Shown: in pieces, positions 1 through 64,000 of the stretch
Layout: every line of letters begins with the position of its first letter
Numbering within the stretch: the stretch's first letter is position 1
Origin: Flavobacteriaceae bacterium
Lineage (GTDB): Bacteria > Bacteroidota > Bacteroidia > Flavobacteriales > Flavobacteriaceae
Reading direction: 5' to 3'
Assembly: GCA_045047075.1 (NCBI GenBank)
Contig: JASFYP010000022.1
Location: forward strand, 23,654 to 87,653
DNA: 64,000 nt
Program-made: the position numbers and the translations under genes
Notes under the pieces: model-generated
Database searches by the model: none
Told to the model about the DNA's origin: nothing
Seen by the model: the letters and a program-made list of their open reading frames with translations, nothing else

Positions 1-106
1 CTTCTTTACCTTCTTCAATTTTAGAAAGTGTTGAAACCTCTACAAGAGGATCTCCAACTATTTCTCCTTCTAAAATTTCTGCGATTTGATTGGCTGTAAA
101 TTTCAT
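1..106 (-). CDS. lpxD: UDP-3-O-(3-hydroxyacyl)glucosamine N-acyltransferase, N-terminal part (runs off window)
   Basis: Manual translation of reverse strand from ATG at 106: MKFTANQIAEILEGEIVGDPLVEVSTLSKIEEGKE, a typical LpxD N-terminus; not in ORF track because truncated. Confidence 0.9.
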   Translation of the reverse strand, partial: MKFTANQIAEILEGEIVGDPLVEVSTLSKIEEGKE

Positions 107-207
107 GAATTGCAAAAGTATGAAAATTCTAAGTTTTACTAAAGTGTTGCTCCTATAAATAAAAGAAACGTTTAACTATTACAATTTTAGTTAGATACTC
201 TCAAAAA

Positions 208-1824
208 CTATAATACACCCATAACCTCAGCAATAACAATGATAAGCACCAAGGCAATAGGATATACCGTTGCATATGCAATTTGAGGTGCATTTGTTTC
301 TGTCATAGAATCGGTAGCGCTTAATCCGGGAGTTGATGTCATCCCTCCGGTCAAAGCTCCTAAAATTGATAATAAGTTTAATTTTAGTAAATATTTACCA
401 ATAATTACCGTCATAAACATCGGAATTAAAGTTATTAAAGCGCCATAAACAAATAGAATTGTACCGTGTTCGTTAATGGCAGCCACCAAGCTTTCACCAG
501 CTTTAATTCCGACAGGGGTCAGAAATAACAATAATCCAAACTGACGTAACACTTGATTTGCGGGTCCTGATAAATTCCAGATAATAGGTCCTGTTTTCCC
601 TTTCCAACTTAAAAAAAGAGCAGCTAACAAAACTCCACCTGTCAATCCTAAATTAAAATTAAAATTTCCTAAAGGGATATTTATTGAACCCAATATAATT
701 CCTATAACAATACCAAAAGCCACAGGTAAAAAACTTGTTTCTCCTACTCTTTTCAAACTATCACCAAACAAGTTTGTGACAGCAGTTACATTGCCTTTAG
801 TACATGAAACTAATAATTTATCTCCATATCTGATTCTAGTACTTGGTCTAGGAGTTAAATCGATGCTAGATCTTCTTATTCTAGTAATCGTTGCTAAATA
901 ATTTTCTAACAAATTCAATTCTGTAAGCGATTTGTTTACTACAGGTTTATTACTTACTACATACCACTTGATCTCATAAGTTCCACTTCTCGGAATTTTT
1001 TTATCTGTTGGATGACCTAGTAATACTTCGACACGTTTTAATGCTGTTTCAGTTCCGACGGCTTTTACCATATCGCCCGTTTCTAGAATTGTTTCTGGGC
1101 AAGGAGTAACCGATTCATGATTTGGTTTCATGACACGAGAAATATTTGCTTTTGTCATAAATCGAATATTCAATTCTTTGATTGTTTTTCCATGAACATT
1201 TTCATTAGAAATAATAAAATTCCTGTTTGATATTATTGGAGTATCAGCAAACATTTTTTTCTTGAATACTTCTTCTTCTTTCTCGATGGATACTCTAAAT
1301 ATTTTCGGACTCAATTTTACAAATAAAATGACTCCTAAAACTCCAAAAGGATATGCAATACCATAGCCAATAGATGCCAACGGAGAGTGGGAAGATTGTA
1401 TCGCTGCTGCTAAACCTGGAGTAGATGTCAAAGCTCCGGTTAATAGACCTGTCATCATTTTCATATCCACTCCATAAAAGTATGAAATACCTATGGCCAC
1501 GAAACCTCCTGTAATAACTGTAACTCCTGCTAACATTAGTAATTTACTCCCCTCTTGTCTAAATGAAGTAAAAAAGGTTGGACCAGCTTGCATACCGATG
1601 GTATAAATAAATAGTACCAATCCAATGTTTTGGATTATTGGTGATAGGCTAAATTCAATTCCGTACAAGTTGTATAAATAACCAAAGAATATAGCAACAA
1701 AAATAACTGCAGATAGGTCAAAATAGATCCCCTTAATTTTAATTTTACCTATTGCTATTCCTAATCCGATAACTAAGAATAGTACAAAGTAATCTCGAGT
1801 AAGTAACTCTTGAATTAAATTCAT
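208..1824 (-). CDS. YidE/YbjL (aspartate:alanine exchanger family) transporter with two TrkA-C domains
   Basis: Duplicated membrane domains with GALTSTPGL / GGMTSTPGL and YGIAYPFG / YATVYP motifs flanking two RCK-C-like domains. ATG at 1824 preferred over TTG 1842 because a TAATTTTG -7 promoter element sits at 1845-1852. Confidence 0.88.
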   Translation of the reverse strand: MNLIQELLTRDYFVLFLVIGLGIAIGKIKIKGIYFDLSAVIFVAIFFGYLYNLYGIEFSLSPIIQNIGLVLFIYTIGMQAGPTFFTSFRQEGSKLLMLAGVTVITGGFVAIGISYFYGVDMKMMTGLLTGALTSTPGLAAAIQSSHSPLASIGYGIAYPFGVLGVILFVKLSPKIFRVSIEKEEEVFKKKMFADTPIISNRNFIISNENVHGKTIKELNIRFMTKANISRVMKPNHESVTPCPETILETGDMVKAVGTETALKRVEVLLGHPTDKKIPRSGTYEIKWYVVSNKPVVNKSLTELNLLENYLATITRIRRSSIDLTPRPSTRIRYGDKLLVSCTKGNVTAVTNLFGDSLKRVGETSFLPVAFGIVIGIILGSINIPLGNFNFNLGLTGGVLLAALFLSWKGKTGPIIWNLSGPANQVLRQFGLLLFLTPVGIKAGESLVAAINEHGTILFVYGALITLIPMFMTVIIGKYLLKLNLLSILGALTGGMTSTPGLSATDSMTETNAPQIAYATVYPIALVLIIVIAEVMGVL

Positions 1825-1844
1825 TTCTAATATGTTTTGCAATG

Positions 1845-1852
1845 CAAAATTA
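1845..1852 (-). promoter_or_regulatory. Bacteroidota sigma-70 -7 element (TAATTTTG)
   Basis: Matches TAnnTTTG about 20 nt upstream of ATG 1824. Confidence 0.55.
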
Positions 1853-1897
1853 TCTCTTAATCAAATTAATAAATATGACCTAAATCATTAAATCAAT

Positions 1898-1925
1898 AAA
1901 ACTTCAGAGGGTTTTCAAAACCTGC
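1898..1925. repeat. Degenerate REP-like palindrome (AGG-GTTTTC-AAAAC-CT type) overlapping the HD gene stop
   Basis: gagggttttcaaaacct core, similar to ggtttttgaaacct at 4976-4990. Confidence 0.35.
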
Positions 1926-3150
1926 TTTTCGGATAACAAACAAAATGTTTTACAACAGGTTTAGATAAGGTTTGGATATTTAAATGATCTGAGGCTTCTA
2001 CTATATTTTTTACTGAATCATCTTTGTATAAAATTTGAATTTGGTTATCAACCTCGCTATATGCCTGATTAGAAACAGTATCTTGAATAAAGAAATATCC
2101 CATTTCATCGTCCGTTAATTGTAAGTCATCTTGAACTTCTTTTTTTGTAGTTTTTAACTCAATAATATCAAAAGGATTATTTTGAATTTTTACAAACCAC
2201 AATTTTCTATCAACCAACATTTTTGATAAAGATGCTAAAATTCTATCATCACAAGCTGTCCATTCTTTAATTGCGGACAATACATCATAATCATCTAGCT
2301 TAGAAAATATTTCTAGGGTTTCATCTGTAAAATTAGTTGTTGTAATTTGATGCTGTAAAAAATACGTCAACGCTGTGCTCGCTCTTAATTCAACTCCACT
2401 TTCAACCAATTCTTTTGCACGCTTTAAAGTCTTAACCAGAATTCTCTCCGCCACCAAACCTGTTTTGTGCAGGTACACTTGCCAATACATCAGTCTACGA
2501 GAAATAATAAATTTTTCGACTGAATAAATTCCCTTTTCTTCAATTAACAATACATCGTCTTTTACGTTGAGCATTGCAATCAATCTGTCAGAATTAATAT
2601 TTCCTTCAGACACACCTGTATAAAAACTATCACGCTTTAAATAATCCAATCGATCCATATCCAATTGACTACTAATCAACTGATTTAAAAACATACGATG
2701 GTATTCTCCTTTAAAAATTTTAATTGCCAAAGAAAGTTCACCGCCAAACTCAACATCCAAAGCTTCCATAAACTTTAAAGAAATTTCTTCGTGACTTATT
2801 CCTGTAACAATACTATGCTCCAAGGCATGAGAAAAAGCTCCATGACCAATATCGTGCAACAGAATAGCAATATAAACAGCATTCTCTTCATCTTCAGAAA
2901 TTTCGACACCCTTAAAACGTAAAACTCTTACAGCTCGCTCCATTAAATAGATACAACCAATAGCATGTTGAAAACGCGTATGATGCGCCCCTGGATATAC
3001 CATATACGACATCCCCATTTGCGAAACACGCCTTAATCGCTGAAAATAACGATGTTCGATTAAATCGAAAATTAAAGTATTGGGAATTGTAATAAAACCG
3101 TAAATTGGGTCGTTAATGATTTTTAGTTTGTTCGTTTTTTTAGCGGTCAA
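1915..3150 (-). CDS. HD-domain phosphohydrolase (dNTP triphosphohydrolase / SAMHD1-like family)
   Basis: INDPIYG, QRLRR.SQ.G, HTRFQH..G, LLHDIGHG.FSH, DMDRLDYL.RD motifs. Confidence 0.9.
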   Translation of the reverse strand: MTAKKTNKLKIINDPIYGFITIPNTLIFDLIEHRYFQRLRRVSQMGMSYMVYPGAHHTRFQHAIGCIYLMERAVRVLRFKGVEISEDEENAVYIAILLHDIGHGAFSHALEHSIVTGISHEEISLKFMEALDVEFGGELSLAIKIFKGEYHRMFLNQLISSQLDMDRLDYLKRDSFYTGVSEGNINSDRLIAMLNVKDDVLLIEEKGIYSVEKFIISRRLMYWQVYLHKTGLVAERILVKTLKRAKELVESGVELRASTALTYFLQHQITTTNFTDETLEIFSKLDDYDVLSAIKEWTACDDRILASLSKMLVDRKLWFVKIQNNPFDIIELKTTKKEVQDDLQLTDDEMGYFFIQDTVSNQAYSEVDNQIQILYKDDSVKNIVEASDHLNIQTLSKPVVKHFVCYPKSRF

Positions 3151-3276
3151 AATAATAAGGTTTATTTAACAGGTCTGATTTATCTCGACCAAATTTTCTA
3201 TTTATTTTTGTCTTCTCAAGATTGATTGAGAGGTCGTCAAAATACAATTTAACAATAACAAAGATAACAATTAAGT

Positions 3277-4824
3277 ATGAGTAATATACACATTTTATGG
3301 GTTGATGATGAAATAGACTTACTGAAGCCACACGTAATTTTCCTAGAAAAGAAAAACTATAAAGTAACAACTTGTACCAATGGTGCCGATGCAATCGACA
3401 TGATTGAAGAAGAAAATTTTGATATTGTTTTTTTGGATGAAAATATGCCAGGGATGACAGGTTTGGAAACTTTGACAGAAATAAAATCTAAAAATGCAAA
3501 CCTTCCTATTATCATGATTACTAAAAGTGAGGAAGAATACATTATGGAGGATGCTATCGGTAATAAAATTGCTGACTATCTTATTAAGCCTGTAAACCCA
3601 ATGCAAATTTTACTGAGTTTAAAAAAGAATTTGGATCATTCTCGCTTGGTTTCTGAAAAAACAACTTCTAACTATCAACAAGAATTTAGAAAAATTTCGA
3701 TGGATTTGGCAATGGTAAATTCTCATGAAGAATGGGCTGAGTTGTATCAAAAATTAGTGTATTGGGAATTGCAATTAGATACCATTAATGACCAAGGGAT
3801 GATTGAAATTTTAGAAAGCCAAAAGCAAGAAGCAAATGCGCAGTTTTTTAAATTTATCAAAAAAAATTATACCGATTGGTTTCATTACGACGACAGGCCA
3901 ACACTATCTCATACACTGTTTAAAGATTGTGTAGTTCCTAATCTAGACAAAGAAAACGGAACCTTATTTGTAGTCATTGACAACCTGCGATATGACCAGT
4001 GGCGTTTAATTGAGCCTTTGATTGCAAATCATTATAAGAAGTCTAAAGAAATACCTTTTTACAGTATTTTACCAACGGCAACGCAATATTCCAGAAATGC
4101 TATTTTCTCGGGTTTGATGCCGTCTGAAATGGAAAGGATGTATCCTCAATATTGGAGAAATGATACTGATGAAGGTGGTAAAAACTTATATGAAAATGAA
4201 TTTTTAACAGAACAAATTAAAAGATTGGGTTTAAACCTTAAGCACGAATATTTTAAAATTACCAATTTAAAAGCCGGAAAACATTTGGCAGACACCTACA
4301 AATCAACCAAAGAAAATGACTTAACGGTCATTGTTTATAATTTTGTAGATATGCTCTCACATGCCAAAACCGAAATGGATGTTATTAAGCAATTGGCTGA
4401 TGATGATAAGGCATATCGGTCGCTAACAGAAAGCTGGTTTAAAAATTCACCATTATTGGAAATTATTCAAAAGGCACAAGAAATGGGTCAAAAATTAATT
4501 ATTACAACTGACCATGGAACGATCAATGCAAAATCTCCTACAAAGGTAATTGGCGATAAAAATATCAGTTCAAATTTACGTTACAAAACTGGAAAGAGCT
4601 TGTCATATAACGATAAAGATGTGTATGCTGTAAAAACCCCGAAAGATATTTTCTTGCCAACAATAAATATGAACAGCTCATTTATTTTTGCTAAAGAAGA
4701 TTTGTTTTTTGCATACCCAAATAATTACAATCACTTTGTAAACTATTATAAAAACACCTATCAACATGGTGGAATTTCATTAGAAGAGATGATTATTCCA
4801 TGTGCTATTTTAGATCCGAAGTAA
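3277..4824 (+). CDS. porX: PorX response regulator (receiver + PglZ/alkaline-phosphatase-like domain), T9SS regulation
   Basis: N-terminal receiver (WVDDE, FLDENMPG), C-terminal VIDNLRYDQW, LPTATQYSRN, TTDHG, YQHGG; flanked by HD gene and tsaE. Confidence 0.93.
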   Translation: MSNIHILWVDDEIDLLKPHVIFLEKKNYKVTTCTNGADAIDMIEEENFDIVFLDENMPGMTGLETLTEIKSKNANLPIIMITKSEEEYIMEDAIGNKIADYLIKPVNPMQILLSLKKNLDHSRLVSEKTTSNYQQEFRKISMDLAMVNSHEEWAELYQKLVYWELQLDTINDQGMIEILESQKQEANAQFFKFIKKNYTDWFHYDDRPTLSHTLFKDCVVPNLDKENGTLFVVIDNLRYDQWRLIEPLIANHYKKSKEIPFYSILPTATQYSRNAIFSGLMPSEMERMYPQYWRNDTDEGGKNLYENEFLTEQIKRLGLNLKHEYFKITNLKAGKHLADTYKSTKENDLTVIVYNFVDMLSHAKTEMDVIKQLADDDKAYRSLTESWFKNSPLLEIIQKAQEMGQKLIITTDHGTINAKSPTKVIGDKNISSNLRYKTGKSLSYNDKDVYAVKTPKDIFLPTINMNSSFIFAKEDLFFAYPNNYNHFVNYYKNTYQHGGISLEEMIIPCAILDPK

Positions 4825-4942
4825 GGTTAAAAATTTCAAAAAAAAAATATAAATTCTATAATAAGTAGCTCAAAATTCAATAATCAAATACCGAATGATA
4901 TAAGCCATTAAATAAATGTATGCCTCCTGATGTCTTTTTTTT

Positions 4943-4996
4943 GACCTTGTAGGTGTTAATTAAATATACCTACACGGTTTTTTGAAACCTTGCAGG
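4943..4996. repeat. REP-like inverted repeat between porX and tsaE
   Basis: accttgtaggt ... acctacacggt (10/11 inverted match) followed by a third partial unit aaaccttgcagg. Confidence 0.6.
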
Positions 4997-5027
4997 AAGA
5001 AAACTTAGTTTAACAACCAAATCAGCA

Positions 5028-5444
5028 TTGAAACAAAACTACGCACTCAATCAACTTCCAGAAATTGCAAAAGAGATTCTTGCTACAGCACAGCATAAAA
5101 TCTTGCTCTTTAATGGCAAAATGGGTGTTGGTAAAACTACTTTAATAAAAGAGTTGGTTAACCAATTAGGTTTTAAAGACATTGCCAACTCCCCTACTTT
5201 TTCTTTGGTAAATGAATACCAAACTCCAAAGGGTGAAAAAATATATCACTTCGATTTTTACAGAATTGAATCAGAAGAAGAAGCTTATGATATAGGAATT
5301 GAAGATTATTTTTATGGTGACCATTGGTGCTTTATTGAATGGGGCGAAAAAGTAAAAAATTTACTACCTTTAGAAATTGTAAACATCAATATTGTTGTAA
5401 ATCCAAACAACCAACGAACCATAGAAATTGACCAAGATGAGTAA
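5028..5444 (+). CDS. tsaE: tRNA threonylcarbamoyladenosine biosynthesis ATPase TsaE
   Basis: Walker A GKMGVGKTT, SPTFSLVNEY, HFDFYR, IEWGE. Confidence 0.95.
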   Translation: MKQNYALNQLPEIAKEILATAQHKILLFNGKMGVGKTTLIKELVNQLGFKDIANSPTFSLVNEYQTPKGEKIYHFDFYRIESEEEAYDIGIEDYFYGDHWCFIEWGEKVKNLLPLEIVNINIVVNPNNQRTIEIDQDE

Positions 5445-6639
5445 AAAAGCATCTTCACCATTTAGCAAAGAACAATTAATGCCTCAGGCAGAAATGCTTG
5501 AAGTAGCTCGAGAAAAAGGAGAGCTTTTTATTGGAATTCCAAAAGAATATTACGCACAAGAAAAACGAGTTTCCTTAACGCCAGATGCTGTTTCAGCATT
5601 AACTGCTCACGGTCATCGTGTTGTTATTGAAACCGGTGCAGGTGAAGAATCTAACTTTTCAGATTCCGAATATTCTGAAGCTGGAGCTAAAATTGCCTAC
5701 GATATAAAAGAAGCTTTTGCATGTAAAATTGTTTTAAAAGTTGAGCCTCCTTCGTTTGAAGAAATTGAAATGATGCATCCACAATGTGTCTTATTTTCTG
5801 CACTTCAATTAAAAACACAATCAAAAAAATATTTTGAATTATTAGCTAAGAAAAGAATCACAGCAGTTGCTTTTGATTTTATTAGAGATAGTACAGGAGC
5901 TTATCCTGTAGTGAAATCTTTGAGTGAAATTGCAGGAGTTGCATCAATACTTATCGCAAGTGAATTGATGAGCTCTGACAAAACTGGTAACGGTTTATTG
6001 ATGGGGAATATCAGCGGAGTTCCTCCTACCGACGTTGTAATTATTGGTGCAGGAACTGTCGGTGAATTCGCAGCTCGTTCTGCAATTGGACTTGGTGCAA
6101 GAGTAAAAGTCTTTGACAATTCCCTTTCTAAATTAAGACATATTCAGCGGAGTTTGGGTAGTTTGATTTACACATCTACCATCCAACCAAAAACTTTACA
6201 AAAAGCATTAATGCGCTGTGATGTGGCTATTGGTGCTATTCGTGGTAAAACCAGATCTCCAATTATTGTTACCGAACAGATGGTTGAAAACATGAAAGAT
6301 GGGGCTGTAATTGTTGATGTAAGTATTGACCGTGGGGGCTGTTTTGAAACCTCGGAAGTCACGTCGCATAAAAGTCCAACTTTCGAAAAATACGGAATTA
6401 TTCATTATTGCGTCCCTAATATTCCGTCTAAATATGCGCGGACCGCCTCGGTATCTATCAGTAATATTTTTACTCCATATCTCTTAAACATTGGTGAAGA
6501 AGGTGGTTTTGAAAATGCTGTAAGGTTTGATAGAAGTCTACAAAAAGGCATGTATTTTTACCACGGAATTCTAACCAATAAATCTGTTGCTGATTGGTTC
6601 GGACTTCCTTTTAGAGATATTAATTTACTGATTTTATAA
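5437..6639 (+). CDS. ald: Alanine dehydrogenase-family protein (non-canonical active site)
   Basis: IGIPKE, EKRVSLTP, GAGTVG NAD-binding loop, DVSIDRGGCFETS, HYCVPNIP; ATG 5437 overlaps tsaE end. Confidence 0.7.
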   Translation: MSKKASSPFSKEQLMPQAEMLEVAREKGELFIGIPKEYYAQEKRVSLTPDAVSALTAHGHRVVIETGAGEESNFSDSEYSEAGAKIAYDIKEAFACKIVLKVEPPSFEEIEMMHPQCVLFSALQLKTQSKKYFELLAKKRITAVAFDFIRDSTGAYPVVKSLSEIAGVASILIASELMSSDKTGNGLLMGNISGVPPTDVVIIGAGTVGEFAARSAIGLGARVKVFDNSLSKLRHIQRSLGSLIYTSTIQPKTLQKALMRCDVAIGAIRGKTRSPIIVTEQMVENMKDGAVIVDVSIDRGGCFETSEVTSHKSPTFEKYGIIHYCVPNIPSKYARTASVSISNIFTPYLLNIGEEGGFENAVRFDRSLQKGMYFYHGILTNKSVADWFGLPFRDINLLIL

Positions 6640-6719
6640 ACCTCAATTGCACTACTTGTACCCTATACTATATTGCAAAACGAGTACTCTTATTTATTTG
6701 TTAGCACTTATTAAAAAAA

Positions 6720-7298
6720 ATGGAACGATTGACTAAATTTATAGAAAAGAATATTTCAGGGAAAAAGGTCTTAGGGCTTTTTATCTTGACCAATGTTGTT
6801 TATCTCTTTATGCTGACTGTTACAATTCCTAAAACAATGGAATTCTCTAATGGAATGAAATTATTGGATATGATGCCCACTGGATATGATTTGAATTATG
6901 TAAGTGAATTATTCAATTATCTTGGAGAAAATGGACGTGAGACTTATCTAACCAGCCAAATACCTGTGGATATGATTTACCCGTTACTTTTCGGACTTTC
7001 TTACTGTTTGCTTTTTGGGTATTTCTTAAAAAAACTAAACAAACTCACTAGCCCATATTTATATTTATGCCTACTTCCTGTAATTGCAGGAATTTCAGAT
7101 TATTTGGAAAATATAGGAATAATTGTAATGTTGAACAATTATCCAGACCTGACAGAGACTACGGTTAATGTAACTAATATTTTTACAGTTCTAAAAAGTA
7201 TTTCAACAAGTATATTTTTTATTACTTTGATAGTAATCTTAATAATACTTGGGATTAAATTCGTGAAAAAAAATAAAACAAGTGCTAACACCTTCTAA
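6720..7298 (+). CDS. Hypothetical membrane protein carried in a cassette-like unit
   Basis: 192 aa, about four hydrophobic segments; LLDMMPTGY, GRETY, DMIYP, DYLEN motifs; no family recognised. Confidence 0.8.
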   Translation: MERLTKFIEKNISGKKVLGLFILTNVVYLFMLTVTIPKTMEFSNGMKLLDMMPTGYDLNYVSELFNYLGENGRETYLTSQIPVDMIYPLLFGLSYCLLFGYFLKKLNKLTSPYLYLCLLPVIAGISDYLENIGIIVMLNNYPDLTETTVNVTNIFTVLKSISTSIFFITLIVILIILGIKFVKKNKTSANTF

Positions 7299-7333
7299 AA
7301 TTAATTGCTTGGTACAAGCCTACTTACGAAAAT

Positions 7334-7538
7334 CCTGGGCAAACTCATGCTTTTTTATAAAAAACATGATAAGACACGAATTTCACTAATTGCACAAATA
7401 AATGAATTTAATTCATTTAAAACCCACGTGATTTTAACCAAAAAAAATACATAAAGATAAAAATCTAAAGATTTTTAAAAAAATTAGTGGACATTCGTGA
7501 AATTAGTGTCTAAAAACACAAGTATGAGTTTGCCCTGG
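7334..7538. mobile_element. 205-bp MITE-like element with 19-bp terminal inverted repeats and 7-bp target duplication
   Basis: Left cctgggcaaactcatgctt (7334-7352) vs reverse complement of right end ccagggcaaactcatactt (7520-7538), 17/19 identical; cgaaaat directly flanks both sides (7327-7333, 7539-7545); no ORF. Confidence 0.7.
7372..7511. repeat. REP-like inverted repeat pair nested inside the MITE
   Basis: agacacgaatttcactaat (from 7372) vs attcgtgaaattagtgtct (to 7511). Confidence 0.65.
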
Positions 7539-7713
7539 CGAAAATCCTCACGAATTTTCTATTCGGTTTGTATTTGCTAAATTTGTTACTTAAACAACGC
7601 AACTAATCTTATACAAGACCGATACCTTTAGAATTTAAATACTATCCATACAACTTATCAATTCATAAAAAAGAGTATATTTGATTCACTAAATATAATA
7701 ATTAGTATACCCT

Positions 7714-8367
7714 ATGTCAATTGCTGATAACCTGCAACTAATCAAAAAAAATATTCCAAAAAAAGTTACGCTTGTAGCTGTTTCTAAAACAAAACCCATT
7801 ACATCTATTATCGAAGCCTATGATACAGGGCAACGGGTGTTTGGAGAGAATAAAATTCAGGAAATGGTTGATAAGCAATTACAACTTCCAGATGATATCA
7901 AATGGCATATGATTGGCCACTTACAACGGAATAAAGTAAAGTATATGGCCTCTTTTGTAAGTTTGATTCATGGTGTTGACAGCATCAAAACTTTAAAGGA
8001 AATAAACAAACAAGCCAAGAAATACAATAGAGTTATTGATTGTTTGCTACAGGCTAAAATTGCTGTAGAAGACACCAAGTTTGGTTTGTGTGGAATCGAA
8101 ATTGCAACCATATTAAATTCACCAGAAGTAAAAGAATTCGAAAATATTAAGATTGTTGGATTGATGGGAATGGCAACTTTTACAGATGATAAAAAACAAG
8201 TTCAAAAAGAATTCAGAACATTAAAAGAATTGTTTGATAAATTCAAAGAAAACCATCAACAACTCAAAATAATATCTATGGGGATGAGTGGTGATTTTAA
8301 ACTCGCCATTGAAGAAGGTAGTACTATGATTAGAGTAGGAAGCTCGATATTTGGAAGTAGAAATTAA
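7714..8367 (+). CDS. yggS: PLP homeostasis protein YggS/PROSC
   Basis: LVAVSKTK, FGENKIQE, WHMIGHLQRNK, GLMGM, SMGMSGDF, GSTMIRVGS.IFG. Confidence 0.95.
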   Translation: MSIADNLQLIKKNIPKKVTLVAVSKTKPITSIIEAYDTGQRVFGENKIQEMVDKQLQLPDDIKWHMIGHLQRNKVKYMASFVSLIHGVDSIKTLKEINKQAKKYNRVIDCLLQAKIAVEDTKFGLCGIEIATILNSPEVKEFENIKIVGLMGMATFTDDKKQVQKEFRTLKELFDKFKENHQQLKIISMGMSGDFKLAIEEGSTMIRVGSSIFGSRN

Positions 8368-8401
8368 TTTATAAACAAGCCCTAAAATAGATTCAAAATA
8401 A

Positions 8402-9481
8402 GTGTACGTAATTTTAGATATAGAAACCACTGGAGGAAAATATAATGAGGAGGGAATCACTGAAATTGCTGCCTATAAATTTGATGGTCACGAAATTGTT
8501 GACCAACTAATTACACTTGTAAATCCTGAAAAAGAAATTCAACCTTTTGTTGTTCGTCTCACAGGTATTAATAATGGGATGCTTAAAAATGCACCCAAAT
8601 TTCATGAAATTGCAAAACGGATTGTTGAGTTTACTGAAGATGCTATTATGGTTGCACACAATGCAAATTTTGATTATCGCATTTTAAAAACAGAATTTAG
8701 ACGTTTAGGTTTTGACTTTAAGAGAGAAACGCTATGCACCGTTGAGCTTACCAAAAAATTAATTCCTGATTTAGAATCTTATAGTTTAGGTAAATTGTGC
8801 AAAATCCTTTGTATCCCTGTTTCTAACAGGCATAGAGCAGAAGGTGATGCCTTAGCTACTGTTAAATTATTTAAATTGTTGATTGATAAAGATGTTGATA
8901 AAGAAATCATTAAAAGTAATATTAAACAGGGTGTAGAAAAAGAACTTCCTTCAAAATTGCAAAGCATCTTAGATGATGTCCCATCAAAAACAGGCGTTTT
9001 TTATGCACATAAAGAAAATGGAGATATCCTATATATTGGAGAAGGAAAAAATATGAAGAGAAGTGTAAATAAACTCTTTTTAAAAACTTCAAAAAAAGGA
9101 AAACTGTTACAAGAATCTTTAAGCTCTGTTTCTTATGAAGAAACTGGAAACGATTTAATAGGAAAGCTAAAATATTACAACGAGTTGATGATTAATAAAC
9201 CAAATTTTAATTTTTACTTCCCTAAAAAAGTGGGTGCAACAGCCTTAAGTAATCCTAACTTACTCATTATAGATAAGGGGCGACATACCGGAGAAAAATC
9301 AGTAGTACTTGTTGAAAATGATAAACTACTGGGTTACTGCTTTGTTGACTTGGCTTACCAAATAGAGCATATCGAAGTATTAAAATCGTTGTTAACTCCT
9401 ATAAAAAATAGTCAAATGAATCGACATGTTTTTAAAACCTATCTGCAAAAAAATAAAGTAGAAAAAATTGTTAGATTTTAA
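8402..9481 (+). CDS. DEDDh 3'-5' exonuclease (DNA Pol III epsilon-like) with degenerate GIY-YIG domain
   Basis: LDIETTG, VAHNANFD, HRAEGDA; then GVFY...LYIG. Confidence 0.85.
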   Translation: MYVILDIETTGGKYNEEGITEIAAYKFDGHEIVDQLITLVNPEKEIQPFVVRLTGINNGMLKNAPKFHEIAKRIVEFTEDAIMVAHNANFDYRILKTEFRRLGFDFKRETLCTVELTKKLIPDLESYSLGKLCKILCIPVSNRHRAEGDALATVKLFKLLIDKDVDKEIIKSNIKQGVEKELPSKLQSILDDVPSKTGVFYAHKENGDILYIGEGKNMKRSVNKLFLKTSKKGKLLQESLSSVSYEETGNDLIGKLKYYNELMINKPNFNFYFPKKVGATALSNPNLLIIDKGRHTGEKSVVLVENDKLLGYCFVDLAYQIEHIEVLKSLLTPIKNSQMNRHVFKTYLQKNKVEKIVRF

Positions 9482-9510
9482 TAAAACTATCAATTAGCCA
9501 ACAAAGATTT

Positions 9511-11478
9511 ATGAAAAAAATTGCAATCATCCTTCTATTCTTTTTGTGTTTTCAAGCATTTAGTCAAAAGAAAAATGACGATTATGAATTTGGAAATGTA
9601 AGCCCACTAGAATTAAATATGACTGTTTATGAAAAAGATACTACTGCCAATGCTGTTGTTTTATATGAGCATAGTTTTTCAAAATTTATTAAGAAAAATA
9701 ATCGAATACATTTGCAAACTACAGTTTACAGGAAAATAAAATTTCTAAACAACCGTGGTTTCAAAAATGCTACAGTTGAATTAAACTTGTTTAAAATTAA
9801 ACATGTAAAAGAAAAAGTCTATAAAATAAAGGGGGTTACCCACAATGGCAAAAATAAAACCTATTTAAAAGAACAAAATATTTTTAATACTGAGCCTCGA
9901 ACAAACTTATTAAAAACTACGTTCACATTACCAAATGTAAAAGATGGCAGCGTAATAGAATATACTTATACAATTGAATCGCCCTATATTTATAAACTAA
10001 AGAGTTGGCATTTCCAATCGTCAATTCCAAAAGTGAAAAGCATTTTTGTTGCTAAGATTCCGCAAAAATTTTTCTACAATAGAAAATTAATTGGTGATTT
10101 ACAATTGGTAGAAAATTCTGCAGATATTCAAAAAAAATGCTTTTATGTTTCTGGTGAAGACTCAAAAGCATATGCGTGTGAAGTTCTAAGATACAGCATG
10201 GAGAATATCCCTGCATTTATTACAGAATATTATTTAACTTCAAAAAAAAACTATATTGCTCGTATTGAATTTGAATTATCGCAATACAGAAAGGACTTAG
10301 GTGCAACAAGAATATATTCATCAACATGGAAATATGTTGAAGATAACATAAATAAATATTTTGGGAGTCAACTAAATAAAACTAATTATTTTAAAAATGA
10401 AATACCTCTATATATCTTATCAGAAAAAAACAAATTAGAAAGAGCTAAAAAAGTTTACTTCTTTATTCAAAATCATTTTAATTGGAATAATCAAAATTGG
10501 AATCAATCTGAAATATATGTCAAGGATGCATTTAAAAAGGGTGTAGGGTCTGTAGATGAAATTAACATATCTCTTATTAATTCCCTTAATGCTGCCGGAA
10601 TTGATTCAAAATTAACTCTCTTATCTACTAGGAAAAATGGTATTCCAGTAAAAACATATCCCGTAATTTCTGATTTTAATTATATTATTGCAAAAATTGA
10701 AGTTGATGGTAAATCTATATTTTTAGATGCTACAGATAAATCATTGCCTTTTGGAGTCCTTCCTTTTAGATGTTTGAACGGAGATGCTAGAGTTATGGAT
10801 TTTAAAAACGGCAGCTATTGGGAAGAAGTAAAACCAATAGATGATACAAAGCTAAAAATTAATATGCTACTTCAATTAAACAAGAATGACGAAGCTATTA
10901 AAGGTAAATTAAGAATTACTCGTTATGGGTATGAAGCTTTAGATTCACGAAAAAAATACAATTTACTTAAGGAAAAAAAATATTTATCAAATATTGAAGA
11001 GCGAAATGAAAATATTTTAATTGAGAGCTATTTAAACAAAAACCTCGATGAAAAAGAAAAACCATTTATTGAGAAATTTGAAATTACAATTGAAAATGAC
11101 AATACTATTGGAGATAAAATAATTTTAACCCCTTTCTTTATCAACCCTCTAAAAGAGAATCCTTTTAAATTAGAATCACGTTTATATCCTGTAGATTTTG
11201 GGTATCCAATAAAAAATAATTTTGTTATCACTATTGTCATACCAGAAAATTACATAGTAGAGTCTATGCCTACAAATAAAAATATTGCATTGCCAAATAA
11301 TAAAGGGATGCTTAACTATTCATCAAATCATGAGAATAATAAAATAAGTATCAATTTTAAATACGCAATTAATGCCACGGTGTTTAAGAGTGATGAATAC
11401 CTAAATTTAAAAGAGTTTTTCAATCAGATAATACTTTCACAATCCGAACCTATTATTTTAATTAAACAGACCCGTTAA
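9511..11478 (+). CDS. Secreted DUF3857 / transglutaminase-like domain protein (paralogue 1)
   Basis: Signal peptide, DTTANAVVLYE, LPNVKDGSVIEY.Y, W.FQ..IP, LSTR.NG, LDAT, YPVDFGYP. Confidence 0.85.
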   Translation: MKKIAIILLFFLCFQAFSQKKNDDYEFGNVSPLELNMTVYEKDTTANAVVLYEHSFSKFIKKNNRIHLQTTVYRKIKFLNNRGFKNATVELNLFKIKHVKEKVYKIKGVTHNGKNKTYLKEQNIFNTEPRTNLLKTTFTLPNVKDGSVIEYTYTIESPYIYKLKSWHFQSSIPKVKSIFVAKIPQKFFYNRKLIGDLQLVENSADIQKKCFYVSGEDSKAYACEVLRYSMENIPAFITEYYLTSKKNYIARIEFELSQYRKDLGATRIYSSTWKYVEDNINKYFGSQLNKTNYFKNEIPLYILSEKNKLERAKKVYFFIQNHFNWNNQNWNQSEIYVKDAFKKGVGSVDEINISLINSLNAAGIDSKLTLLSTRKNGIPVKTYPVISDFNYIIAKIEVDGKSIFLDATDKSLPFGVLPFRCLNGDARVMDFKNGSYWEEVKPIDDTKLKINMLLQLNKNDEAIKGKLRITRYGYEALDSRKKYNLLKEKKYLSNIEERNENILIESYLNKNLDEKEKPFIEKFEITIENDNTIGDKIILTPFFINPLKENPFKLESRLYPVDFGYPIKNNFVITIVIPENYIVESMPTNKNIALPNNKGMLNYSSNHENNKISINFKYAINATVFKSDEYLNLKEFFNQIILSQSEPIILIKQTR

Positions 11479-11489
11479 CTATTTATTAT

Positions 11490-13454
11490 ATGAAAAAAAT
11501 TGTAACCATACTCCTACTCTTTTCCTTTTGCTATCTATCATACAGTCAAAAGAAAAATGACGATTATGAATTTGGGAAAGTAACACAGGAAGAACTAGAC
11601 TTAACTATCTATGAAAAAGATACCACTGCCAATGCTGTTGTCTTATACGAATATGGATCTTCAAAATTTATAGAAAAAGGAAGTAGTATTATATTACAGA
11701 CTACACATTACAAAAAAGTAAAAATATTTAATGCCGCTGGATATAAAAATGCCACAATAAAAATTAAGCTTTATTACAACGACAGGTCTAAAGAACATGT
11801 AAATAAAATAAAAGGGGTTACACATAATGGCACTCAAGTTTCTAAATTAAAAAAGAGTGAAATTTTTAAAACAAAACTTTCTGATAGATATAACCAAACA
11901 TCTTTTACACTCCCGAATGTACATGATGGAAGTGTAATAGAATATTATTATGTGGTAGAAACACCATTTTTTTTCAGACTTAAAGGATGGAATTTTCAAT
12001 CGTCAATACCAAAAGTAGAAAGCGTTTTTAATGCAAAAATACCTGGTAAATTTTTATATAATAGAAAAATGGTCGGCACATTGAAATTGACAGAAAACAA
12101 GGCAAGTATAAAAACTAAATGCTATACAGTTACAGGAGATCAGCATATTTATGATTGTGAGGTTCTAAGATATAGCATGAAAGATATTCCTGCTTTTATT
12201 GAAGAAGAACACATGACTGCTACAAGAAATTTTAGATCTAGAATTGCATTTGAATTGTCAGAATATGTACAATATGATGGTCATGTAAAGAAATATACAT
12301 CCACGTGGAAATCGGTTGATAAAGATATTAAACGTAACGATGATATTGGTGGGCAGCTTAATAAAAAATCTTATTTTGAAAATGAGTTGCCCTCAGAAAT
12401 ATTTGATGAAAGAAGTTATTTAAAACGTGCAAAAAAAGTCTATTACCACATTCAAAACCATTTTCATTGGAACGACTATTATTGGAATAAAAAAAATACT
12501 AGTGTTAAAAAAGCATATAAAGAAGGTGTTGGTGCAGTTGATGAAATAAATTTAGCATTAATAAATGCTTTAGATGCAGCGGGTATTGATGCTAAATTAG
12601 TCATGCTATCTACAAGAGCTAATGGGGTGCCTACTAAAATCCATCCTGTAATAGCTGAATTCAATTATATCATTGTAAAAATTAAAATAGGGAATAAATC
12701 ATATTTCTTAGATGCCACTGATAAAAATTTGCCCTTTGGTGTCTTGCCTTATCGATGTTTAAATGGTGATGCAAGAGTTATGGATTTTAAAAATGGGAGT
12801 TATTGGGAAACTATAAAACCCATTACTACAACTCACAAAAAAACTTTTATGATATTGACTTTAGATGATGAAGGCGTTTTAGAAGGAAAAATGAGAGTGA
12901 CTCATTTTGGCTATGATGCAATTAAAAAGCGCAAAGAAATTAAAACAAAAAAAGAAGATAAATATTTAGAAAACTTAGAGGACATTAATGAAGGTTTAGA
13001 AGTAGTTTCATACAAGAGCATAAATCTAAATGAGATTGAAAAACCATTGATAGAAGAGTTTGATTTGATTATTGAGGGAGATGGAAGTATTGGAGATAAA
13101 TTTTACCTCTACCCTTTTTTTTTTGATCGCTTAGAAGAAAATCCTTTTAAATTAGAATCTAGGCAATATCCTGTTGATTTTGGATATTCTTGGAAATCTG
13201 ATTTTGCATTAACAATAAATATTCCTGAAGGTTTTGAAGTAGAAACTATGCCAAAAAGTAAAAGCATGGCATTGCCTAACAAAAAAGGGTATTTTATGTT
13301 TAGTACAACTGTAAAAAATCAAAAAATAAGTTTAAGCTTTAAATTTATTCTGGATAATCCCTATTTTTACAGTAATGAATATGCTTATTTAAAAGAACTA
13401 TATAAGCAAATGATTATCATTCAAAATGAACCTATTGTTCTAAAAAGATTATAA
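11490..13454 (+). CDS. Secreted DUF3857 / transglutaminase-like domain protein (paralogue 2)
   Basis: Same motif set as the upstream paralogue, colinear over the full length. Confidence 0.85.
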   Translation: MKKIVTILLLFSFCYLSYSQKKNDDYEFGKVTQEELDLTIYEKDTTANAVVLYEYGSSKFIEKGSSIILQTTHYKKVKIFNAAGYKNATIKIKLYYNDRSKEHVNKIKGVTHNGTQVSKLKKSEIFKTKLSDRYNQTSFTLPNVHDGSVIEYYYVVETPFFFRLKGWNFQSSIPKVESVFNAKIPGKFLYNRKMVGTLKLTENKASIKTKCYTVTGDQHIYDCEVLRYSMKDIPAFIEEEHMTATRNFRSRIAFELSEYVQYDGHVKKYTSTWKSVDKDIKRNDDIGGQLNKKSYFENELPSEIFDERSYLKRAKKVYYHIQNHFHWNDYYWNKKNTSVKKAYKEGVGAVDEINLALINALDAAGIDAKLVMLSTRANGVPTKIHPVIAEFNYIIVKIKIGNKSYFLDATDKNLPFGVLPYRCLNGDARVMDFKNGSYWETIKPITTTHKKTFMILTLDDEGVLEGKMRVTHFGYDAIKKRKEIKTKKEDKYLENLEDINEGLEVVSYKSINLNEIEKPLIEEFDLIIEGDGSIGDKFYLYPFFFDRLEENPFKLESRQYPVDFGYSWKSDFALTINIPEGFEVETMPKSKSMALPNKKGYFMFSTTVKNQKISLSFKFILDNPYFYSNEYAYLKELYKQMIIIQNEPIVLKRL

Positions 13455-13457
13455 ACA

Positions 13458-14309
13458 ATGCCAGAGCATGAAAAATCATATCCCAAATGGAAATATAAGC
13501 TTCATGAAATTATTTATGAAGCCGATACACCTGAAGGTAAGTTTTTTGATATTGCTTTACTCATTGCCATTCTACTAAGTATTATAGTTGTAATGCTAGA
13601 GAGTGTTACTTCAATTGACCAGCAATACCACCAACTTTTTAATATCTCTGAGTGGGTGATTACCATCCTATTTACCATTGAATATATTGCAAGAATCATC
13701 TCAATTAAAAAACCACGTGTCTATATTTTTAGCTTTTTTGGCATTGTAGATTTATTATCAACCATTCCAAAATACCTCTCATTCTTTTTTGTAGGTTCTC
13801 ATGCTTTGGTCGCTTTAAGAGCTTTGAGGTTGTTAAGAATTTTCAGGATTTTAAAATTAGTCCGCTACTTAGGAGCTTCTGATAAACTGACAAAAGCACT
13901 GATGGCTAGTAGAGCAAAAATATTTGTGTTTTTATTTGCTGTAATTATTTTGTGTTCCATATTAGGAACCGTGATGTATTTGGTTGAAGGCAATAGCGAT
14001 AGCGGATTTACTAGTATTCCGAGATCTATTTATTGGGCAATAGTAACCTTAACAACCGTGGGATATGGCGACATACATCCTATCACTCCTTTAGGGCAAT
14101 TAATTGCTTCTATGATTATGATTTTAGGTTATGGAATTATAGCCATACCAACTGGAATTGTAAGTGCAGAATATGTAAAGAGTGTTGAAAAAATCCCTGT
14201 GCATACCAACTCGCAAGCATGCTCAACTTGTAATGCTACCAAACATGCAGATAATGCAGAATATTGTTTTAAATGTGGTAGTGAATTGAACTCTTACGAT
14301 GAAGCATAA
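13458..14309 (+). CDS. Voltage-gated potassium channel-type ion transporter with C-terminal zinc ribbon
   Basis: S4 helix ALRALRLLRIFRILK, filter TTVGYGD, C-terminal CxxC...CxxC. Confidence 0.92.
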   Translation: MPEHEKSYPKWKYKLHEIIYEADTPEGKFFDIALLIAILLSIIVVMLESVTSIDQQYHQLFNISEWVITILFTIEYIARIISIKKPRVYIFSFFGIVDLLSTIPKYLSFFFVGSHALVALRALRLLRIFRILKLVRYLGASDKLTKALMASRAKIFVFLFAVIILCSILGTVMYLVEGNSDSGFTSIPRSIYWAIVTLTTVGYGDIHPITPLGQLIASMIMILGYGIIAIPTGIVSAEYVKSVEKIPVHTNSQACSTCNATKHADNAEYCFKCGSELNSYDEA

Positions 14310-15210
14310 CTATTTAATTAGCATTGTAGGGGCGACTGCAATAGGTAAAACAGCAATGAGTATTCAATTGGCTCAACATTTTAATGCTCCTATAATTTCA
14401 TCAGATTCTAGACAGTTTTTTAAAGAAATGAAAATTGGTACTGCGGTACCTTCTGTTGATGAATTAAATTCTGCACCTCATTATTTTATTCAAAACAGAT
14501 CAATTCACGATGACTATAACGTGGGACAATTTGAACGTGATGCATTAAAAAAATTGGATGAATTGTTTAAAGAACATGACGTTGTAATTATGGTTGGCGG
14601 CAGTGGTTTGTATGTAGATGCCGTTATAAATGGTTTGGATTATTTTCCTGATGTTGACCCAAATATTCGAAAACAACTGAATTCAGAACTCACAGAAAAA
14701 GGCTTAATTTCATTGCAAGCAAAACTTAAGGAATTGGATTTAGAGAGCTATGAGTCTATCGCAATTGAAAATCCACATAGAGTTATGAGAGCTTTAGAAA
14801 TTTGTATTGGTACTGGTAAGCCTTACTCCTATTTTAAAAACAAACCTAAAGCAGTTAGAGACTTTACGTCTATTAAAATTGGCTTAAATGCCGATAGAGC
14901 ATTGATGTATGAGCGTATCAATATGCGTGTAGATATTATGCTAGAAAAAGGGCTGTTAGAAGAAGTAAAATCGCTTCATCAACACAAAGAATTAAATGCC
15001 TTACAAACTGTAGGCTACCGAGAATTATTTTCTTATTTGGATGGCAATTGTGACTTAGAGTTTGCCATTTCGGAAATTAAAAAGAATACGCGCCGTTTTG
15101 CAAAAAGACAAATAACTTGGTTTAAAAGAGACCCAGAAATCACTTGGTTTGATTTTAAGACCAATGCCAATGAAATAATAGAGTTCACAAATTCAATGAT
15201 GAAAAAATGA
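14299..15210 (+). CDS. miaA: tRNA dimethylallyltransferase
   Basis: GATAIGKT, SDSRQ, GTA.P, VGGSGLY, QTVGYRE, TRRFAKRQ.TWF. Confidence 0.96.
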   Translation: MKHNYLISIVGATAIGKTAMSIQLAQHFNAPIISSDSRQFFKEMKIGTAVPSVDELNSAPHYFIQNRSIHDDYNVGQFERDALKKLDELFKEHDVVIMVGGSGLYVDAVINGLDYFPDVDPNIRKQLNSELTEKGLISLQAKLKELDLESYESIAIENPHRVMRALEICIGTGKPYSYFKNKPKAVRDFTSIKIGLNADRALMYERINMRVDIMLEKGLLEEVKSLHQHKELNALQTVGYRELFSYLDGNCDLEFAISEIKKNTRRFAKRQITWFKRDPEITWFDFKTNANEIIEFTNSMMKK

Positions 15211-16040
15211 TGAAAAAATTAAAACCATTTTTTAAAAGAGTCTTAAAACTTACTTTTCGATTTTTATTAATTGTTATGGTTTTAGGTGTTTCAGGATATT
15301 TTTATGTGTATCTAAATCAAGAAAAATTCTTCTTTCAACCAAAAGTACTAGCGAAAGATTATCAATATCAATTCGACACCAAATTTGAAGAATTCGATAT
15401 TGAAGTTTCACCAGATGTAAAATTAAATTCTTTGCTGTTTAAGGCAAACGATTCTGCTAAGGGTTTAATTTTATATTTTCATGGAAATGCTGGAGCACTT
15501 CATGAATGGGGCTTGAGAGCTTCTTTATATACTAATAATAATTATGATTTACTGATGGTAGATTATCGTGGCTATGGCAAAAGTGATGGTTTTTATTCTG
15601 ATGAAGCACAAATTTATAATGACGCACAAAAAGTGTATGACTATGCAAAGACTAAATACAAAGAAAAAGATATTATTGTTTTAGGATTTTCTCTTGGCTC
15701 TGGATTTGCTGCCTATGTAGCTTCTCAAAACAATCCGAAATTATTGATATTAGAAGCACCTTATTATGCTTGGAACGAATCAATTTCTAACATTGCTCCT
15801 TTTCCTAAATGGATGGTTAATTATGAGATACCCACTTATAAATTCCTAAAAAGTGTTTCAAGTCCAATTAAGATATATTATGGTAGTAGAGATTTTTTAA
15901 TTGATCCTGAAAAGAATGCAATACCGTTAAAGAAATTATATCCTAAAAAGATTGATGTTACAGTCATCGACTTTGCGGGTCACAACGGAATTTATATTAC
16001 AAAACAGTATCATGATATTTTAGGGGAGTTGTTAGAATAA
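15207..16040 (+). CDS. Alpha/beta hydrolase with N-terminal membrane anchor
   Basis: YFHGNAG, DYRGYG.S, GFSLG nucleophile elbow, GHN. Confidence 0.88.
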   Translation: MMKKLKPFFKRVLKLTFRFLLIVMVLGVSGYFYVYLNQEKFFFQPKVLAKDYQYQFDTKFEEFDIEVSPDVKLNSLLFKANDSAKGLILYFHGNAGALHEWGLRASLYTNNNYDLLMVDYRGYGKSDGFYSDEAQIYNDAQKVYDYAKTKYKEKDIIVLGFSLGSGFAAYVASQNNPKLLILEAPYYAWNESISNIAPFPKWMVNYEIPTYKFLKSVSSPIKIYYGSRDFLIDPEKNAIPLKKLYPKKIDVTVIDFAGHNGIYITKQYHDILGELLE

Positions 16041-16121
16041 GACAAAAGACCGCTTCGCTTTCCGTCTTCATGAACAAGTTACGTGTGTGGATAGCTCAAA
16101 AATAAGAGTAAAAAACAGTAT

Positions 16122-16161
16122 GAGATTGCCACAGTAAATTTTCAATTTACTTCGCAAAGAC
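16122..16161. repeat. REP-like half element (GAGATTGC ... TCGCAA.GAC family)
   Basis: gagattgccaca-gtaaatt-ttc-aatttac-ttcgcaaagac with internal hairpin; same ends as 22345-22380. Confidence 0.6.
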
Positions 16162-16188
16162 AGCTTAGAGAAATACTAATAGTCTAAA

Positions 16189-18559
16189 TCAATCTTCTTT
16201 TACAATTCTTCTATTTGGCACAGGTGGTTCTAATCCTATTTCTCTAAGTTTAGAAAATATTTTTAACGATATATCATGTTTTGAATTTAATGCCTCAGAA
16301 AAGGTAGTCCAATACCACAATTCAAATTTCAAGTTACCATCCTCATCAAATCCCTTAAAGTAGGTAAATGGTTTAGGGTCTTTAAATACTGCAAAATGAT
16401 TTTTTCCTATTTCATTTGAAAATTCTAAAATTTCTTCAGGATTTACATTTGATGCTGTTCTAAACAATACTTTTGATTTCCTATCTCGATTACTCAAAGT
16501 CCAATTTACTACTTTTTTAGAAATCAAATCACCATTAGGTATAATTGCTTCATACCCATCATAGGTTTTAATATTACTAGAACGTACGCCAATATTTGTT
16601 ACTACACCAAATTCACCATCTACTTCAATAGTATCGCCAATATTAATTGGTCGCTCGAAAGCTAAAATTAAGCCTGAAATAAAATTGAGCACTATATTTT
16701 GCAAACCAAATCCAATACCAACACCCAAAGCACCTATTATAAATCCGAGCTTACTTAAATCAATTCCTGCAGAAGTAACTCCTACATAAAAACCAATCCC
16801 AATTAATCCTATTCTTAAAACAAGTGAAATTCCAGGAGCGATTCCTCTAGGTAATATAGATACCATCCATTCATCTAGAAAAATGGATGCTACTAATTTT
16901 GCTATTAAAATGGTGATGGTGAAGATTGTTAAAAAAGAAAGGATTCCGCCCAAGGAAATTATTGTTTCTCCAAGCATCCAAGTTAAATGCAAAGATTTAT
17001 CAACCCATGCCATTAAAAACTCCAATACTTCAAATCCTTTTACGGTAAAGAGCAACCAAATAAACATACCTGCCCAAAATAAAATAGGCTGAAATCTTTT
17101 ATGGGTAGCATCTACAATTGTTGCGACCGCTTGTAATTCAAATTTTGTTCTTAGCTTAAACAGTAATACAATAATACTTGTAATTATTTTGACTGATGTG
17201 TAAAGAACCATCAATAAAACAATAGATGTTAATACTCCTTTGAATAGAAATCTCGACAAGCCCACCATACCAATAATATTGGTAATAAATGCCACTATCA
17301 AAACCGACATATAAAATGGAGCTACGAATCTATAAATCTTATTGATTCGAATAAAGTCTTCAGGGTTTTCTTTGATTAATTTTTTACTTTTTCTTAAAAT
17401 AATGTATAGTATCACTATTCGTAACAACAATACAATCCTAGATGAAAAAGAGCCGAATTCTAAATAAGTTGCTCCTATACCAGTTAAATAAACAAGTAGA
17501 ATTCCGACTAAATAAATAACAAATCTAGAATGGGTTAGTCTAGGTAAGATCCTAATAACTCCAAAGAATATAATGAGTATAAAAAACTCAGTAACATTCG
17601 GGATTAATGCTTCATAGAAAAAAGCCGAAATTAAAACACCAACAACTGCTGTTGAAGCGTATGGGTTTTTTAATATTATTTTTGATTGTATCTCAACTGG
17701 ATTCGATAAATCTTTCAACTTTACAATCCATCGCTTCTTTACGTTAATCAATAATAAAAAAATCAAAAATCGCTTTTTTGTTAGTCTGAAGTTGTTCTAT
17801 AAAACTCTTTCTTTCTAATTTAGAATTCGCAGTTTGTGCCTTCGCAACAGAATCAGTCTTCTTCCATATTGGGTTGCTATCCACAACAAAGTAATCCTTT
17901 TTAAAAGTTAGCTCAACATCGTCTAATTTTGCTAATACTTCATCTGTAATTAAAATAATCTCAGTCAACTTATTGTCAATAGAATAAATAGCTTTCAACC
18001 TAAAAGTTGCCATGTCAAGAACTTCAGCAAGGTTTGCTATGATTCCGTCTAAATTCTCAAAAATCGAATTAGAGCTTATGTTTTTAGTAAGCTCATCTTT
18101 AGTGAATTTCCATTTATCAATTTCAACAATAATTTTATCACTAACCTCACTAATTTCTTCTATCCTACTGTTTATTCTTTTTTGATATCCTTTTAAATTA
18201 GATCTATAGTTTTGCCATTTTACTTTTTTTATTTTTAAATCTCGTCTAGAAATAGTTCCTATTTCTAGCAGTAGTGAATCTCTACGAATATTAATTTCTT
18301 TATAGCTGATGGCAAGCAGCGAATCTACTTCTACAACCGTACCGTTAGGAACCAATATATCTTTATATCCAGATAACTGTTGATTTACCCTTTCACTTTC
18401 TTCAGAAATATCATTAATAGTAATAGCTGCTTTTTTTACCTTAACCTCATTTTCGTTTTTGGTTTCTTCTTGTGCGTTGAGATTAAATGCAAATAGTATT
18501 AAAAAAAATAGTATTGTAGAAAAATATTTTGTTGGAATAGATAAAAAAGGGCGATACAT
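16189..18559 (-). pseudogene. MscS-family mechanosensitive channel, split into two ORFs (17744-18559 N-terminal helical part, 16189-17766 membrane/MscS part)
   Basis: C-part has LGVGIGFGLQ, NFISGLIL.FERP...GD, IG.RS...T.DG...IIPN; N-part has signal peptide and coiled helices; the frames overlap at a T7 tract. Confidence 0.7.
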
Positions 18560-18611
18560 AATTGCAGTTTAAAAGAAATAGCAATATAGTTTAAAATAAA
18601 TTTAGATAAAA

Positions 18612-18915
18612 TCATAAAGGAAACTACTTATCACAAGTAGTTTCCTTTGACAAATTAAATGCATTTTATTGGCATGTACTCAACCTTTACTTGATTGATT
18701 GTACTACTAAAGTTGTGGAGACTAGTCAACACCAAATGGCATTGCGATATTTTTTAAAAAAATCCCCGTTGTTGGAAAAATTATGGGACACCTTTCTGTT
18801 TTGATTAGAGTAAAATAAAACGGCTTTAACAAGCTAATTGAAAAAGACAACTATTTGGGGTTACCTATCAAAGCCGTTTATTCAGGGGTTAATCTTTTAT
18901 GCTTTCATTCTAATT
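18612..18915 (-). ncRNA. Candidate structured small RNA (unassigned)
   Basis: TACATTTG -7 element at 18922-18929, long stem aataaacggcttt / aaagccgttttatt, ends at hairpin 18616-18648, no long ATG-initiated ORF found. Confidence 0.4.
18616..18648. terminator. Intrinsic terminator-like hairpin
   Basis: aaaggaaactact / agtagtttccttt perfect 13-bp stem. Confidence 0.7.
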
Positions 18916-19032
18916 ATGGTACAAATGTATCATTAGCTTTTATCCCAAAATTGATTATTTATGTGAAGTGACTCAACTTATAGGTGAAATGTCTTTTTAA
19001 ATATGTGAATTGATTTTTTAAATTTCAATCAT

Positions 19033-19061
19033 AAAAAAAAGCTGTCTTTTCAGACAGCCTT
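19033..19061 (-). terminator. guaB intrinsic terminator
   Basis: gctgtc / gacagc stem followed by T8 on minus strand. Confidence 0.8.
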
Positions 19062-19082
19062 AACTACTTTTTTAGAAATGAA

Positions 19083-20555
19083 TTACCTCCTAGAATAATT
19101 AGGAGACCCTTTAGTAATAGTAACATCATGAGGGTGACTTTCAGTAATACCCGATGAAGTGATTTTAACAAACTGTCCTTCTTTTTGAGTTTTAATGTCT
19201 TTAGCTCCACAATATCCCATACCTGCTCTTAAGCCTCCAATAAATTGATGCATGGTTTCTGATAATTCACCTTTATAAGGCACGCGACCTACAATTCCCT
19301 CAGGAACCAATTTTTTAATATCGTCTTCAACATCCTGAAAATACCTGTCTTTTGATCCAGACTCCATCGCTTCAACAGAACCCATTCCTCGATAAGATTT
19401 AAATTTACGTCCTTCAAAAATAATGGTCTCTCCCGGAGATTCTTTTGTGCCTGCCAATAATGAACCCAACATTACAGAATCTGCACCTGCTGCAATCGCC
19501 TTCGGGATATCTCCTGTATAACGAATACCTCCATCAGCAATTACAGGAACTCCTGAATCAACCAATGCTTCGGCAACTTGCATCACTGCTGATAATTGTG
19601 GAAAACCAACTCCGGCAACAACTCTTGTTGTACAAATTGACCCTGGACCAATTCCTACTTTTACAGCATCTGCACCGGCAGCTACCAAATCTTTTGCTGC
19701 AGCCACAGTAACAATATTACCTGCAACCACCTCTAAATTTGGGTGCGTCACTTTTATTTCTTTTAATTTATTGATAATGTTAATTGAATGCCCATGGGCA
19801 GAATCTAGCACCACAGCATCAACTCCCACATTTACCAATGCATTAACACGTTCTAAACAATCAGGAGTTACACCAATTGCAGCAGCAACTCGTAAACGTC
19901 CAAAGCTATCTTTGTTAGCATCTGGATTTTCTTTTACCTTAATTATATCACGAAAAGTAATCAATCCAACCAATTTGTAGTTCGCATCAACTACTGGTAA
20001 TTTTTCAATTTTATTATTTTGTAAAATAACTTCGGCTTGTTTTAAGGAAGTTCCTTTTGCAACCGTTACTAAATTTTCTGTAGTCATTACTTCAGAAATT
20101 TTACGGCTATTATTTTTCTCAAACCTCAAATCTCTGTTGGTTACAATTCCTATTAAAATTCCTGAATCATCAACTACTGGAATTCCACCAATACTATATT
20201 CTCGCATCAATGCTTTTGCATCAAAAACAGCGTCGTCTTTACCAATGGTAATTGGCTCGATAATCATTCCAGATTCTGAACGTTTTACTTTTTTAACTTC
20301 AGCTGCTTGTTGCTCAATCGTTAAGTTTTTATGCAATACTCCTATTCCGCCTTCACGAGCCATCGCAATTGCCATAGCAGATTCTGTAACAGTATCCATC
20401 GCTGCAGAAATAATAGGAACGTTTAACGAAATATTTTTAGTGAATTTTGTTTGAAGATTTACCTCTCTTGGTAATACTTCTGAATAGGCAGGAATTAATA
20501 ATACGTCATCGTATGTTAATCCTTCTCCGACAAATTTTGATGAGTTTGAAATCAT
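19083..20555 (-). CDS. guaB: IMP dehydrogenase
   Basis: [11 protein letters not shown] pair, [27 protein letters not shown]. Confidence 0.97.
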
Positions 20556-20758
20556 GATGCAATTAAGATTTAATTGCGTGCAAATTTAGGGATTATTATT
20601 GAAAGTGTTGTTACTAATATTACATTTGATTTTCGATTATTTCTCTTTGGATAAATCCTAATTTTAACTGATCTACTAAATTTTACACTTTTTTGACATA
20701 ATTTCACAATTGAAAACCTTCAATTAAAATCTTTCATCTTAAGTTTGAAAAAAATATC

Positions 20759-22267
20759 ATGTTCAAAAAATATTATTTATTACGTATCGGTCTATTAGTA
20801 TTAGGAGTTTTTCTTGTAAGCTCATGTAAAGGAGAATCAAATTCTAAAAATAAGAGGATTGATTCTATTAGTAAAACAAAAGCAGAAGAAATTGAAGGAA
20901 TCGTAGGTCTATATTCAGAATACGGAGGTTTTAATGGTGCTGTTTTAGTTTCACATGAAGGCAAAATCATTTTTAAAAAAGGATTTGGATACGCAAATTT
21001 AGAATGGGGTATCCCCAACCAAACAGATACAAAATTCAGAATAGCATCCATCACAAAGCCATTTACAGCAATGCTTATTATGCAATTGGTGGCAGATGGA
21101 AAGCTAGATTTACATCAACCAATTTCAAACTATTTACCAGATTATCCTAAAAGCTATGGTGATAAGATTACGATTCATCATCTGCTCACTCATACTTCAG
21201 GAACTACAAGAGATTATGATTCAGATCTCCCTAAAAATAAATATCCAGACAGATATCGTACAGAAGAAGTCGTTCAGCAATATTCAAACCTTCCATTAGA
21301 ATTTGAACCAGGAGAAAAATTTTCATATAGCAATACCGGTTATCACACTTTAGCTTTAATTATTGAAACGATTACAGGTCAATCATACGAAACTGTTTTG
21401 CAAGAGCAAATTTTAGATCCTATTGGAATGAAAAATACGGGAGTTGATAAACATAGACCCATTATTAAAAATCGTGCTTATGGCTACTTTAAAGGGTTTG
21501 GAGATTATTTTAATGCTGATTTTGGAGACATGTCTGCAATAACAGGAGTTGGTAATATATACTCAACTGTAGAGGATATGTTTCTTTTAGATCAAGCTTT
21601 ATATACCGAAAAATTACTTCCGAAAAAGCATCTAGATTTAGTTTTTTCTGAACAAATTTCTGACCCAGCTTACGGAGGATTTTATGGATATGGTTGGGAA
21701 ATTAGGGGGAAACCAATCGGGAATACTTCAAAAACAGTAGAGACCATTGGGCATAGCGGATCCATGAAAGGGTTTACTGCTTTGTTTACAAGGATTCCGT
21801 CTAGTAATTCTTCCATCGTATTTTTTAATAATACAGGGCGTGCTTTTTTAAATACAATGACAACAGCTATTATCGGAATTTTAAATGATGAATCGTATGA
21901 TTTTCCATTAAAACCATTGGCTATGTTTATGAAGAAAACGATTGAAAAGGAAGGAATTGAAAAAGGGGTTTTATTTTATAAAGAGCATAAAGATTTGGAT
22001 GATTATTATGTTTCTGAACAAGAATTAATTGTAGCAGGATATAAATATTTACAAGCAGGAAATGCTGAATATGCTGCTGAAATATTTAAACTAAGTACCG
22101 AAGTTTTTCCTGATAGAGACAATCCGTATGACAGTTATGCTGAAGCATTAATGACTTTAGGAAAAACAGAAGAAGCTATTAAGAATTATAAAAAATCTTT
22201 GGAATTAAATCCCAACAATAACAATGCAAAAGAAATGTTGAAGAAATTAGAAAAGGAAAACAACTAA
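20759..22267 (+). CDS. Serine hydrolase (beta-lactamase/AmpC-like) lipoprotein with C-terminal TPR
   Basis: Lipobox VSSC, SxxK (ASITK), LLTHTSG, YSN, HSG; TPR N.YDSYAEAL...G. Confidence 0.88.
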   Translation: MFKKYYLLRIGLLVLGVFLVSSCKGESNSKNKRIDSISKTKAEEIEGIVGLYSEYGGFNGAVLVSHEGKIIFKKGFGYANLEWGIPNQTDTKFRIASITKPFTAMLIMQLVADGKLDLHQPISNYLPDYPKSYGDKITIHHLLTHTSGTTRDYDSDLPKNKYPDRYRTEEVVQQYSNLPLEFEPGEKFSYSNTGYHTLALIIETITGQSYETVLQEQILDPIGMKNTGVDKHRPIIKNRAYGYFKGFGDYFNADFGDMSAITGVGNIYSTVEDMFLLDQALYTEKLLPKKHLDLVFSEQISDPAYGGFYGYGWEIRGKPIGNTSKTVETIGHSGSMKGFTALFTRIPSSNSSIVFFNNTGRAFLNTMTTAIIGILNDESYDFPLKPLAMFMKKTIEKEGIEKGVLFYKEHKDLDDYYVSEQELIVAGYKYLQAGNAEYAAEIFKLSTEVFPDRDNPYDSYAEALMTLGKTEEAIKNYKKSLELNPNNNNAKEMLKKLEKENN

Positions 22268-22292
22268 TAAATCTTATTTGTATTCACAAGAA

Positions 22293-22380
22293 AAGAGGAA
22301 TGAATGACGAAGTGATCTTTACAATTTTAATTGGATAAATTAATGAGATTGCTTCTTCTCTTTCGGAGAATCGCAATGAC
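22293..22380. repeat. REP-like inverted repeat (gaggaatgaatgacgaagtgatct ... gagattgcttc..tcgcaatgac)
   Basis: Between convergent genes; right arm complementary to the purL-internal copy at 54429-54456. Confidence 0.65.
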
Positions 22381-22388
22381 GAAGACAA

Positions 22389-22877
22389 TTATTTCTTTTG
22401 AAACAATTGCTTTAAAATAATAAAAACAGATGCTGTAAAAGTAAAAGTCATCAAAAAACCAGAAAGCATGATGACATATTTAAACCAGAGTACTCCTGAC
22501 CATAGAATATAGATTCCTCCAAAAGTTAATAAAATAGAAGCAAAAGGCTCCACCATTAAAAACACTTTTAACTTCATATTGATGCTGGTTGTCGAAACTA
22601 TAATTGCCAATATAAAAAATATGACAGACAGTGATAGCATATGATTATGCACCAATGTCAGAATTTCACGTTCTGATTTTTTGAACTTCATAGTGGGTGC
22701 ATCCTCAATATGTTCATTTCCTAAATATTGAGTTTCAACACCATCTGGACTCGCATCAGTAGTTTCATTTACAAATGAAATTCCCATAAAAAAACCGATA
22801 CTTAAAACAATGAGAAAAGAAACAATCAATAATTTTATTTCTTTTGGGAATGAATGAATGCTACCGTGTATCGTCAT
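22389..22877 (-). CDS. Hypothetical integral membrane protein with HxH motif
   Basis: 162 aa, about four hydrophobic helices, LVHNHMLSLS; abuts the upstream FMN-binding gene. Confidence 0.8.
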   Translation of the reverse strand: MTIHGSIHSFPKEIKLLIVSFLIVLSIGFFMGISFVNETTDASPDGVETQYLGNEHIEDAPTMKFKKSEREILTLVHNHMLSLSVIFFILAIIVSTTSINMKLKVFLMVEPFASILLTFGGIYILWSGVLWFKYVIMLSGFLMTFTFTASVFIILKQLFQKK

Positions 22878-23426
22878 TTAAAAAATATTTTCTTGTTCTA
22901 AAATCGTAATAGTTTGTAATAAATTATTAATAGCGATGGTCATTGATCTTGCTGAAATAGTTGCTCCAGAAATCGGTACAATCTCATTTCCATATACAAT
23001 TGTTGATGACGGTTCTAAACCATTAAACTGCTTAAGCCAACGCTTAGAACCAATCTCTGCACCATAATCTTCTCTGTATGCTATTAGCTTAGATTTTTTT
23101 ATAATTAAATCTACATCAAATAAAACAAGAAAATCAAATTCATCTGTTTTACTAGGTGCTTTTCCAAGGTATGCATAACCAATCAATTCATCATTCTTTA
23201 GTATCTTAAACAGATCGTCTTTATATATCTTTGTTTTTAGCTTGGAATTGGTAGCCTTATCAATCAATATCTCTTCTAATAAAACATCTTCTGCTTCAAA
23301 AGCAATTTTAATTTCTTTCCGTACTTTTTTATTCACACTTTTTGAAAGCTCTACAGAAGTAAATCCAAATTGAATTGGAATGACAATTAAGAAAAGAAAT
23401 AATTTTTTCATGTGTAAAAATATCAT
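22878..23426 (-). CDS. Exported FMN-binding domain protein
   Basis: Signal-like N-terminus, YRE.YG.EI, W..QF.G, ISGATIS motif. Confidence 0.85.
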   Translation of the reverse strand: MIFLHMKKLFLFLIVIPIQFGFTSVELSKSVNKKVRKEIKIAFEAEDVLLEEILIDKATNSKLKTKIYKDDLFKILKNDELIGYAYLGKAPSKTDEFDFLVLFDVDLIIKKSKLIAYREDYGAEIGSKRWLKQFNGLEPSSTIVYGNEIVPISGATISARSMTIAINNLLQTITILEQENIF

Positions 23427-23484
23427 GCTATTAATAGTTGAGCACCTTTGCAGTACCCAACTATTAATAACTAAACTAATTTAA

Positions 23485-24654
23485 CTAAAATGATACACCA
23501 ATACCAACATTGAATTGGTTATCTGGTTCTGCTCTAGCAACTGCATTATTTTTAATTTGATAATCAGCCTTTACAACTGCTCCGTGAGCCACTAGGAAAC
23601 TTAAGCCAAAAGTCCATTCCTCTCTATCATAGCTCAAATTTTTATCAACACCTCCACCCATTTTAGAGTTGGTATCATAGCTTTCATATCTCGTAAATCC
23701 CCATAATTCCATTTTTTTTTCTGAAGGCAATAAATTAAATGACGCTTCTAAATTCCAACCATACATTTGGCTCCCTAAATCAGATCCATACAAATTATTG
23801 TAAGCTTCGCTGTCTGAAACACTTGTACTAATTAACTCTCCTCTAGCTGCAAAACGCCCTAATCTATAACGTGCATCTAAACCAATCATAGTAATACCTA
23901 TATCAGCACCATCAAGGTCTTCATCATCTTCTTCTGGTTGTGAACGTCCAAAATATCCTGCCAATCCTAAACGCAATCCTTGAATTCCGTAATAATCTAC
24001 TTTTCCAGAAAATGTTGGTGTATTAAATGTTGATTCTGCTCCTTTCTGTCGTCCATTTCGTAAACCATTATTCCCTCCTAAATATTTATCACCATTAACT
24101 GATGCAAATCCGTTGAATATATAAGCTTGGTATTTTAAAGAAATATTATCGAATCTACCATAAATTCCTGCACCAATTTCTCTCCAAGTAGTTGGAACGA
24201 TAGACTTTGCTATACTTGGTCTTTCAACAGAATTAAAAGTTGTAGGTTCGTGGTATTCATTAATCGATCCCATTGGAACTAACATTAAACCTCCACGAGC
24301 GCTAATTTTATCGTTAAAACTATATTGCAAAAATGCTTGCTCTACAAATACTTCTTTAACATGCTCAAATTCCACTTCCGTAATAAACTGAACCTTATCA
24401 TTAAATTTATATCCAAAAAGTAAAACTAATCGTTGTACATCTAATTCACCATTTCCAGTTTCTGGCTGATTGTAAGTAATCTCTGCATATCCACCAACGG
24501 TAACTCCACTTTTAATGTTTCCAGATAAAATTCTCTCTGCAGAATTTTGCTGTAATTCTTCTAATTTCATTTGAGTTGAGTCTTTGAGTTTTTCAGTTTG
24601 AGCAGTTACCATAGTTGCAATTAATAATGCTGCAAATAAAGTTGATTTTTTCAT
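23485..24654 (-). CDS. Outer-membrane beta-barrel porin (OprO/P-like)
   Basis: Signal peptide, GGY.E, RLVL..GY.F, E.EFEH, EQA, amphipathic strands, C-terminal Phe. Confidence 0.75.
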   Translation of the reverse strand: MKKSTLFAALLIATMVTAQTEKLKDSTQMKLEELQQNSAERILSGNIKSGVTVGGYAEITYNQPETGNGELDVQRLVLLFGYKFNDKVQFITEVEFEHVKEVFVEQAFLQYSFNDKISARGGLMLVPMGSINEYHEPTTFNSVERPSIAKSIVPTTWREIGAGIYGRFDNISLKYQAYIFNGFASVNGDKYLGGNNGLRNGRQKGAESTFNTPTFSGKVDYYGIQGLRLGLAGYFGRSQPEEDDEDLDGADIGITMIGLDARYRLGRFAARGELISTSVSDSEAYNNLYGSDLGSQMYGWNLEASFNLLPSEKKMELWGFTRYESYDTNSKMGGGVDKNLSYDREEWTFGLSFLVAHGAVVKADYQIKNNAVARAEPDNQFNVGIGVSF

Positions 24655-24659
24655 TATTA

Positions 24660-24753
24660 TTATTTAGATTAATTTAAAATAGTATTTATTACTGCTACAA
24701 AAATATTATAATAAATGAATCTAACAAATCTTATTTAGATTTATTTTAAATAA
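24660..24753 (-). promoter_or_regulatory. Promoter with two palindromic operator-like boxes (Fur/DtxR-type candidate)
   Basis: -7 TATTTTTG (24698-24705) and -33 TTTG (24725-24728) with 19-nt spacer; boxes ttatttagattaatttaaaatag (24660-24682) and ttatttagatttattttaaataa (24731-24753). Confidence 0.65.
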
Positions 24754-24846
24754 AGATTTTACATCTTTATTATTCTGAAAAATGAAAAGAAAAAAGCCAA
24801 TAAGTTATAAACTTATTGGCTTGAATATAATAGTATTACAAGAATG

Positions 24847-26352
24847 TTAAAGTGTTTCTAAATAATTAATAACCACTTTCCTAATATCAATAGCTGCATC
24901 TCCGGGTCTATTTTCATAAACTTTTAGCATTCCTTCACTATCAGCTTTTAAAAATGGAATATCAAACCCTAGCAATAGATAATCAGTAAGAGCTACAGTA
25001 TAGATTTTATCTAATTTTATAGGCTCTCCCACTACTTCCCAAGTTTTAGTTTCGGCATTGTAATCAATATTATCACGTTGTAAATAAGCACCAGTCCCCG
25101 CTTTAAGCCTTCCATAATTAAGTGTTTTTTCTAGCAACTTCCCTGTCATATCTACTTTATTGATTCCTCCACCAAAAGGCAATACTCTAAAAATATCAAC
25201 ACCTGTAATATCGCCTATCAATTCATCATCTATCCGAATTGAACCACCATTTACAAAAGCACAATCAACTTCATAATTAAAGTTTGCTGACATCGATGCT
25301 GCAATTAATTGCCCCAAATTTGTTTGAATACTTCTAGTTTCCGTATCACGTCCGTCGAGTGGAACTTCGGCTTTGAAAACTACTTTATATGGATTATCTA
25401 ATATAAGTTTTAGTTTATTGTCTAATAAAACATTCCATCTCTGTACAATTCTCGTCACTTTTTTTGATGGTGTAACAGACTCATCTAGTGATACAAGTTC
25501 TGATTGAATTGTAGTTTTTTTAGTCGATTTATTAAAAGTAATTTTATGAACATATGCAGTTCTTGCATTGGCATCAGCTTTTGAAATTACCGCATCTCCA
25601 ACAGGCACCATCATATTTGTATGTTCGTGACCGCCAAAAATAATTGGGATATTAGGCATTGAATTTGCTAGCATTTTATCCTGAGCAATCGTAAGATGTG
25701 TTAAGCCTAGAACAAGATCAACCTTTGATTGTAAAGCTTTATTTGCATTAATGGGGTCTTGGTATAAATCACCATAATCTACATAATCTGTCGGAGTTGA
25801 GTTGATGGTTGAACTTATAAAACCAACACTCAATTCAGTTCCATCAGCATCTTTAAAATTAAACGTAACCGTTTTTGGAATAGGTGTTTTTGTACCGTTC
25901 TTTTCTATATAAAAAGGTTCTAATTTATCGCCTGTCTTTAATTTAATGTTGGTTGCTATCCATTGAAAATTTGATTCATTCAATCTATTTTGAAAGTCTT
26001 TATATTTTAAATCAAACTCATGATTTCCAAAAGCAACCAAATCAAAACCTATGGTATTCATCACTTCTACCATTTGTTTACCTTTATATCGCTCTCCATT
26101 CTCATCTTTCAAAGTTCCCAATAATGAAGGGTTTAAAAAATCCCCTGCATGTACCAACAAGGTGTTTTCATTTTCTTTTTTAATTGAATCATACAAAGCT
26201 GCAACACGTGCCAATCCGCCAACTTTGCCTCCACCTAGGGCATCAATTTCATAGATGTCGTTTACGTTGATGACTATAAATTCTAGTGTGTCTTCGTTTT
26301 TAGAACACGAAATTGAAAAGAGAATTACAAATAATAGGGCTAACTTTTTCAT
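24847..26352 (-). CDS. Bifunctional metallophosphatase / 5'-nucleotidase lipoprotein
   Basis: Lipobox SISC, NDIYE, HAGDF, GNHEFD, GLTH, GGHEH, NGGSIR. Confidence 0.9.
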   Translation of the reverse strand: MKKLALLFVILFSISCSKNEDTLEFIVINVNDIYEIDALGGGKVGGLARVAALYDSIKKENENTLLVHAGDFLNPSLLGTLKDENGERYKGKQMVEVMNTIGFDLVAFGNHEFDLKYKDFQNRLNESNFQWIATNIKLKTGDKLEPFYIEKNGTKTPIPKTVTFNFKDADGTELSVGFISSTINSTPTDYVDYGDLYQDPINANKALQSKVDLVLGLTHLTIAQDKMLANSMPNIPIIFGGHEHTNMMVPVGDAVISKADANARTAYVHKITFNKSTKKTTIQSELVSLDESVTPSKKVTRIVQRWNVLLDNKLKLILDNPYKVVFKAEVPLDGRDTETRSIQTNLGQLIAASMSANFNYEVDCAFVNGGSIRIDDELIGDITGVDIFRVLPFGGGINKVDMTGKLLEKTLNYGRLKAGTGAYLQRDNIDYNAETKTWEVVGEPIKLDKIYTVALTDYLLLGFDIPFLKADSEGMLKVYENRPGDAAIDIRKVVINYLETL

Positions 26353-26421
26353 CTGATTTTATTTATATTTATTCATTCACAAATATATGTAATACATTCG
26401 CACAAAATAAATTCAATTTCA

Positions 26422-27051
26422 ATGAAATTCAATTTTTTAATCCTCACAGGATTCCTTTTAAGTATTAGCTTTTTGACTTTTGCCCAAGAAACAAATTCTA
26501 AATTTAAAATTGGGTTTAATTATGGTTTTGGTGAAGTGGATAAATTTCCATTTAGCACTGATGAATATACTTATGACATACAGTTTTATAAAATTCAACT
26601 GAATTATTTGATTAAGGAATGGCGAAAATTTGATTTTGAAATTAATGTTGAACCAAGTTATTACCGTACAGAACACCAACTCTTAAACAAGTATTTTGTT
26701 ACTCCAGATGACCCTAATTATTTGGAAAAAAGGGAGGAATACACGAAACTAAAAACAATGAACGAATATGTACTAGGATTAGGTTTTTTGGTAAGATATC
26801 CTATTGCAAACAAATTGTCTGTTTCTATTTTAGGAAGCATTGGCCCTATGTATATAGATACTGAAACAGAACGTATGGCTAGTGGTTTTGCCTTCTCTGA
26901 TGTGCTCTCTTTTGGGATTACCTATAAAATTAAAACACTTGCTTTTGATGTGCGCTATGGGGTTCGTCATGTTTCGAACGCAGAATTACAGCAGCCAAAT
27001 AGTGGGTATAACACTACTAATTTAGAGTTTGGGGTATTGGTTGATTTATAA
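26422..27051 (+). CDS. Acyloxyacyl hydrolase / PagL-like lipid A deacylase beta-barrel
   Basis: Signal peptide, RHVSNA...NSGYN motif near C-terminus. Confidence 0.8.
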   Translation: MKFNFLILTGFLLSISFLTFAQETNSKFKIGFNYGFGEVDKFPFSTDEYTYDIQFYKIQLNYLIKEWRKFDFEINVEPSYYRTEHQLLNKYFVTPDDPNYLEKREEYTKLKTMNEYVLGLGFLVRYPIANKLSVSILGSIGPMYIDTETERMASGFAFSDVLSFGITYKIKTLAFDVRYGVRHVSNAELQQPNSGYNTTNLEFGVLVDL

Positions 27052-27120
27052 TCTTTTTTAACAAAACATTATAAACAAAACCTAAAACATTCTTCTATTT
27101 TTGAGCAAACTAAAAATCAA

Positions 27121-27639
27121 TTGAAAAAACTTTTACTATTCTTATTTATTTGCAATTCCTTTTTTTCGATTTACGGTCAAAATCAAGAAGAAAAACCTTC
27201 AGAAGTTACAACTACTTATTATTTAATTAGACATTCTGAAAAAGAGACAAGCAATCCATCAGATAGGAATCCAAACTTATCTGAAATCGGAATTCAACGT
27301 GCAAATAGTTGGGTTACAATTTTTAATGAGGTAAAGTTTGACGCCATTTACGCTACCAATTATAATAGAACAATGCAAACGGCAAAACCAATTGCAGATA
27401 GCAGTCAATTAAAAATAATTAAATACGACCTTTTAACTTTTGATTTTGATGATTTCAAAAAATCAACAAAAGGGAAAACGGTGCTTATAGTTGGTCATAG
27501 TAATACAACACCCTTTTTTGCGAATGATTTTATTGGCAAAAATGAGTATGCACAAATTGAAGAATCAAATTATACTAATCTTTACATTATAACTGTAACT
27601 GGCGATACTGTAACACATACATTATTAAAAATAAATTAA
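27121..27639 (+). CDS. Histidine phosphatase family protein (exported)
   Basis: IRHSEK, NRTMQTA.P, VGHSNT. Confidence 0.85.
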   Translation: MKKLLLFLFICNSFFSIYGQNQEEKPSEVTTTYYLIRHSEKETSNPSDRNPNLSEIGIQRANSWVTIFNEVKFDAIYATNYNRTMQTAKPIADSSQLKIIKYDLLTFDFDDFKKSTKGKTVLIVGHSNTTPFFANDFIGKNEYAQIEESNYTNLYIITVTGDTVTHTLLKIN

Positions 27640-29202
27640 ATGAATTTTTTAAAAAACTCAATAACCATAACCCTATTTACTGTCTTATTTGTTTCTTGTG
27701 GAAATACTGCTAAGATTACTCAGCAATCAGACAATAAGATTGTCAAGAAAGAATCTGTAAAATTTAACATTGATTTAAATAATAGAAAGGATGATACTTT
27801 TAAAGTGACTGTTACTGCTCCAAAATTATCAGCAGAAAATAATATTTTTCAATTTGCATCTTCTGCACCTGGAACTTATCAAGTAATGGACTTAGGTCGA
27901 TTTGTAAAGACATTTACTGCGATGGATAAAAAAGGAAATCTAATTACAACTACTCAAATATCTACCAATCAATTTGAGATTTCATCACCAGAAAAAGTAA
28001 AGACTATTATCTACGAAATTTCCGAAACTTATGACACTCCGGTAAAAGAACATCCAATTTATCCAATGGCTGGAACTTCAATAGAAAATGACCATGCCTT
28101 GATAAATGGGCAAGCTGTTTTTGGATATTTTAAAGGGTTGCAGGATAGAGAAATCAATATTAAAATTGAGTATCCTGAAAATTGGAAAATTGGAACAGCT
28201 TTGCGTCAAAATTCTGATGGGTATTTTGTTGCAAACAGTTATGATCATGTTGTTGATTCTCCTATCTTATTAGGGAATTTGACTAAAGCCACAACCTTAG
28301 TTGATGGAACCAATATTGATATCTACACTTACTCTGCCAAGGGAATGATTAAATCTGAAGAAGTATTAGAAACAATAGAAGGCATGTTACATTCTGCAAG
28401 TAAATTCTTAAACGGATTACCTGTTGATCATTATACTTTTTTATTATTTATGGAGACAAACCCTCAACAAAAAAAAGGGGCTTGGGAGCATTCTTATAGT
28501 TCGTTATACACACTAAATGAAAAGAATTGGGACAAAATTTCTAATGGATTTAAAGACATGGCGGCACATGAGTTTTTCCATATCGTAACGCCTTTGAATA
28601 TTCATAGTGAGATAATTCAAGAGTTCAATTTTATTACACCTATTGCTTCACAACATTTGTGGTTGTATGAAGGAACGACTGAGTGGGCATCTCACATGAT
28701 GTTATTTAGATCAGGAGAAAAATCATTTGAAGATTATTTAAAAACACTTCGCCGTAAAGCCTATATCGCTACCAATTATTATAGCACAGATTATAGTCTT
28801 TTAGAATTATCTAATGAATGCTTTACCGCCACTGGACAAAAACAATATGCAAATATTTATATGAAGGGCGCATTGGTTGCAGGCATGCTAGATATACGCT
28901 TGTTAGAATTATCAGGTGGTGAAAGAGGATTGATTGATGTTGTAAATGAATTGGCTAAAATTTATGGCCCGAACAAAGCTTTTAACGAAGCTACTTTCTT
29001 TACTTATTTTACAGATTTTACCTATCCAGAAATTGCTGAATTTTTTGAGTTGTATGTAAAAAAGGCTACACCTTTACCGTATAAAGAGTATTATCAAAAA
29101 ATTGGTATTCAATATAATGCAAAAAAATATCTTTTTACTGTTGATGAAAATGCAACTGAGGAGCAATTAAAATTAAGGACTCGGTGGATGGAGCGATTGT
29201 AA
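27640..29202 (+). CDS. Peptidase M61 (glycyl aminopeptidase-like) lipoprotein
   Basis: Lipobox FVSC, PGTY, GAWEHS.S, AHEFFH, LW.YEG.TE; no PDZ domain evident. Confidence 0.85.
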   Translation: MNFLKNSITITLFTVLFVSCGNTAKITQQSDNKIVKKESVKFNIDLNNRKDDTFKVTVTAPKLSAENNIFQFASSAPGTYQVMDLGRFVKTFTAMDKKGNLITTTQISTNQFEISSPEKVKTIIYEISETYDTPVKEHPIYPMAGTSIENDHALINGQAVFGYFKGLQDREINIKIEYPENWKIGTALRQNSDGYFVANSYDHVVDSPILLGNLTKATTLVDGTNIDIYTYSAKGMIKSEEVLETIEGMLHSASKFLNGLPVDHYTFLLFMETNPQQKKGAWEHSYSSLYTLNEKNWDKISNGFKDMAAHEFFHIVTPLNIHSEIIQEFNFITPIASQHLWLYEGTTEWASHMMLFRSGEKSFEDYLKTLRRKAYIATNYYSTDYSLLELSNECFTATGQKQYANIYMKGALVAGMLDIRLLELSGGERGLIDVVNELAKIYGPNKAFNEATFFTYFTDFTYPEIAEFFELYVKKATPLPYKEYYQKIGIQYNAKKYLFTVDENATEEQLKLRTRWMERL

Positions 29203-29223
29203 TTAAAAACGTATTTAAAAATT

Positions 29224-29254
29224 AAGGGATTTGTTTAGAGCAAATCCCTTTTTT
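29224..29254 (+). terminator. Intrinsic terminator
   Basis: aagggatttg / caaatccctt stem followed by T tract. Confidence 0.8.
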
Positions 29255-29282
29255 ATTTTAACAAATAACTACCTTTGTACGA

Positions 29283-29738
29283 ATGCAAAAGAAAGTCAAC
29301 ATCCAAAATAAAAAAGCTCGTTTTGAATATGAAATTCTAGATGAATATGTTGCGGGTATCAAACTTAGCGGAACAGAAATAAAAAGCATCAGGGAAAGTA
29401 AAGCGAGAATCACCGAAAGTTTTTGTGAGTTTAATGAACAAGGAGAATTGTTTGTCATTAACATGTATATAGAAGAATATGCTTTTGGAAATATCTACAA
29501 CCACAAAGCAAAAAGTGCCAGAAAACTATTACTCAACAAAAGAGAATTAAAAAAACTCGAGAAAGAAATTCAGAATGTAGGTCTGACAATTATTCCGCTT
29601 AAATTATTTATGACAGATAAAGGTTGGGCTAAATTAAAAATTGCACTTTGTAAAGGTAAAAAACTATACGACAAGCGAGAAACTATGAAAGACCGCGATA
29701 GCAAACGTGATTTGGCACGCATAAAAAAAGACTTTTAA
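29283..29738 (+). CDS. smpB: SsrA-binding protein SmpB
   Basis: NKKARFEY, AGI.L.GTEIKSIR, RKLLL.K.E, GKKLYDKRE. Confidence 0.97.
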   Translation: MQKKVNIQNKKARFEYEILDEYVAGIKLSGTEIKSIRESKARITESFCEFNEQGELFVINMYIEEYAFGNIYNHKAKSARKLLLNKRELKKLEKEIQNVGLTIIPLKLFMTDKGWAKLKIALCKGKKLYDKRETMKDRDSKRDLARIKKDF

Positions 29739-30632
29739 ATGGTAGTACATTTTTTAAAGTTGATACGTTGGCAGAATTTAAGCATGCTTATAATTGTTCA
29801 ACTACTCTTTAAATATGTACTCTTCAAAAACTACCAAATTGTTATAAACCTATCAAATTTTGATTTTACATTATTAGTATTGGCCATTATATTTATTGCC
29901 GCTGGAGGGAATGTAATCAATGATTTCTTTGATATTGAAACTGACAATATTAACAAACCAACCAAAGTTATAGTTGGTACAGTTTTTAGTCAGTATAAAG
30001 CAAAATTACTTTATATAATTTTAACGATATCAGGAATTATATTTGGAGCTTATCTGAGTTGCAGTAAACAACTCCCCTATTTATCAATTATTTTTATAGC
30101 AATTACTGGCTTGCTTTTTTTGTATTCAAACTACCTCAAAAGAATTGCTCTGATAGGGAATATCCTTGTTTCCTTACTCATAGGATTTAGTATTCTTTTA
30201 TTAGGAGTGTTTGATGTATTCCCAAATAGTGGCAATCCAGACAATGCCCTTGTTTTAAAAGTGATGTTTGTTTATGTTACTTTTGCCTTTGGACTTAATT
30301 TTATCAGAGAAATAATTAAGGATATTGAAGATATGGATGGAGATTATACTGTGGGTTTGAAAACATTACCCATTATTTTTGGCAAAAAAAGAGCGCAAAA
30401 TTGTACTTTGTTTTTAAGTAGCTGTTTTGCTTTTACTTTAATTTTTACAATTACTTTCTATCGATATTTAAGTGATTTTCTTTTAGGCTATGGATTTCTT
30501 TTTGTTGTCTTTCCGCTACTCTATTTTTGTTATCAACTGTATTATGCAAACACAAAACAAGACTTTAAAAAGTTGAGTTCTTTATTAAAGCTAATTATGA
30601 TTTCTGGTATGCTATCAATCTTTATAATTTAA
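29739..30632 (+). CDS. UbiA-family prenyltransferase (DGGGP synthase-like)
   Basis: LIRWQNL, GNVINDFFDIETD.INKP, REIIKDIEDMDGD, TLPI..G. Confidence 0.85.
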   Translation: MVVHFLKLIRWQNLSMLIIVQLLFKYVLFKNYQIVINLSNFDFTLLVLAIIFIAAGGNVINDFFDIETDNINKPTKVIVGTVFSQYKAKLLYIILTISGIIFGAYLSCSKQLPYLSIIFIAITGLLFLYSNYLKRIALIGNILVSLLIGFSILLLGVFDVFPNSGNPDNALVLKVMFVYVTFAFGLNFIREIIKDIEDMDGDYTVGLKTLPIIFGKKRAQNCTLFLSSCFAFTLIFTITFYRYLSDFLLGYGFLFVVFPLLYFCYQLYYANTKQDFKKLSSLLKLIMISGMLSIFII

Positions 30633-30636
30633 ACGT

Positions 30637-31215
30637 ATGTTAAAAGAAAAATTAAAAAATTACAATATCATTCTTGCTTCAGGATCACCAAGAAGGCAAC
30701 AATTTTTAAAAGACTTAGATCTCGATTTTACAATTCAATTAAAAGAAGTTGAAGAAGTGTATCCACCCCATTTAAAAGAAACAGAAATTACAGATTATTT
30801 GGCTGAGCTTAAATCGAGTTCATTTACCAACTTAAATAAAAATGACATTCTCATTACCTCTGATACCATTGTTTGGCTAGATAACAAAGCCATTGGCAAA
30901 CCAAAAGATAAACAAGATGCAATTGCAATTTTTAAAGAAATGTCTGGAAAAAAGCATCAAGTATTTACTTCAATTTGCCTTAAAACAGCAACTGAAATCA
31001 GAATTGTCAATGATACCACAGATGTTTATTTTAAAGATTTATCCATCGATGAAATCAATTACTACCTAGATAATTTTCAGTCTTATGACAAAGCAGGAGG
31101 GTATGGAATTCAAGATTGGATTGGGCTTATCGGTGTCGAAAAAATTGATGGAAGTTATTTTAATGTCATGGGATTACCTGTTCATAAATTATATGCAGAA
31201 TTGTTAAAATTTTAG
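30637..31215 (+). CDS. maf: Maf nucleoside-triphosphate pyrophosphatase
   Basis: LASGSPRR, DTIV, KP, DKAGGYGIQ, NVMGLP. Confidence 0.95.
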   Translation: MLKEKLKNYNIILASGSPRRQQFLKDLDLDFTIQLKEVEEVYPPHLKETEITDYLAELKSSSFTNLNKNDILITSDTIVWLDNKAIGKPKDKQDAIAIFKEMSGKKHQVFTSICLKTATEIRIVNDTTDVYFKDLSIDEINYYLDNFQSYDKAGGYGIQDWIGLIGVEKIDGSYFNVMGLPVHKLYAELLKF

Positions 31216-31272
31216 GCTTCATATTATTTCAAAAAGATTATTTTTGCGAATGCACAACGTTATTTTATACAA

Positions 31273-32232
31273 ATGAAAAAATACACTTTTACCGAGAAAA
31301 AAGATACCCGTTCAGGATTTGGAGACGGACTTACAATTTTAGGTCGTACCAACCCAGATGTCGTTGCACTTTGCGCCGATTTAATTGGATCTTTAAAAAT
31401 GCAAACATTTATTGATGAAAACCCAAAACGTTTTTTTCAAGTAGGTATAGCCGAAGCTAATATGATGTGTATTGCAGCTGGCTTAACCATTGGTGGTAAG
31501 ATTCCGTTTACCGGAACTTTTGCAAATTTCTCAACTGGTAGAGTGTATGATCAAATTCGTCAATCTATTGCATACTCTGGTAAAAATGTAAAAATTTGTG
31601 CATCGCATGCTGGATTAACTTTGGGAGAAGATGGTGCAACACATCAAATATTAGAAGACATTGGTTTGATGAAAATGTTACCTGGTATGGTTGTAATCAA
31701 TCCTTGTGATTACAACCAAACAAAAGCTGCAACTATTGCTATTGCAAAATATGAAGGTCCAGTTTATTTAAGATTTGGCCGTCCGTCAGTGCCAATTTTT
31801 ATGCCTGATTATAAAGACGAAGAATTTGTAATTGGTAAAGCAATTCAATTAACCGAAGGTACAGATGTTACCATTGTAGCAACGGGTCATTTGGTTTGGG
31901 AAGCTTTGCAAGCATCTGAGCAATTAGAAGCAAAAGGTATTAGTGTCGAAGTGATTAATATCCATACAATAAAACCTTTAGATGAAGAAGCTATCTTAAA
32001 ATCAGTTGCTAAAACGGGTTGTATCGTTACAGCAGAAGAGCATAATATTTTTGGCGGATTAGGAGAAAGTGTTGCAAGAACTTTAGCAATGAACAATCCA
32101 ATTCCTCAAGAGTTTGTAGCCGTTAATGATAGTTTTGGAGAATCTGGAACTCCAGCTCAGCTAATGGAAAAATACGGTTTGGATGCATCAGCAGTTGTAA
32201 AAGCTGTAGAAAAAGTAATCGCTAGAAAATAA
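31273..32232 (+). CDS. Transketolase C-terminal subunit (pyrimidine-binding and C-terminal domains)
   Basis: LCADL.GS, GIAEANM, GEDGATHQ, Y.RFGRP, TIKPLD, EEH. Confidence 0.92.
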   Translation: MKKYTFTEKKDTRSGFGDGLTILGRTNPDVVALCADLIGSLKMQTFIDENPKRFFQVGIAEANMMCIAAGLTIGGKIPFTGTFANFSTGRVYDQIRQSIAYSGKNVKICASHAGLTLGEDGATHQILEDIGLMKMLPGMVVINPCDYNQTKAATIAIAKYEGPVYLRFGRPSVPIFMPDYKDEEFVIGKAIQLTEGTDVTIVATGHLVWEALQASEQLEAKGISVEVINIHTIKPLDEEAILKSVAKTGCIVTAEEHNIFGGLGESVARTLAMNNPIPQEFVAVNDSFGESGTPAQLMEKYGLDASAVVKAVEKVIARK

Positions 32233-32310
32233 GCCACTCTTTTTATCGTTCTCATATAAATAAACTATTACTAGGTCAATTTTTGATTTAGTATTAAACC
32301 CTTACTTATT

Positions 32311-32898
32311 ATGAAAAAATTGATTGTATTCGCACTTCTTCTTATTGGAGCGCAACTAACTAGTAATGCCCAACTTTTTGATTGGGGAATTAAAGGAGGA
32401 TTAAACTACAATAGCAATGGTGATATTGTTGATGAAACTGGTGATATTATTGCTGACCCTGAAGCTAATGCTGGTTTTCATTTTGGATTTTTTGCAAAAA
32501 CTAAAGGTAGAATTTATGTGCGTCCAGAATTGGTTTATACACAAACTAATAGCACTTATAAAGGTGAAGCTAAAAGCTCAAAATTGACCATTAAAAAAAT
32601 TGATGCTCCTATATTACTTGGTCTAAAAATAATTGGTCCATTACATGCCGTTATTGGACCTTCGTTTCAATATATAATTGATACCGATTTAAAAGATGCA
32701 AATTTTAAAGATATAGAAAACAATTTTACAGTTGGTGGTACAGTTGGTCTTACTGTTCAACTAGGTAAACTCGGGATTGATGCTAGATATGAACGTGGAT
32801 TTAGCAACAACGAAGCAAAATTCATAGGTGATATCCTTGAAGGCAGAGTTGATACTAGACCAAGTCAGTTAATTTTGAGTGCTTCGTTTAGATTCTAA
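32311..32898 (+). CDS. Outer-membrane beta-barrel protein
   Basis: Signal peptide, G.KGG.N, RPELVY, D.RYERG, C-terminal Phe. Confidence 0.8.
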   Translation: MKKLIVFALLLIGAQLTSNAQLFDWGIKGGLNYNSNGDIVDETGDIIADPEANAGFHFGFFAKTKGRIYVRPELVYTQTNSTYKGEAKSSKLTIKKIDAPILLGLKIIGPLHAVIGPSFQYIIDTDLKDANFKDIENNFTVGGTVGLTVQLGKLGIDARYERGFSNNEAKFIGDILEGRVDTRPSQLILSASFRF

Positions 32899-32917
32899 AC
32901 CAACAAAAAGATTCCAT

Positions 32918-32946
32918 AAAAAAAACCACTCTTTGAGTGGTTTTTT
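32918..32946. terminator. Bidirectional intrinsic terminator
   Basis: A8-ccactc-ttt-gagtgg-T6 between convergent genes. Confidence 0.85.
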
Positions 32947-32968
32947 GTTCTTATAAACATACTTGATA

Positions 32969-33799
32969 TTAGCTATCGCTATCTAAATAATCTGGAATTC
33001 CATCTCCATCTGTATCATCGTTGGTTGGGTCGCCATCACCATTAGCATCTTCGTCTTTAGTTAGGATACCATCATTATCATCATCGGAATCAACATAATT
33101 TGGTAAAAAATCACCATCTGTATCATCATTCGTCACATCACCATCACCGTCTAAATCTTCATCATTAGATAAAATAGTATCTTCATCATGATCAGCAGGA
33201 ACTGAAAAATGTAAATTAACAGTAAACACTATTGGTGTTCCAGCAGGAATTGCAGCGCTACCTGGGCCATATGCCAAACCAGATGGAATGAATAAAAATC
33301 CTTTGCCAATATTTTCAAATTCCAATGGCATCTCTGGCAATGAAATATTTTCACCACATTTAAAATGTGTAAATCCGTAAGACCATCCTTTGATTACTCC
33401 CGTTAAATTAAACCAAGGGTTTCCTGTTTGAATTGATTCCCGCTCATCAAAAACCCCTCCTTCTAAAAATTCGCCTCTATAGGTTGTTAAAACATCATCT
33501 ACTTCTGACGGTTGGTAACCAACACCTTGCTCACTAACTATATAATACAAATTATAAGTAACGTCATTTTCAACAATTACTTGAGTTTGAACATTATTAT
33601 AAAAGGGTATCTCTCCATTAGTTACCGAATCAATTGAATCCAAAGTTTCATTGTAATAATGTGTCTCCATATATTCTATCAAATCAATATCATCAATTAT
33701 TGCTTGTCCTTCAAAATCATAAGGTGTAAAATTATCTTCATTACACGAAAAAACCGCAATCAATAAAAGACTAAATAATACGAGAATTCTTGTTTTCAT
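32969..33799 (-). CDS. FKBP-type peptidyl-prolyl isomerase lipoprotein with acidic TSP3-like Ca-binding tail
   Basis: Lipobox VFSC, Y.G....[16 protein letters not shown]; tail of DxDxDG repeats. Confidence 0.88.
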
Positions 33800-33877
33800 T
33801 ATTTCATTTTATTTAAGTGCGCAAGATACAATTTTCATATCTTTGTTCAAGCCAAATAGTTAATTTTAACTTTTTTT

Positions 33878-34243
33878 ATGAGAATAGATAAATATTTGTG
33901 GTGCATCCGTATTTTTAAGACTCGGAGTATCGCTACCGAAGCTTGTAAAAAAGGGCATGTAAAAATAAATGGAGCTTCTATTAAACCATCTAAAGAAGTT
34001 TTTAATAATGAACTATTAGTTATTAGAAAAAATCAAATCAATTATGAAATTGTTGTTTTAGATTTACCTAAAAGTCGTGTGGGAGCTAAATTAGTTGACT
34101 TATACAGAAAAGATGTGACGCCCAAAGAAGCTTTTGAAAGTCAAGATTTATTGAAATTTTCTAAAGATTATTATCGTAAAAAAGGGAGTGGTAGGCCTAC
34201 AAAAAAAGATAGAAGAGATATTGATAATTACTCAGAAGAATAA
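33878..34243 (+). CDS. S4-domain RNA-binding protein (Hsp15-like)
   Basis: MRIDKYLW..R.FKTRS.A, GRPTKKDRR. Confidence 0.92.
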   Translation: MRIDKYLWCIRIFKTRSIATEACKKGHVKINGASIKPSKEVFNNELLVIRKNQINYEIVVLDLPKSRVGAKLVDLYRKDVTPKEAFESQDLLKFSKDYYRKKGSGRPTKKDRRDIDNYSEE

Positions 34244-34246
34244 ACT

Positions 34247-34744
34247 ATGTCAAATACAGTAATACTTACAAACGAGCAAATCAATCATAAAATTAAGCGT
34301 ATTGCCTATCAAATTTTAGAGGTAAATGCAAAAGAAAAAGAAATTATTTTGGCAGGAATCTCCACTAATGGATTTTTATTGGCAAACAAATTAAAGTTTG
34401 TTTTAAATGAAATTTCTGAAGTTGAAATTATTTTATGCGAAGTCATTATTGATAAAAAGCACCCTTTAAAAGAAATCAAAACCTCCATACCATCTGATAC
34501 GTATAAAAACAAATCACTTGTTTTAGTTGATGATGTATTAAGTTCTGGAACAACTTTAATGTATGGCATTAAACATTTTTTAGATGTTCCGCTAAAGCGA
34601 TTTAAGACTGCAGTTTTAGTCAATAGAAATCATAAAAAATATCCTGTAAAAGCTGATTTTAAAGGCATTTCATTGTCAACTACTTCACAGGATAATATCA
34701 CAGTAGAGTTTAAAAAGAGCACAGTAATAGCCTATTTAGACTAA
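34247..34744 (+). CDS. Phosphoribosyltransferase (PyrR-like)
   Basis: RIAYQI.E, VLVDDVL.SG.TL, P..ADF.G. Confidence 0.88.
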   Translation: MSNTVILTNEQINHKIKRIAYQILEVNAKEKEIILAGISTNGFLLANKLKFVLNEISEVEIILCEVIIDKKHPLKEIKTSIPSDTYKNKSLVLVDDVLSSGTTLMYGIKHFLDVPLKRFKTAVLVNRNHKKYPVKADFKGISLSTTSQDNITVEFKKSTVIAYLD

Positions 34745-35248
34745 AATATTTTTTATTTGCTTTACAATTTCTTCAATAGTTAAACCATCAGTTTGAATGC
34801 TATTTTGGGATAGTATATAAAACGGTGTACGTTCAAATAAATGCTTTCCTATAAATTCAGGTAATTTTTCATCACTTATTTTTGTAACTAACGGACGAGA
34901 AATTTTTCCGATTTTTAATCTTTCACACAATGTATTTATTGAAGCTTTTAAAAATACCGATTGAGACAAGGTATTTATCATTTCCATATTTTTACCATAA
35001 CAAGGAGTCCCACCACCAACCGAAAGCACAAAACTGTTATTAGAATTTAGTAGCTCTGATAAACATTCCGTTTCTTTTAATCTAAAATATATCTCTCCTT
35101 TTTCTTTAAAAATTGTTGGAATCGATTTTCCTTCTTTCGTTTCGATATAAGCATCTAAATCAATAAAATCAAGAGATGATTCTTTCGCTAACAATTTTCC
35201 AACTGCCGATTTACCACTTGCCATATACCCAATTAAAACAACTTTCAT
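34736..35248 (-). CDS. aroK: Shikimate kinase
   Basis: GYMASGKS, DLD..IE, GE.YFR..E, GGGTP, RPL. Confidence 0.95.
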   Translation of the reverse strand: MKVVLIGYMASGKSAVGKLLAKESSLDFIDLDAYIETKEGKSIPTIFKEKGEIYFRLKETECLSELLNSNNSFVLSVGGGTPCYGKNMEMINTLSQSVFLKASINTLCERLKIGKISRPLVTKISDEKLPEFIGKHLFERTPFYILSQNSIQTDGLTIEEIVKQIKNILV

Positions 35249-35355
35249 TCTTTAAAATTTATAAAAGGCAAATATCGAATAAAAATTTATAAAATTTGGT
35301 TTGAGTTCTTAATAATTGATAGTATATTTGCACTCGCTAAAAGAGAAAAAGGAAC

Positions 35356-35428
35356 GACTTGGTAGCTCAGTTGGTAGAGCACCTCCCTTTTAAGGAGGTG
35401 GTCCTGGGTTCGAGCCCCAGCCAAGTCA
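35356..35428 (+). tRNA. tRNA-Lys (anticodon TTT)
   Basis: Acceptor gacttgg/ccaagtc, D arm tagctcagttggtagagc, anticodon stem cctcc/ggagg with loop cttttaa, T loop ggttcga; promoter TATATTTG at 35323-35330. Confidence 0.97.
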
Positions 35429-35467
35429 CAAAAAAGTTAAGCTTAATGCTTGACTTTTTTAGTTTAA

Positions 35468-35551
35468 GCGCGTATGGCGGAATTGGTAGACGCGCAAGCT
35501 TGAGGGGTTTGTGTCCACTAGGACGTGCTGGTTCGACTCCAGTTACGCGCA
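35468..35551 (+). tRNA. tRNA-Leu (anticodon GAG)
   Basis: Acceptor gcgcgta/tacgcgc, tggcggaattggtagacgc, anticodon loop ttgaggg, long variable arm, ggttcga. Confidence 0.96.
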
Positions 35552-35552
35552 C

Positions 35553-35585
35553 AAAAATCTATCATTTTTAATGGTAGATTTTTTT
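35553..35585 (+). terminator. Terminator after the tRNA pair
   Basis: aaaaatctatcat / atggtagattttt stem plus T tract. Confidence 0.7.
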
Positions 35586-35636
35586 CTTTTCACAAGACTT
35601 TAACGAATCTTATCAATATTATTATTATCATTGCAT

Positions 35637-36464
35637 ATGCTTAAAAAAATACTCCTTTCAACATTTTTATTTGTCAGTATTTATAGTTTTTCTCAAGAAG
35701 AAACTAAAACAGATTCCGTACAAATAGATCCAACAAGAATTATGGAATTAAAAGGGCAAATTGTAAATGGTTTTGATAAAAAACCATTGGCAGGTGCGCA
35801 CATTTTTAATATGAATTCTGTTAGAGGTAGTGTTACAAATAACGATGGTACTTTTAGTATTCCTACTAAAGTGAATGACACAATTTTCTTATCATATTTA
35901 GGGTTTCAATCTGTAAAGATTAAAATCACTAATGATTTACTGAAAGGAAATGAGTTAGAAATTTCTTTATATCAACGCTCTGAAAAATTAGCCGAAGTAA
36001 ATGTAAAATCTACTACCTTAGTTGGAGTTTTAGAAATTGATGCTAAGAATGTACCTAAAGATAAATTTACACGAATCCATATCAACGGGCTTCCACAGAC
36101 ATATGAAGTAGGAACACCGAGAAAGAAAACCTACTCATCACCAGTTGATGCTGTCTTTCATCCTATTGATTTTGTTTATAATCTTTTCGGTAAAAATCCG
36201 AAGCAACTTAAAAAGTTGAAAAAGATGAAAGATCAAAATGAGATTCGTGAAATGCTGAATGATAAAGTTGATAGAGAATTAATGCTCGAATATTTAGAAT
36301 TGAGTAGAGCCGAATTTGATGAGCTTTTAGACAACTGTAACTATTCAGATTATTTCATTCAAACTGCTAGTGATGTTCAAGTGCTAGAAGCATTTTTAGA
36401 ATGTTACGAAAGTTATAATGCCGTTAAACAAGGAAGTACAAAAAAGAAAAATGAAAAGAATTAG
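35637..36464 (+). CDS. Carboxypeptidase-like regulatory domain protein (exported)
   Basis: Signal peptide, G.I....KPL.GAHI.N, T..DG.F.I, DT..LSYLGF, L.EV.V. Confidence 0.82.
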   Translation: MLKKILLSTFLFVSIYSFSQEETKTDSVQIDPTRIMELKGQIVNGFDKKPLAGAHIFNMNSVRGSVTNNDGTFSIPTKVNDTIFLSYLGFQSVKIKITNDLLKGNELEISLYQRSEKLAEVNVKSTTLVGVLEIDAKNVPKDKFTRIHINGLPQTYEVGTPRKKTYSSPVDAVFHPIDFVYNLFGKNPKQLKKLKKMKDQNEIREMLNDKVDRELMLEYLELSRAEFDELLDNCNYSDYFIQTASDVQVLEAFLECYESYNAVKQGSTKKKNEKN

Positions 36465-36936
36465 TAAAGTGTCTTTTTTAGTTTTATTTCTTTTTTTTGC
36501 TTTAATCAGCAATACCTATTCTCAAGAAACTGATCCTGAATTACTAGAGTTAATTACAGACACCAAAGCTAAAATGAAAGCATTGGGTTATAAATTTATT
36601 GAACAAGTTCAAGGAGAAACATCTGCAGAAAATATTTTAGAATTTAAGCAACAAAAATTTGTATATGGATATTCATATATGGCTATTTCATTTTTTAAAA
36701 AATGTCAAAGCTGTCATTTATCTGTTGAGTTTTGGAATACACAAACAAAATCAAAAGAATTGTTAAGTGTAGAAACTATTTTTAATGAGAGCTCTTACAA
36801 CACAAGCGAATGTAGAATTAACGACAGGTACAATACTTTTTTTTATACTGATCATTCTGACAAAAGGGGAAAACTCTATATGTACGTCAATGATGAAAGC
36901 CCTCATTATTTAAACTCGCTATTATTTTATAAATAA
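36451..36936 (+). CDS. Hypothetical exported protein
   Basis: ATG 36451 gives a classical signal peptide and overlaps the upstream stop; no family recognised. Confidence 0.7.
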   Translation: MKRISKVSFLVLFLFFALISNTYSQETDPELLELITDTKAKMKALGYKFIEQVQGETSAENILEFKQQKFVYGYSYMAISFFKKCQSCHLSVEFWNTQTKSKELLSVETIFNESSYNTSECRINDRYNTFFYTDHSDKRGKLYMYVNDESPHYLNSLLFYK

Positions 36937-36960
36937 AAAAAGCCGCTCAATGAGCGGCTT
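36935..36960. terminator. Bidirectional terminator
   Basis: aagccgctca / tgagcggctt perfect stem between convergent genes. Confidence 0.8.
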
Positions 36961-36980
36961 AAACTTTTATAAATATTGTT

Positions 36981-37808
36981 TTAGTTATTTCCTAAGATCA
37001 AAGGTAATCCATCTGATCCGCCAACAACTACAACTTTGGTGTTAGGAGATTCTGCTAATTTCAAAGTAGCTTCAATTCCTTTGTCCCTCAAAATCAGGCT
37101 ATTTAACGATGCACTTAAAATTCTATTTGCTTCAGCTTTACCTTCTGCTTCAATAATTTGCTTTTCAGCTTCTTTTTGAGCAGTAATCAATCTAAATTCG
37201 TATTCTAAAGATTCTTGCTCCTGTCCTAATTTACGCTCAATAGCATCTTTAATTGCAGCAGGCAATGTTACATCTCTAACTAAAATTTCTATCAAATCTA
37301 TATATTGATCTTCGACAATTAATTTTGTTTCATCATAAATTTCAGCTTGTATCGCATCTCTCTTACTAGAGTAAATTTGCTCTGGAGTATAGCGACCAAC
37401 AACCGATCTTGTTGCAGAACGCATTGCAGGTTTTAAAACTCTATCTAAATAATTAGCTCCTTTTTCTTGGTGTAACTTCCCTAGATTAATTGCTTGCGGT
37501 CTAAACCAGACAGATGCTTCTAATTGTATGTCTAATCCATTTGATGAAAGTACTTTCATACGTTCAGTCAATTCTTGCTGACGTACTTCATAAACATAAA
37601 CCTTGTTCCAAGGTGCTACAATATGAAACCCTTCTCCCATTGCAGGTTCGTCTGTTACCACACCACCTCCAAATGTTTTATATAAAACTCCGGCTTGTCC
37701 AGAGTCTATAGTTACTGCCGATTTTGTAATGATAATTAATCCGACTATTACGATTGCAATAATGCCTATTAATCCCTTTGGTAATTGTAATTGTTGTTGC
37801 TGTGCCAT
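36981..37808 (-). CDS. SPFH/prohibitin family membrane protein
   Basis: N-terminal TM, G.H...PW, S..GL, R...G.Y, ..VRD..LP, AIE.K. Confidence 0.9.
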   Translation of the reverse strand: MAQQQQLQLPKGLIGIIAIVIVGLIIITKSAVTIDSGQAGVLYKTFGGGVVTDEPAMGEGFHIVAPWNKVYVYEVRQQELTERMKVLSSNGLDIQLEASVWFRPQAINLGKLHQEKGANYLDRVLKPAMRSATRSVVGRYTPEQIYSSKRDAIQAEIYDETKLIVEDQYIDLIEILVRDVTLPAAIKDAIERKLGQEQESLEYEFRLITAQKEAEKQIIEAEGKAEANRILSASLNSLILRDKGIEATLKLAESPNTKVVVVGGSDGLPLILGNN

Positions 37809-37822
37809 TTTATTGTTTTGTT

Positions 37823-39847
37823 TTAAATGAATCCGTTATATTTTCGAATAAACCATTCGATGCTCAAAGATACTATAATTAACCCTAATAACCATTTCCA
37901 ATCTATCAATGAATTCAATTTCTTTTCTGATTTTTGAATGGATAAAAATCTAGTATCATCAATTAGATCATTCGATAAATTCAATGTATTATCAAGGTAA
38001 TAAAGTTTGCCATCAGATTTATTTGCAATTGCTGATAATCCCTTTTTATTAGCTGATAAAAATTGTTGCTCTACATCAAAATCAAATACTTTAAATATTC
38101 CTCTAGAAGTAGCATTCTCATTTTCTACTGAAACAGTAAATGAATATTCTCCTGAATCTAATCCTGATAAATCTACCGAATAACTGTTTCCAGCTAATGA
38201 AAAAGGGATCTGCTTAACAATTTTAGTTTCATTGTTTTTTACTGATAGCCACAAAGTAGCATCTCCATCAAATACATAGTTTTTATCTAAATAATTCGCT
38301 AAAATTTTGATAGCCTCATTGTTATAATATATTGGCTCAAATTCAACACTTAGTCTATTTTCTTTTTTTGATGATGTTAAATACTGCATCAAAGTGCCTA
38401 TGAAATTATCATAATCAATGCTTGATTGATTATCTTTTTTAGATACCATTCTCCAGCGCCAACTATTTTCACCAAATAAGACTACACCCCTTTTCTCTCC
38501 GTATTCGTAGGTTGATAATAATGATTTTTCTGTTGTGATACTACCAATTTTTTGAGTCAATAAATTATCAAAGGGAGTATTAAAAATAACATCGCCAAAT
38601 TGATCGGTTAATGGTGGGAAGTTTTCAAAACCAATATCATTGCTCACAAAAGCTCTAAAGACTTGGTTGTAAACTGCTACATAATTTTCTGTTTGTTGAA
38701 TCACATTTTTTGAAAAATTATCTTGCGCGCTATTTAAAAAATTCCAATCTGTTTTTGTGCCAGTAATAATAAAATGATTTGTTTTTTGATGATCCAATTC
38801 TACAAACATATCTTGGAAAGCGCTTGTAGGCTGATACAAAATCACGGATTGATATTTTAATATGTTATAATCGTCACCAATAACTTTAATTGTAACTTTT
38901 CTTTGTTTGTTAGCTTCAATAGCTGATTTCAACGCCCCAACATCAGGATGTAAAAATGAAGTCAATAATAAAATATTTGCTTGCTCATCAATCACCTCTA
39001 CCACAAAATCCTTTTTATTATTCAAACTGTTTTTTTCATTTTCAGCTGTACTCAACTGAGCTGAATAATAATCTACTCCGACTTTATCAGCTGATAAATA
39101 AAAAGAAATATTTTGTGAATTATTTTCTTTAGAGAAATTTACTCGTTTAGCAAACACCTTTTGATTTCCCTTATAAATTGTAAAATTTGAGCTTACTTTT
39201 TTGGTTCCAGAATAATTTAAAAAGATTTCTACAGGAAATTTATTATCTAAATATGCATATTTATTTACGTTTAATCGAGTAATCGAAACATCGGTATATT
39301 GTGTCGTATCACCTACCACAATAGGATAAACAGATTGAGTAATCTTTAAATATTCGTAATTACGACCGTAGGTTTGATTCCCATCAGTAATTAAAATAGT
39401 GGGTGCAATAGTATTTTTATAAACTTCTTTAAACTGTTTGAATGGTTTTGAAATATTGGTTTGAGATTTGTTAAAGTTTAAAGAATCTAAGATTTCAATA
39501 GCATCTCCAAACGAATAATAATCAATATCAAACTTTTCATTCAACGCATCGTTTCCTTTCAAACCTGAGAGAAGTTGCAATATCTTTTCTGTTTCTCCAG
39601 AATTTTTTATTGAAGATGAATTATCTACAGCGACAACCAAAGTTGGTTTTTTTATGGTAATAATTTGCTGCTCAATTTTTGGATTTATCAGTAAGACAAA
39701 AACAGAAAGCAATACTACAAAACGCAAAAAAGTCAGTATATAACTGACTTTCTCTTTGTTCTTTAAATTTCTATAATAGAAAAATATAGCAATTGCTAAA
39801 GAAACAATTACTGCTAATGCTATCAATAAAATAGTTTTAGATTGCAA
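37823..39847 (-). CDS. VWA domain-containing membrane protein
   Basis: N- and C-terminal TM helices, DNSSS MIDAS-like motif, TDG, EW..RK.NG end. Confidence 0.8.
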   Translation of the reverse strand: MQSKTILLIALAVIVSLAIAIFFYYRNLKNKEKVSYILTFLRFVVLLSVFVLLINPKIEQQIITIKKPTLVVAVDNSSSIKNSGETEKILQLLSGLKGNDALNEKFDIDYYSFGDAIEILDSLNFNKSQTNISKPFKQFKEVYKNTIAPTILITDGNQTYGRNYEYLKITQSVYPIVVGDTTQYTDVSITRLNVNKYAYLDNKFPVEIFLNYSGTKKVSSNFTIYKGNQKVFAKRVNFSKENNSQNISFYLSADKVGVDYYSAQLSTAENEKNSLNNKKDFVVEVIDEQANILLLTSFLHPDVGALKSAIEANKQRKVTIKVIGDDYNILKYQSVILYQPTSAFQDMFVELDHQKTNHFIITGTKTDWNFLNSAQDNFSKNVIQQTENYVAVYNQVFRAFVSNDIGFENFPPLTDQFGDVIFNTPFDNLLTQKIGSITTEKSLLSTYEYGEKRGVVLFGENSWRWRMVSKKDNQSSIDYDNFIGTLMQYLTSSKKENRLSVEFEPIYYNNEAIKILANYLDKNYVFDGDATLWLSVKNNETKIVKQIPFSLAGNSYSVDLSGLDSGEYSFTVSVENENATSRGIFKVFDFDVEQQFLSANKKGLSAIANKSDGKLYYLDNTLNLSNDLIDDTRFLSIQKSEKKLNSLIDWKWLLGLIIVSLSIEWFIRKYNGFI

Positions 39848-39867
39848 TACGTTTCGTTTAAACTATA

Positions 39868-40614
39868 TTAGGTCAACATTCCACCATCAACACTCAATGT
39901 CTGTCCGGTAATATAACTACTCATGTCTGAGGCTAAAAACACACAGGCATTGGCAATATCTTCTGGAGTTCCTCCGCGTTTTAACGGAATTGCTTTACGC
40001 CAACCATCAACAGTAGCTTCATCTAATTTAGCGGTCATCTCCGTTTCAACAAACCCTGGAGCAATTACATTACTACGAATATTACGCGAACCCAACTCCA
40101 ATGCTACCGATTTAGAGAACCCTATGATACCTGCTTTTGAAGCTGCATAATTAGACTGTCCTGCATTTCCTTTTAATCCAACAACAGAACTCATATTTAT
40201 AATAGAACCTGCACGTTGTTTCATCATTGGGCGAATCACAGCTTTGGTTAAATTAAAAACCGATTTTAAATTAATTTCAATCACTTTATCAAAATCATCT
40301 TCAGTAATACGCATCAACAAATTGTCTTTGGTGATTCCTGCATTGTTAATCAACACATCAATACTACCGAATTCTTTGAGAACATCTGTAGCTAATTCTT
40401 GTGCTGCATCAAAATCTGCCGCATTAGATTGATATCCTTTAGCTTTGACTCCGAAACTTTTCAGTTCTTCTTCCAAAGCATTTGCAGCTTCAACGGATGA
40501 GCTATACGTAAAAGCAACATTGGCACCTTGTTTTGCAAACACTTGGGCAATTCCCTTCCCTATACCTCTTGTTGCTCCTGTAATTAACGCTGTTTTATTT
40601 TCTAATAATTTCAT
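39868..40614 (-). CDS. fabG: 3-oxoacyl-ACP reductase
   Basis: TGATRGIG, NNAGIT.D.L..R, YAASKAG, PGF..T.MT, VDGGM. Confidence 0.95.
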   Translation of the reverse strand: MKLLENKTALITGATRGIGKGIAQVFAKQGANVAFTYSSSVEAANALEEELKSFGVKAKGYQSNAADFDAAQELATDVLKEFGSIDVLINNAGITKDNLLMRITEDDFDKVIEINLKSVFNLTKAVIRPMMKQRAGSIINMSSVVGLKGNAGQSNYAASKAGIIGFSKSVALELGSRNIRSNVIAPGFVETEMTAKLDEATVDGWRKAIPLKRGGTPEDIANACVFLASDMSSYITGQTLSVDGGMLT

Positions 40615-40782
40615 CTTGATATTTTGATTTTAACAAAATCAAATATAGTAAAAGAAATGATGCCATTAAAAGTCTTATTAAAAATTTAACTTCTCTATTA
40701 AGATAAAATTACCTTCTTTACTTTGGTGACTTTGAGCTTTCACTTTATCTTTGTAGCTAATCATATTTTAAATATAAAAATC

Positions 40783-41175
40783 ATGTCATATTATTTTAAA
40801 ACAACCCTGAACAATGTTTCTTTTAATGAAGCAATTGACAAAACAGTTGCCGCTTTAAAAACTGAAGGTTTTGGTGTACTTACCGAAATTGATTTAAAAG
40901 CCACTTTTAAAAAGAAGTTGGATGAAGATTTTTACAACTACAAAATATTAGGGGCTTGTCATCCGCAATTTGCCTATGATGCTTTACAAGTCGAAAATAA
41001 AATTGGTACGATGTTGCCTTGCAATTTTATTGTACAAGAAAGAGAAGCTGGTACAATAGAAATTTCTGGAGTTGACCCAATGGCTTCAATGATGTCAGTT
41101 GGAAATGAATCTTTAGGAGCAGTTGCTGGTGAGGTAAGGGATAAGCTAAAACGTGTAGTTGAGAGTATTAAATAA
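40783..41175 (+). CDS. DUF302 domain protein
   Basis: GFGVL.EID, ILGAC.P..A, MLPCN..V; ATG 40783 lies downstream of TATCTTTG (40746-40753). Confidence 0.88.
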   Translation: MSYYFKTTLNNVSFNEAIDKTVAALKTEGFGVLTEIDLKATFKKKLDEDFYNYKILGACHPQFAYDALQVENKIGTMLPCNFIVQEREAGTIEISGVDPMASMMSVGNESLGAVAGEVRDKLKRVVESIK

Positions 41176-41285
41176 GGTTTCCAAACAACTCTATTACAAG
41201 TATTTGAGAGCTAAATAACTATTTTATATTGATGTAAGTTTTGTAAATGGCCATCGTCTATTCTTACAAATCAAATTCATCTACT

Positions 41286-42200
41286 ATGAAATCAACTTAC
41301 TCTTTAAGTATCATCGTTTATTGTTTTCTTTTTACTTGCACAAGTCAAATTTTTGCTCAAAGCGTTGCAACGTATGACATAACATTTACGAGTGTGTGGA
41401 ATGCTACTGATCATGGAACACTACCTTCTGGTGCTCATTGGTCTAATTTAATTGGAGCAAATCACATATTAACAAATGAGTTTTTACAAATGGGAACAAT
41501 GGCATCATTAGGTGTAGAAAGCGTTGCAGAAACTGGTGCAAATAGCGAATTTGAAAATGAAATAAATGCTAGTGTTATGGCCAACGATTCTGAGCAGTTA
41601 ATAAATGTAGCTTCAGTATCTACAGCAACTGGTTCTGTAACTATTTCAAATTTAGAAATAGATGAACAATATCCATTATTAACATTAATTTCTATGATTG
41701 CCCCAAGCCCAGATTGGTTTATTGCACTTAACAGTTATGACTTAAGACAAGGAGGTAGTTGGGTTTCTAATGCAACTATTGACCTATTTCCTTACGATGC
41801 TGGCACAGAGGAAGGAACAGCGTACAGTACCTCAAATGCTGCAACAATGCCTCAAGAAAACATTACAAGCCTTGTAAATATTGCGCCTTTTAACAACTTA
41901 AGAATTGGCTATTTTACAATAAATCTTATTTCAGTTTTAAATGTTGAAGAAGAATTATTTGATCGGCAAATTACTCTTTATCCAAACCCTAGTAGCGGGT
42001 TCATTTCATTAACTAATTCATCTACAAATGAGATTGATAAAATTGAGATTTATGATTTAATTGGAAAACAAATACATACACAAAATATTGATAATCAAAA
42101 AATAGTTAATATTGATTTAGCTCAATTAAATTCTGGTGTGTATTTGGTTAAAGTATTTTCAGGAGAAATAAATACTATAAAAAAATTAATTATTAATTAA
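41286..42200 (+). CDS. Spondin-domain secreted protein with T9SS type A C-terminal sorting domain
   Basis: [23 protein letters not shown]; CTD LYPNPS...G.Y.VK...KK.I. Start may be 41247 or 41286. Confidence 0.85.
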
Positions 42201-43233
42201 TTTGATCTTTTAATAAAGCTTTATTAATCTTCTTTATCAAACTTGGTCCTTCATATATGAAGCCTGTAAAAATTTGAACCAAGTTTGCCCCTGCCTCTAT
42301 TTTATCTAAAGCATCTTGTGCTGAATGGATACCTCCTACTCCAATAATTGGAAAAGCCTTGTTTGATTTTTTTGACAGATATTGAATCACTTTGGTGCTC
42401 CTATCTGTAATTGGTTTTCCACTCAATCCTCCATTTCCAATTTTATCTAATGCAAAATTTGAGGTTTTAAGTCCTTCTCTATTGGTAGATGCATTTGAAG
42501 TAATGACTCCATCTATCTTAGTTTCGGCAACCAATTCTATGATTTCATCTAGTTGAATGTCATTTAAATCTGGTGCTATTTTAAGAAGTATAGGCTTTTG
42601 TGAGTTGTGATTATTATTCTCATTTTGAACTGCTGTAATTAACTCTAACAAGTAATCTTTATCTTGTAGTTTTGCCATCGAACCAACATTGGGGCAGCTT
42701 ACATTCAACACAAAATAATCTACATACGGATGCAATCCCTTAAAACATGTTAGATAATCTCGGGTATATTGATTGGGCATCGATTTGGTGTTTTTCCCAA
42801 TATTACCACCAATCAAAACCTCACCATTATTTTTTTTGAGTTGTTCAACCGCAGCTTTAACTCCTTCGTTATTAAATCCCATTCGGTTGATGATACCAGA
42901 ATCATCTAACAATCTAAATAAACGTTTCTTAGGATTCCCAATTTGAGCATTTGGAGTTACAGTTCCGATTTCTATAAATCCAAAACCAAAATTAGAAAGT
43001 TCTTTATACAACACCGCATTTTTATCAAAACCTGCAGCTAAACCAACTGGGTTTTTAAAAGTTAAGCCAAATAATTTTCGTTCTAGCTTAGGGTGTTCTA
43101 CTGCATATAATTTTTTAACAAGTCCGCTTATTAAAGGAATTTTAAAAATAAGTTTTAAGAATGAAAAGGTGAAGTGATGAACCTTTTCTGGATCAAACAA
43201 AAATAATATTGGTCTTATTAGTAGTTTATACAT
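42193..43233 (-). CDS. pyrD: Quinone-dependent dihydroorotate dehydrogenase
   Basis: [46 protein letters not shown]. Confidence 0.96.
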
Positions 43234-43244
43234 AATAATTTATT

Positions 43245-43311
43245 TGTCTTTCCCGTGAAAACTGGAATCTAATTGATTTACGTATGGATTCCCGTTTTCA
43301 CGGGAAAGACA
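43245..43311. repeat. Paired REP-like element (TTCCC-N8-GGGAAT type)
   Basis: Left tgtctttcccgtgaaaactggaatct vs reverse complement of right arm tgtctttcccgtgaaaacgggaatcc, 24/26 identical. Confidence 0.85.
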
Positions 43312-43321
43312 TTTGGTGAAA

Positions 43322-45748
43322 TTATCTTAGTTCAGCCTGTAAATTCTTTTCAAAGGATTGCTGCATTTTTTGCATAGTTTTTTCAATTTGCTTGTCATTC
43401 AACGTTTTCTCAGTGTCTTGCAACACAAAACTCACTGCATACGATTTCTTACCTTTCGGTAATTTATCTCCTTGATATACATCAAACAAATCAACTTCTT
43501 TCAAAATATTTTTTTCTGATTGAAAAGCAGTATTGTAAACATCAGCAAATTTTACATCGTCATCTAACAACAATGCTAAATCTCTTTTTACTGATGGATA
43601 TTTAGGCATATCAACTACCTTAAATCCTTTTCTTCCAGCAACTTTTAAAACATTTTCCCAATTAAAATCTGCAAACAAAACTTCTTGCTTAATCCCAAAT
43701 TTCTTTAAAATTGATTTCTTTACAACACCAAATTCTACCAATTTAATTTTACCTAATTCAAAAGTGATTCCCTCAGAAAAAATATCATTTTTTGTAGGAG
43801 AAGTTTTTAACTTTGTAATTCCTAATCTATTTAAAGTAGCCATTACAATTCCTTTTAAATAAAAGAAATCTGATGTTTTATTAGTAGTACTCCAACTATC
43901 CTTAGTTCTCTTGCCACTTACAAAAAGTGACAAATGTTTTTGCTCAGAATAACCGCTTTCATACTTATGGTAGGTTTTCCCAAACTCATAAAGCTTTAAG
44001 CTATTATTTTTCCTATTGATGTTATAAGCAACCGATTCTAATCCACTAAACAACAATGATTGACGCATCACACCTAAATCACTACTCAACGGGTTCAACA
44101 TAGCTACATCATGATCAGAATTTAAGTTTTCCGTCATGTTTAAATAAGAAGCTTTGGTCAAAGAATTTGCCATTGTTTCGTTAAACCCTTGTGCTGTTAA
44201 TTGACTTGCAACAGTATTTTCAATTTTTACACCATCAAAATCATCATGCGAAATTGAAGTATTTAGTTTATGAGAAAACTGAATATTATTATATCCATAC
44301 ACACGCAATATTTCTTCAATTACATCTGCTTCTCTCTGTACATCTACTCGGTAAGAAGGAATTGTTAATCCTAATCCACCTTCAGTTTCGCTATTCAATC
44401 TAATTTCTAAAGAAGCCAAAATGTTTTTAATGGTATCCTTCGGAATTTCATCACCAATCAAACGATTTAATCTATCATAAGAAATGAACACTTGAAAATC
44501 TTCAATTTTCTCTGGATAAAAATCCAACACATCCGAAGATTTTTTTCCGCCAGTAATCTCAACAATCAACAATGCGGCTCTTTTTAAAGCATACTCAACA
44601 AAGTTAGGATCAATTCCTCTTTCAAATCTAAAAGAAGCATCGGTATTCAATGCATGTCGTTTTGCCGATTTACGGATAGACACTGGGTTAAAATAAGCCG
44701 CCTCTAAAAAAATACTCGTTGTACTTTCGGTAACAGCAGAATCGATTCCACCAAAGACTCCAGCAATACACAAAGGGTTCGATTCGCCATCACAAATCAT
44801 AATATCATCTTCATGTAATTCTCTTTCAATGGCATCAAGCGTAGTAAATTTCGTGCCTTGTGGCAAGGTTTTTACTACTATTTTATTTCCTTTTATTTTA
44901 GTAGCATCAAAGGCATGTAAAGGTTGTCCGAGTTCGTGCAACACATAATTTGTGATATCTACAATATTATTTTTGGGAGTTAACCCTATTGACTTTAATC
45001 TGTTTTGTAACCATTTTGGAGATTCTTCTACTTTGATTCCTGAAATTGTAATACCTGAATATCTCGGTACTAAATTTTTATTTTCTACTTCAATATCAAT
45101 TCTGAGAGAACGCGTATCGACATGAAAATCACTCACTGAAGGAGAAATCAATTCTAACTGAGTTCCTTGTTGAATCATACCCGAACGTAAATCTCTAGCA
45201 ACACCATAATGACTCATAGCATCTGCTCTATTTGGAGTCAATCCAATTTCAAAAACTTCATCAGTTTCTATTTTAAAAACTTCGGCACATGGTGTGCCAA
45301 CTTTTAAATCGGCATCCAAAACCATGATTCCGTCATGACTTTGACCTAGACCTAACTCATCTTCGGCACAAATCATCCCAAAACTTTCTTCGCCTCTTAT
45401 CTTTCCTTTTTTAATTTTAAAAGACTCGCCTTTATCATCATACAATAAAGTACCGATAGTAGCAACTGGTACTTTTTGACCCGCAGCAACATTAGGTGCT
45501 CCACAAACAATTTGAAGTGGTGCATCCTCACCAATATTTACAGTAGTAACTTTTAATCTATCCGCGTTTGGATGTTGCTCACAAGTTAAAACCTCGCCAA
45601 CAACAATCCCTTTTAAGCTTCCTTTTACAGATTCAATCGTTTCAATTCCTTCAACCTCTAGTCCTAAATCGGTTAATAACTCTCCAGTTTTTTCAGCTTC
45701 CCAATCAACTTTTAAAAACTGTTTTAACCAATTGTATGATATTTTCAT
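43322..45748 (-). CDS. pheT: Phenylalanine-tRNA ligase beta subunit
   Basis: MKISYNWL, HPNADRL, VCGAPN, TPNRADA.SH.G.ARD, SFRFERG.D, P.YRVD, FDX-ACB domain. Confidence 0.97.
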   Translation of the reverse strand: MKISYNWLKQFLKVDWEAEKTGELLTDLGLEVEGIETIESVKGSLKGIVVGEVLTCEQHPNADRLKVTTVNIGEDAPLQIVCGAPNVAAGQKVPVATIGTLLYDDKGESFKIKKGKIRGEESFGMICAEDELGLGQSHDGIMVLDADLKVGTPCAEVFKIETDEVFEIGLTPNRADAMSHYGVARDLRSGMIQQGTQLELISPSVSDFHVDTRSLRIDIEVENKNLVPRYSGITISGIKVEESPKWLQNRLKSIGLTPKNNIVDITNYVLHELGQPLHAFDATKIKGNKIVVKTLPQGTKFTTLDAIERELHEDDIMICDGESNPLCIAGVFGGIDSAVTESTTSIFLEAAYFNPVSIRKSAKRHALNTDASFRFERGIDPNFVEYALKRAALLIVEITGGKKSSDVLDFYPEKIEDFQVFISYDRLNRLIGDEIPKDTIKNILASLEIRLNSETEGGLGLTIPSYRVDVQREADVIEEILRVYGYNNIQFSHKLNTSISHDDFDGVKIENTVASQLTAQGFNETMANSLTKASYLNMTENLNSDHDVAMLNPLSSDLGVMRQSLLFSGLESVAYNINRKNNSLKLYEFGKTYHKYESGYSEQKHLSLFVSGKRTKDSWSTTNKTSDFFYLKGIVMATLNRLGITKLKTSPTKNDIFSEGITFELGKIKLVEFGVVKKSILKKFGIKQEVLFADFNWENVLKVAGRKGFKVVDMPKYPSVKRDLALLLDDDVKFADVYNTAFQSEKNILKEVDLFDVYQGDKLPKGKKSYAVSFVLQDTEKTLNDKQIEKTMQKMQQSFEKNLQAELR

Positions 45749-45950
45749 CTGTTACTTTTTAGTAGTGTTCTTTTTCGATTTGCAAAGATACTTTAAATTG
45801 AAAGATTCGACAATTGATATGGCAGGAAAATTAGTACTTGACTATCTCATAAAAAAACACGAGATTCACACTTATCGGTGGATATAACTAATTGAAACTA
45901 TTCATATCCGACACAATAAACGCATCTCCAAAAAAATAAATCAAGAAACC

Positions 45951-48125
45951 TTAGCTAATATTAGACCAAATAGCCGAACTTTTTTGAATGCCTAAATAGG
46001 TTTTTTTAATATTATTATTTTTTGGCAAACTCAAAGAGGAGTCTTCTTGTAAAGTTTCAAAAGCAGTGGCTCTTGCTTTAGCTAAAATCTTCGCATCTTT
46101 GGTAATATCAGCAATCTTTAAATCCAATACACCACTTTGCTGTTTACCCATCAAATTTCCTGGACCTCGTAATTTTAAATCAACATCAGCAATTTCAAAT
46201 CCATCAGTCGTTTTTACCATGGTTTCTAATCTGATTTTTGCATCGGCAGAGAGTTTAAAACTCGTCATTAAAATACAATAACTTTGGTCTGCTCCTCTCC
46301 CAACTCTACCTCTAAGTTGATGTAATTGTGACAATCCAAATCGTTCTGCACTTTCTATCACCATTACACTTGCATTGGGAATATTAACTCCAACTTCAAT
46401 AACTGTAGTTGCTACCATAATCTGAGTTTCACCTTTTAAGAATCTGTTCATTTCATATTCCTTATCAGCAGGTTTCATTTTACCATGAACAATTGAAACT
46501 TGATATTTAGGCATCTGGAATTCGCGCGTAATACTTTCATAACCATCCATTAAATCTTTGTAATCCATCTTTGCAGATTCTTGAATTAATGGATATACCA
46601 CATATACCTGTCTCCCTTTTTCAATCTCATCACGCATAAATTTAAAGACAGATAAACGATTGCTATCATATCGATGTGCAGTAGCGATTTCTTTTCTACC
46701 TGGAGGTAATTCATCAATCACAGAGATATCCAAATCGCCATACACGCTCATTGCCAAAGTTCGTGGAATCGGAGTCGCTGTCATTACTAAAATGTGAGGT
46801 GGCAAAGCCCCTCCAACCTCCCCTTGGGGGAGGCTTTTATTATCTCCCTTCTCTTGGCGAAGGGTTGGAGATGGGCCTCCCTTTCTCCACAATTTAGATC
46901 GTTGTTCTACTCCAAATCGGTGTTGTTCATCGATAATAGCAATTCCTAAATTTTTAAATTTCACCTTGTCTTCTATCAAGGCGTGTGTACCTATTAATAT
47001 ATCTAAACTCCCATCTTCTAAGGATGAATGAATCTCTCTTCGTGCTTTTGCCTTTACCGAACCTGTTAATAATTGTATGTTGATATTCATTCCCTCCACC
47101 AATTCTTTGATGGAATTATAATGTTGCGTTGCCAATATTTCTGTTGGCGCCATAATAGCTGCTTGAAAACCGTTGTCTAATGCAATCAACATTGCCAACA
47201 ATGCCACAATGGTTTTACCTGAACCAACATCACCTTGCAATAACCGATTCATCTGCGCATTTGACCCAACATCTTTTCTTATTTCTTTTAACACTCTCTT
47301 TTGAGCATTGGTCAATTCAAACGGGAGTTTGTTTTTGTAAAACTCATTAAAATAAGCCCCTACTTTTTTAAAGGGATATCCTTTAATTTTTGATTTGCGA
47401 ATCATCTTTTTACGGATGAGTTGCAGTTGGATATAAAACAACTCTTCAAATTTTAAACGTGCTTGGGCTTTTGATAATAACTCATGACTTTTAGGAAAAT
47501 GAATATTAAACAGTGCATCATTCTTTGAAATAAAACCCTGTGCATTCATAATATCTTCTGATAAAGTTTCACCAAACTTACCATTCAATTCGGTAAATAA
47601 GCTCATCATCATTTTTTGAACAACTCTGTTTGACACACCTTTGTTAGTCAGTAATTCTGTAGATGGATAAACAGGTTGCATTGCAGTTCTAAGGGTTTTC
47701 TTATACTCACTCACCAATTCCATTTCTGGATGTGGCATACTAAAACTCCGATTAAAATAATTAGTCTTTCCAAAAATGACATAAGGCACGTTTACCTTTA
47801 TAGAATCCTTTATCCATTTAGCACCTCTAAACCATACAAGTTCTATCATCCCCGTTTCATCAGCAAAAGTTGCTACTAGCCTACTTCCTCTTTTTTGTTG
47901 TACCGTTTTAATTGAAGTCACTTTTCCTGCAATCTGAATTTCGGCAGTGTTCTGTTCGAGTTGATTGATCTTAAAAAATTGAGTTCTATCAATATATCTG
48001 TGTGGAAAAAAGTTAATTAAATCCCCAAAAGTACGGATGCCTAATTCCTTTTTTAGTAAATCGGCACGCGAAGGACCTACACCTTTAAGGTAGCCAATAG
48101 AAGTGTTAGAATTATATTGAGGCAT
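45951..48125 (-). CDS. recG: ATP-dependent DNA helicase RecG (with in-frame palindrome insertion)
   Basis: LLQGDVGSGKT, APTEILA.QH, DEQHRFGV, MTATPIPRTL, LHQLRGRVGRG, DL.LRGPG. Confidence 0.97.
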   Translation of the reverse strand: MPQYNSNTSIGYLKGVGPSRADLLKKELGIRTFGDLINFFPHRYIDRTQFFKINQLEQNTAEIQIAGKVTSIKTVQQKRGSRLVATFADETGMIELVWFRGAKWIKDSIKVNVPYVIFGKTNYFNRSFSMPHPEMELVSEYKKTLRTAMQPVYPSTELLTNKGVSNRVVQKMMMSLFTELNGKFGETLSEDIMNAQGFISKNDALFNIHFPKSHELLSKAQARLKFEELFYIQLQLIRKKMIRKSKIKGYPFKKVGAYFNEFYKNKLPFELTNAQKRVLKEIRKDVGSNAQMNRLLQGDVGSGKTIVALLAMLIALDNGFQAAIMAPTEILATQHYNSIKELVEGMNINIQLLTGSVKAKARREIHSSLEDGSLDILIGTHALIEDKVKFKNLGIAIIDEQHRFGVEQRSKLWRKGGPSPTLRQEKGDNKSLPQGEVGGALPPHILVMTATPIPRTLAMSVYGDLDISVIDELPPGRKEIATAHRYDSNRLSVFKFMRDEIEKGRQVYVVYPLIQESAKMDYKDLMDGYESITREFQMPKYQVSIVHGKMKPADKEYEMNRFLKGETQIMVATTVIEVGVNIPNASVMVIESAERFGLSQLHQLRGRVGRGADQSYCILMTSFKLSADAKIRLETMVKTTDGFEIADVDLKLRGPGNLMGKQQSGVLDLKIADITKDAKILAKARATAFETLQEDSSLSLPKNNNIKKTYLGIQKSSAIWSNIS
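46807..46876. repeat. GC-rich multi-hairpin REP-like element translated in frame within recG
   Basis: gcccctccaacc ... ggttggagatgggc outer stem with inner hairpins ctcccc/ggggag and cccttc/gaaggg. Confidence 0.8.
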
Positions 48126-48202
48126 GCTTTTAATTTTACAAGGCTAAAATAACAAATACTCGGTATTCATTCGTACATTTGCAATCCAAATTTTTGAAGT
48201 AA

Positions 48203-49411
48203 ATGAGATTACATAGAAACTTGTGTTTTACAGTGATAGATTCATTAAATATGATTTTTAATGATGAAGAATATGCAGGTAAAGTAGTAGAGAAGGCATT
48301 GAAGCGCGATAAGCGTTGGGGTGCTCGTGATCGTAAATTTGTTGCAGAAACTATTTATGATATTGTTCGTTGGAAACGTTTGTACAATGAAATTGCAGGA
48401 ACAAAAGATCATTATACACGAGATAATTTATGGAAACTTTTTGCAGTTTGGGCTACATTAAAAGGAATAGAATTACCAGATTGGAAATATTTTGAAGGTA
48501 CACCTGTAAGACGTATCAAAGGTAAATTTGATGAAGCTCAAAAAATACGTGCCATAAAAGAATCTATTCCAGATTGGATGGATGAATTGGGAGTTAAAGA
48601 ATTAGGAGAAGCAGTTTGGTCTAGAGAGCTTACTGCATTAAACCAAAAAGCTGAAGTTATTTTAAGAGTAAATACCTTAAAAATTGACATTGCAACTTTG
48701 CAAAAATTTCTACGAAAAGAAGAAGTTGATACAGAGATAATTAGAGACAATCCAACAGCATTAAAATTGGTAGAACGCAAGAATGTCTTTTTAACCGAAG
48801 CTTTTAAACGTGGTTATTTTGATGTACAAGATGCATCATCACAATTAGTGGCTCCATTTTTACATGTTAAACCAGGAATGCGTGTAGTTGATACTTGTGC
48901 AGGTGCAGGCGGAAAAACATTGCACTTGGCAGCAATGATGGAAAATAAAGGTCAAATTATTGCGATGGACATTTATGCAGGCAAGTTGGCGCAATTAAAA
49001 AAACGTGCAAAACGTGCAGGTGCGCATAACATTGATATGCGTGTGATTGAAAACTCTAAAGCTATCAAAAAATTAAAAGATTCTGCTGATGCCGTTTTAA
49101 TTGACGCACCTTGTAGCGGAATCGGAGTATTGAGAAGAAATCCTGATTCTAAATGGAAACTGCAACCTGAGTTTGTAGAAAATATCAAAAAGACACAAGC
49201 TGAAATTTTAGACAGCTATAGTAGAATGGTAAAAGTTGGTGGTAAACTAGTATATGCTACCTGTTCAATATTACCATCAGAAAACCAAGATCAAGTAAAA
49301 ACATTTTTAGATTCGCACAAAGAGTTTAAATTTGTAGAAGATAAAAAAGTATTACCTTCAAAATCTGGCTTTGACGGATTTTATATGGCACTTTTAGAAC
49401 GTATAAACTAA
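48203..49411 (+). CDS. RsmB/NOP-family RNA m5C methyltransferase
   Basis: VQDASSQ, D.CAGAGGK, DAPCSG.G..RRNPD, YATCS....EN, DGFY. Confidence 0.92.
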   Translation: MRLHRNLCFTVIDSLNMIFNDEEYAGKVVEKALKRDKRWGARDRKFVAETIYDIVRWKRLYNEIAGTKDHYTRDNLWKLFAVWATLKGIELPDWKYFEGTPVRRIKGKFDEAQKIRAIKESIPDWMDELGVKELGEAVWSRELTALNQKAEVILRVNTLKIDIATLQKFLRKEEVDTEIIRDNPTALKLVERKNVFLTEAFKRGYFDVQDASSQLVAPFLHVKPGMRVVDTCAGAGGKTLHLAAMMENKGQIIAMDIYAGKLAQLKKRAKRAGAHNIDMRVIENSKAIKKLKDSADAVLIDAPCSGIGVLRRNPDSKWKLQPEFVENIKKTQAEILDSYSRMVKVGGKLVYATCSILPSENQDQVKTFLDSHKEFKFVEDKKVLPSKSGFDGFYMALLERIN

Positions 49412-49432
49412 ACCTCAAATATTAAAAAAATT

Positions 49433-51232
49433 ATGAAAAGAAATCTACTCTTATTATTATCAATGCTATTTATTAGCATTTCAATTTTTTCACAACAAGC
49501 GTATTATAATGATGTTAATTTAACTTTAACAGGTACTATATTAAGAGATGAATTAGGTGCAAAAGTTACCAATACACATACAAATTCTTTAAGTTATACA
49601 CCAGGTATATGGGAAGCATCTAGAATTACTGATCAAGACCCAAATAATTCATCAAATGTAGTTTTGATTTACGGTTGGGAAGACGGTTCTGATGGTGATG
49701 TAACAAATGATCTCTCGAGAAATAAATTTTCTGACGGAGGAAATGTGGGTGATTGGAACAGAGAGCATACGTTCGCAAATTCTTTAGCAAATCCTGATTT
49801 AGACGCTTCAGGAACAAGTGGTCCGCCTTATGCTGATGCTCATAATTTAAGGCCTTGTGATGTTCAAAGAAATGGGCAACGAGGTAGTTTAAAATTTGCT
49901 ACTGGTTCTGGTAATTCTGGAAGCTCTAATGGAGGATGGTATCCTGGAGATGACACAACTGGCGGAACAGATTGGAGAGGAGATGTAGCTAGAATTATTA
50001 TGTATATGTATATTAGGTATGATTCACAATGTAATCCATCACTTGTAGCTATTGGATCTACAAATTCAATAGATGCAAATATGATAGATTTATTGTTAGA
50101 TTGGAATGCTTCAGATCCTGTATCATCTGTAGAGGATGCAAGAAATACATACCATGAAAGTGGTGGAACATACTCCCAAGGAAATAGAAATCCTTTTATT
50201 GATGAACCCTATTTAGCTACATTAATTTGGGGTGGTACTCCTGCAGAAGATCGTTGGGGTATTTATGGAAGTGGCGACACAGAAACTCCTTCGATTCCGG
50301 CAAACCTTATAACATCAAACCCAACAAGCTCTACTGTAGATTTAACTTGGACAGCTTCAACAGATAATGTTGCAGTTACCAGTTATGATATTTATGTTGA
50401 TGGCAGTTATGACTCTTCATCTGCAACCAATTCACATACAGTTACAGGTCTAGCATCAACAACAACTTTTACATTTACGGTTTTAGCTAAAGATGCTGCA
50501 AATAATGTATCTGCCCAAAGTGCATCTGCTAACGGAACAACTTTAGAAGGCGCTACCAGCGGCTCAACGTGTTTAACAGAAACCTTTGAAAATATTCCTG
50601 CAAGTTCTAGTTCATATGCAACTCAAAATTGGACTGGAGACAATGGGTCTGCATGGGAAGCAACAGATGCAAGAACTGACCAAACATTAAATACAAGAGC
50701 TCTTACAATTAGGAATGGTATATTAACAGCACCTACAACTGCTGATGGAATTGAAACCTTAACAGTTACTACTATGTTGGTGTTTTCGGGTTCTAGCGGT
50801 ACTTTTGATTTAAATGTGAATGGAATTTTTAAAGGCACTATTCCTTATGGTGCATCTGAACAAACAACAGTTATTCCAAATATTGATGTTACAGGAAGTG
50901 TAACTATCGTTTTTGACAATAACTCAAGTGGATCTAACAGAGTTATGTTTGATGATCTAACTTGGACTTGTTTTTCTGCTTTAGCTATAGATGATTATAA
51001 TCTTGAAAATATCAGAATTTATCCAAATCCTGCGTCAGGAAGTCTCTTAACAATTGATGCACTTGATAATGTTACCATAGCTATATTTGATATTCTAGGC
51101 AAGCAAATTTTGAAAGATGAAATTTCTAGAGATGATAATCAAATTGATATTTCTCGCTTAAATAGCGGAATATATCTCATACGGTTACAAACTGAAAATG
51201 GATCGGCTACCAAAAAATTTATAAAAAGATAA
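49433..51232 (+). CDS. Secreted endonuclease I-family nuclease with FN3 domain and T9SS CTD
   Basis: WNREH, D.HNLRP, RG..AR...YM..RY, QGNRNPFID; FN3 P.IP.NL...W..STDN..V..Y; CTD IYPNP. Confidence 0.9.
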   Translation: MKRNLLLLLSMLFISISIFSQQAYYNDVNLTLTGTILRDELGAKVTNTHTNSLSYTPGIWEASRITDQDPNNSSNVVLIYGWEDGSDGDVTNDLSRNKFSDGGNVGDWNREHTFANSLANPDLDASGTSGPPYADAHNLRPCDVQRNGQRGSLKFATGSGNSGSSNGGWYPGDDTTGGTDWRGDVARIIMYMYIRYDSQCNPSLVAIGSTNSIDANMIDLLLDWNASDPVSSVEDARNTYHESGGTYSQGNRNPFIDEPYLATLIWGGTPAEDRWGIYGSGDTETPSIPANLITSNPTSSTVDLTWTASTDNVAVTSYDIYVDGSYDSSSATNSHTVTGLASTTTFTFTVLAKDAANNVSAQSASANGTTLEGATSGSTCLTETFENIPASSSSYATQNWTGDNGSAWEATDARTDQTLNTRALTIRNGILTAPTTADGIETLTVTTMLVFSGSSGTFDLNVNGIFKGTIPYGASEQTTVIPNIDVTGSVTIVFDNNSSGSNRVMFDDLTWTCFSALAIDDYNLENIRIYPNPASGSLLTIDALDNVTIAIFDILGKQILKDEISRDDNQIDISRLNSGIYLIRLQTENGSATKKFIKR

Positions 51233-51245
51233 TTTTTAGTTGATC

Positions 51246-51295
51246 GTCAGTTCGAGTTGTTTTCTTGAAGAATGAAAGAAAATTGTATCGAGAAC
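51246..51295. repeat. REP-like element (gtcagttcgag ... tgtatcgagaac)
   Basis: Hairpin with gttc/gaac ends and ttttctt/aaagaaaa inner stem just after the nuclease stop. Confidence 0.55.
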
Positions 51296-51310
51296 TTTTT
51301 ATTAAAATTC

Positions 51311-51340
51311 AGCCTCGTTAATTCGGGGCTTTTTTCTTTT
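51311..51340 (+). terminator. Intrinsic terminator
   Basis: agcctcg / cggggct stem plus T tract. Confidence 0.75.
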
Positions 51341-51364
51341 TAAAATACTCCTATCCATATTTCC

Positions 51365-51403
51365 CTTTGTGCACTTTGCGAAACCCTAGCGTACTTTTCG
51401 GTT
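51365..51403. repeat. Short degenerate tandem of ~10-bp ctttgcg-type units
   Basis: ctttgtgca-ctttgcgaaa-ccctagcgta-cttttcggtt. Confidence 0.45.
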
Positions 51404-51503
51404 AGCTCCACCTTCTTTTTTTATACATTATTATTAACAAAACTATTTAAAATGAGATTAGAATAATTATTTTTGCAACTTATCAAACCACAAACACACC
51501 ACA

Positions 51504-54500
51504 ATGATTCTTTTCTTCGGAAACACTTCTAAAAAAGTTTTTGCAGTTCAGGTAACTTCAAAACTTTCGGCTGAAAACACTAAAAAGTTAAACTGGTTGT
51601 TCGGCAACCTACCCCAAATATCTCAAGCGTCTATTGACGCTTTTTTTATTGGTCCACGTGCCGCTATGATTACTCCGTGGAGTACCAATGCTGTTGAAAT
51701 CACCCAAAATATGGCGATTGAAGGCATCATCAGAATTGAAGAGTTTATTGCGAAGCCAGAAAAATTTACACATTTTGATCCGATGATTTCTCAGAAATAC
51801 GCTGAACTAAATCAAGATGTGTTTACTATTGATACACAACCAGAACCAATTTTAGAGATTGATGATATTGCAGGATATAATCAGCAAGAAGGATTAGCAT
51901 TGAACGGTGAAGAGGTTGAATACTTAGAAAATCTCTCTAAAAAATTAGGAAGAAAATTAACCGACTCTGAAGTCTTTGGATTTTCGCAAGTGAATTCAGA
52001 ACACTGTCGCCACAAAATATTTAACGGAACTTTTATTATTGATGGTGAAGAAAAACCTACTTCATTATTCAAGATGATAAAGGAAACTTCAAAACAATTC
52101 CCTAACGGAATCGTATCTGCTTACAAAGACAATGTCGCTTTTGTAAAAGGACCAACAGTAGAACAGTTCGCTCCTAAAAGTGGAGATAAACCAGATTATT
52201 ATGAAAAAAAACAATTTGATTCTGTAATTTCATTAAAAGCCGAAACGCATAATTTCCCAACAACCGTAGAGCCTTTCAACGGAGCTGCAACTGGTTCTGG
52301 TGGTGAGATTCGTGATAGACTCGCAGGCGGAATGGGATCCTTACCTTTGGCAGGAACCGCAGTTTATATGACTTCATATTCTAGATTAAAAAAGAATCGT
52401 CCTTGGGAAAAAGCGATGGATGAAAGAGATTGGTTGTATCAAACTCCGATGGATATTTTAATAAAAGCATCTAACGGAGCCTCCGATTTTGGAAACAAAT
52501 TTGGGCAACCTTTAATTTCTGGTTCAGTTTTAACTTTTGAACATAACGAAGAAAATGATATGGCTTCGAACGGAGCAAAGAAGAGAAAACTAGGTTATGA
52601 TAAAGTCATCATGCAAGCGGGAGGAATTGGATTTGGAAAAGCTGATCAAAGTATCAAGCAGAAACCTCAAAAGGATGATAAGATTGTGCTGTTAGGTGGA
52701 GATAATTATAGAATAGGAATGGGTGGTGCTGCGGTATCATCTGCTGATACTGGAGAATTTAGTTCGGGTATCGAATTAAATGCAGTGCAACGCTCCAATC
52801 CTGAAATGCAAAAACGTGCTGCCAATGCCATTAGAGCAATGGTAGAAATGGATGTAAATCCAATTGTTTCAATTCACGATCACGGTGCTGGTGGGCATCT
52901 AAATTGTTTGTCAGAATTGGTTGAAGAAACTGGTGGATTAATCGATTTAGATAAATTACCTGTGGGTGACCCTACCCTATCGGCTAAAGAAAAAATTGGT
53001 AACGAATCTCAGGAACGTATGGGATTGGTCATCAACAAAAAAGATATTGATTTCTTACACCGAGTTGCTGAGCGAGAGCGTTCGCCAATGTACACCGTTG
53101 GTACGGTTACTGATAATAATCGATTTACTTTTGAGTCAAAAACAACTGGTGAAAAGCCGATGGATTTTGCTTTGGAAGATATGTTTGGCTCATCGCCAAA
53201 AACAATCATGGATGACAAAACAATCGTCAGAAAATATGATGATATCGAATATTCACAAGAGAATATTCATGACTATTTAGCGCAAGTTTTACAGTTAGAA
53301 GCTGTGGCGTGTAAAGATTGGTTAACCAACAAAGTTGACCGTTGTGTTACAGGTAAAGTTGCCAAACAGCAAACTTGTGGACCTTTGCAATTACCACTAA
53401 ATAATGTTGGGGTGATGGCATTGGATTATAATGGTAAAGAAGGAATTGCAACGTCGATTGGACACGCACCAATTGCTGCTTTGATTGATGAAAAAGCAGG
53501 TTCTAGAAATGCAATAGCCGAATCATTGACAAATCTTATTTGGGCACCATTAGAAGATAATTTAGATTCAGTTTCTCTATCAGCCAACTGGATGTGGCCT
53601 TGTAAAAATGAAGGGGAAGATGCAAGATTATACAATGCTGTAGAAGCTGTATCGCAATTTGCAATCGAATTGGGAATCAATATTCCGACGGGAAAGGATT
53701 CACTTTCAATGAAGCAAAAATATCCGAATGAAGAAGTAATTTCTCCAGGTACTGTGATTATTTCGGCGGCGGGACATTGTAACAATATCAACCAAGTTGT
53801 AGAGCCTGTTTTACAGAAAAAGGGGGGGGATATTTACTATATTAACCTATCTCAAGATGATTTTAAATTGGGCGGAAGTTCTTTTGCGCAGATTAAAAAT
53901 AAGATTGGAACAGAGACTCCAACTATTAAAAATTCAGAAAAATTCAAAGTAGCATTTAATGCGATTCAAAATCAAATTAAAGCAGGTAACATTTTAGCAG
54001 GTCACGATATTTCTGCTGGCGGAATCTTAACCACCTTATTAGAATTATGTTTTTCTGATACGAATTTAGGAGCGTCTATCGACTTATCTGAAGTCAATGA
54101 AAAGGATACTGTAAAATTATTATTTTCAGAAAATAGCGGAATTATAGTTCAAGTAAATGATAACCTTACTTTTGAAAATACTTTAAAAGAATCTGATGTT
54201 GAATTCTTTTGGATTGGTACGGTAGAAGATAATGCACATCTTCATATTGCAAATGGAGAACGCCAATTATCATTTGATATTCCGCAGCACAGAGATATTT
54301 GGTACAAGACCTCTCACCTTCTCGATCAAAAACAATCGGGTAAAAAATTAGCAACAGCACGTTTTAAAAATTATAAAGAACAAGGATTGGAATTTGTTTT
54401 CCCATCTGAATTTTCAAATACATTAGACGTTATTGCGAATGAAATGAAGCAATCTCATTCTGGCACAAAAATCAAAGCAGCAGTCATCAGAGAAAAAGGA

Positions 54501-55214
54501 TCAAACTCAGAAAGAGAAATGGCGTATGCGATGCAACTCGCAGGGTTTGACGTTAAAGATGTTCACATGACCGATTTGATTAGTGGTCGTGAAACCTTGG
54601 AAGATATTCAGTTTATAGTTGCAGTTGGTGGGTTCTCAAACTCAGATGTATTAGGCTCTGCCAAAGGATGGGCAGGAGCATTTTTATACAACGAAAAAGC
54701 AAAAACTGCCTTAGATAATTTCTTTGTAAGAGAAGATACTTTGTCTTTAGGAGTTTGTAATGGTTGTCAACTATTTATCGAATTAGGGTTGATAAACAAA
54801 GGCCATAAAGAAAAACCAACAATGTTACACAACGAATCTGGTAAGTTTGAATGTAACTTTACTTCGGTAGAAATTCAGGAGAATAATAGTGTTTTATTAA
54901 ATTCTTTAGCAGGCTCAAAACTCGGAATTTGGGCTGCACACGGAGAAGGGAAATTCTCTTTCCCATACGAAGAAGATCAGTATAATATTGTGGGAAAATA
55001 TGGATATGATGCATATCCTGCAAATCCAAATGGATCAGACTTTAACACCGCAATGCTAACTTCTGAGTGTGGAAGACATACGGTGATGATGCCACATTTA
55101 GAGCGTTCTACGTTCCCATGGAACTGGGCACATTATCCAAAAGAAAGAAAAGAAGATGAAGTAACGCCTTGGGTGGAAGCCTTTGTGAATGCTTATAAAT
55201 GGTTGCAGAAATAA
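51504..55214 (+). CDS. purL: Phosphoribosylformylglycinamidine synthase (large fused type)
   Basis: SEHCRHKIFN, KAETHN.PT...PF.GAATG.GGE.RD, HD.GAGG, NESQERM, GKDSLS, GGFS..D.LG, GVCNGCQ, AHGEG, MPHLER. Confidence 0.97.
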   Translation: MILFFGNTSKKVFAVQVTSKLSAENTKKLNWLFGNLPQISQASIDAFFIGPRAAMITPWSTNAVEITQNMAIEGIIRIEEFIAKPEKFTHFDPMISQKYAELNQDVFTIDTQPEPILEIDDIAGYNQQEGLALNGEEVEYLENLSKKLGRKLTDSEVFGFSQVNSEHCRHKIFNGTFIIDGEEKPTSLFKMIKETSKQFPNGIVSAYKDNVAFVKGPTVEQFAPKSGDKPDYYEKKQFDSVISLKAETHNFPTTVEPFNGAATGSGGEIRDRLAGGMGSLPLAGTAVYMTSYSRLKKNRPWEKAMDERDWLYQTPMDILIKASNGASDFGNKFGQPLISGSVLTFEHNEENDMASNGAKKRKLGYDKVIMQAGGIGFGKADQSIKQKPQKDDKIVLLGGDNYRIGMGGAAVSSADTGEFSSGIELNAVQRSNPEMQKRAANAIRAMVEMDVNPIVSIHDHGAGGHLNCLSELVEETGGLIDLDKLPVGDPTLSAKEKIGNESQERMGLVINKKDIDFLHRVAERERSPMYTVGTVTDNNRFTFESKTTGEKPMDFALEDMFGSSPKTIMDDKTIVRKYDDIEYSQENIHDYLAQVLQLEAVACKDWLTNKVDRCVTGKVAKQQTCGPLQLPLNNVGVMALDYNGKEGIATSIGHAPIAALIDEKAGSRNAIAESLTNLIWAPLEDNLDSVSLSANWMWPCKNEGEDARLYNAVEAVSQFAIELGINIPTGKDSLSMKQKYPNEEVISPGTVIISAAGHCNNINQVVEPVLQKKGGDIYYINLSQDDFKLGGSSFAQIKNKIGTETPTIKNSEKFKVAFNAIQNQIKAGNILAGHDISAGGILTTLLELCFSDTNLGASIDLSEVNEKDTVKLLFSENSGIIVQVNDNLTFENTLKESDVEFFWIGTVEDNAHLHIANGERQLSFDIPQHRDIWYKTSHLLDQKQSGKKLATARFKNYKEQGLEFVFPSEFSNTLDVIANEMKQSHSGTKIKAAVIREKGSNSEREMAYAMQLAGFDVKDVHMTDLISGRETLEDIQFIVAVGGFSNSDVLGSAKGWAGAFLYNEKAKTALDNFFVREDTLSLGVCNGCQLFIELGLINKGHKEKPTMLHNESGKFECNFTSVEIQENNSVLLNSLAGSKLGIWAAHGEGKFSFPYEEDQYNIVGKYGYDAYPANPNGSDFNTAMLTSECGRHTVMMPHLERSTFPWNWAHYPKERKEDEVTPWVEAFVNAYKWLQK
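54429..54456. repeat. REP-like half element translated in frame within purL (VIANEMKQS)
   Basis: gttattgcgaatgaaatgaagcaatctc is complementary to both ends of the intergenic arm at 22345-22380. Confidence 0.7.
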
Positions 55215-55232
55215 CATCCACATAAATAATAG

Positions 55233-55265
55233 AAATCCTTAGCGTCATTGTTAGGGATTTTTTTT
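55233..55265 (+). terminator. purL terminator
   Basis: aaatccttagc / gttagggattt stem (with G-U pairs) plus T tract. Confidence 0.75.
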
Positions 55266-55276
55266 ATTTTTATCTT

Positions 55277-56659
55277 ATGAAAAGAAACTTAACTGCCCTA
55301 TTCCTTTTTATTAGTGTTTTTGCCTTCGCTCAAACGAATCTGAGTGAAATAGAAATCAACCTTATCAATCTGAGTTTAGAAAAAAGTTTCACTTTAAAAG
55401 AAGCTTCTCACGAACTTTCTATCGATAGTATTGAAAGTAAATCTATCCGTCAAAATTTTATTCCAACCTTAGAATTGGATGCAATGTATGGCTATGGTGC
55501 CAGCAGAATTAACGTAGATGTTCCAACGGTGCAACTTCCTATTACTGGAACTGAATTATTTGAAGGCGAATCTAGATTTGATGCCGCAGGTCAAGTTTTT
55601 AACACCAATCTAACCGCAAAAGCTTTATTGTTTTCTGGACTTCAGGTAAATTATGGTTCTAAAGCTTCGGAAGAAAAAATCAAAGCAAAAAACTTTATGT
55701 TGAATGCTACCAAGTCAGAAATCATTAAAGATGTAATCGATACTTTTGACAAAATAGAATTGCTTCATAAAGCTGAAAGTGTTATTGAGGTTAGTGAAAA
55801 AAGATTGGCAAAAGAAAAAGAACGCGTTATAAAAGCCATCAAAAACGGATTGGCAATTCCTTATGATCGTCAAAAATTTACCGCAGCCGAATTAAACTTA
55901 GCTTCCAAAAAAGCAGCACTTTATGGCAATATGAGTTTGCTCTACATGAAACTTTCTATGCTCACCAATGTGGATGTTGCAACCTTAGAAAACTATCAAT
56001 TTGAGTTGAAGCCTTGGTTGTTACAAAACAGTTCTAATACTTATAAAGATAGACCAGAACTGAAAGCCTTAGATGCTTCGGTGAATGCTTATGATTATAA
56101 ATTAAAAATGAATCGGAATGCGTTTTTACCGAAAGTACAAGCACTCGCGACCTTGTCTTATTCAAATATATTCAACGCTAATTTACAAACTCCTTATTCT
56201 TTACCAGGGGGTGAAAATGTAAATTTAGAATTGAATAAATTTGAATTATTTCCTGCTTATTTCTTGGGCGTTGGAATGCATTGGGAACTTTTTAGTGGAT
56301 TAAAAAACTCCAACGAAACCAGTAAGACAACTATCGAAAAAAGTATTGCTGAAGAAAAGAAAAGCGATGTAGAAGAAAAATTAGCGCTTTTTGCTAAAAA
56401 GGTTCAAGTAGATTTTGAAGTGAAAAATCAACAGTTATTATTTAAGCAACAAGAAAAAGAAGTATCTTTTAACACCTTGAATCTTGCTATAAAAAGTTAT
56501 CACGAAGGGCTCATTTCTATTACCGATAGATTAGAGGCTGAAACCGATTTTCAAGAAGCTGCACTTAATTATTATAAACTAATTGCCCAACAAAGAATGG
56601 CAGCAGTTGAGCTGCTAATTTCCACCGGAAATTTACAAGTAGAAAACTTGAATCATTAG
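55277..56659 (+). CDS. TolC-family outer-membrane efflux protein
   Basis: Signal peptide, two-repeat helical/beta architecture, FLP.V.A...Y, Y..G. Confidence 0.88.
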   Translation: MKRNLTALFLFISVFAFAQTNLSEIEINLINLSLEKSFTLKEASHELSIDSIESKSIRQNFIPTLELDAMYGYGASRINVDVPTVQLPITGTELFEGESRFDAAGQVFNTNLTAKALLFSGLQVNYGSKASEEKIKAKNFMLNATKSEIIKDVIDTFDKIELLHKAESVIEVSEKRLAKEKERVIKAIKNGLAIPYDRQKFTAAELNLASKKAALYGNMSLLYMKLSMLTNVDVATLENYQFELKPWLLQNSSNTYKDRPELKALDASVNAYDYKLKMNRNAFLPKVQALATLSYSNIFNANLQTPYSLPGGENVNLELNKFELFPAYFLGVGMHWELFSGLKNSNETSKTTIEKSIAEEKKSDVEEKLALFAKKVQVDFEVKNQQLLFKQQEKEVSFNTLNLAIKSYHEGLISITDRLEAETDFQEAALNYYKLIAQQRMAAVELLISTGNLQVENLNH

Positions 56660-56671
56660 AAAATTATTACA

Positions 56672-57655
56672 ATGAAAAATAAAAAACAACTACTCATTCT
56701 TATAATTCCTATACTCATTATTGTTATCGGAATTATTCTTTTATACATCTTAAAACCAAACGAAAATAACAACCGTGTTTTTGTAGGATTATTTGAAACT
56801 ACCGAGATTCGTGTAGCTTCAGAAATCCCTGGACGAATAGAAACCATTTATATAAAATTAGGAGACAAAGTTGAAAAAGGACAACTTTTAGCAACCATCG
56901 AAAGTGATGTTCTCGATGCTAAAATTCAACAAGCAGAAGGAATGTATGAAGCTGCATCAGGTGTAAATGACAAAGCAAATTCTGGAGCTAGAAAACAAGA
57001 AGTAGTGGCTGCCGGGGATCAATATAAAATGGCTAAAAGTCAATATGAGTTTGCTGAAAAATCACACAATAGATTAGCTAAAATGGCAAAAGATAGTTTG
57101 GTTTCACAACAACAACTAGACGAAGTTACCTTTAAACGCGATGCAGCTTTTGACCAAATGAACGCTGTAAAATCTATTTTTGAAATGGCACAAGAAGGCG
57201 CTAGAATTGAAGATAAAAAAGCCGCCAAAGGACAAATGAATGCTGCCGGAGGAATGGTAAGTGAAGCCAAAGCCTATTATAAAGAATTAGAAATTTACGC
57301 TCCAGTTTCTGGAGAAGTTTCTTCAAAATTAGCAGAGGAAAGTGAAGTGATGCCAGCAGGATACCCCTTATTTACGATTCAGAAATTAGAAGATATTCAC
57401 GCAGTAATTCACGTACGAGAAGACTTTTTAAAAGATTTTAAAATGGGAACAGAAATCACTGGAACATTACCTGCTTTTAACAATGAATCACAAAAATTCA
57501 AAGTGACTTATATTGCTCCAATGGCAGACTTTGCCGATTGGATTCCCACCGCAGATAAAGGGCGTTTAGATATGAAAACTTTTGAAATTCATCTAACTCC
57601 AAGTACAAAAATTGAAGGCTTACGACCAGGAATGAGTATTAATATCGAACTTTGA
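56672..57655 (+). CDS. HlyD-family membrane fusion protein
   Basis: S..PGRI..I....GD.V.KG..L, coiled coil, I.AP.SG.V, LRPGMS. Confidence 0.92.
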   Translation: MKNKKQLLILIIPILIIVIGIILLYILKPNENNNRVFVGLFETTEIRVASEIPGRIETIYIKLGDKVEKGQLLATIESDVLDAKIQQAEGMYEAASGVNDKANSGARKQEVVAAGDQYKMAKSQYEFAEKSHNRLAKMAKDSLVSQQQLDEVTFKRDAAFDQMNAVKSIFEMAQEGARIEDKKAAKGQMNAAGGMVSEAKAYYKELEIYAPVSGEVSSKLAEESEVMPAGYPLFTIQKLEDIHAVIHVREDFLKDFKMGTEITGTLPAFNNESQKFKVTYIAPMADFADWIPTADKGRLDMKTFEIHLTPSTKIEGLRPGMSINIEL

Positions 57656-58812
57656 AAATCATTCTTCAAATAGTTGTTCGGGAGTTATTCCGACTTAAAA
57701 AAAGGCCTGCTGCTTGGGTGTTACTTTTGGTAATTCCTATTGGTATTTTCTTTTATCTCGGTGCTATTTACGAGGAAGGTGCTATCGAGAAAGTAGATAT
57801 TGCTGTGCTTGATTTAGATCATTCGGACTTGAGTAGAAAGGTGATTCAAAATGTAGAGGCTGCTCCAAAATTAGATATTGTTAAATTTTTAAACTCCAAT
57901 GATAATATTGATGAAGTGTTTATCAATCATCCCGATATCAAAGGGTTTTATGTGATTCCGAAGAACTTTCAGAAGAATATTTATCGTGGTCAACAAGAGA
58001 AATTGTTGGTTTATACGAATTCTTCCAACATTATTTACGGAAATTTAATTTACAAAGAAGCAGCTACATTTATCAATACGATGTCGGCAGGAATTAATTT
58101 AAATTCCTTTAAACTCCACGGAATTCCTCACGAAAAAGCCTTGAAAATGGTGATGCCTATAAAGGTAATAACCAAACCTCTTTATAATTCGTATTACAAT
58201 TACTTGTATTATTTAATCCCAGGTTTAACGACTGTTTTGTTGCAAATGATTGTCTTTTTTTTAGCAGCACGATCTATTAATTCTGAACATACCAACGACA
58301 CTTATAATGAACTTTTAACACTCACAAAGGGAAGTATTTTTAAAATCATCTTCGGAAAATTAATTACTTATACTCTCTTAGGTTTTTTGGTGGGCGTATT
58401 TATTTTTTCAGTAGTTCATCCACTTTTGGGTGTTCCTACAAATGAGGCTATACTCCCGTTTTTGTGGGTAGTTTGGGCCTTTGTAATGGCAAATGCGATG
58501 TTGGGAATTATGATTTCTACCATCTTTAAAAACGAAGCCATTGCGATGGATATTTCATTTGTGTATAACTCGCCAGCCTTTGTGTTTAGTGGATTTACTT
58601 TCCCGATTATGGCGATGCCAGCTTTTAATGCTTGGTATGCACAACTCATTCCGTACACCCATTTTTTAAATGCTTTTTTAAAGGGAATTGAAATGAATAC
58701 TCCTTTTTCATTTTTAAGTCAGCAGGTGATTAATTTGTTGATTTTCTTTTTGGCGGGCTATGTAGTAACGGTGAGTATTTTATTGTTTCAAAATAAAAAA
58801 GTTACAATATGA
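57652..58812 (+). CDS. ABC-2 type permease (YbhR/YbhS-like) 1
   Basis: IAV.DLD.S.LSR, YN...Y..YL.PG, SGFTFP..AMP, P.THF; TTG start overlaps the HlyD stop. Confidence 0.88.
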   Translation: MKIILQIVVRELFRLKKRPAAWVLLLVIPIGIFFYLGAIYEEGAIEKVDIAVLDLDHSDLSRKVIQNVEAAPKLDIVKFLNSNDNIDEVFINHPDIKGFYVIPKNFQKNIYRGQQEKLLVYTNSSNIIYGNLIYKEAATFINTMSAGINLNSFKLHGIPHEKALKMVMPIKVITKPLYNSYYNYLYYLIPGLTTVLLQMIVFFLAARSINSEHTNDTYNELLTLTKGSIFKIIFGKLITYTLLGFLVGVFIFSVVHPLLGVPTNEAILPFLWVVWAFVMANAMLGIMISTIFKNEAIAMDISFVYNSPAFVFSGFTFPIMAMPAFNAWYAQLIPYTHFLNAFLKGIEMNTPFSFLSQQVINLLIFFLAGYVVTVSILLFQNKKVTI

Positions 58813-59981
58813 AACAGTGGATTTCCATATTAAAAAGTGAATTATCTTTAATTTTTGAAGATAAAAGCATCTTGCTTACTTGTTTGGTGGCTCCTATATT
58901 ATACGCCTTTTTTATAGGATCTATTTACACTGAAAAAGAAGTTTCTGAAATACCGATTGCGATAGTCGATTTTGATCATTCTAACTTATCTAGAAAAGTT
59001 TCTCAGCTCATTAATACTTCTGAAAAAGTTATGGTGGAAGGGCATTATTCTACTTTGGAAGATGCAATGTTTCATTTTAATAATTTAGAAGTTCAGGGGA
59101 TTGTAATCCTTCCGAAGAATTTTCAGAAAAAAACAATAAATTTGGACGGTGCTCACGTAGAATTGATATTGAATAACACCAAGTTTTTAACATCCAATGA
59201 GATAAACAAATCAGTACAGCAAGTAGTCTTAACCATCGCTGGAGGCGTACGAATGCAGTATTTTATCTCTAATAAAATTCCTGTTGAAATTGCCAAACAA
59301 CAGGCACAACCCATAATGCCTGTAATAAAATCCATATACAATGCTACCAACAATTACGGAGATTATTTGCTACCTATTTTGCTAATTTTAATTTTGCAGC
59401 AAACCTTAATAATTGGTTTTGGACAAAGTATCGTTCACGAATTCAAACACGGAATGCTTCAAAATTTAGAGGCTTATTCTTTCTATGAGTTTATGAAAGT
59501 GATTTCAGCAAAAAGTAGTTATTATTTAGTGTTGTATGTTGCCTACTTTTTTGTGTTTTACAAGTTGATATTCCCTCATTTTTCACTCACCTTTAACGGC
59601 TCTATTTTTTTACATTTATTTTTGAGCTTGCTGTTTATTTTGGTTGTGATATTGTACACTATTTTATTTGCTTCCTTCTTTAAAACGGTGATTGGTTGGA
59701 CCGAAATTTTAGCATTCTCAACCTATCCTTTATTTTTAGTTTCGGGTTATTCTTGGCCGATAGATGCAATGCCAAAAGCTTTGCAAATATTCGCAAATAT
59801 TTTGCCTTCCACTCCCTATTTTAGTGTGTTTAATTCGCTAGCAACCGAAGGAGAAAAACTGAGTAATATCACTAGTGGATATATTCATCTATTGGTTTTA
59901 TTGATGTTGGGCTATGTGCTGTTGTATTCTCGATTTATATTTATGAGAAAAAAAGCGAGAATAATTACTCAACTGCCTTAA
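58809..59981 (+). CDS. ABC-2 type permease (YbhR/YbhS-like) 2
   Basis: IAIVD.D.S.LSR, YN....Y..Y..P, SG.SWP..AMP. Confidence 0.88.
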   Translation: MKQWISILKSELSLIFEDKSILLTCLVAPILYAFFIGSIYTEKEVSEIPIAIVDFDHSNLSRKVSQLINTSEKVMVEGHYSTLEDAMFHFNNLEVQGIVILPKNFQKKTINLDGAHVELILNNTKFLTSNEINKSVQQVVLTIAGGVRMQYFISNKIPVEIAKQQAQPIMPVIKSIYNATNNYGDYLLPILLILILQQTLIIGFGQSIVHEFKHGMLQNLEAYSFYEFMKVISAKSSYYLVLYVAYFFVFYKLIFPHFSLTFNGSIFLHLFLSLLFILVVILYTILFASFFKTVIGWTEILAFSTYPLFLVSGYSWPIDAMPKALQIFANILPSTPYFSVFNSLATEGEKLSNITSGYIHLLVLLMLGYVLLYSRFIFMRKKARIITQLP

Positions 59982-61449
59982 AGTTTTCGATTGCTTCATT
60001 GGGCTCCATAATGGTGTAATCTTGCCAAAAGGTCGGGTCGTATTGTGATAAATAAGTTGCTTTTACACCTTCATTTATTACAATTGATTCGTAATCTATT
60101 TGACTAATTGGTTCAGATTCAAAAATCACCATTTCATATTTTATGATTTGATTCATCTGTATATCTAAGGCTAAAGAAAGTTCGTTTTGCTTTCTTCTTC
60201 CTTTCACATTTTTATTTTTTTCAATCACTTTTAAAGGTCGATCTAATCCAAAAAAACTTCCGTCTTCTAACTCTAAATAAGTTGGACTATAAGCTCCATT
60301 TTCATCTTTATCGAAAAGCATTTTACCACGATAAATAGTATTGCGGTAGGTAATCCCCAGTAATCCAAATTTACTAATAGGTCTTACGTTTTCAAAATCT
60401 AATCGCAGCACTCCAAAATCTTGAGTATTCACATACATTGTACCTTTAAAATCTTTACTTCCTTTTGGAGTAAAACTTAAAACATACACAGTCATTTCGT
60501 TGATTATTGTGTAATCTTCCAATGTAAATTTATAACGATTGGACTTTTCTAACACATCAATTTTTGAATCTTCATGAAAGAATAATTGCTCATATAAATC
60601 TGAAATGCGATTTGTTATTTGTTCTTGAAATACCGCACTATTATCGTCTTTTTGCTTTTTAATAGCAACTTTTGCCTCTTCATTTTCTTGAATGATTGAA
60701 TCTACCTGCATCTTTGTGCTAAAAATTCCTGACTTGATTTTGATATAGGAATCTTTTTTTACGTTTTCATTAAAAATACGCTCTAGCTCTTTCCCAATTC
60801 CATCAGCAGAAAGATCATTGTTTTTATCATACAATTCAGCAGCTTTATTGATGCTTAATTTGTTTTTAGAATAATCGCCATAAAAATCTGCAACAGCTTC
60901 TTTGTAATAGGCAGAGTATTTAGGAATTATTCTCGTGATACTATCCATCAACTCTTTATTGAGTTCTTCAATACTCGATTTTTTGAATCCAAAATCCATT
61001 TTTTTAATACGAGCAATATCCGATTGACGGAAAAATATTTTCTTTTTAGTTAAATCTACATTGTAATTTTTAGTGAGATTTATTTTAACATTTTTAATGA
61101 TTTCTGAAGCTGTTAATTTTTTTGTCGTAAAAAATACTTCATTCAATTCGAAAGTTTTTGGAGCTAATTCTACTATTAAATTTTCTTGCGCTACAAATAA
61201 AATTCTTTTGGTTTCATATCCCATATAAGAAATATAAATAGAGTCTTGAGGTTGTTTAATTCGGTCTATCTGAAAAGAAAACTCCCCTTCACCGTTTGTT
61301 ACCATTCCTTGGCTTTCACTTATAACAACCGTTGCATAAGTAATCGGCTCTCCCGAATCTTTATCAATAACTTTCGCCGAAAATGTTTGAGCATTTCCCA
61401 CAAAAAACAAAAGAAAAATTACAATAGATAATACGTGTTTTAAAAGCAT
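59965..61449 (-). CDS. Exported protein with N-terminal carboxypeptidase-like regulatory domain
   Basis: Signal peptide, V.D..SGEPI.YATV, TN.EG.F, ISYMGY, L.EV. Confidence 0.82.
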   Translation of the reverse strand: MLLKHVLSIVIFLLFFVGNAQTFSAKVIDKDSGEPITYATVVISESQGMVTNGEGEFSFQIDRIKQPQDSIYISYMGYETKRILFVAQENLIVELAPKTFELNEVFFTTKKLTASEIIKNVKINLTKNYNVDLTKKKIFFRQSDIARIKKMDFGFKKSSIEELNKELMDSITRIIPKYSAYYKEAVADFYGDYSKNKLSINKAAELYDKNNDLSADGIGKELERIFNENVKKDSYIKIKSGIFSTKMQVDSIIQENEEAKVAIKKQKDDNSAVFQEQITNRISDLYEQLFFHEDSKIDVLEKSNRYKFTLEDYTIINEMTVYVLSFTPKGSKDFKGTMYVNTQDFGVLRLDFENVRPISKFGLLGITYRNTIYRGKMLFDKDENGAYSPTYLELEDGSFFGLDRPLKVIEKNKNVKGRRKQNELSLALDIQMNQIIKYEMVIFESEPISQIDYESIVINEGVKATYLSQYDPTFWQDYTIMEPNEAIENFKAVE

Positions 61450-61593
61450 GGTAATTATTGTTAGTTAATATATAAGACGCAAATTTTATTTAAATAGTTA
61501 CCTACAATTAATTTGACGAGGCAATGTAGTTTATGTTACTTTAGATAACTCTTTTTTTTTCTTAGTTCTTTTATTGCTTCCCATCTAAAACAA

Positions 61594-61627
61594 AAAAGCG
61601 CAACAATCAATTGATTGTTGCGCTTTT
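61594..61627. terminator. dps terminator (perfect palindrome)
   Basis: aaaagcgcaacaatcaa / ttgattgttgcgctttt. Confidence 0.75.
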
Positions 61628-61645
61628 AACTAAAACTAAACTAAT

Positions 61646-62113
61646 TTATCTCAAATATGAATTCAACATCCACAATGTTTTTTCTGTTTCAGTGATATAA
61701 TCACTCATCAAACTCATTGTTCCTTCGTCATCAGCATCTCCTGCCAAAGCTAAAATTTCGCGCTCTTTTAATATCAATACAGAAAAGTTTTTTACAACTA
61801 TCTCTACACCTTTTGTTCCATTGGTAATTCCTTTTTCAGCCTGTATTTCTGAAATACCTATGTAGTCAGAAAATGTGTGCAGTGGTTCTCCTTCAAGCGT
61901 TAAAATTCGTTCTGCTACTTCATCAATTTTTATTACAGCATCATCATATAATTCTTCAAATTTTAAATGCAATTCAAAAAATTCTTTTCCCTTAATATTC
62001 CAATGTAAGCCTCTTAAATTCTGATAAAACAATTGATAATCAGCCAATAAATGGTTTAATTTAGTAATGAGTAATCCTGCTTTTACTTTATCTATTCCTA
62101 TTAAATTTTTCAT
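61646..62113 (-). CDS. dps: Dps family DNA-protection ferritin-like protein
   Basis: LHWNIKG..FF.LH..FEELY, D.VAERI..L, D..T..L, EK..WML. Confidence 0.95.
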   Translation of the reverse strand: MKNLIGIDKVKAGLLITKLNHLLADYQLFYQNLRGLHWNIKGKEFFELHLKFEELYDDAVIKIDEVAERILTLEGEPLHTFSDYIGISEIQAEKGITNGTKGVEIVVKNFSVLILKEREILALAGDADDEGTMSLMSDYITETEKTLWMLNSYLR

Positions 62114-62297
62114 GATATTATGATTTAAATATTACACTGCAAATATACAACTTATTGAAGTATCATCAAAATTGATTATTTTTATATTGTAATAGTATTT
62201 ATTTATTTTAAATAAAAATAGATTTTAGAAAAACATATTATCACCTCTTCAAATATTTTGTAAATTGCATTAACTAAGTCAAGCAAATCCATTCGTT

Positions 62298-63347
62298 TTG
62301 AAACATAAAGAAGCCCAAAATAGATTCCTTATTTTTTTAAAAGACAAAAGAAAGAAAAGCATTTTTAAAATGTTTTGGGAAGCGTCTTATTTATGGATTA
62401 GTAAAAGAGAAATTCCTTTCTATTATTTTAAATACCAATACCGAAAATCGGTAACTAACTTCAAAGATTATTTGAGCACTAAAGAAGGGGTAAGGATCCA
62501 ACAAGGTAAACAATTACATAATGATGAGCTTATCTCGATTATATCAAATAAACTTAGCTTTTCTTTGTATTGCAAAAAAAATGGACTACCCATTGCTAAA
62601 ATGGTTAGTTATAATTTAGATTCAAATTTCTTTTTTGAAGGTGCCGTTTTCAAAGTAAAAAATTCTGAAGATCTTTTTACTTTTTTTAATCATGTATTTG
62701 ATAAAACAACACTCCAAAGTATTTTTATAAAACCACTTGCTCAATATGGTGGAGCAGGATGCTTTAAAATAAATAAAAACAACTTAAAGGAAGATATTGA
62801 ACATTGCAGTGAGTATATAATAGGCACTGGGTATATCCACGAAGAGCTCATTCAACAACACGAAGATATTAATAAAATCCATCGAAATTGCATCAATTCT
62901 ATACGCCTGTTAACATATATTGATAAAAACAAAATAGTAAATATTATTATTGCGTATATGCGATTTGGTGTTGGTAAAAGTGTAGTTGATAATGTGAGTT
63001 CTGGTGGGTTTCAAGTAGGTTTAAATTTAAAAACTGGTATCTTACAAGAAAAAGGATATCAAGATATGGAGTTTGGTGGTGCTGAGTTTTATGAGCATCC
63101 AACAAGTGGGTTTATTTTTAAGGATTTTAAAATCCCTTATTTTAAAGAAGTATTGGATTTAACCAACAAAGCAAGTAATTTTTTACCTGACCGGATTATA
63201 GGCTGGGATATTGCTATTACTCCAAATGGCCCTGTTTTGATAGAGGCCAATGAGTACCCATCTATTTATGCAGCTGATATTGTTTATGGCGGATTAAAGA
63301 AACACCCTAAGATAATTGAATTGCTATCAGAATTGAAAAAGAAATAA
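62298..63347 (+). CDS. Sugar-transfer-associated ATP-grasp protein (paralogue 1)
   Basis: F.KP...YGG.G, EE.I.QH, N.IR..T, DN...GG, GWD.AIT..GP..IEAN. Confidence 0.85.
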   Translation: MKHKEAQNRFLIFLKDKRKKSIFKMFWEASYLWISKREIPFYYFKYQYRKSVTNFKDYLSTKEGVRIQQGKQLHNDELISIISNKLSFSLYCKKNGLPIAKMVSYNLDSNFFFEGAVFKVKNSEDLFTFFNHVFDKTTLQSIFIKPLAQYGGAGCFKINKNNLKEDIEHCSEYIIGTGYIHEELIQQHEDINKIHRNCINSIRLLTYIDKNKIVNIIIAYMRFGVGKSVVDNVSSGGFQVGLNLKTGILQEKGYQDMEFGGAEFYEHPTSGFIFKDFKIPYFKEVLDLTNKASNFLPDRIIGWDIAITPNGPVLIEANEYPSIYAADIVYGGLKKHPKIIELLSELKKK

Positions 63348-63349
63348 AT

Positions 63350-64000
63350 ATGGCTGCAAAACAACAAAACAGGTTGCGCATTTTTTTGAAAGACAAAAAT
63401 AAAAAAAGCTTTTTGAGAATGTTTAGAGAATCTATGTATTTATGGATTAGCAAAAGAGAAATTCCATTTTATTATTTTAAATATCTCTATCGCAAAAATG
63501 TGGTAAATTACAAAGATTATATCAGCACAAAAGAAGCGCATAAAATTCAGTTTTCAAATGCTTTTCACAAACCGGAACATTTATCAATCATATCAAATAA
63601 GCTAAGCTTTTCTATTTTTTGCGAACAGATTAATTTACCCGTTCCAAAATTAATTAGCCACAACCTCAACTCCAATTTTATTTTTAAGGGAGAACTTTTT
63701 AAGGTGGCTTCCAAAGAAGATTTACAAAGTTTCTTCAAAAATATTTTCAATAATACCAATCACGAAAATATTTTTGTGAAGCCATTGTCACTTTATGGAG
63801 GCATAGGTTGCTACCGAATCAATAAAAATAATTTGGAGGCAGACATAAATAAATGTGTAGATTTTGTAATCCATAATAGTTGTGTGCATGAGGAAGTTGT
63901 TTTACAGCATCCTGAGATAAATAAAATTCATGCAGATTGTATCAACACTATCCGCATGGAAACATTTATTGATAAACAGGGTAAGACTCATTTACTTTCA
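63350..64000 (+). CDS. Sugar-transfer-associated ATP-grasp protein (paralogue 2, runs off window)
   Basis: Manual translation from ATG 63350: MAAKQQNRLRIFLKDKNKKSFLRMFRESMYLWISKREIPFYYFKY...FVKPLSLYGG.G...HEEVVLQHPEINKIH..CINTIR; open to window end. Confidence 0.85.
   Translation, partial: MAAKQQNRLRIFLKDKNKKSFLRMFRESMYLWISKREIPFYYFKYLYRKNVVNYKDYISTKEAHKIQFSNAFHKPEHLSIISNKLSFSIFCEQINLPVPKLISHNLNSNFIFKGELFKVASKEDLQSFFKNIFNNTNHENIFVKPLSLYGGIGCYRINKNNLEADINKCVDFVIHNSCVHEEVVLQHPEINKIHADCINTIRMETFIDKQGKTHLLS

Follow-up and report, generated by a model that had tools for sequence, protein, structure and literature searches.

The systems closest to the one described here are the classical integrons and the rAID-1 arrays of Bacteroidales. 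In integrons, the IntI-specific domain of the integrase and the extrahelical bases bound by IntI are regarded as defining, essential features. In class 1 integrons, cassettes have reportedly also integrated at secondary non-att sites, as Recchia and Hall and Francia et al. are said to have described in the 1990s. Sedentary chromosomal integrons, for example the Vibrio superintegron, carry VCR-type attC sites of about 120-130 nt (PMC8618304). Surveys that rely on the IntI domain and on extrahelical bases find Bacteroidota almost integron-free, and IntegronFinder 2.0 lists a single complete integron in this phylum, in Salinibacter ruber (PMC9024848). [quoted passage not shown] 2019, bioRxiv 10.1101/471110; PMC12247911) are defined by an immunity-gene cargo together with a 5' recombinase at least 44% identical to B. 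fragilis BF9343_RS08045 (bioRxiv 10.1101/471110). [quoted passage not shown] Our literature search, whose coverage was incomplete so that absence counts as weak evidence, returned no description of flavobacterial integron-like arrays and no substantive link between Lutibacter and integrons.

We analysed a 64,000-nucleotide stretch of a Flavobacteriaceae genome, hereafter the window. We propose, with a probability of about 0.85, that positions 6701-7621 are a single cassette of a non-canonical integron-like gene-capture system, present in Lutibacter, its relatives and the wider Bacteroidota, and lying here at a secondary site.

A precise insertion between ald and yggS

The features of the locus are given in Table 1. 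Orthologues of yggS were found in 23 of 26 relatives. In the two closest, the sister species G003 and G011, ald (95% identical) is followed by 156 bp and then by yggS, which is the empty site. The metagenome contig X1, with flanks about 97% identical, is also empty and reads ...CTTACTTATTT-G-ATACC (...TTATTT-G-ATACCTTTAGAA); host DNA therefore resumes at 7622. All three empty sites align without a gap to the joined flanks of the window, and a second metagenome contig, X2, has the site filled by the cassette without the MITE described below. Three natural states are thus seen at ald-yggS: empty, filled, and filled with the MITE. Comparison of empty and filled sites places the junctions at G|TTAGCAC and ...AAGACCG|ATACC, with nothing duplicated and nothing lost. 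The insertion occurred conservatively, and to within one base, at TTATTTG|ATACC in the empty-site sequence TTATTTGATACC; the crossover can be assigned equally well to G6700 or to G7621. The left-junction base, G in the window, is A in two other contexts (L009 and L137), indicating that target rules are loose. The cassette is 921 bp long, or 709 bp once the MITE and one copy of its target duplication are subtracted, and consists of a gene for a 192-aa membrane protein and a folded repeat of about 130 nt, which the MITE splits. A first-pass annotation made from the window alone had suggested a Bacteroidota attC-like cassette between ald and yggS and had expected relatives with an empty site. In essence it was right, as the empty sites with their break at G|TT, the repeat family and the mobility of the gene all attest; its limits of 6699-7626 were within five bases of the true insert, 6701-7621.

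Table 1. Features of the ald-yggS interval in the window (positions of the whole stretch).
Feature	Position	Strand	Remarks
ald (alanine dehydrogenase), left host gene	5428..6639	+	Pfam AlaDh_PNT_C, E 1.6e-59; AlaDh_PNT_N, E 3.7e-37
Left junction, G	6700	+	Final base shared with the empty site; homology to G003 (L015) stops at 6700
Whole inserted cassette, TTAGCAC...AAGACCG	6701..7621	+	Absent in G003, G011 and X1; X2 has the cassette without the MITE
Cassette 5' end TTAGCACTT, distal half of R' core	6701..6709	+	Exact complement of 7281-7289
Cassette gene, 192-aa helical membrane protein	6720..7298	+	ORF; C-terminal KTSAN encoded by the R'' box
R'' box AAGTGCTAACA, core TGCTAAC at 7283-7289	7280..7290	+	Aligns with the xxxxxAAC-A(A/C) box before nearly every array copy
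L''-type arm CTTCTAAAATTAATTGC (family consensus CGTATAAAATTAATTGC)	7292..7308	+	Pairs with 7599-7614
Left copy of MITE target duplication CGAAAATC	7327..7334	+	Right copy 7539-7546
MITE with CAGGGCAAACTCAT-type inverted ends, 204 bp	7335..7538	+	Seven genome copies
Right copy of the duplication (7539-7546), followed by the loop and the 3' arm (ATTTTC, 7554-7559) of the central hairpin	7539..7559	+	
L'-type arm GCAACTAATCTTATAC	7599..7614	+	Bears two conserved C's opposite A's
3' spacer AAGACC and terminal G (proximal half of R')	7615..7621	+	Followed by host ATACC
Host intergenic DNA 5' of yggS	7622..7713	+	93-94% identity to G003 and G011
yggS (PLP-binding protein), right host gene	7714..8367	+	Pfam Ala_racemase_N, E 8.3e-21

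The gene is bracketed by the exact 11-bp inverted pair noticed at first reading, TGTTAGCACTT at 6699-6709 and AAGTGCTAACA at 7280-7290, which can be extended to 14 nt at 93%. Random placements in the same genome were scored for an exact inverted repeat of at least 11 nt shared by the 40 nt preceding a start and the last 50 nt of an ORF ending about 580 bp away; 0.065% of them had one (6.5e-4 per gene). The pair is unlikely by chance, a rate that is not decisive alone. One could imagine that the gene is ancestral to the ald-yggS interval, was inherited vertically and was deleted in the relatives, the inverted pair being a coincidence or a transcription feature. That only three empty sites were seen, and that the chance rate of the pair is 6.5e-4 per gene, may be counted in its favour. 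We consider it highly improbable, given the gap-free alignment of the empty sites to the joined flanks and the occurrence of the same gene with the same ends in unrelated contexts and, with protein identities reaching 92%, in recombinase-headed arrays of other orders. Moreover, close homologues (75-80% identity) are patchy within the genus, being present in 4 of 20 genomes with the window's own genome counted.

Homologues of the gene also support a mobile cassette. In G014, G019 and G003 they lie at other loci and keep both the 5' box and the R'' box; the first two retain the same element, and the third retains an attC-like site with the common 3' end and a compensatory variant of the boxes (TTGGCACTT/AAGTGCCAA). 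The R'' box is itself coding (KTSAN), and part of its conservation thus reflects constraint on the protein. Proteins 79-92% identical to the cassette product are encoded in Ancylomarina, Oceanihabitans and a Chlorobi MAG, all with the left boundary x|TTAGCACTT, and the Ancylomarina homologue is the fourth gene behind a tyrosine recombinase.

The MITE came later than the cassette and inserted into the central hairpin of its site, since X2 carries the cassette without it and other copies of the element are uninterrupted. Elsewhere in the genome there are five full-length copies and one internally deleted copy of the MITE, and clean duplications of 9-10 bp flank six of the seven. The 5' arm of the central hairpin (7328-7333) is mostly overlapped by the left duplication copy.

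The folded site belongs to a repeat family arranged in arrays

Removal of the MITE, already proposed at first reading to yield a hairpin element, restores a member, about 130 nt long, of a repeat family found throughout the genus. The prediction of many copies was borne out: there are six in the same genome, whose contig C15 carries a mini-array of two sites, and up to 43 in relatives, where dense same-strand arrays exist. The complete genome of Urechidicola croceus (G009) has 43 matches, 30 of which are on the same strand over 76 kb, and in this array of small genes nearly all ORFs are co-oriented. Nearly all aligned array copies follow the pattern xxxxxAAC ... G|TTxxxx, and most end in ...A(A/C)(A/C)CG before TT. 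Because the family shows free variation at the four positions that follow GTT, the departure of GTTAGCA from the GTTRRRY consensus, raised earlier as a caveat, is unremarkable. Arrays contain toxin-antitoxin cassettes, and IS110-type insertions are found at the sites.

The cassette logic of these arrays is specific. The start of a cassette (TTxxxxxxx) is the reverse complement of the xxxxxxxAA box before its own repeat, not before that of its neighbour. When the bases after G| were compared with the R'' box of the next site, eight of nine variable positions matched in 5 of 14 close pairs, and just 1.4% of random pairs reached seven or more. The same bases compared with the R'' box of their own site stayed at the random level (3.26 versus 3.24). 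The expectation that copies would follow unrelated small ORFs whose 5' flank is complementary to the AAC end was confirmed. That no more than 5 of the 14 close pairs show the complementarity speaks against the proposal; the remainder may be explained by site types that escaped detection and by ORF-less modules lying between sites. The Ahr cassette on contig C15 obeys this logic as well. In Chlorobiaceae loci, a search for direct repeats found little, and a search for the pattern ...ACCG|TT found sites with the same box logic.

The fold of the site is backed by covariation in 33 aligned copies. In these, 85.4% of the cells of the proposed pairing were paired, against 31-44% when the partners were slid, and 60 cells were compensatory, against 21.6 ± 3.8 in shuffles, none of 500 of which reached 60. 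The L-type stem (helix 1) has 14 pairs, 9 of them with compensatory changes, and 87% of its cells are paired; the central hairpin (helix 2) is likewise supported, and so is the unpaired spacer. RNAalifold recovered the outer stem independently from the 33-copy alignment, and from seven copies only it found almost no structure. Among the four stems listed in the first-pass annotation, attaattgc/gcaactaat and gaaaat/attttc covary, ttctaaaa/ttatacaa corresponds to a conserved outer stem GTATAA/TTATAC that is partly decayed in the window, and tacaag/tttgta is not supported, being paired in 48.5% of cells, no better than the slid controls. The bases then taken for a decayed core, cgatacc, were misread: G7621 ends the cassette, and ATACC... 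is host DNA, so that they mark the junction with the secondary target. The sites have spacers of 3 nt and 6 nt, and no bulged (extrahelical) base was found in them. Two A/C oppositions occur in the L stem, in 31 and 33 of the 33 copies, and become G.T when the bottom strand is read. In 27 of 33 copies this strand has the better fold (p=8.6e-6), and it is probably the recombining strand, judging from folding energies and the G.T pattern. In the reconstituted circular junction of the cassette, the bottom strand forms R stem, spacer and L stem at -18.3 kcal/mol (z -2.9).

A structured intergenic repeat with a hairpin, sitting both upstream and downstream of genes, may also bring to mind a REP/BIME-like element, or a terminator or small RNA, unrelated to mobility, the gene having then arrived by transposition or homologous recombination. 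The lack of any Rfam family at the element leaves room for such an RNA role: the window at the gathering threshold and four loci of other copies at E<=1 gave two tRNAs and nothing at the element. We nevertheless judge this reading improbable. The insert has neither a target duplication nor terminal inverted repeats, its ends are the last G of the element and the complement of the element's R'' box, and the arrays always begin at a tyrosine recombinase. Complementarity to the cassette's own site, and not to the adjacent one, is not predicted by such a model.

A recombinase and an attI-like site

The first-pass annotation reported no integrase nearby, which is correct for the locus itself; a matching recombinase, not of the IntI type, is encoded elsewhere in the genome. 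Contig C10 carries an intact gene for a 390-aa tyrosine recombinase, and at the contig end an attI-like sequence ...CATATAACGAG|TT, where the platform is cut by the end of the contig. In G009, G003, G013 and G010 the recombinase gene lies directly upstream of the array on the same strand. The enzymes are about 395 aa long, with an Xer/XerA-like core and an N-terminal extension of about 100 aa that is duplicated in Chlorobiaceae, and they are closest to XerA-type enzymes. A search with the IntI model TIGR02249 (cut-off 265 bits) found nothing above the cut-off in the same genome and in eight array-bearing relatives, the best scores being 199-209 bits. The match of this model to the enzymes of C10, G009 and Chlorobiaceae falls into two stretches and skips model positions of about 181-244; similarly, chain residues 213-246 of VchIntIA (2A3V), the IntI-specific segment, are left out of the alignment to that structure. 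By these alignments, the recombinase lacks the IntI-specific (I2) domain and is not an IntI-type integrase.

In G009, an attI-like site ...ACCAG|TTGGGTTTAATGC (...CAG|TTGGG) is found 35 nt past the stop codon of the recombinase gene and recurs after an in-array site; a similar sequence is present in Ancylomarina. Co-location in six lineages suggests that recombinase and sites are partners.

With regard to a strict definition of integrons, the system has R''/R' core sites with a G|TT crossover and an attI-like site beside the recombinase from which the array reads away, co-oriented with it, and lacks an IntI-family integrase with an I2 domain. As in sedentary integrons, a tyrosine recombinase heads a long co-oriented array of mostly single-gene cassettes, some of them toxin-antitoxin cassettes. 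The sites are long and resemble one another; besides R'' …AAC and R' G|TT… they contain an L-type stem, a spacer left unpaired and a terminal structure that varies. Folding is better on the bottom strand, and the cassette start is the distal R' half matching its own R'' (11 of 11 in the window). By contrast with those integrons, the recombinase is without the IntI domain, below the cut-off, closest to XerA and extended at its N-terminus by about 100 aa, it is co-oriented with the cassettes and not divergent, and the sites have two A/C oppositions in place of extrahelical bases and a 3/6-nt spacer. Thus, although RYYYAAC/GTTRRRY-type boxes, the G|TT crossover, co-oriented arrays, toxin-antitoxin cassettes and IS110-type insertions would all fit a classical cassette, mobilized by an IntI with its additional domain through a canonical attC with extrahelical bases, we hold this to be very unlikely: no score exceeds 265 bits in the same genome or the eight relatives, the 2A3V alignment skips residues 213-246, and the sites show two A/C oppositions without bulges and a 3-nt/6-nt spacer.

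The window locus also resembles two narrower categories. Like the cassettes of class 1 integrons at secondary sites, it is lone, outside an array and inserted conservatively at a short G-W-T-like target, and its attC has lost the distal R' half, by which the cassette probably becomes fixed; it differs in recombinase and site family, the target here being TTTG|ATAC. It is also comparable to CALIN (2016; PMC9024848), in which cassettes have no integrase nearby, and the C15 mini-array does have two sites; however, CALIN requires at least two canonical attC matches, and the window offers a single site, which is non-canonical and lies at a non-att locus.

Compared by published description, the system and rAID-1 both belong to Bacteroidota, have a XerD-family tyrosine recombinase at the 5' end of an array of short co-directional genes with conserved motifs between them, and spread horizontally. 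At least two co-directional downstream genes with repetitive intergenic motifs are present in the platforms of the relatives, and not in the window, which has a single cassette. Strict membership of rAID-1, which would imply an immunity-gene array and a recombinase at least 44% identical to BF9343_RS08045, draws on the common phylum and on the XerD-like 5' recombinase, co-directional short genes and integron-reminiscent intergenic motifs described for those arrays (bioRxiv 10.1101/471110). It has little to commend it in our opinion, the window cargo being a membrane protein without an immunity-family match, not an orphan immunity gene, and the one named more distant relative belonging to Algoriphagus (Cytophagales), not to Bacteroidales.

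Proposed mechanism and significance

For the mechanism of an integron-like capture system, integrons provide the analogy. A cassette consists of a promoterless-looking gene and a foldable site of about 115-135 nt, ordered as R'' (xxxxxAAC), a short unpaired spacer, a 14-bp L stem, a variable terminal part with a hairpin, an unpaired 3' spacer (...AGACC) and R' G|TT. The recombinase would excise a cassette as a circle and so bring its 3' G next to its 5' TTxxxxxxx, making R' complete. The folded strand, probably the bottom one, would then recombine with the attI-like site of a platform (...CAG|TTGGG). Rarely, a secondary site might serve as the partner, in this case TTATTTG|ATACC between ald and yggS. 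Since host ATACC replaces the TT half of R', pairing with R'' would be lost, and the cassette is probably locked in place.

On a broader scale, we consider about evenly balanced the proposal that Bacteroidota, in the broad GTDB sense, have an integron lineage of their own, spanning Flavobacteriaceae, Marinilabiliales (Ancylomarina), Cytophagales (Algoriphagus) and Chlorobiaceae. Its N-extended XerA-like recombinase would never have had the IntI domain, or would have lost it, and may read the strand by two fixed G.T wobbles of the L stem. Such a lineage would exchange cassettes across orders, use ordinary chromosomal targets of the G|AT type, and may underlie rAID-1.

The system follows the full cassette grammar without the IntI domain or extrahelical bases. 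As a consequence, integron-type gene capture may extend beyond the reach of current detection tools, and a simpler recombinase may suffice for it. What the window contributes is a natural before-and-after pair, which arrays do not offer: two sites differing by exactly one cassette. From this pair the crossover is fixed to within one base, on either side of the shared G in G|TT; integration is seen to be conservative and able to hit non-att sites between housekeeping genes. Finally, a short, defined recombinase with an attI-like site and a folded site would give an experimental handle on the building of rAID-type arrays in gut Bacteroidales.

The cassette gene

The product of the cassette gene matched no family in Pfam, NCBIfam or PADLOC, and its AF2 model (pLDDT 77.5) matched no PDB fold at E<=0.001; together these searches also gave no immunity family for the cargo. 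None of the public sequencing runs contained the whole stretch (best share 0.20). The protein has 1624 homologues, the best 120 of which are 78-97% identical and come from several orders, and the Lutibacter and Ancylomarina proteins share 92% identity. A promoter was considered for the Bacteroidetes -7-like box TAAATTTG in the window copy and rejected, the box not being conserved in other copies. The gene is oriented like ald and yggS, and read-through probably provides its expression.

An insert with exact boundaries between ald and yggS

The first-pass annotation had noticed that the membrane-protein gene between ald and yggS is framed by an exact inverted pair, TGTTAGCACTT at 6699-6709 and AAGTGCTAACA at 7280-7290, and this framing is indeed unusual, as 0.065% of random placements in the same genome gave an exact inverted repeat of that length and geometry. 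In the two closest species (G003 and G011, 95% identical to the window in ald and 88-90% in yggS), ald and yggS are separated by 156 bp and the intervening gene is absent. Homology with the window ends at G6700, and from these alignments alone its right-hand restart can be put only at about 7626. One contig of metagenome run X1 matches both flanks at about 97% identity and has the sequence ...CTTACTTATTT-G-ATACCTTTAGAA, which is the exact join of the window flanks; host DNA therefore resumes at 7622. The inserted unit is 6701-7621 (TTAGCAC...AAGACCG), and its insertion was conservative, with neither duplication nor loss, one G being ambiguous between the two junctions. The contig set of a second metagenome run, X2, covers both junctions of the filled site and lacks the MITE. 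Empty sites in G003, G011 and X1, together with this filled site, therefore establish the order of events as empty site, cassette, then MITE. This natural pair of empty and filled sites leaves the crossover uncertain by no more than one base, and shows that a non-IntI integron-like system can integrate at a secondary site. The proposal that the insert is an integron-like cassette is upheld, with corrections, by the empty sites, by a repeat family and by complementarity of the cassette end to its own site.

Positions of the features in the window, in other contigs of the same genome (G000) and in the array of Urechidicola croceus (G009)
Feature	Position	Remarks
ald	5428-6639	left flank of cargo ORF; tsaE upstream
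Cargo ORF, 192 aa	6720-7298	between the arms of the inverted pair
MITE, 204 bp	7335-7538	splits the structured element downstream of the cargo ORF
yggS	7714-8367	right flank of cargo ORF; DEDDh exonuclease gene downstream
Platform recombinase, 390 aa	C10:167-1339	
Tyrosine recombinase, 419 aa	C81:155-1414	
Element 3' arm, 40-nt fragment	C81:1823-1862	
Two-site mini-array	C15:6493-7787	locus L001 1988-3290, minus strand
Second MITE-broken element	C24:44859-45061	position of the MITE
IS110-family genes, G009 array	30491-31668, 78412-79401, 82863-84040	oriented
Non-coding modules, ~480 bp, G009 array	8390-8700, 9200-9770, 20751-21270 (examples)	oriented

Arrays and their recombinase

Once rejoined, the halves of the element match uninterrupted copies on other contigs of the genome (two on C15, one each on C84 and C40). 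A sequence-only model of the repeat, R1, matched 15 of the 16 genus genomes, this one counted, and essentially nothing in 10 genomes taken from other families within the order. In the complete genome of U. croceus, 30 same-strand copies extend over 76 kb and nearly all ORFs between them are co-oriented; among the cargo are small genes for hypothetical proteins and lipoproteins as well as toxin-antitoxin pairs, and IS3 and IS110 have inserted there. The gene for a 394-aa tyrosine recombinase lies immediately upstream on the same strand, a layout also found in three relatives (G003, G010 and G013). The sequence ...ACCAG|TTGGGTTTAATGC is present 35 nt past the stop of this gene and again after a site within the array, a recurrence that fits an attI-type partner, as expected. 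The first-pass annotation remarked that no integrase lies nearby; elsewhere in the genome, an orthologous recombinase is intact on the 4.6-kb contig C10, whose end (base 1) falls exactly after an attI-like ...CATATAACGAG|TT, and the assembly appears to break there, at the start of an array. C10 also holds two adjacent ORFs that are possible fragments of a split integrase gene; a C-terminal motif resembling that of tyrosine recombinases is present in the first. The 4.5-kb contig C81 encodes another kind of tyrosine recombinase, CTnDOT-like in length, with a fragment of the element's 3' arm about 400 bp away.

With TIGR02249 (cut-off 265), the enzymes from Lutibacter, Urechidicola and Chlorobiaceae reach 199-209 bits; with NF040815 (cut-off 220), a XerA model that carries the product name 'site-specific tyrosine recombinase/integron integrase', they reach 217-223 bits. 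The 8 array-bearing genomes gave no IntI match over the cut-off. Among solved structures, XerA (5HXY) and a XerC-like protein match best, and the alignment with VchIntIA (2A3V) falls into two pieces that skip residues 213-246, the IntI-specific segment. By these comparisons the platform recombinase is not an IntI. According to Smyshlyaev et al., the insertion 'is not fully conserved' within the integron-like recombinase subgroup. The enzymes carry an N-terminal extension of about 100 aa, duplicated in Chlorobiaceae. Homologues matching over the full length are spread across many families of the phylum, one of them being in Algoriphagus.

Fold of the site and cassette grammar

Covariation was tested on 33 distinct copies with a 22-pair structure made of an L-type stem and a central hairpin. 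Paired cells reached 85.4%, versus 31-44% with partners slid, and compensatory cells numbered 60, versus 21.6+-3.8 in shuffles, none of 500 of which reached 60. Double changes were seen at 9 of the 14 L-stem pairs, and RNAalifold recovered the outer stem independently. At two positions A stands opposite C (31/33 and 33/33 copies); these are G.T wobbles on the bottom strand, which accordingly folds better, as it does in 27 of the 33 copies (mean -14.5 vs -12.6 kcal/mol, p=8.6e-6). When the window site is reconstituted as in a circle, its bottom-strand fold (-18.3 kcal/mol, z = -2.9) starts with an R stem of 11 bp and continues through a spacer to the L stem and a terminal hairpin; the top-strand optimum is devoid of the L stem. 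The window copy is somewhat decayed, since its outer L stem has two mismatches, and one of the four stems initially proposed, tacaag/tttgta, is not conserved.

In nearly every array copy, [xxxxxAAC][A(A/C)] precedes the stem GTATAA-A-ATTA-A-TTGC, followed by about 70 nt with a GAAAATCC/GGATTTTC hairpin, by GCAA-C-TAAT-C-TTATAC and by AAACCG|TTxxxxxxx; a second stem type, GGCTAT-A-AGTA-A-TTGC ... GCAA-C-TACT-C-ATAGCC, is compensatory to the first. The complementarity first noticed in the window between the 5' end and its own R'' core box recurs in the arrays: what follows G| reads as the reverse complement of the next site's R'' box (for example TTGTGGTTA/TAACCACAA, TTGCCAGTA/TACTGGCAA and TTGGGCTT/AAGCCCAA). 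Of the 14 neighbour pairs closer together than 1.4 kb, five agree at 8/9 variable positions (two of these five being copies of a single cassette) and a further three agree at 6/9, with just 1.4% of random pairs reaching 7. R'' and R' of the same site match at the random level (3.26 vs 3.24). This pattern reads as the signature of once-circular cassettes opened at G|TT. The same relation holds in a Chlorobiaceae MAG, where a homologous recombinase precedes the two sites concerned, and in the C15 mini-array, where the cassette encodes Ahr, an NADPH-dependent aldehyde reductase (536 bits), with TTGTGAGTA / ACTCACAA.

Several other features accompany these sites. In G009 (loci L074-L078), two attC-like sites (oriented 31668 and 84040) each have an IS110-family gene immediately upstream, and in both the R'' box is replaced by an identical end sequence, ...ATACAAACTTAAGA, recalling the IS1111-attC elements that target integron attC; no adjoining site was detected at the third copy of the gene. 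The element copy at C15:7670-7787 has a similar AAACTTAAGA where R'' would stand. Many G009 sites lead into TTxxxTTTAATGCT... and a recurrent non-coding module that yields a spurious 77-aa minus-strand ORF; these modules could represent either cassettes devoid of an ORF or a second type of site. Yet another type (TATAACCGCAATTACGGCGGATTCGAC...) occurs in the same array and behind the window's cargo gene in Oceanihabitans (locus L137). In run X1, the summed contig depth on the element arms (window 7292-7335 and 7512-7643) is in the thousands, versus about 12-25 on the flanking genes, which means that the family is present in that community at extreme abundance.

Spread of the cargo gene and proposed mechanism

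Close homologues of the cargo ORF (75-80% identity) occur in 4 of 20 genus genomes, this one included, and outside it none adjoins ald or yggS. They retain the 5' box and the ORF-terminal box; the same downstream element is retained in two of them (G014 and G019), and the attC-like site of G003 has only its 3' end in common. The two boxes of G003 form the compensatory pair TTGGCACTT with AAGTGCCAA. The protein family has 1624 members in a large protein collection, the best 120 of which are 78-97% identical and come from Ancylomarina (92%), Formosa, Winogradskyella, Polaribacter, Oceanihabitans and a Chlorobi MAG. Such identity across orders implies a recent horizontal spread of the gene. Three of these contexts show the left boundary x|TTAGCACTT again; the Ancylomarina gene stands fourth in a co-directional row directly behind a tyrosine recombinase, and in the Chlorobi MAG it comes after ...CTTATACAAACACG| of another same-family site. 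The R'' box is also coding sequence: at window 7280-7298, AAA ACA AGT GCT AAC specifies the C-terminal KTSAN kept in nearly all homologues; recombination box and protein tail therefore constrain each other.

We propose that the neighbouring recombinase would cut cassettes out as circles and would integrate them by G|TT recombination of a folded single strand. The window cassette would derive from a rare recombination with the secondary site TTTG|ATAC, and is probably immobile now because host DNA replaced the distal half of R'. Layout and logic are those of sedentary chromosomal integrons. The recombinase falls outside the definition of that family, and as strand-marking features the site has two A/C oppositions in place of extrahelical bases. 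According to IntegronFinder 2.0, the single complete integron in Bacteroidetes proper is that of Salinibacter ruber (PMC9024848). [quoted passage not shown] An incomplete literature search found no published description of the flavobacterial system.

The MITE within the site

In the window the MITE is flanked by the target duplication CGAAAATC (7327-7334 and 7539-7546). The genome holds five further full-length copies and one internally deleted copy, all six with clean 9-10 bp duplications and CAGGGCAAACTCAT-type ends. The copy of the attC-like element on C24 is broken by the same MITE at nearly the same position. Both of these insertions lie in the 5' arm of the central hairpin, offset by one base, with duplications CGAAAATC and GAAATTCCGA. 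Since 2 of 7 MITE copies thus fall in elements that cover only about 0.03% of the genome, this distribution suggests that the MITE prefers the central hairpin as a target.

Follow-up and report, generated by a model that had tools for sequence, protein, structure and literature searches.

A three-gene locus on the minus strand of the 64,000-nucleotide stretch of Flavobacteriaceae DNA analysed here (the window) encodes a porin-like protein, an RnfG/NqrC-like FMN_bind protein and a four-helix membrane protein, and is probably the Flavobacteriaceae version of an envelope module that occurs across the phylum and is induced by iron starvation. With fair confidence, we read this triad as a Fur-derepressed periplasmic reductase of ferric iron (or haem iron) that has its own pore and feeds FeoB, with a chemistry that we infer. 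An earlier note on the same DNA had proposed a trans-envelope redox or iron-uptake module, a proposal that genomic context supports, the triad co-occurring across the phylum and, in other families, lying in operons with genes for ApbE, FeoB, FTR1/FtrD and Fur.

The porin-like gene (23485-24654, minus strand) encodes a 389-aa protein that begins with a signal peptide and ends in Phe. Next in the direction of transcription are the FMN_bind gene (22878-23411, minus strand; 177 aa, with an N-terminal signal or anchor) and the gene for the 4-TM protein of family PF27139 (Aq_1264_TM; 22389-22877, minus strand; 162 aa), whose ATG abuts the TAA of the FMN_bind gene, i.e. the gap is zero. The full FMN_bind open reading frame (22878-23426, minus strand) starts upstream of the favoured ATG; the second ATG, at 23411, is most likely the start and gives the length of 177 aa that the relatives have. 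The three co-oriented genes, the zero gap between the last two, and the motifs ISGATIS in the exported protein (residues 147-153; 22953-22973, minus strand) and HNH in the membrane protein (residues 77-79; 22641-22649, minus strand), all of which the earlier note had reported, were located in these reading frames; the window also lacks apbE, as that note had it, and two copies are present elsewhere in the genome (at C2 and C32). The operon reading holds for gene order and strand and is less certain for a simple operon, a terminator-like hairpin parting the porin gene from the other two in this genome.

Two similar 23-bp boxes flank a -33/-7 promoter upstream of the porin gene, one upstream of -33 and one in the leader, again as previously described. 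Box 1 (TTATTTAAAATAAATCTAAATAA; 24731..24753, minus strand) ends 2 nt upstream of the -33 element TTTG (24725..24728, minus strand), which was read from the sequence and is conserved beside box 1 in relatives. The -7 element TATTTTTG (TAnnTTTG; 24698..24705, minus strand) is separated from it by a 19-nt spacer, so that the promoter is of the Bacteroidota form, and box 2 (CTATTTTAAATTAATCTAAATAA; 24660..24682, minus strand) ends 5 nt before the ATG. The boxes are direct 22-23-nt repeats, 91% identical and 71 nt apart from start to start, or about seven helical turns, a distance that suits cooperative binding or looping. Within the window alone, the evidence that the boxes exceed chance is modest (3 matches to the box pattern vs. 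0.75 expected, with 3 of 100 shuffles reaching 3). When the 3 Mb genome was scanned with a weight matrix derived from relatives, 9 matches of at least 14 bits were obtained, and box 1 (31.6 bits) and box 2 (26.9 bits) were the best and second-best sites. Of 40 genera, 37 have both boxes, with a spacing of 70-74 nt in 35 of those 37, and TAnnTTTG lies between them in 35 of the 37 loci; in four genera, box 1 is inverted, a pattern that favours a site in DNA over an RNA element.

The boxes match the Riemerella Fur-box consensus ATTTAGAATTATTCTAAAT in 17 of 19 positions (box 1) and 15 of 19 positions (box 2), and promoter fragments with a ATTTAGAATTATTCTAAAT box were shifted by Fur of Riemerella in EMSA (PMC5609570). 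This match to the Flavobacteriales Fur box supports the suggestion of metal repression; both 23-bp boxes appear to be Flavobacteriales-type Fur boxes, and Fur would bind these putative sites of the triad promoter. Across 40 relatives, the box motif yielded 490 matches compared to 140 for a reversed-pattern control. In a sample of 7 relatives, sites outside the triad precede feoA-feoB, genes for TonB-dependent receptors and imelysin, and hemA, as well as nqrA, a cytochrome c gene and sufA, so that the scan of feoAB and TonB receptor genes suggested earlier was positive in relatives, with rhuH, hemA and nqrA as additional targets. The motif also precedes rhuH (DUF6607) genes in relatives; in Riemerella, the rhuH/rhuR promoter has a Fur box, and rhuH is derepressed both in a fur deletion and in a Fur-box mutant (PMC11967795). 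In the genome analysed here, the next candidate boxes precede nqrA, hemA, fumC, sdhC and a cytochrome c gene, which suggests that Fur also controls respiratory genes, and feoA carries the box core adjoining its -7 element. The feoA box was not picked up by the first weight matrix because its flanks differ, and the list of regulon members in this genome is therefore incomplete.

The N-terminus of the FMN_bind protein, MKK and then a hydrophobic stretch as read in its sequence, fits an extracytosolic location. At 21.5-21.6 bits (E = 3.5e-4), the protein narrowly misses the PF04205 gathering threshold of 22. Each of the 41 family members matches this model at E <= 1e-3 (best, 7e-11). The TIGR01947 rnfG model gave E = 7e-5 for the window protein, at 23 bits and far under the 102-bit cut-off, and the family profile aligned with RnfG (PDB 9eri_G) at E = 0.005, whereby ISGATIS was matched with ITGSTIT. 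The [S/T]GA[S/T] flavinylation motif is present as S148-G-A-T151, and GAT(I/L)S does not vary among Flavobacteriaceae or in 18 loci from other families; the residue before GAT is S, T, A or V across the family. In NqrC and RnfG, the flavinylation motif includes an Asp three residues before, Dxx[S/T]GAT. At this position no family member has an Asp, and the window protein reads VPISGAT; thus, the replacement that the earlier note had pointed out is a trait of the whole family, and the family alignment has an acidic or polar residue two positions further upstream. The lack of this Asp and the PF04205 score of the window protein count against the reductase reading. Given the invariant GAT(I/L)S, with ApbE encoded in trans here and in cis elsewhere, flavinylation is plausible, and FMN would be attached covalently to Thr151.

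A precomputed PF27139 match exists for the window membrane protein (P0121) and for all 120 relatives among the matches listed, and the AF2 model (pLDDT 83) has four TM helices. A sequence profile of the PF27139 protein found no matches in the PDB, the AF2 model found nothing better than E = 1.3 among PDB folds (generic four-helix bundles only), and a Pfam scan returned only chance-level hits (Claudin_2, E = 0.011; Ost5, E = 0.37). Nor did the protein match any of the NapH-like, MsrQ-like, PepSY-like, DsbD, NqrB/RnfD-like and DUF4405 classes (models PF12801, PF01794, PF03929/PF16357, PF02683, PF03116 and DUF4405). The THxH motif is invariant in the family, and G53, H77 and H79 are invariant even in its distant members; being two residues apart on one helix, H77 and H79 cannot both ligate one cofactor within a monomer. 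Two members, L097 and P0379, carry CxxCH in an enlarged periplasmic loop; the former lacks an FMN_bind partner. For the latter, a TM-FMN_bind fusion was considered and rejected (hhalign probability 0.2%), its extra segment being the CxxCH loop. One distant homologue is an ApbE fusion. A redox role, which the PF27139 protein may have, is supported only by the invariant THxH and the two CxxCH-loop relatives; the protein may likewise bind haem or metal, as the earlier note had proposed. The proteins encoded by the triad do not include a cytoplasmic electron donor, and this counts against the reductase reading.

For the porin, the AF2 model is a barrel of about 18 strands at low confidence (pLDDT 52.6). 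The window protein has no Pfam match (PF07396 is absent at E <= 1), most of its relatives at 65-90% identity have precomputed matches to PF07396 and/or PF13609, and the family profile found no match among PDB sequences. The conserved lumen-side motifs TEVEFEH and NEYHEP are acidic or contain His; the substrate might be soluble iron. Across genera, identity is highest for the porin (about 65%), followed by the TM protein (about 63%) and the FMN_bind protein (about 52%). As a separate observation, relatives of the porin are annotated as anion (phosphate) porins, which counts against an iron pore.

Under the reading that we favour, Fe-Fur would bind both boxes bracketing the -33/-7 promoter when iron is plentiful. 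When iron is scarce, the porin would be made in quantity and would admit Fe2+ or small Fe3+ complexes into the periplasm, whereas the FMN_bind and TM proteins would be made at a lower level, thanks to hairpin read-through or a weak internal promoter. An ApbE whose gene lies elsewhere in the genome would flavinylate the membrane-anchored RnfG/NqrC-like protein on Thr151, and the PF27139 protein would pass electrons, probably from the quinol pool, to the covalent FMN via a site on THxH. The covalent FMN would then reduce Fe(III) to Fe(II), or haem iron in the RhuH-linked variants, and Fe(II) would be imported by FeoB, or by FTR1/FtrD in other lineages. In this reading, the gene content, the motifs, their conservation, the identity of the boxes and the genomic contexts are observed, and Fur binding at this locus, flavinylation, the direction and source of the electrons, the cofactor of the membrane protein and the porin substrate are inferred.

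Conservation of the locus bears on whether the three genes act together. The three genes stay together in 39 of 41 Flavobacteriaceae loci and in the majority of 20 loci sampled outside this family, the latter with gene overlaps of 1-4 nt. The secreted 5'-nucleotidase encoded upstream, considered as a core part (UshA-like FAD processing), was rejected: its gene is linked to the triad in only 7 of 42 loci, counting that of the window, and closes with a terminator of its own, an intrinsic-terminator-like hairpin (24794..24822, minus strand; 13-bp perfect stem, then a T run) that appears to isolate the porin promoter from it. Between the porin and FMN genes lies another hairpin (23427..23471, minus strand; 20-bp stem, T-rich tail, fold energy -28.6 kcal/mol), which has equivalents in most Flavobacteriaceae loci and is probably a terminator or attenuator that tunes the porin-to-partner ratio.

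This hairpin would also fit an alternative that we regard as unlikely, namely, that the FMN-TM pair is an iron-regulated periplasmic reductase of haem or other imported ferric complexes, and the porin is a separate Fur-regulated unit, a general pore for iron or nutrients, that is merely adjacent in this family. A second promoter precedes the FMN gene in many Flavobacteriaceae, in some of them with a Fur box of its own, and the pair also occurs without the porin. In L043, the order is DUF6607, FMN_bind and TM, with a divergent gene for a TonB-dependent receptor, and the DUF6607 protein is a close homologue of the RhuH haemophore (PDB 8xjc, E = 1.4e-91); in L085, DUF6607 likewise precedes the FMN_bind and TM genes; and in Urechidicola croceus only a remnant of the porin gene is left alongside intact FMN and TM genes. 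Against this separation stand the porin-FMN-TM order, which is kept in many families, and the 1-4-nt overlaps outside Flavobacteriaceae, which together are hard to explain without a common function of the porin and the FMN-TM pair; the porin is, moreover, the most conserved component.

The neighbours of the triad in other lineages raise the question of the direction of electron flow. In L100, the gene order is Fur, FTR1/FtrD, porin, FMN_bind, TM and ApbE, and in L092, FTR1/FtrD, porin, FMN_bind, TM and a 336-aa Tat-signal protein likened to ApbE by size alone; in L096 and L091, the order is FeoB, porin, FMN_bind, TM and ApbE, and in L088 the triad is followed by ApbE. In the FTR1 family, uptake goes together with the oxidation of Fe(II), and FtrD serves as electron sink (Fet3/Ftr1, EfeUOB and the FtrABCD model). 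FTR1-type partners usually require oxidation of iron, not reduction, a point that counts against the reductase reading. Conceivably, the flavoprotein-TM pair could take electrons from periplasmic Fe(II) into the membrane pool, serving FTR1/EfeU-type permeases or limiting Fe(II) toxicity, and the FTR1/FtrD-like fusion protein that precedes the triad in L100 and L092 is in line with such reverse flow. We nevertheless consider it quite unlikely: no FTR1 homologue was found in this genome, where FeoAB is present; among the sampled loci, the triad is linked to FeoB, the importer of Fe(II), more often than to FTR1; and flavin is a poor oxidant of Fe(II) compared to copper or haem centres. Mere co-occurrence of FeoB with the triad is uninformative, since FeoB is near-universal (188 of 201 genera of the family).

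The boxes at nqrA, sdhC, fumC, hemA and the cytochrome c gene are compatible with a third possibility, an iron-sparing respiratory replacement in which, under iron starvation, the flavoprotein-TM pair would stand in for an iron-rich electron carrier of the periplasm or membrane, as flavodoxin replaces ferredoxin, with no direct role in iron uptake, and the CxxCH loop of L097, which has no flavoprotein partner, can be taken as flavin/haem exchange within the PF27139 family. This is improbable, as it leaves unexplained both the porin and the repeated operons with FeoB, FTR1/FtrD, Fur, RhuH and TonB-dependent receptors, and no conserved terminal oxidoreductase partner is found nearby. Finally, an OprO/OprP-type phosphate or anion porin with a neighbouring 5'-nucleotidase, the boxes being AT-rich chance repeats or non-Fur sites, draws on the PF07396 matches of porin relatives (named phosphate-selective porin by some sources), on the nucleotidase gene directly upstream in 7 of 42 loci and on a box count only weakly above chance within the window, but can hardly be right given that the boxes keep their position, spacing and sequence across about 40 genera and resemble an experimentally supported Fur box, that the nucleotidase is absent from the other 35 loci and parted from the porin promoter by its own terminator, that the window porin has no PF07396 match at E <= 1 and has acidic or His-containing lumen-side motifs, and that the triad is linked to FeoB, FTR1 and Fur in other loci.

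In the iron-poor ocean, a major share of organic matter is broken down by Flavobacteriaceae and other Bacteroidota, a group to which fish and bird pathogens also belong. Their known iron uptake relies on TonB-dependent receptors and FeoAB; we know of no route in Bacteroidota from Fe(III) to the Fe(II) that FeoB needs. A periplasmic ferric reductase with its own outer-membrane entry would fill this missing step, PF27139 would join the extracytosolic flavinylation-based electron-transfer systems as a new membrane-partner family, and the compact, strongly conserved dual Fur-operator promoter would be an iron-stress marker for marine metatranscriptomes. More tentatively, and with somewhat less than even confidence, we suggest that the triad and FeoB form a TonB-independent, envelope-spanning iron pathway specific to Bacteroidota and relatives, with a dedicated, Fur-controlled porin whose lining carries acidic and His residues, in which PF27139 is a sixth, structurally new class of membrane partner and electrons pass from quinol through a cofactor site at THxH (possibly in an oligomer) to covalent FMN and on to Fe(III) or haem iron. 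Literature searches on the porin/FMN-binding/ApbE/FeoB combination, on iron limitation in Flavobacteria and on aq_1264 found no description of such a system, and the triad is probably a previously undescribed route for iron reduction and uptake.

Several known systems resemble the triad in part. P19/FTR1 and FtrABCD combine periplasmic redox partners with an FTR1-family permease and an FtrD-like membrane protein, and P19 clusters contain FMN-binding genes; the FTR1/FtrD fusion gene directly before the triad in L100 and L092 adds to the likeness. The chemistry proposed for these systems is oxidation, whereas that proposed for the triad is reduction, and no FTR1 was found in this genome. In the loci inspected, neither a P19 nor a cupredoxin gene was noticed beside the triad. 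Flavin-based extracellular electron transfer (EET) in Listeria involves the FMN_bind lipoprotein PplA, EetA/EetB, Ndh2 and the ApbE-like FmnB. It is alike in that a flavinylated extracytosolic FMN_bind protein, fed by small membrane proteins and the quinone pool, can reduce ferric iron (PMC9973259). It differs in that it is a Gram-positive system with a mainly respiratory role, no outer-membrane component, a dedicated NADH dehydrogenase and quinone synthesis genes, and membrane proteins unrelated to that of the triad.

With RnfG and NqrC of Rnf and Na+-NQR, the triad flavoprotein shares the FMN_bind domain, the N-terminal anchor and the Thr in the GAT motif, which is flavinylated in RnfG/NqrC. 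In contrast to these, it lacks the Asp of Dxx[S/T]GAT and scores far below the family cut-offs, and its locus has no RnfA-E or NqrA-F partners, the nqr operon of this genome being on another contig. With the Flavobacteriales Fur box and the Fur-controlled rhuH/rhuR-rhuA locus of Riemerella anatipestifer (PMC5609570, PMC11967795), the triad has in common the palindrome core ATTTAGA-N5-TCTAAAT at iron-gene promoters of the -33/-7 type, and a RhuH-type gene lies directly before the FMN-TM pair in some relatives. A difference is that the triad has two predicted boxes, one on either side of its promoter at a constant distance of about 72 nt, each with one perfect and one weakened half-site.

Also close in design are the clusters of a PepSY-like (FoxB/VciB-type) protein, DUF2271 and ApbE (Meheust et al. 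2021, eLife, PMC8238504), which likewise pair a small inner-membrane protein with an ApbE-flavinylated periplasmic protein. Fur represses these clusters in some species; they are linked with genes for outer-membrane importers and ferrous transporters, and iron reduction for assimilation has been proposed for them (PMC8238504). The triad differs from them in that its flavoprotein is an RnfG-like FMN_bind protein rather than DUF2271, a porin takes the place of the TonB-dependent receptor in the outer membrane, and its membrane partner, PF27139, has 4 TM helices with a single invariant THxH, compared to the four haem-ligating His of PepSY_TM, and falls outside both the five membrane classes of 2021 and the DUF4405 class added in 2024.

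The three genes under study lie on the minus strand of the window, which belongs to a 3.0-Mb Flavobacteriaceae assembly (93 contigs, 32% G+C) whose nearest named relatives are Urechidicola species. The first encodes a porin-like protein of 389 aa with a signal peptide and a C-terminal Phe (23485-24654), for which a low-confidence model (pLDDT 52.6) predicts about 18 beta-strands. The second encodes an FMN_bind protein of 177 aa (22878-23411), counted from the second ATG because this start gives the length of all relatives, and the third, the ATG of which directly follows the TAA of the FMN_bind gene, encodes a transmembrane (TM) protein of 162 aa (22389-22877). The spacer 3' of the TM gene (22268-22388) includes a GC-richer inverted-repeat sequence at approximately 22345-22380. 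Directly upstream of the porin unit, on the same strand, is a gene for a lipoprotein 5'-nucleotidase with Metallophos and 5_nucleotid_C domains (24847-26352), which precedes the triad in 7 of 42 loci, the window counted. Shewanella UshA, a member of the same family, acts in the periplasm, where it turns exported FAD into FMN; the present gene is weakly linked to the triad, given that it has its own terminator (24822-24794), the first element met when reading toward the porin.

The terminator is followed, on the minus strand, by box 1, a predicted Fur box (TTATTTAAAATAAATCTAAATAA, 24753-24731), and, 2 nt after it, by the −33 element TTTG (24728-24725), which a 19-nt spacer separates from the −7 element TATTTTTG (24705-24698). 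Box 2, likewise a predicted Fur box (CTATTTTAAATTAATCTAAATAA, 24682-24660), begins 15 nt after the −7 element and stands 5 nt ahead of the porin ATG. TTTG-N19-TAnnTTTG is the Bacteroidota −33/−7 promoter form, and the description in the earlier note of two boxes flanking such a promoter is exact. Within the window alone, the box pattern is weakly above chance (3 matches vs. 0.75 expected, with 3 of 100 shuffles reaching the same number); it is the comparative evidence that decides whether the boxes are real. In the orthologous locus taken from 40 other genera of Flavobacteriaceae, 37 of the 40 upstream regions contain the two boxes together; among these 37 loci, the start-to-start spacing is 70-74 nt, about seven helical turns, in 35, and TAnnTTTG lies between the boxes in 35. 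Box 1 is inverted in four genera, a change that a protein-binding DNA site could tolerate and an RNA element could not. A weight matrix derived solely from the relatives' boxes detects nine sites of at least 14 bits in the whole genome of the window, the top two being box 1 and box 2 (31.6 and 26.9 bits).

The core of the boxes, ATTTAGA-N5-TCTAAAT, is that of the Fur box of Riemerella, the consensus of which is matched by box 1 at 17 of 19 positions and by box 2 at 15 of 19. In Riemerella anatipestifer, the proposed Fur box is ATTTAGAATTATTCTAAAT, and promoter fragments containing it are shifted by purified Fur (PMC5609570). When 40 relatives were searched with TTATTTA-N7-TCTAAATAA, one mismatch permitted, 490 matches were obtained compared with 140 in the reversed-pattern control. 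Among 40 non-triad sites taken from seven genomes, a box recurs 11-17 nt ahead of feoA in feoA-feoB; further genes directly downstream encode TonB-dependent receptors and an imelysin-like lipoprotein, and boxes are also found upstream of divergent receptor/DUF6607 pairs, of hemA with a divergent AraC-type gene, of nqrA, of a cytochrome c gene and of sufA/iscA. The protein with DUF6607 is closely homologous to the haemophore RhuH (PDB 8xjc, E = 1.4e-91); in Riemerella, the common promoter of rhuH and rhuR bears a Fur box, and rhuH is derepressed when fur is deleted, when the Fur box is mutated and under low iron (PMC11967795). In the genome of the window, which has one Fur homologue by tblastn, the next-best sites stand ahead of nqrA (24.2 bits), hemA, fumC, sdhC and a cytochrome c gene, and a box core, TTTAGAAcgATTCTAA, adjoins the −7 element of feoA. 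The enrichment at feoAB and TonB-receptor genes for which the earlier note had proposed to look is thus present at the relatives' sites, with the feoA core as its counterpart in this genome. The Fur box itself is already known; that the triad is Fur-controlled and part of iron acquisition appears highly probable.

The porin and FMN_bind genes are separated by a hairpin (23471-23427, minus strand; −28.6 kcal/mol) that has a stem of 20 bp and ends in a T-rich tail, and an equivalent hairpin is found in most Flavobacteriaceae loci. Many porin-FMN intergenic regions of this family (L002, L005-L044) have TAnnTTTG 3-6 nt ahead of the FMN_bind ATG, suggestive of a second promoter that would yield a nearly leaderless or leaderless transcript, and an extra predicted Fur box lies in this region in L002, L028, L031, L033, L035, L036 and L042. 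In the window, the region contains a weakened −7-like element, TATTTTTA, and no −33 element was seen there. Given the hairpin and this weakened element, the porin is probably made in excess, with the FMN-TM pair expressed via read-through or a weak internal start. The three-gene operon of the earlier note holds for the other families of this phylum, where the porin-FMN_bind-TM order recurs in most of 20 loci and the genes overlap by 1-4 nt, but over-simplified for Flavobacteriaceae.

Of 201 Flavobacteriaceae genera, 88 have the TM protein, with one copy in each genome. The FMN_bind and TM genes are adjacent in all 41 loci, and a full porin gene precedes the pair in 39 of them. At locus L043 (3318-7480), a TonB-dependent receptor gene is divergent from genes for RhuH (DUF6607), FMN_bind and TM; two Fur boxes occupy the region in between, and the porin is missing. 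L085 (7028-8978) has DUF6607, FMN_bind and TM in the same order, again with no porin. Variants in which the pair comes after genes for a RhuH haemophore and a TonB-dependent receptor suggest the FMN-TM pair, a putative reductase, as the core of the system; the outer-membrane entry would then be exchangeable, and haem iron may be a substrate. Such variants would also fit a porin that is functionally independent of the pair, a reading that, set beside the near-constant order of the three genes, we consider unlikely. The wider flanks of the triad are housekeeping synteny (an HMG-CoA-lyase-like gene, guaB) and uninformative on its function. In Urechidicola croceus (L006, 5560-6470), a species in the genus of the window, a porin remnant that has lost its start and retains about 100 codons sits behind an intact dual Fur-box promoter, and the FMN_bind and TM genes are intact.

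The FMN_bind protein of the window scores 21.5 bits against PF04205 (cut-off 22) and E = 7e-5 against the rnfG subfamily model, and all 41 of the 41 members of its family match PF04205. The classical flavinylation motif is Dxx[S/T]GAT, with an Asp. In the family profile, ISGATIS (residues 147-153) is aligned to the flavinylated ITGSTIT of RnfG (PDB 9eri_G); GAT(I/L)S is invariant phylum-wide, preceded by S, T, A or V. No member of the family has the Asp, and its replacement ahead of the motif, already pointed out from the single sequence, is a real and family-wide departure from the canon.

Phylum-wide, a profile search detects the TM family in 43 of 401 genomes, which represent 32 of 180 genera. 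At L100, the triad is preceded by Fur and an FTR1/FtrD-like fusion and followed by ApbE; L092 has FTR1/FtrD, the triad and a 336-aa Tat-signal protein that is ApbE-like in size alone. FeoB precedes and ApbE follows the triad at L096 and L091, a FeoB-like protein, called from N-terminal sequence only, is beside it at L090, L089 and L104, ApbE follows it at L088, and a Tat-signal protein, ApbE-like in size alone, accompanies it at L102, L095 and L086. In one of 220 TM-family cluster representatives, from a library of 1.8 billion proteins, the TM domain is followed by a fifth hydrophobic stretch and then by a complete ApbE domain. It is thus recurrent gene fusion and shared operons, and not the window locus alone, that connect the triad with flavinylation and iron transport. 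In the genome of the window, judging from its two apbE copies, ApbE would act in trans. One copy is an isolated lipoprotein gene; the other lies on a different contig (C2:5734-9941, outside the window) with genes for DUF3078 (342 aa), a thioredoxin-like protein (143 aa), ApbE itself (326 aa) and DUF3570 (484 aa), a second envelope system associated with flavinylation. ApbE has been proven to act on DUF3570 (PMC8238504).

The TM protein, filed in the newer Pfam release under PF27139 (Aq_1264_TM), a family without assigned function, is predicted to form four transmembrane helices and a short periplasmic helix (AF2 pLDDT 83), with H77-N78-H79 in helix 2, roughly one turn beneath its periplasmic end. 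Comparison with distant members leaves only G53, H77 and H79 invariant, and E110-P111, TFGG, Y123, W126, S139-G140 and M143 are kept within Flavobacteriaceae. No sequence or fold relative was found in the PDB, and the protein matches none of the Pfam families defining the membrane-protein classes published as associated with flavinylation (NapH-like, MsrQ-like, PepSY-like, DsbD, NqrB/RnfD-like and DUF4405). Two PF27139 members, L097:6395-7279, with neither an FMN_bind nor a porin gene alongside, and P0379, have a periplasmic loop larger by about 100 residues that contains CxxCH (NCVRCH, GCYDCH), suggestive of c-type haem attachment; neither has a Pfam cytochrome match. By their motif, these loops would fit the interchange of flavin and cytochrome that Meheust et al. 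(PMC8238504) described, and they point to redox activity on the periplasmic side.

We propose that the triad is a Fur-derepressed module in which iron would enter via the porin and be reduced in the periplasm by the covalently flavinylated, membrane-anchored FMN_bind protein. The electrons would come from the PF27139 protein and, given that it has no cytoplasmic donor domain, most plausibly from the quinol pool, and the Fe(II) produced would be taken up by FeoB. The module is conserved and coherent, and its chemistry is entirely what we infer; the whole explanation, including ferric reduction feeding FeoB, we regard as moderately probable. Reversed electron flow in the service of FTR1-type permeases would suit the two loci with FTR1/FtrD genes and, with FeoB or FeoB-like proteins at five others, is decidedly unlikely.

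The third-best site of the genome (C25:9766-9788, on another contig outside the window) is located some 100 nt before nqrA and is followed by a TTG-N19-TAAATTTG promoter, and nqrA is preceded by boxes in two relatives, L074 and L079. From these boxes, Na+-NQR, a flavinylated, iron-poor NADH dehydrogenase, may be under Fur control in Flavobacteriaceae. An iron-sparing respiratory role for the triad itself would be in keeping with boxes at such genes and, beside its recurrent iron-transport neighbours, is very improbable.

The porin is the most conserved of the triad proteins, at about 65% identity between genera. Among its invariant residues are those of an alternating T-E-V-E-F-E-H strand and of a loop motif, N-E-Y-H-E-P, which would line the lumen and suit cations or metals better than phosphate. 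A phosphate porin with boxes by chance, to which the neighbouring 5'-nucleotidase might lend itself, is scarcely credible beside these residues and the conserved box pair.

Ferric reduction by the triad would liken it to the PepSY-like/DUF2271/ApbE clusters and to the Listeria PplA system, in both of which small membrane proteins are the partners of an extracytosolic flavinylated protein and a connection with ferric reduction exists. We found no description in the literature of the porin, FMN_bind and TM combination. In contrast to both systems, the triad has a membrane partner from a different family, with no described function, and its outer-membrane part is a dedicated porin.
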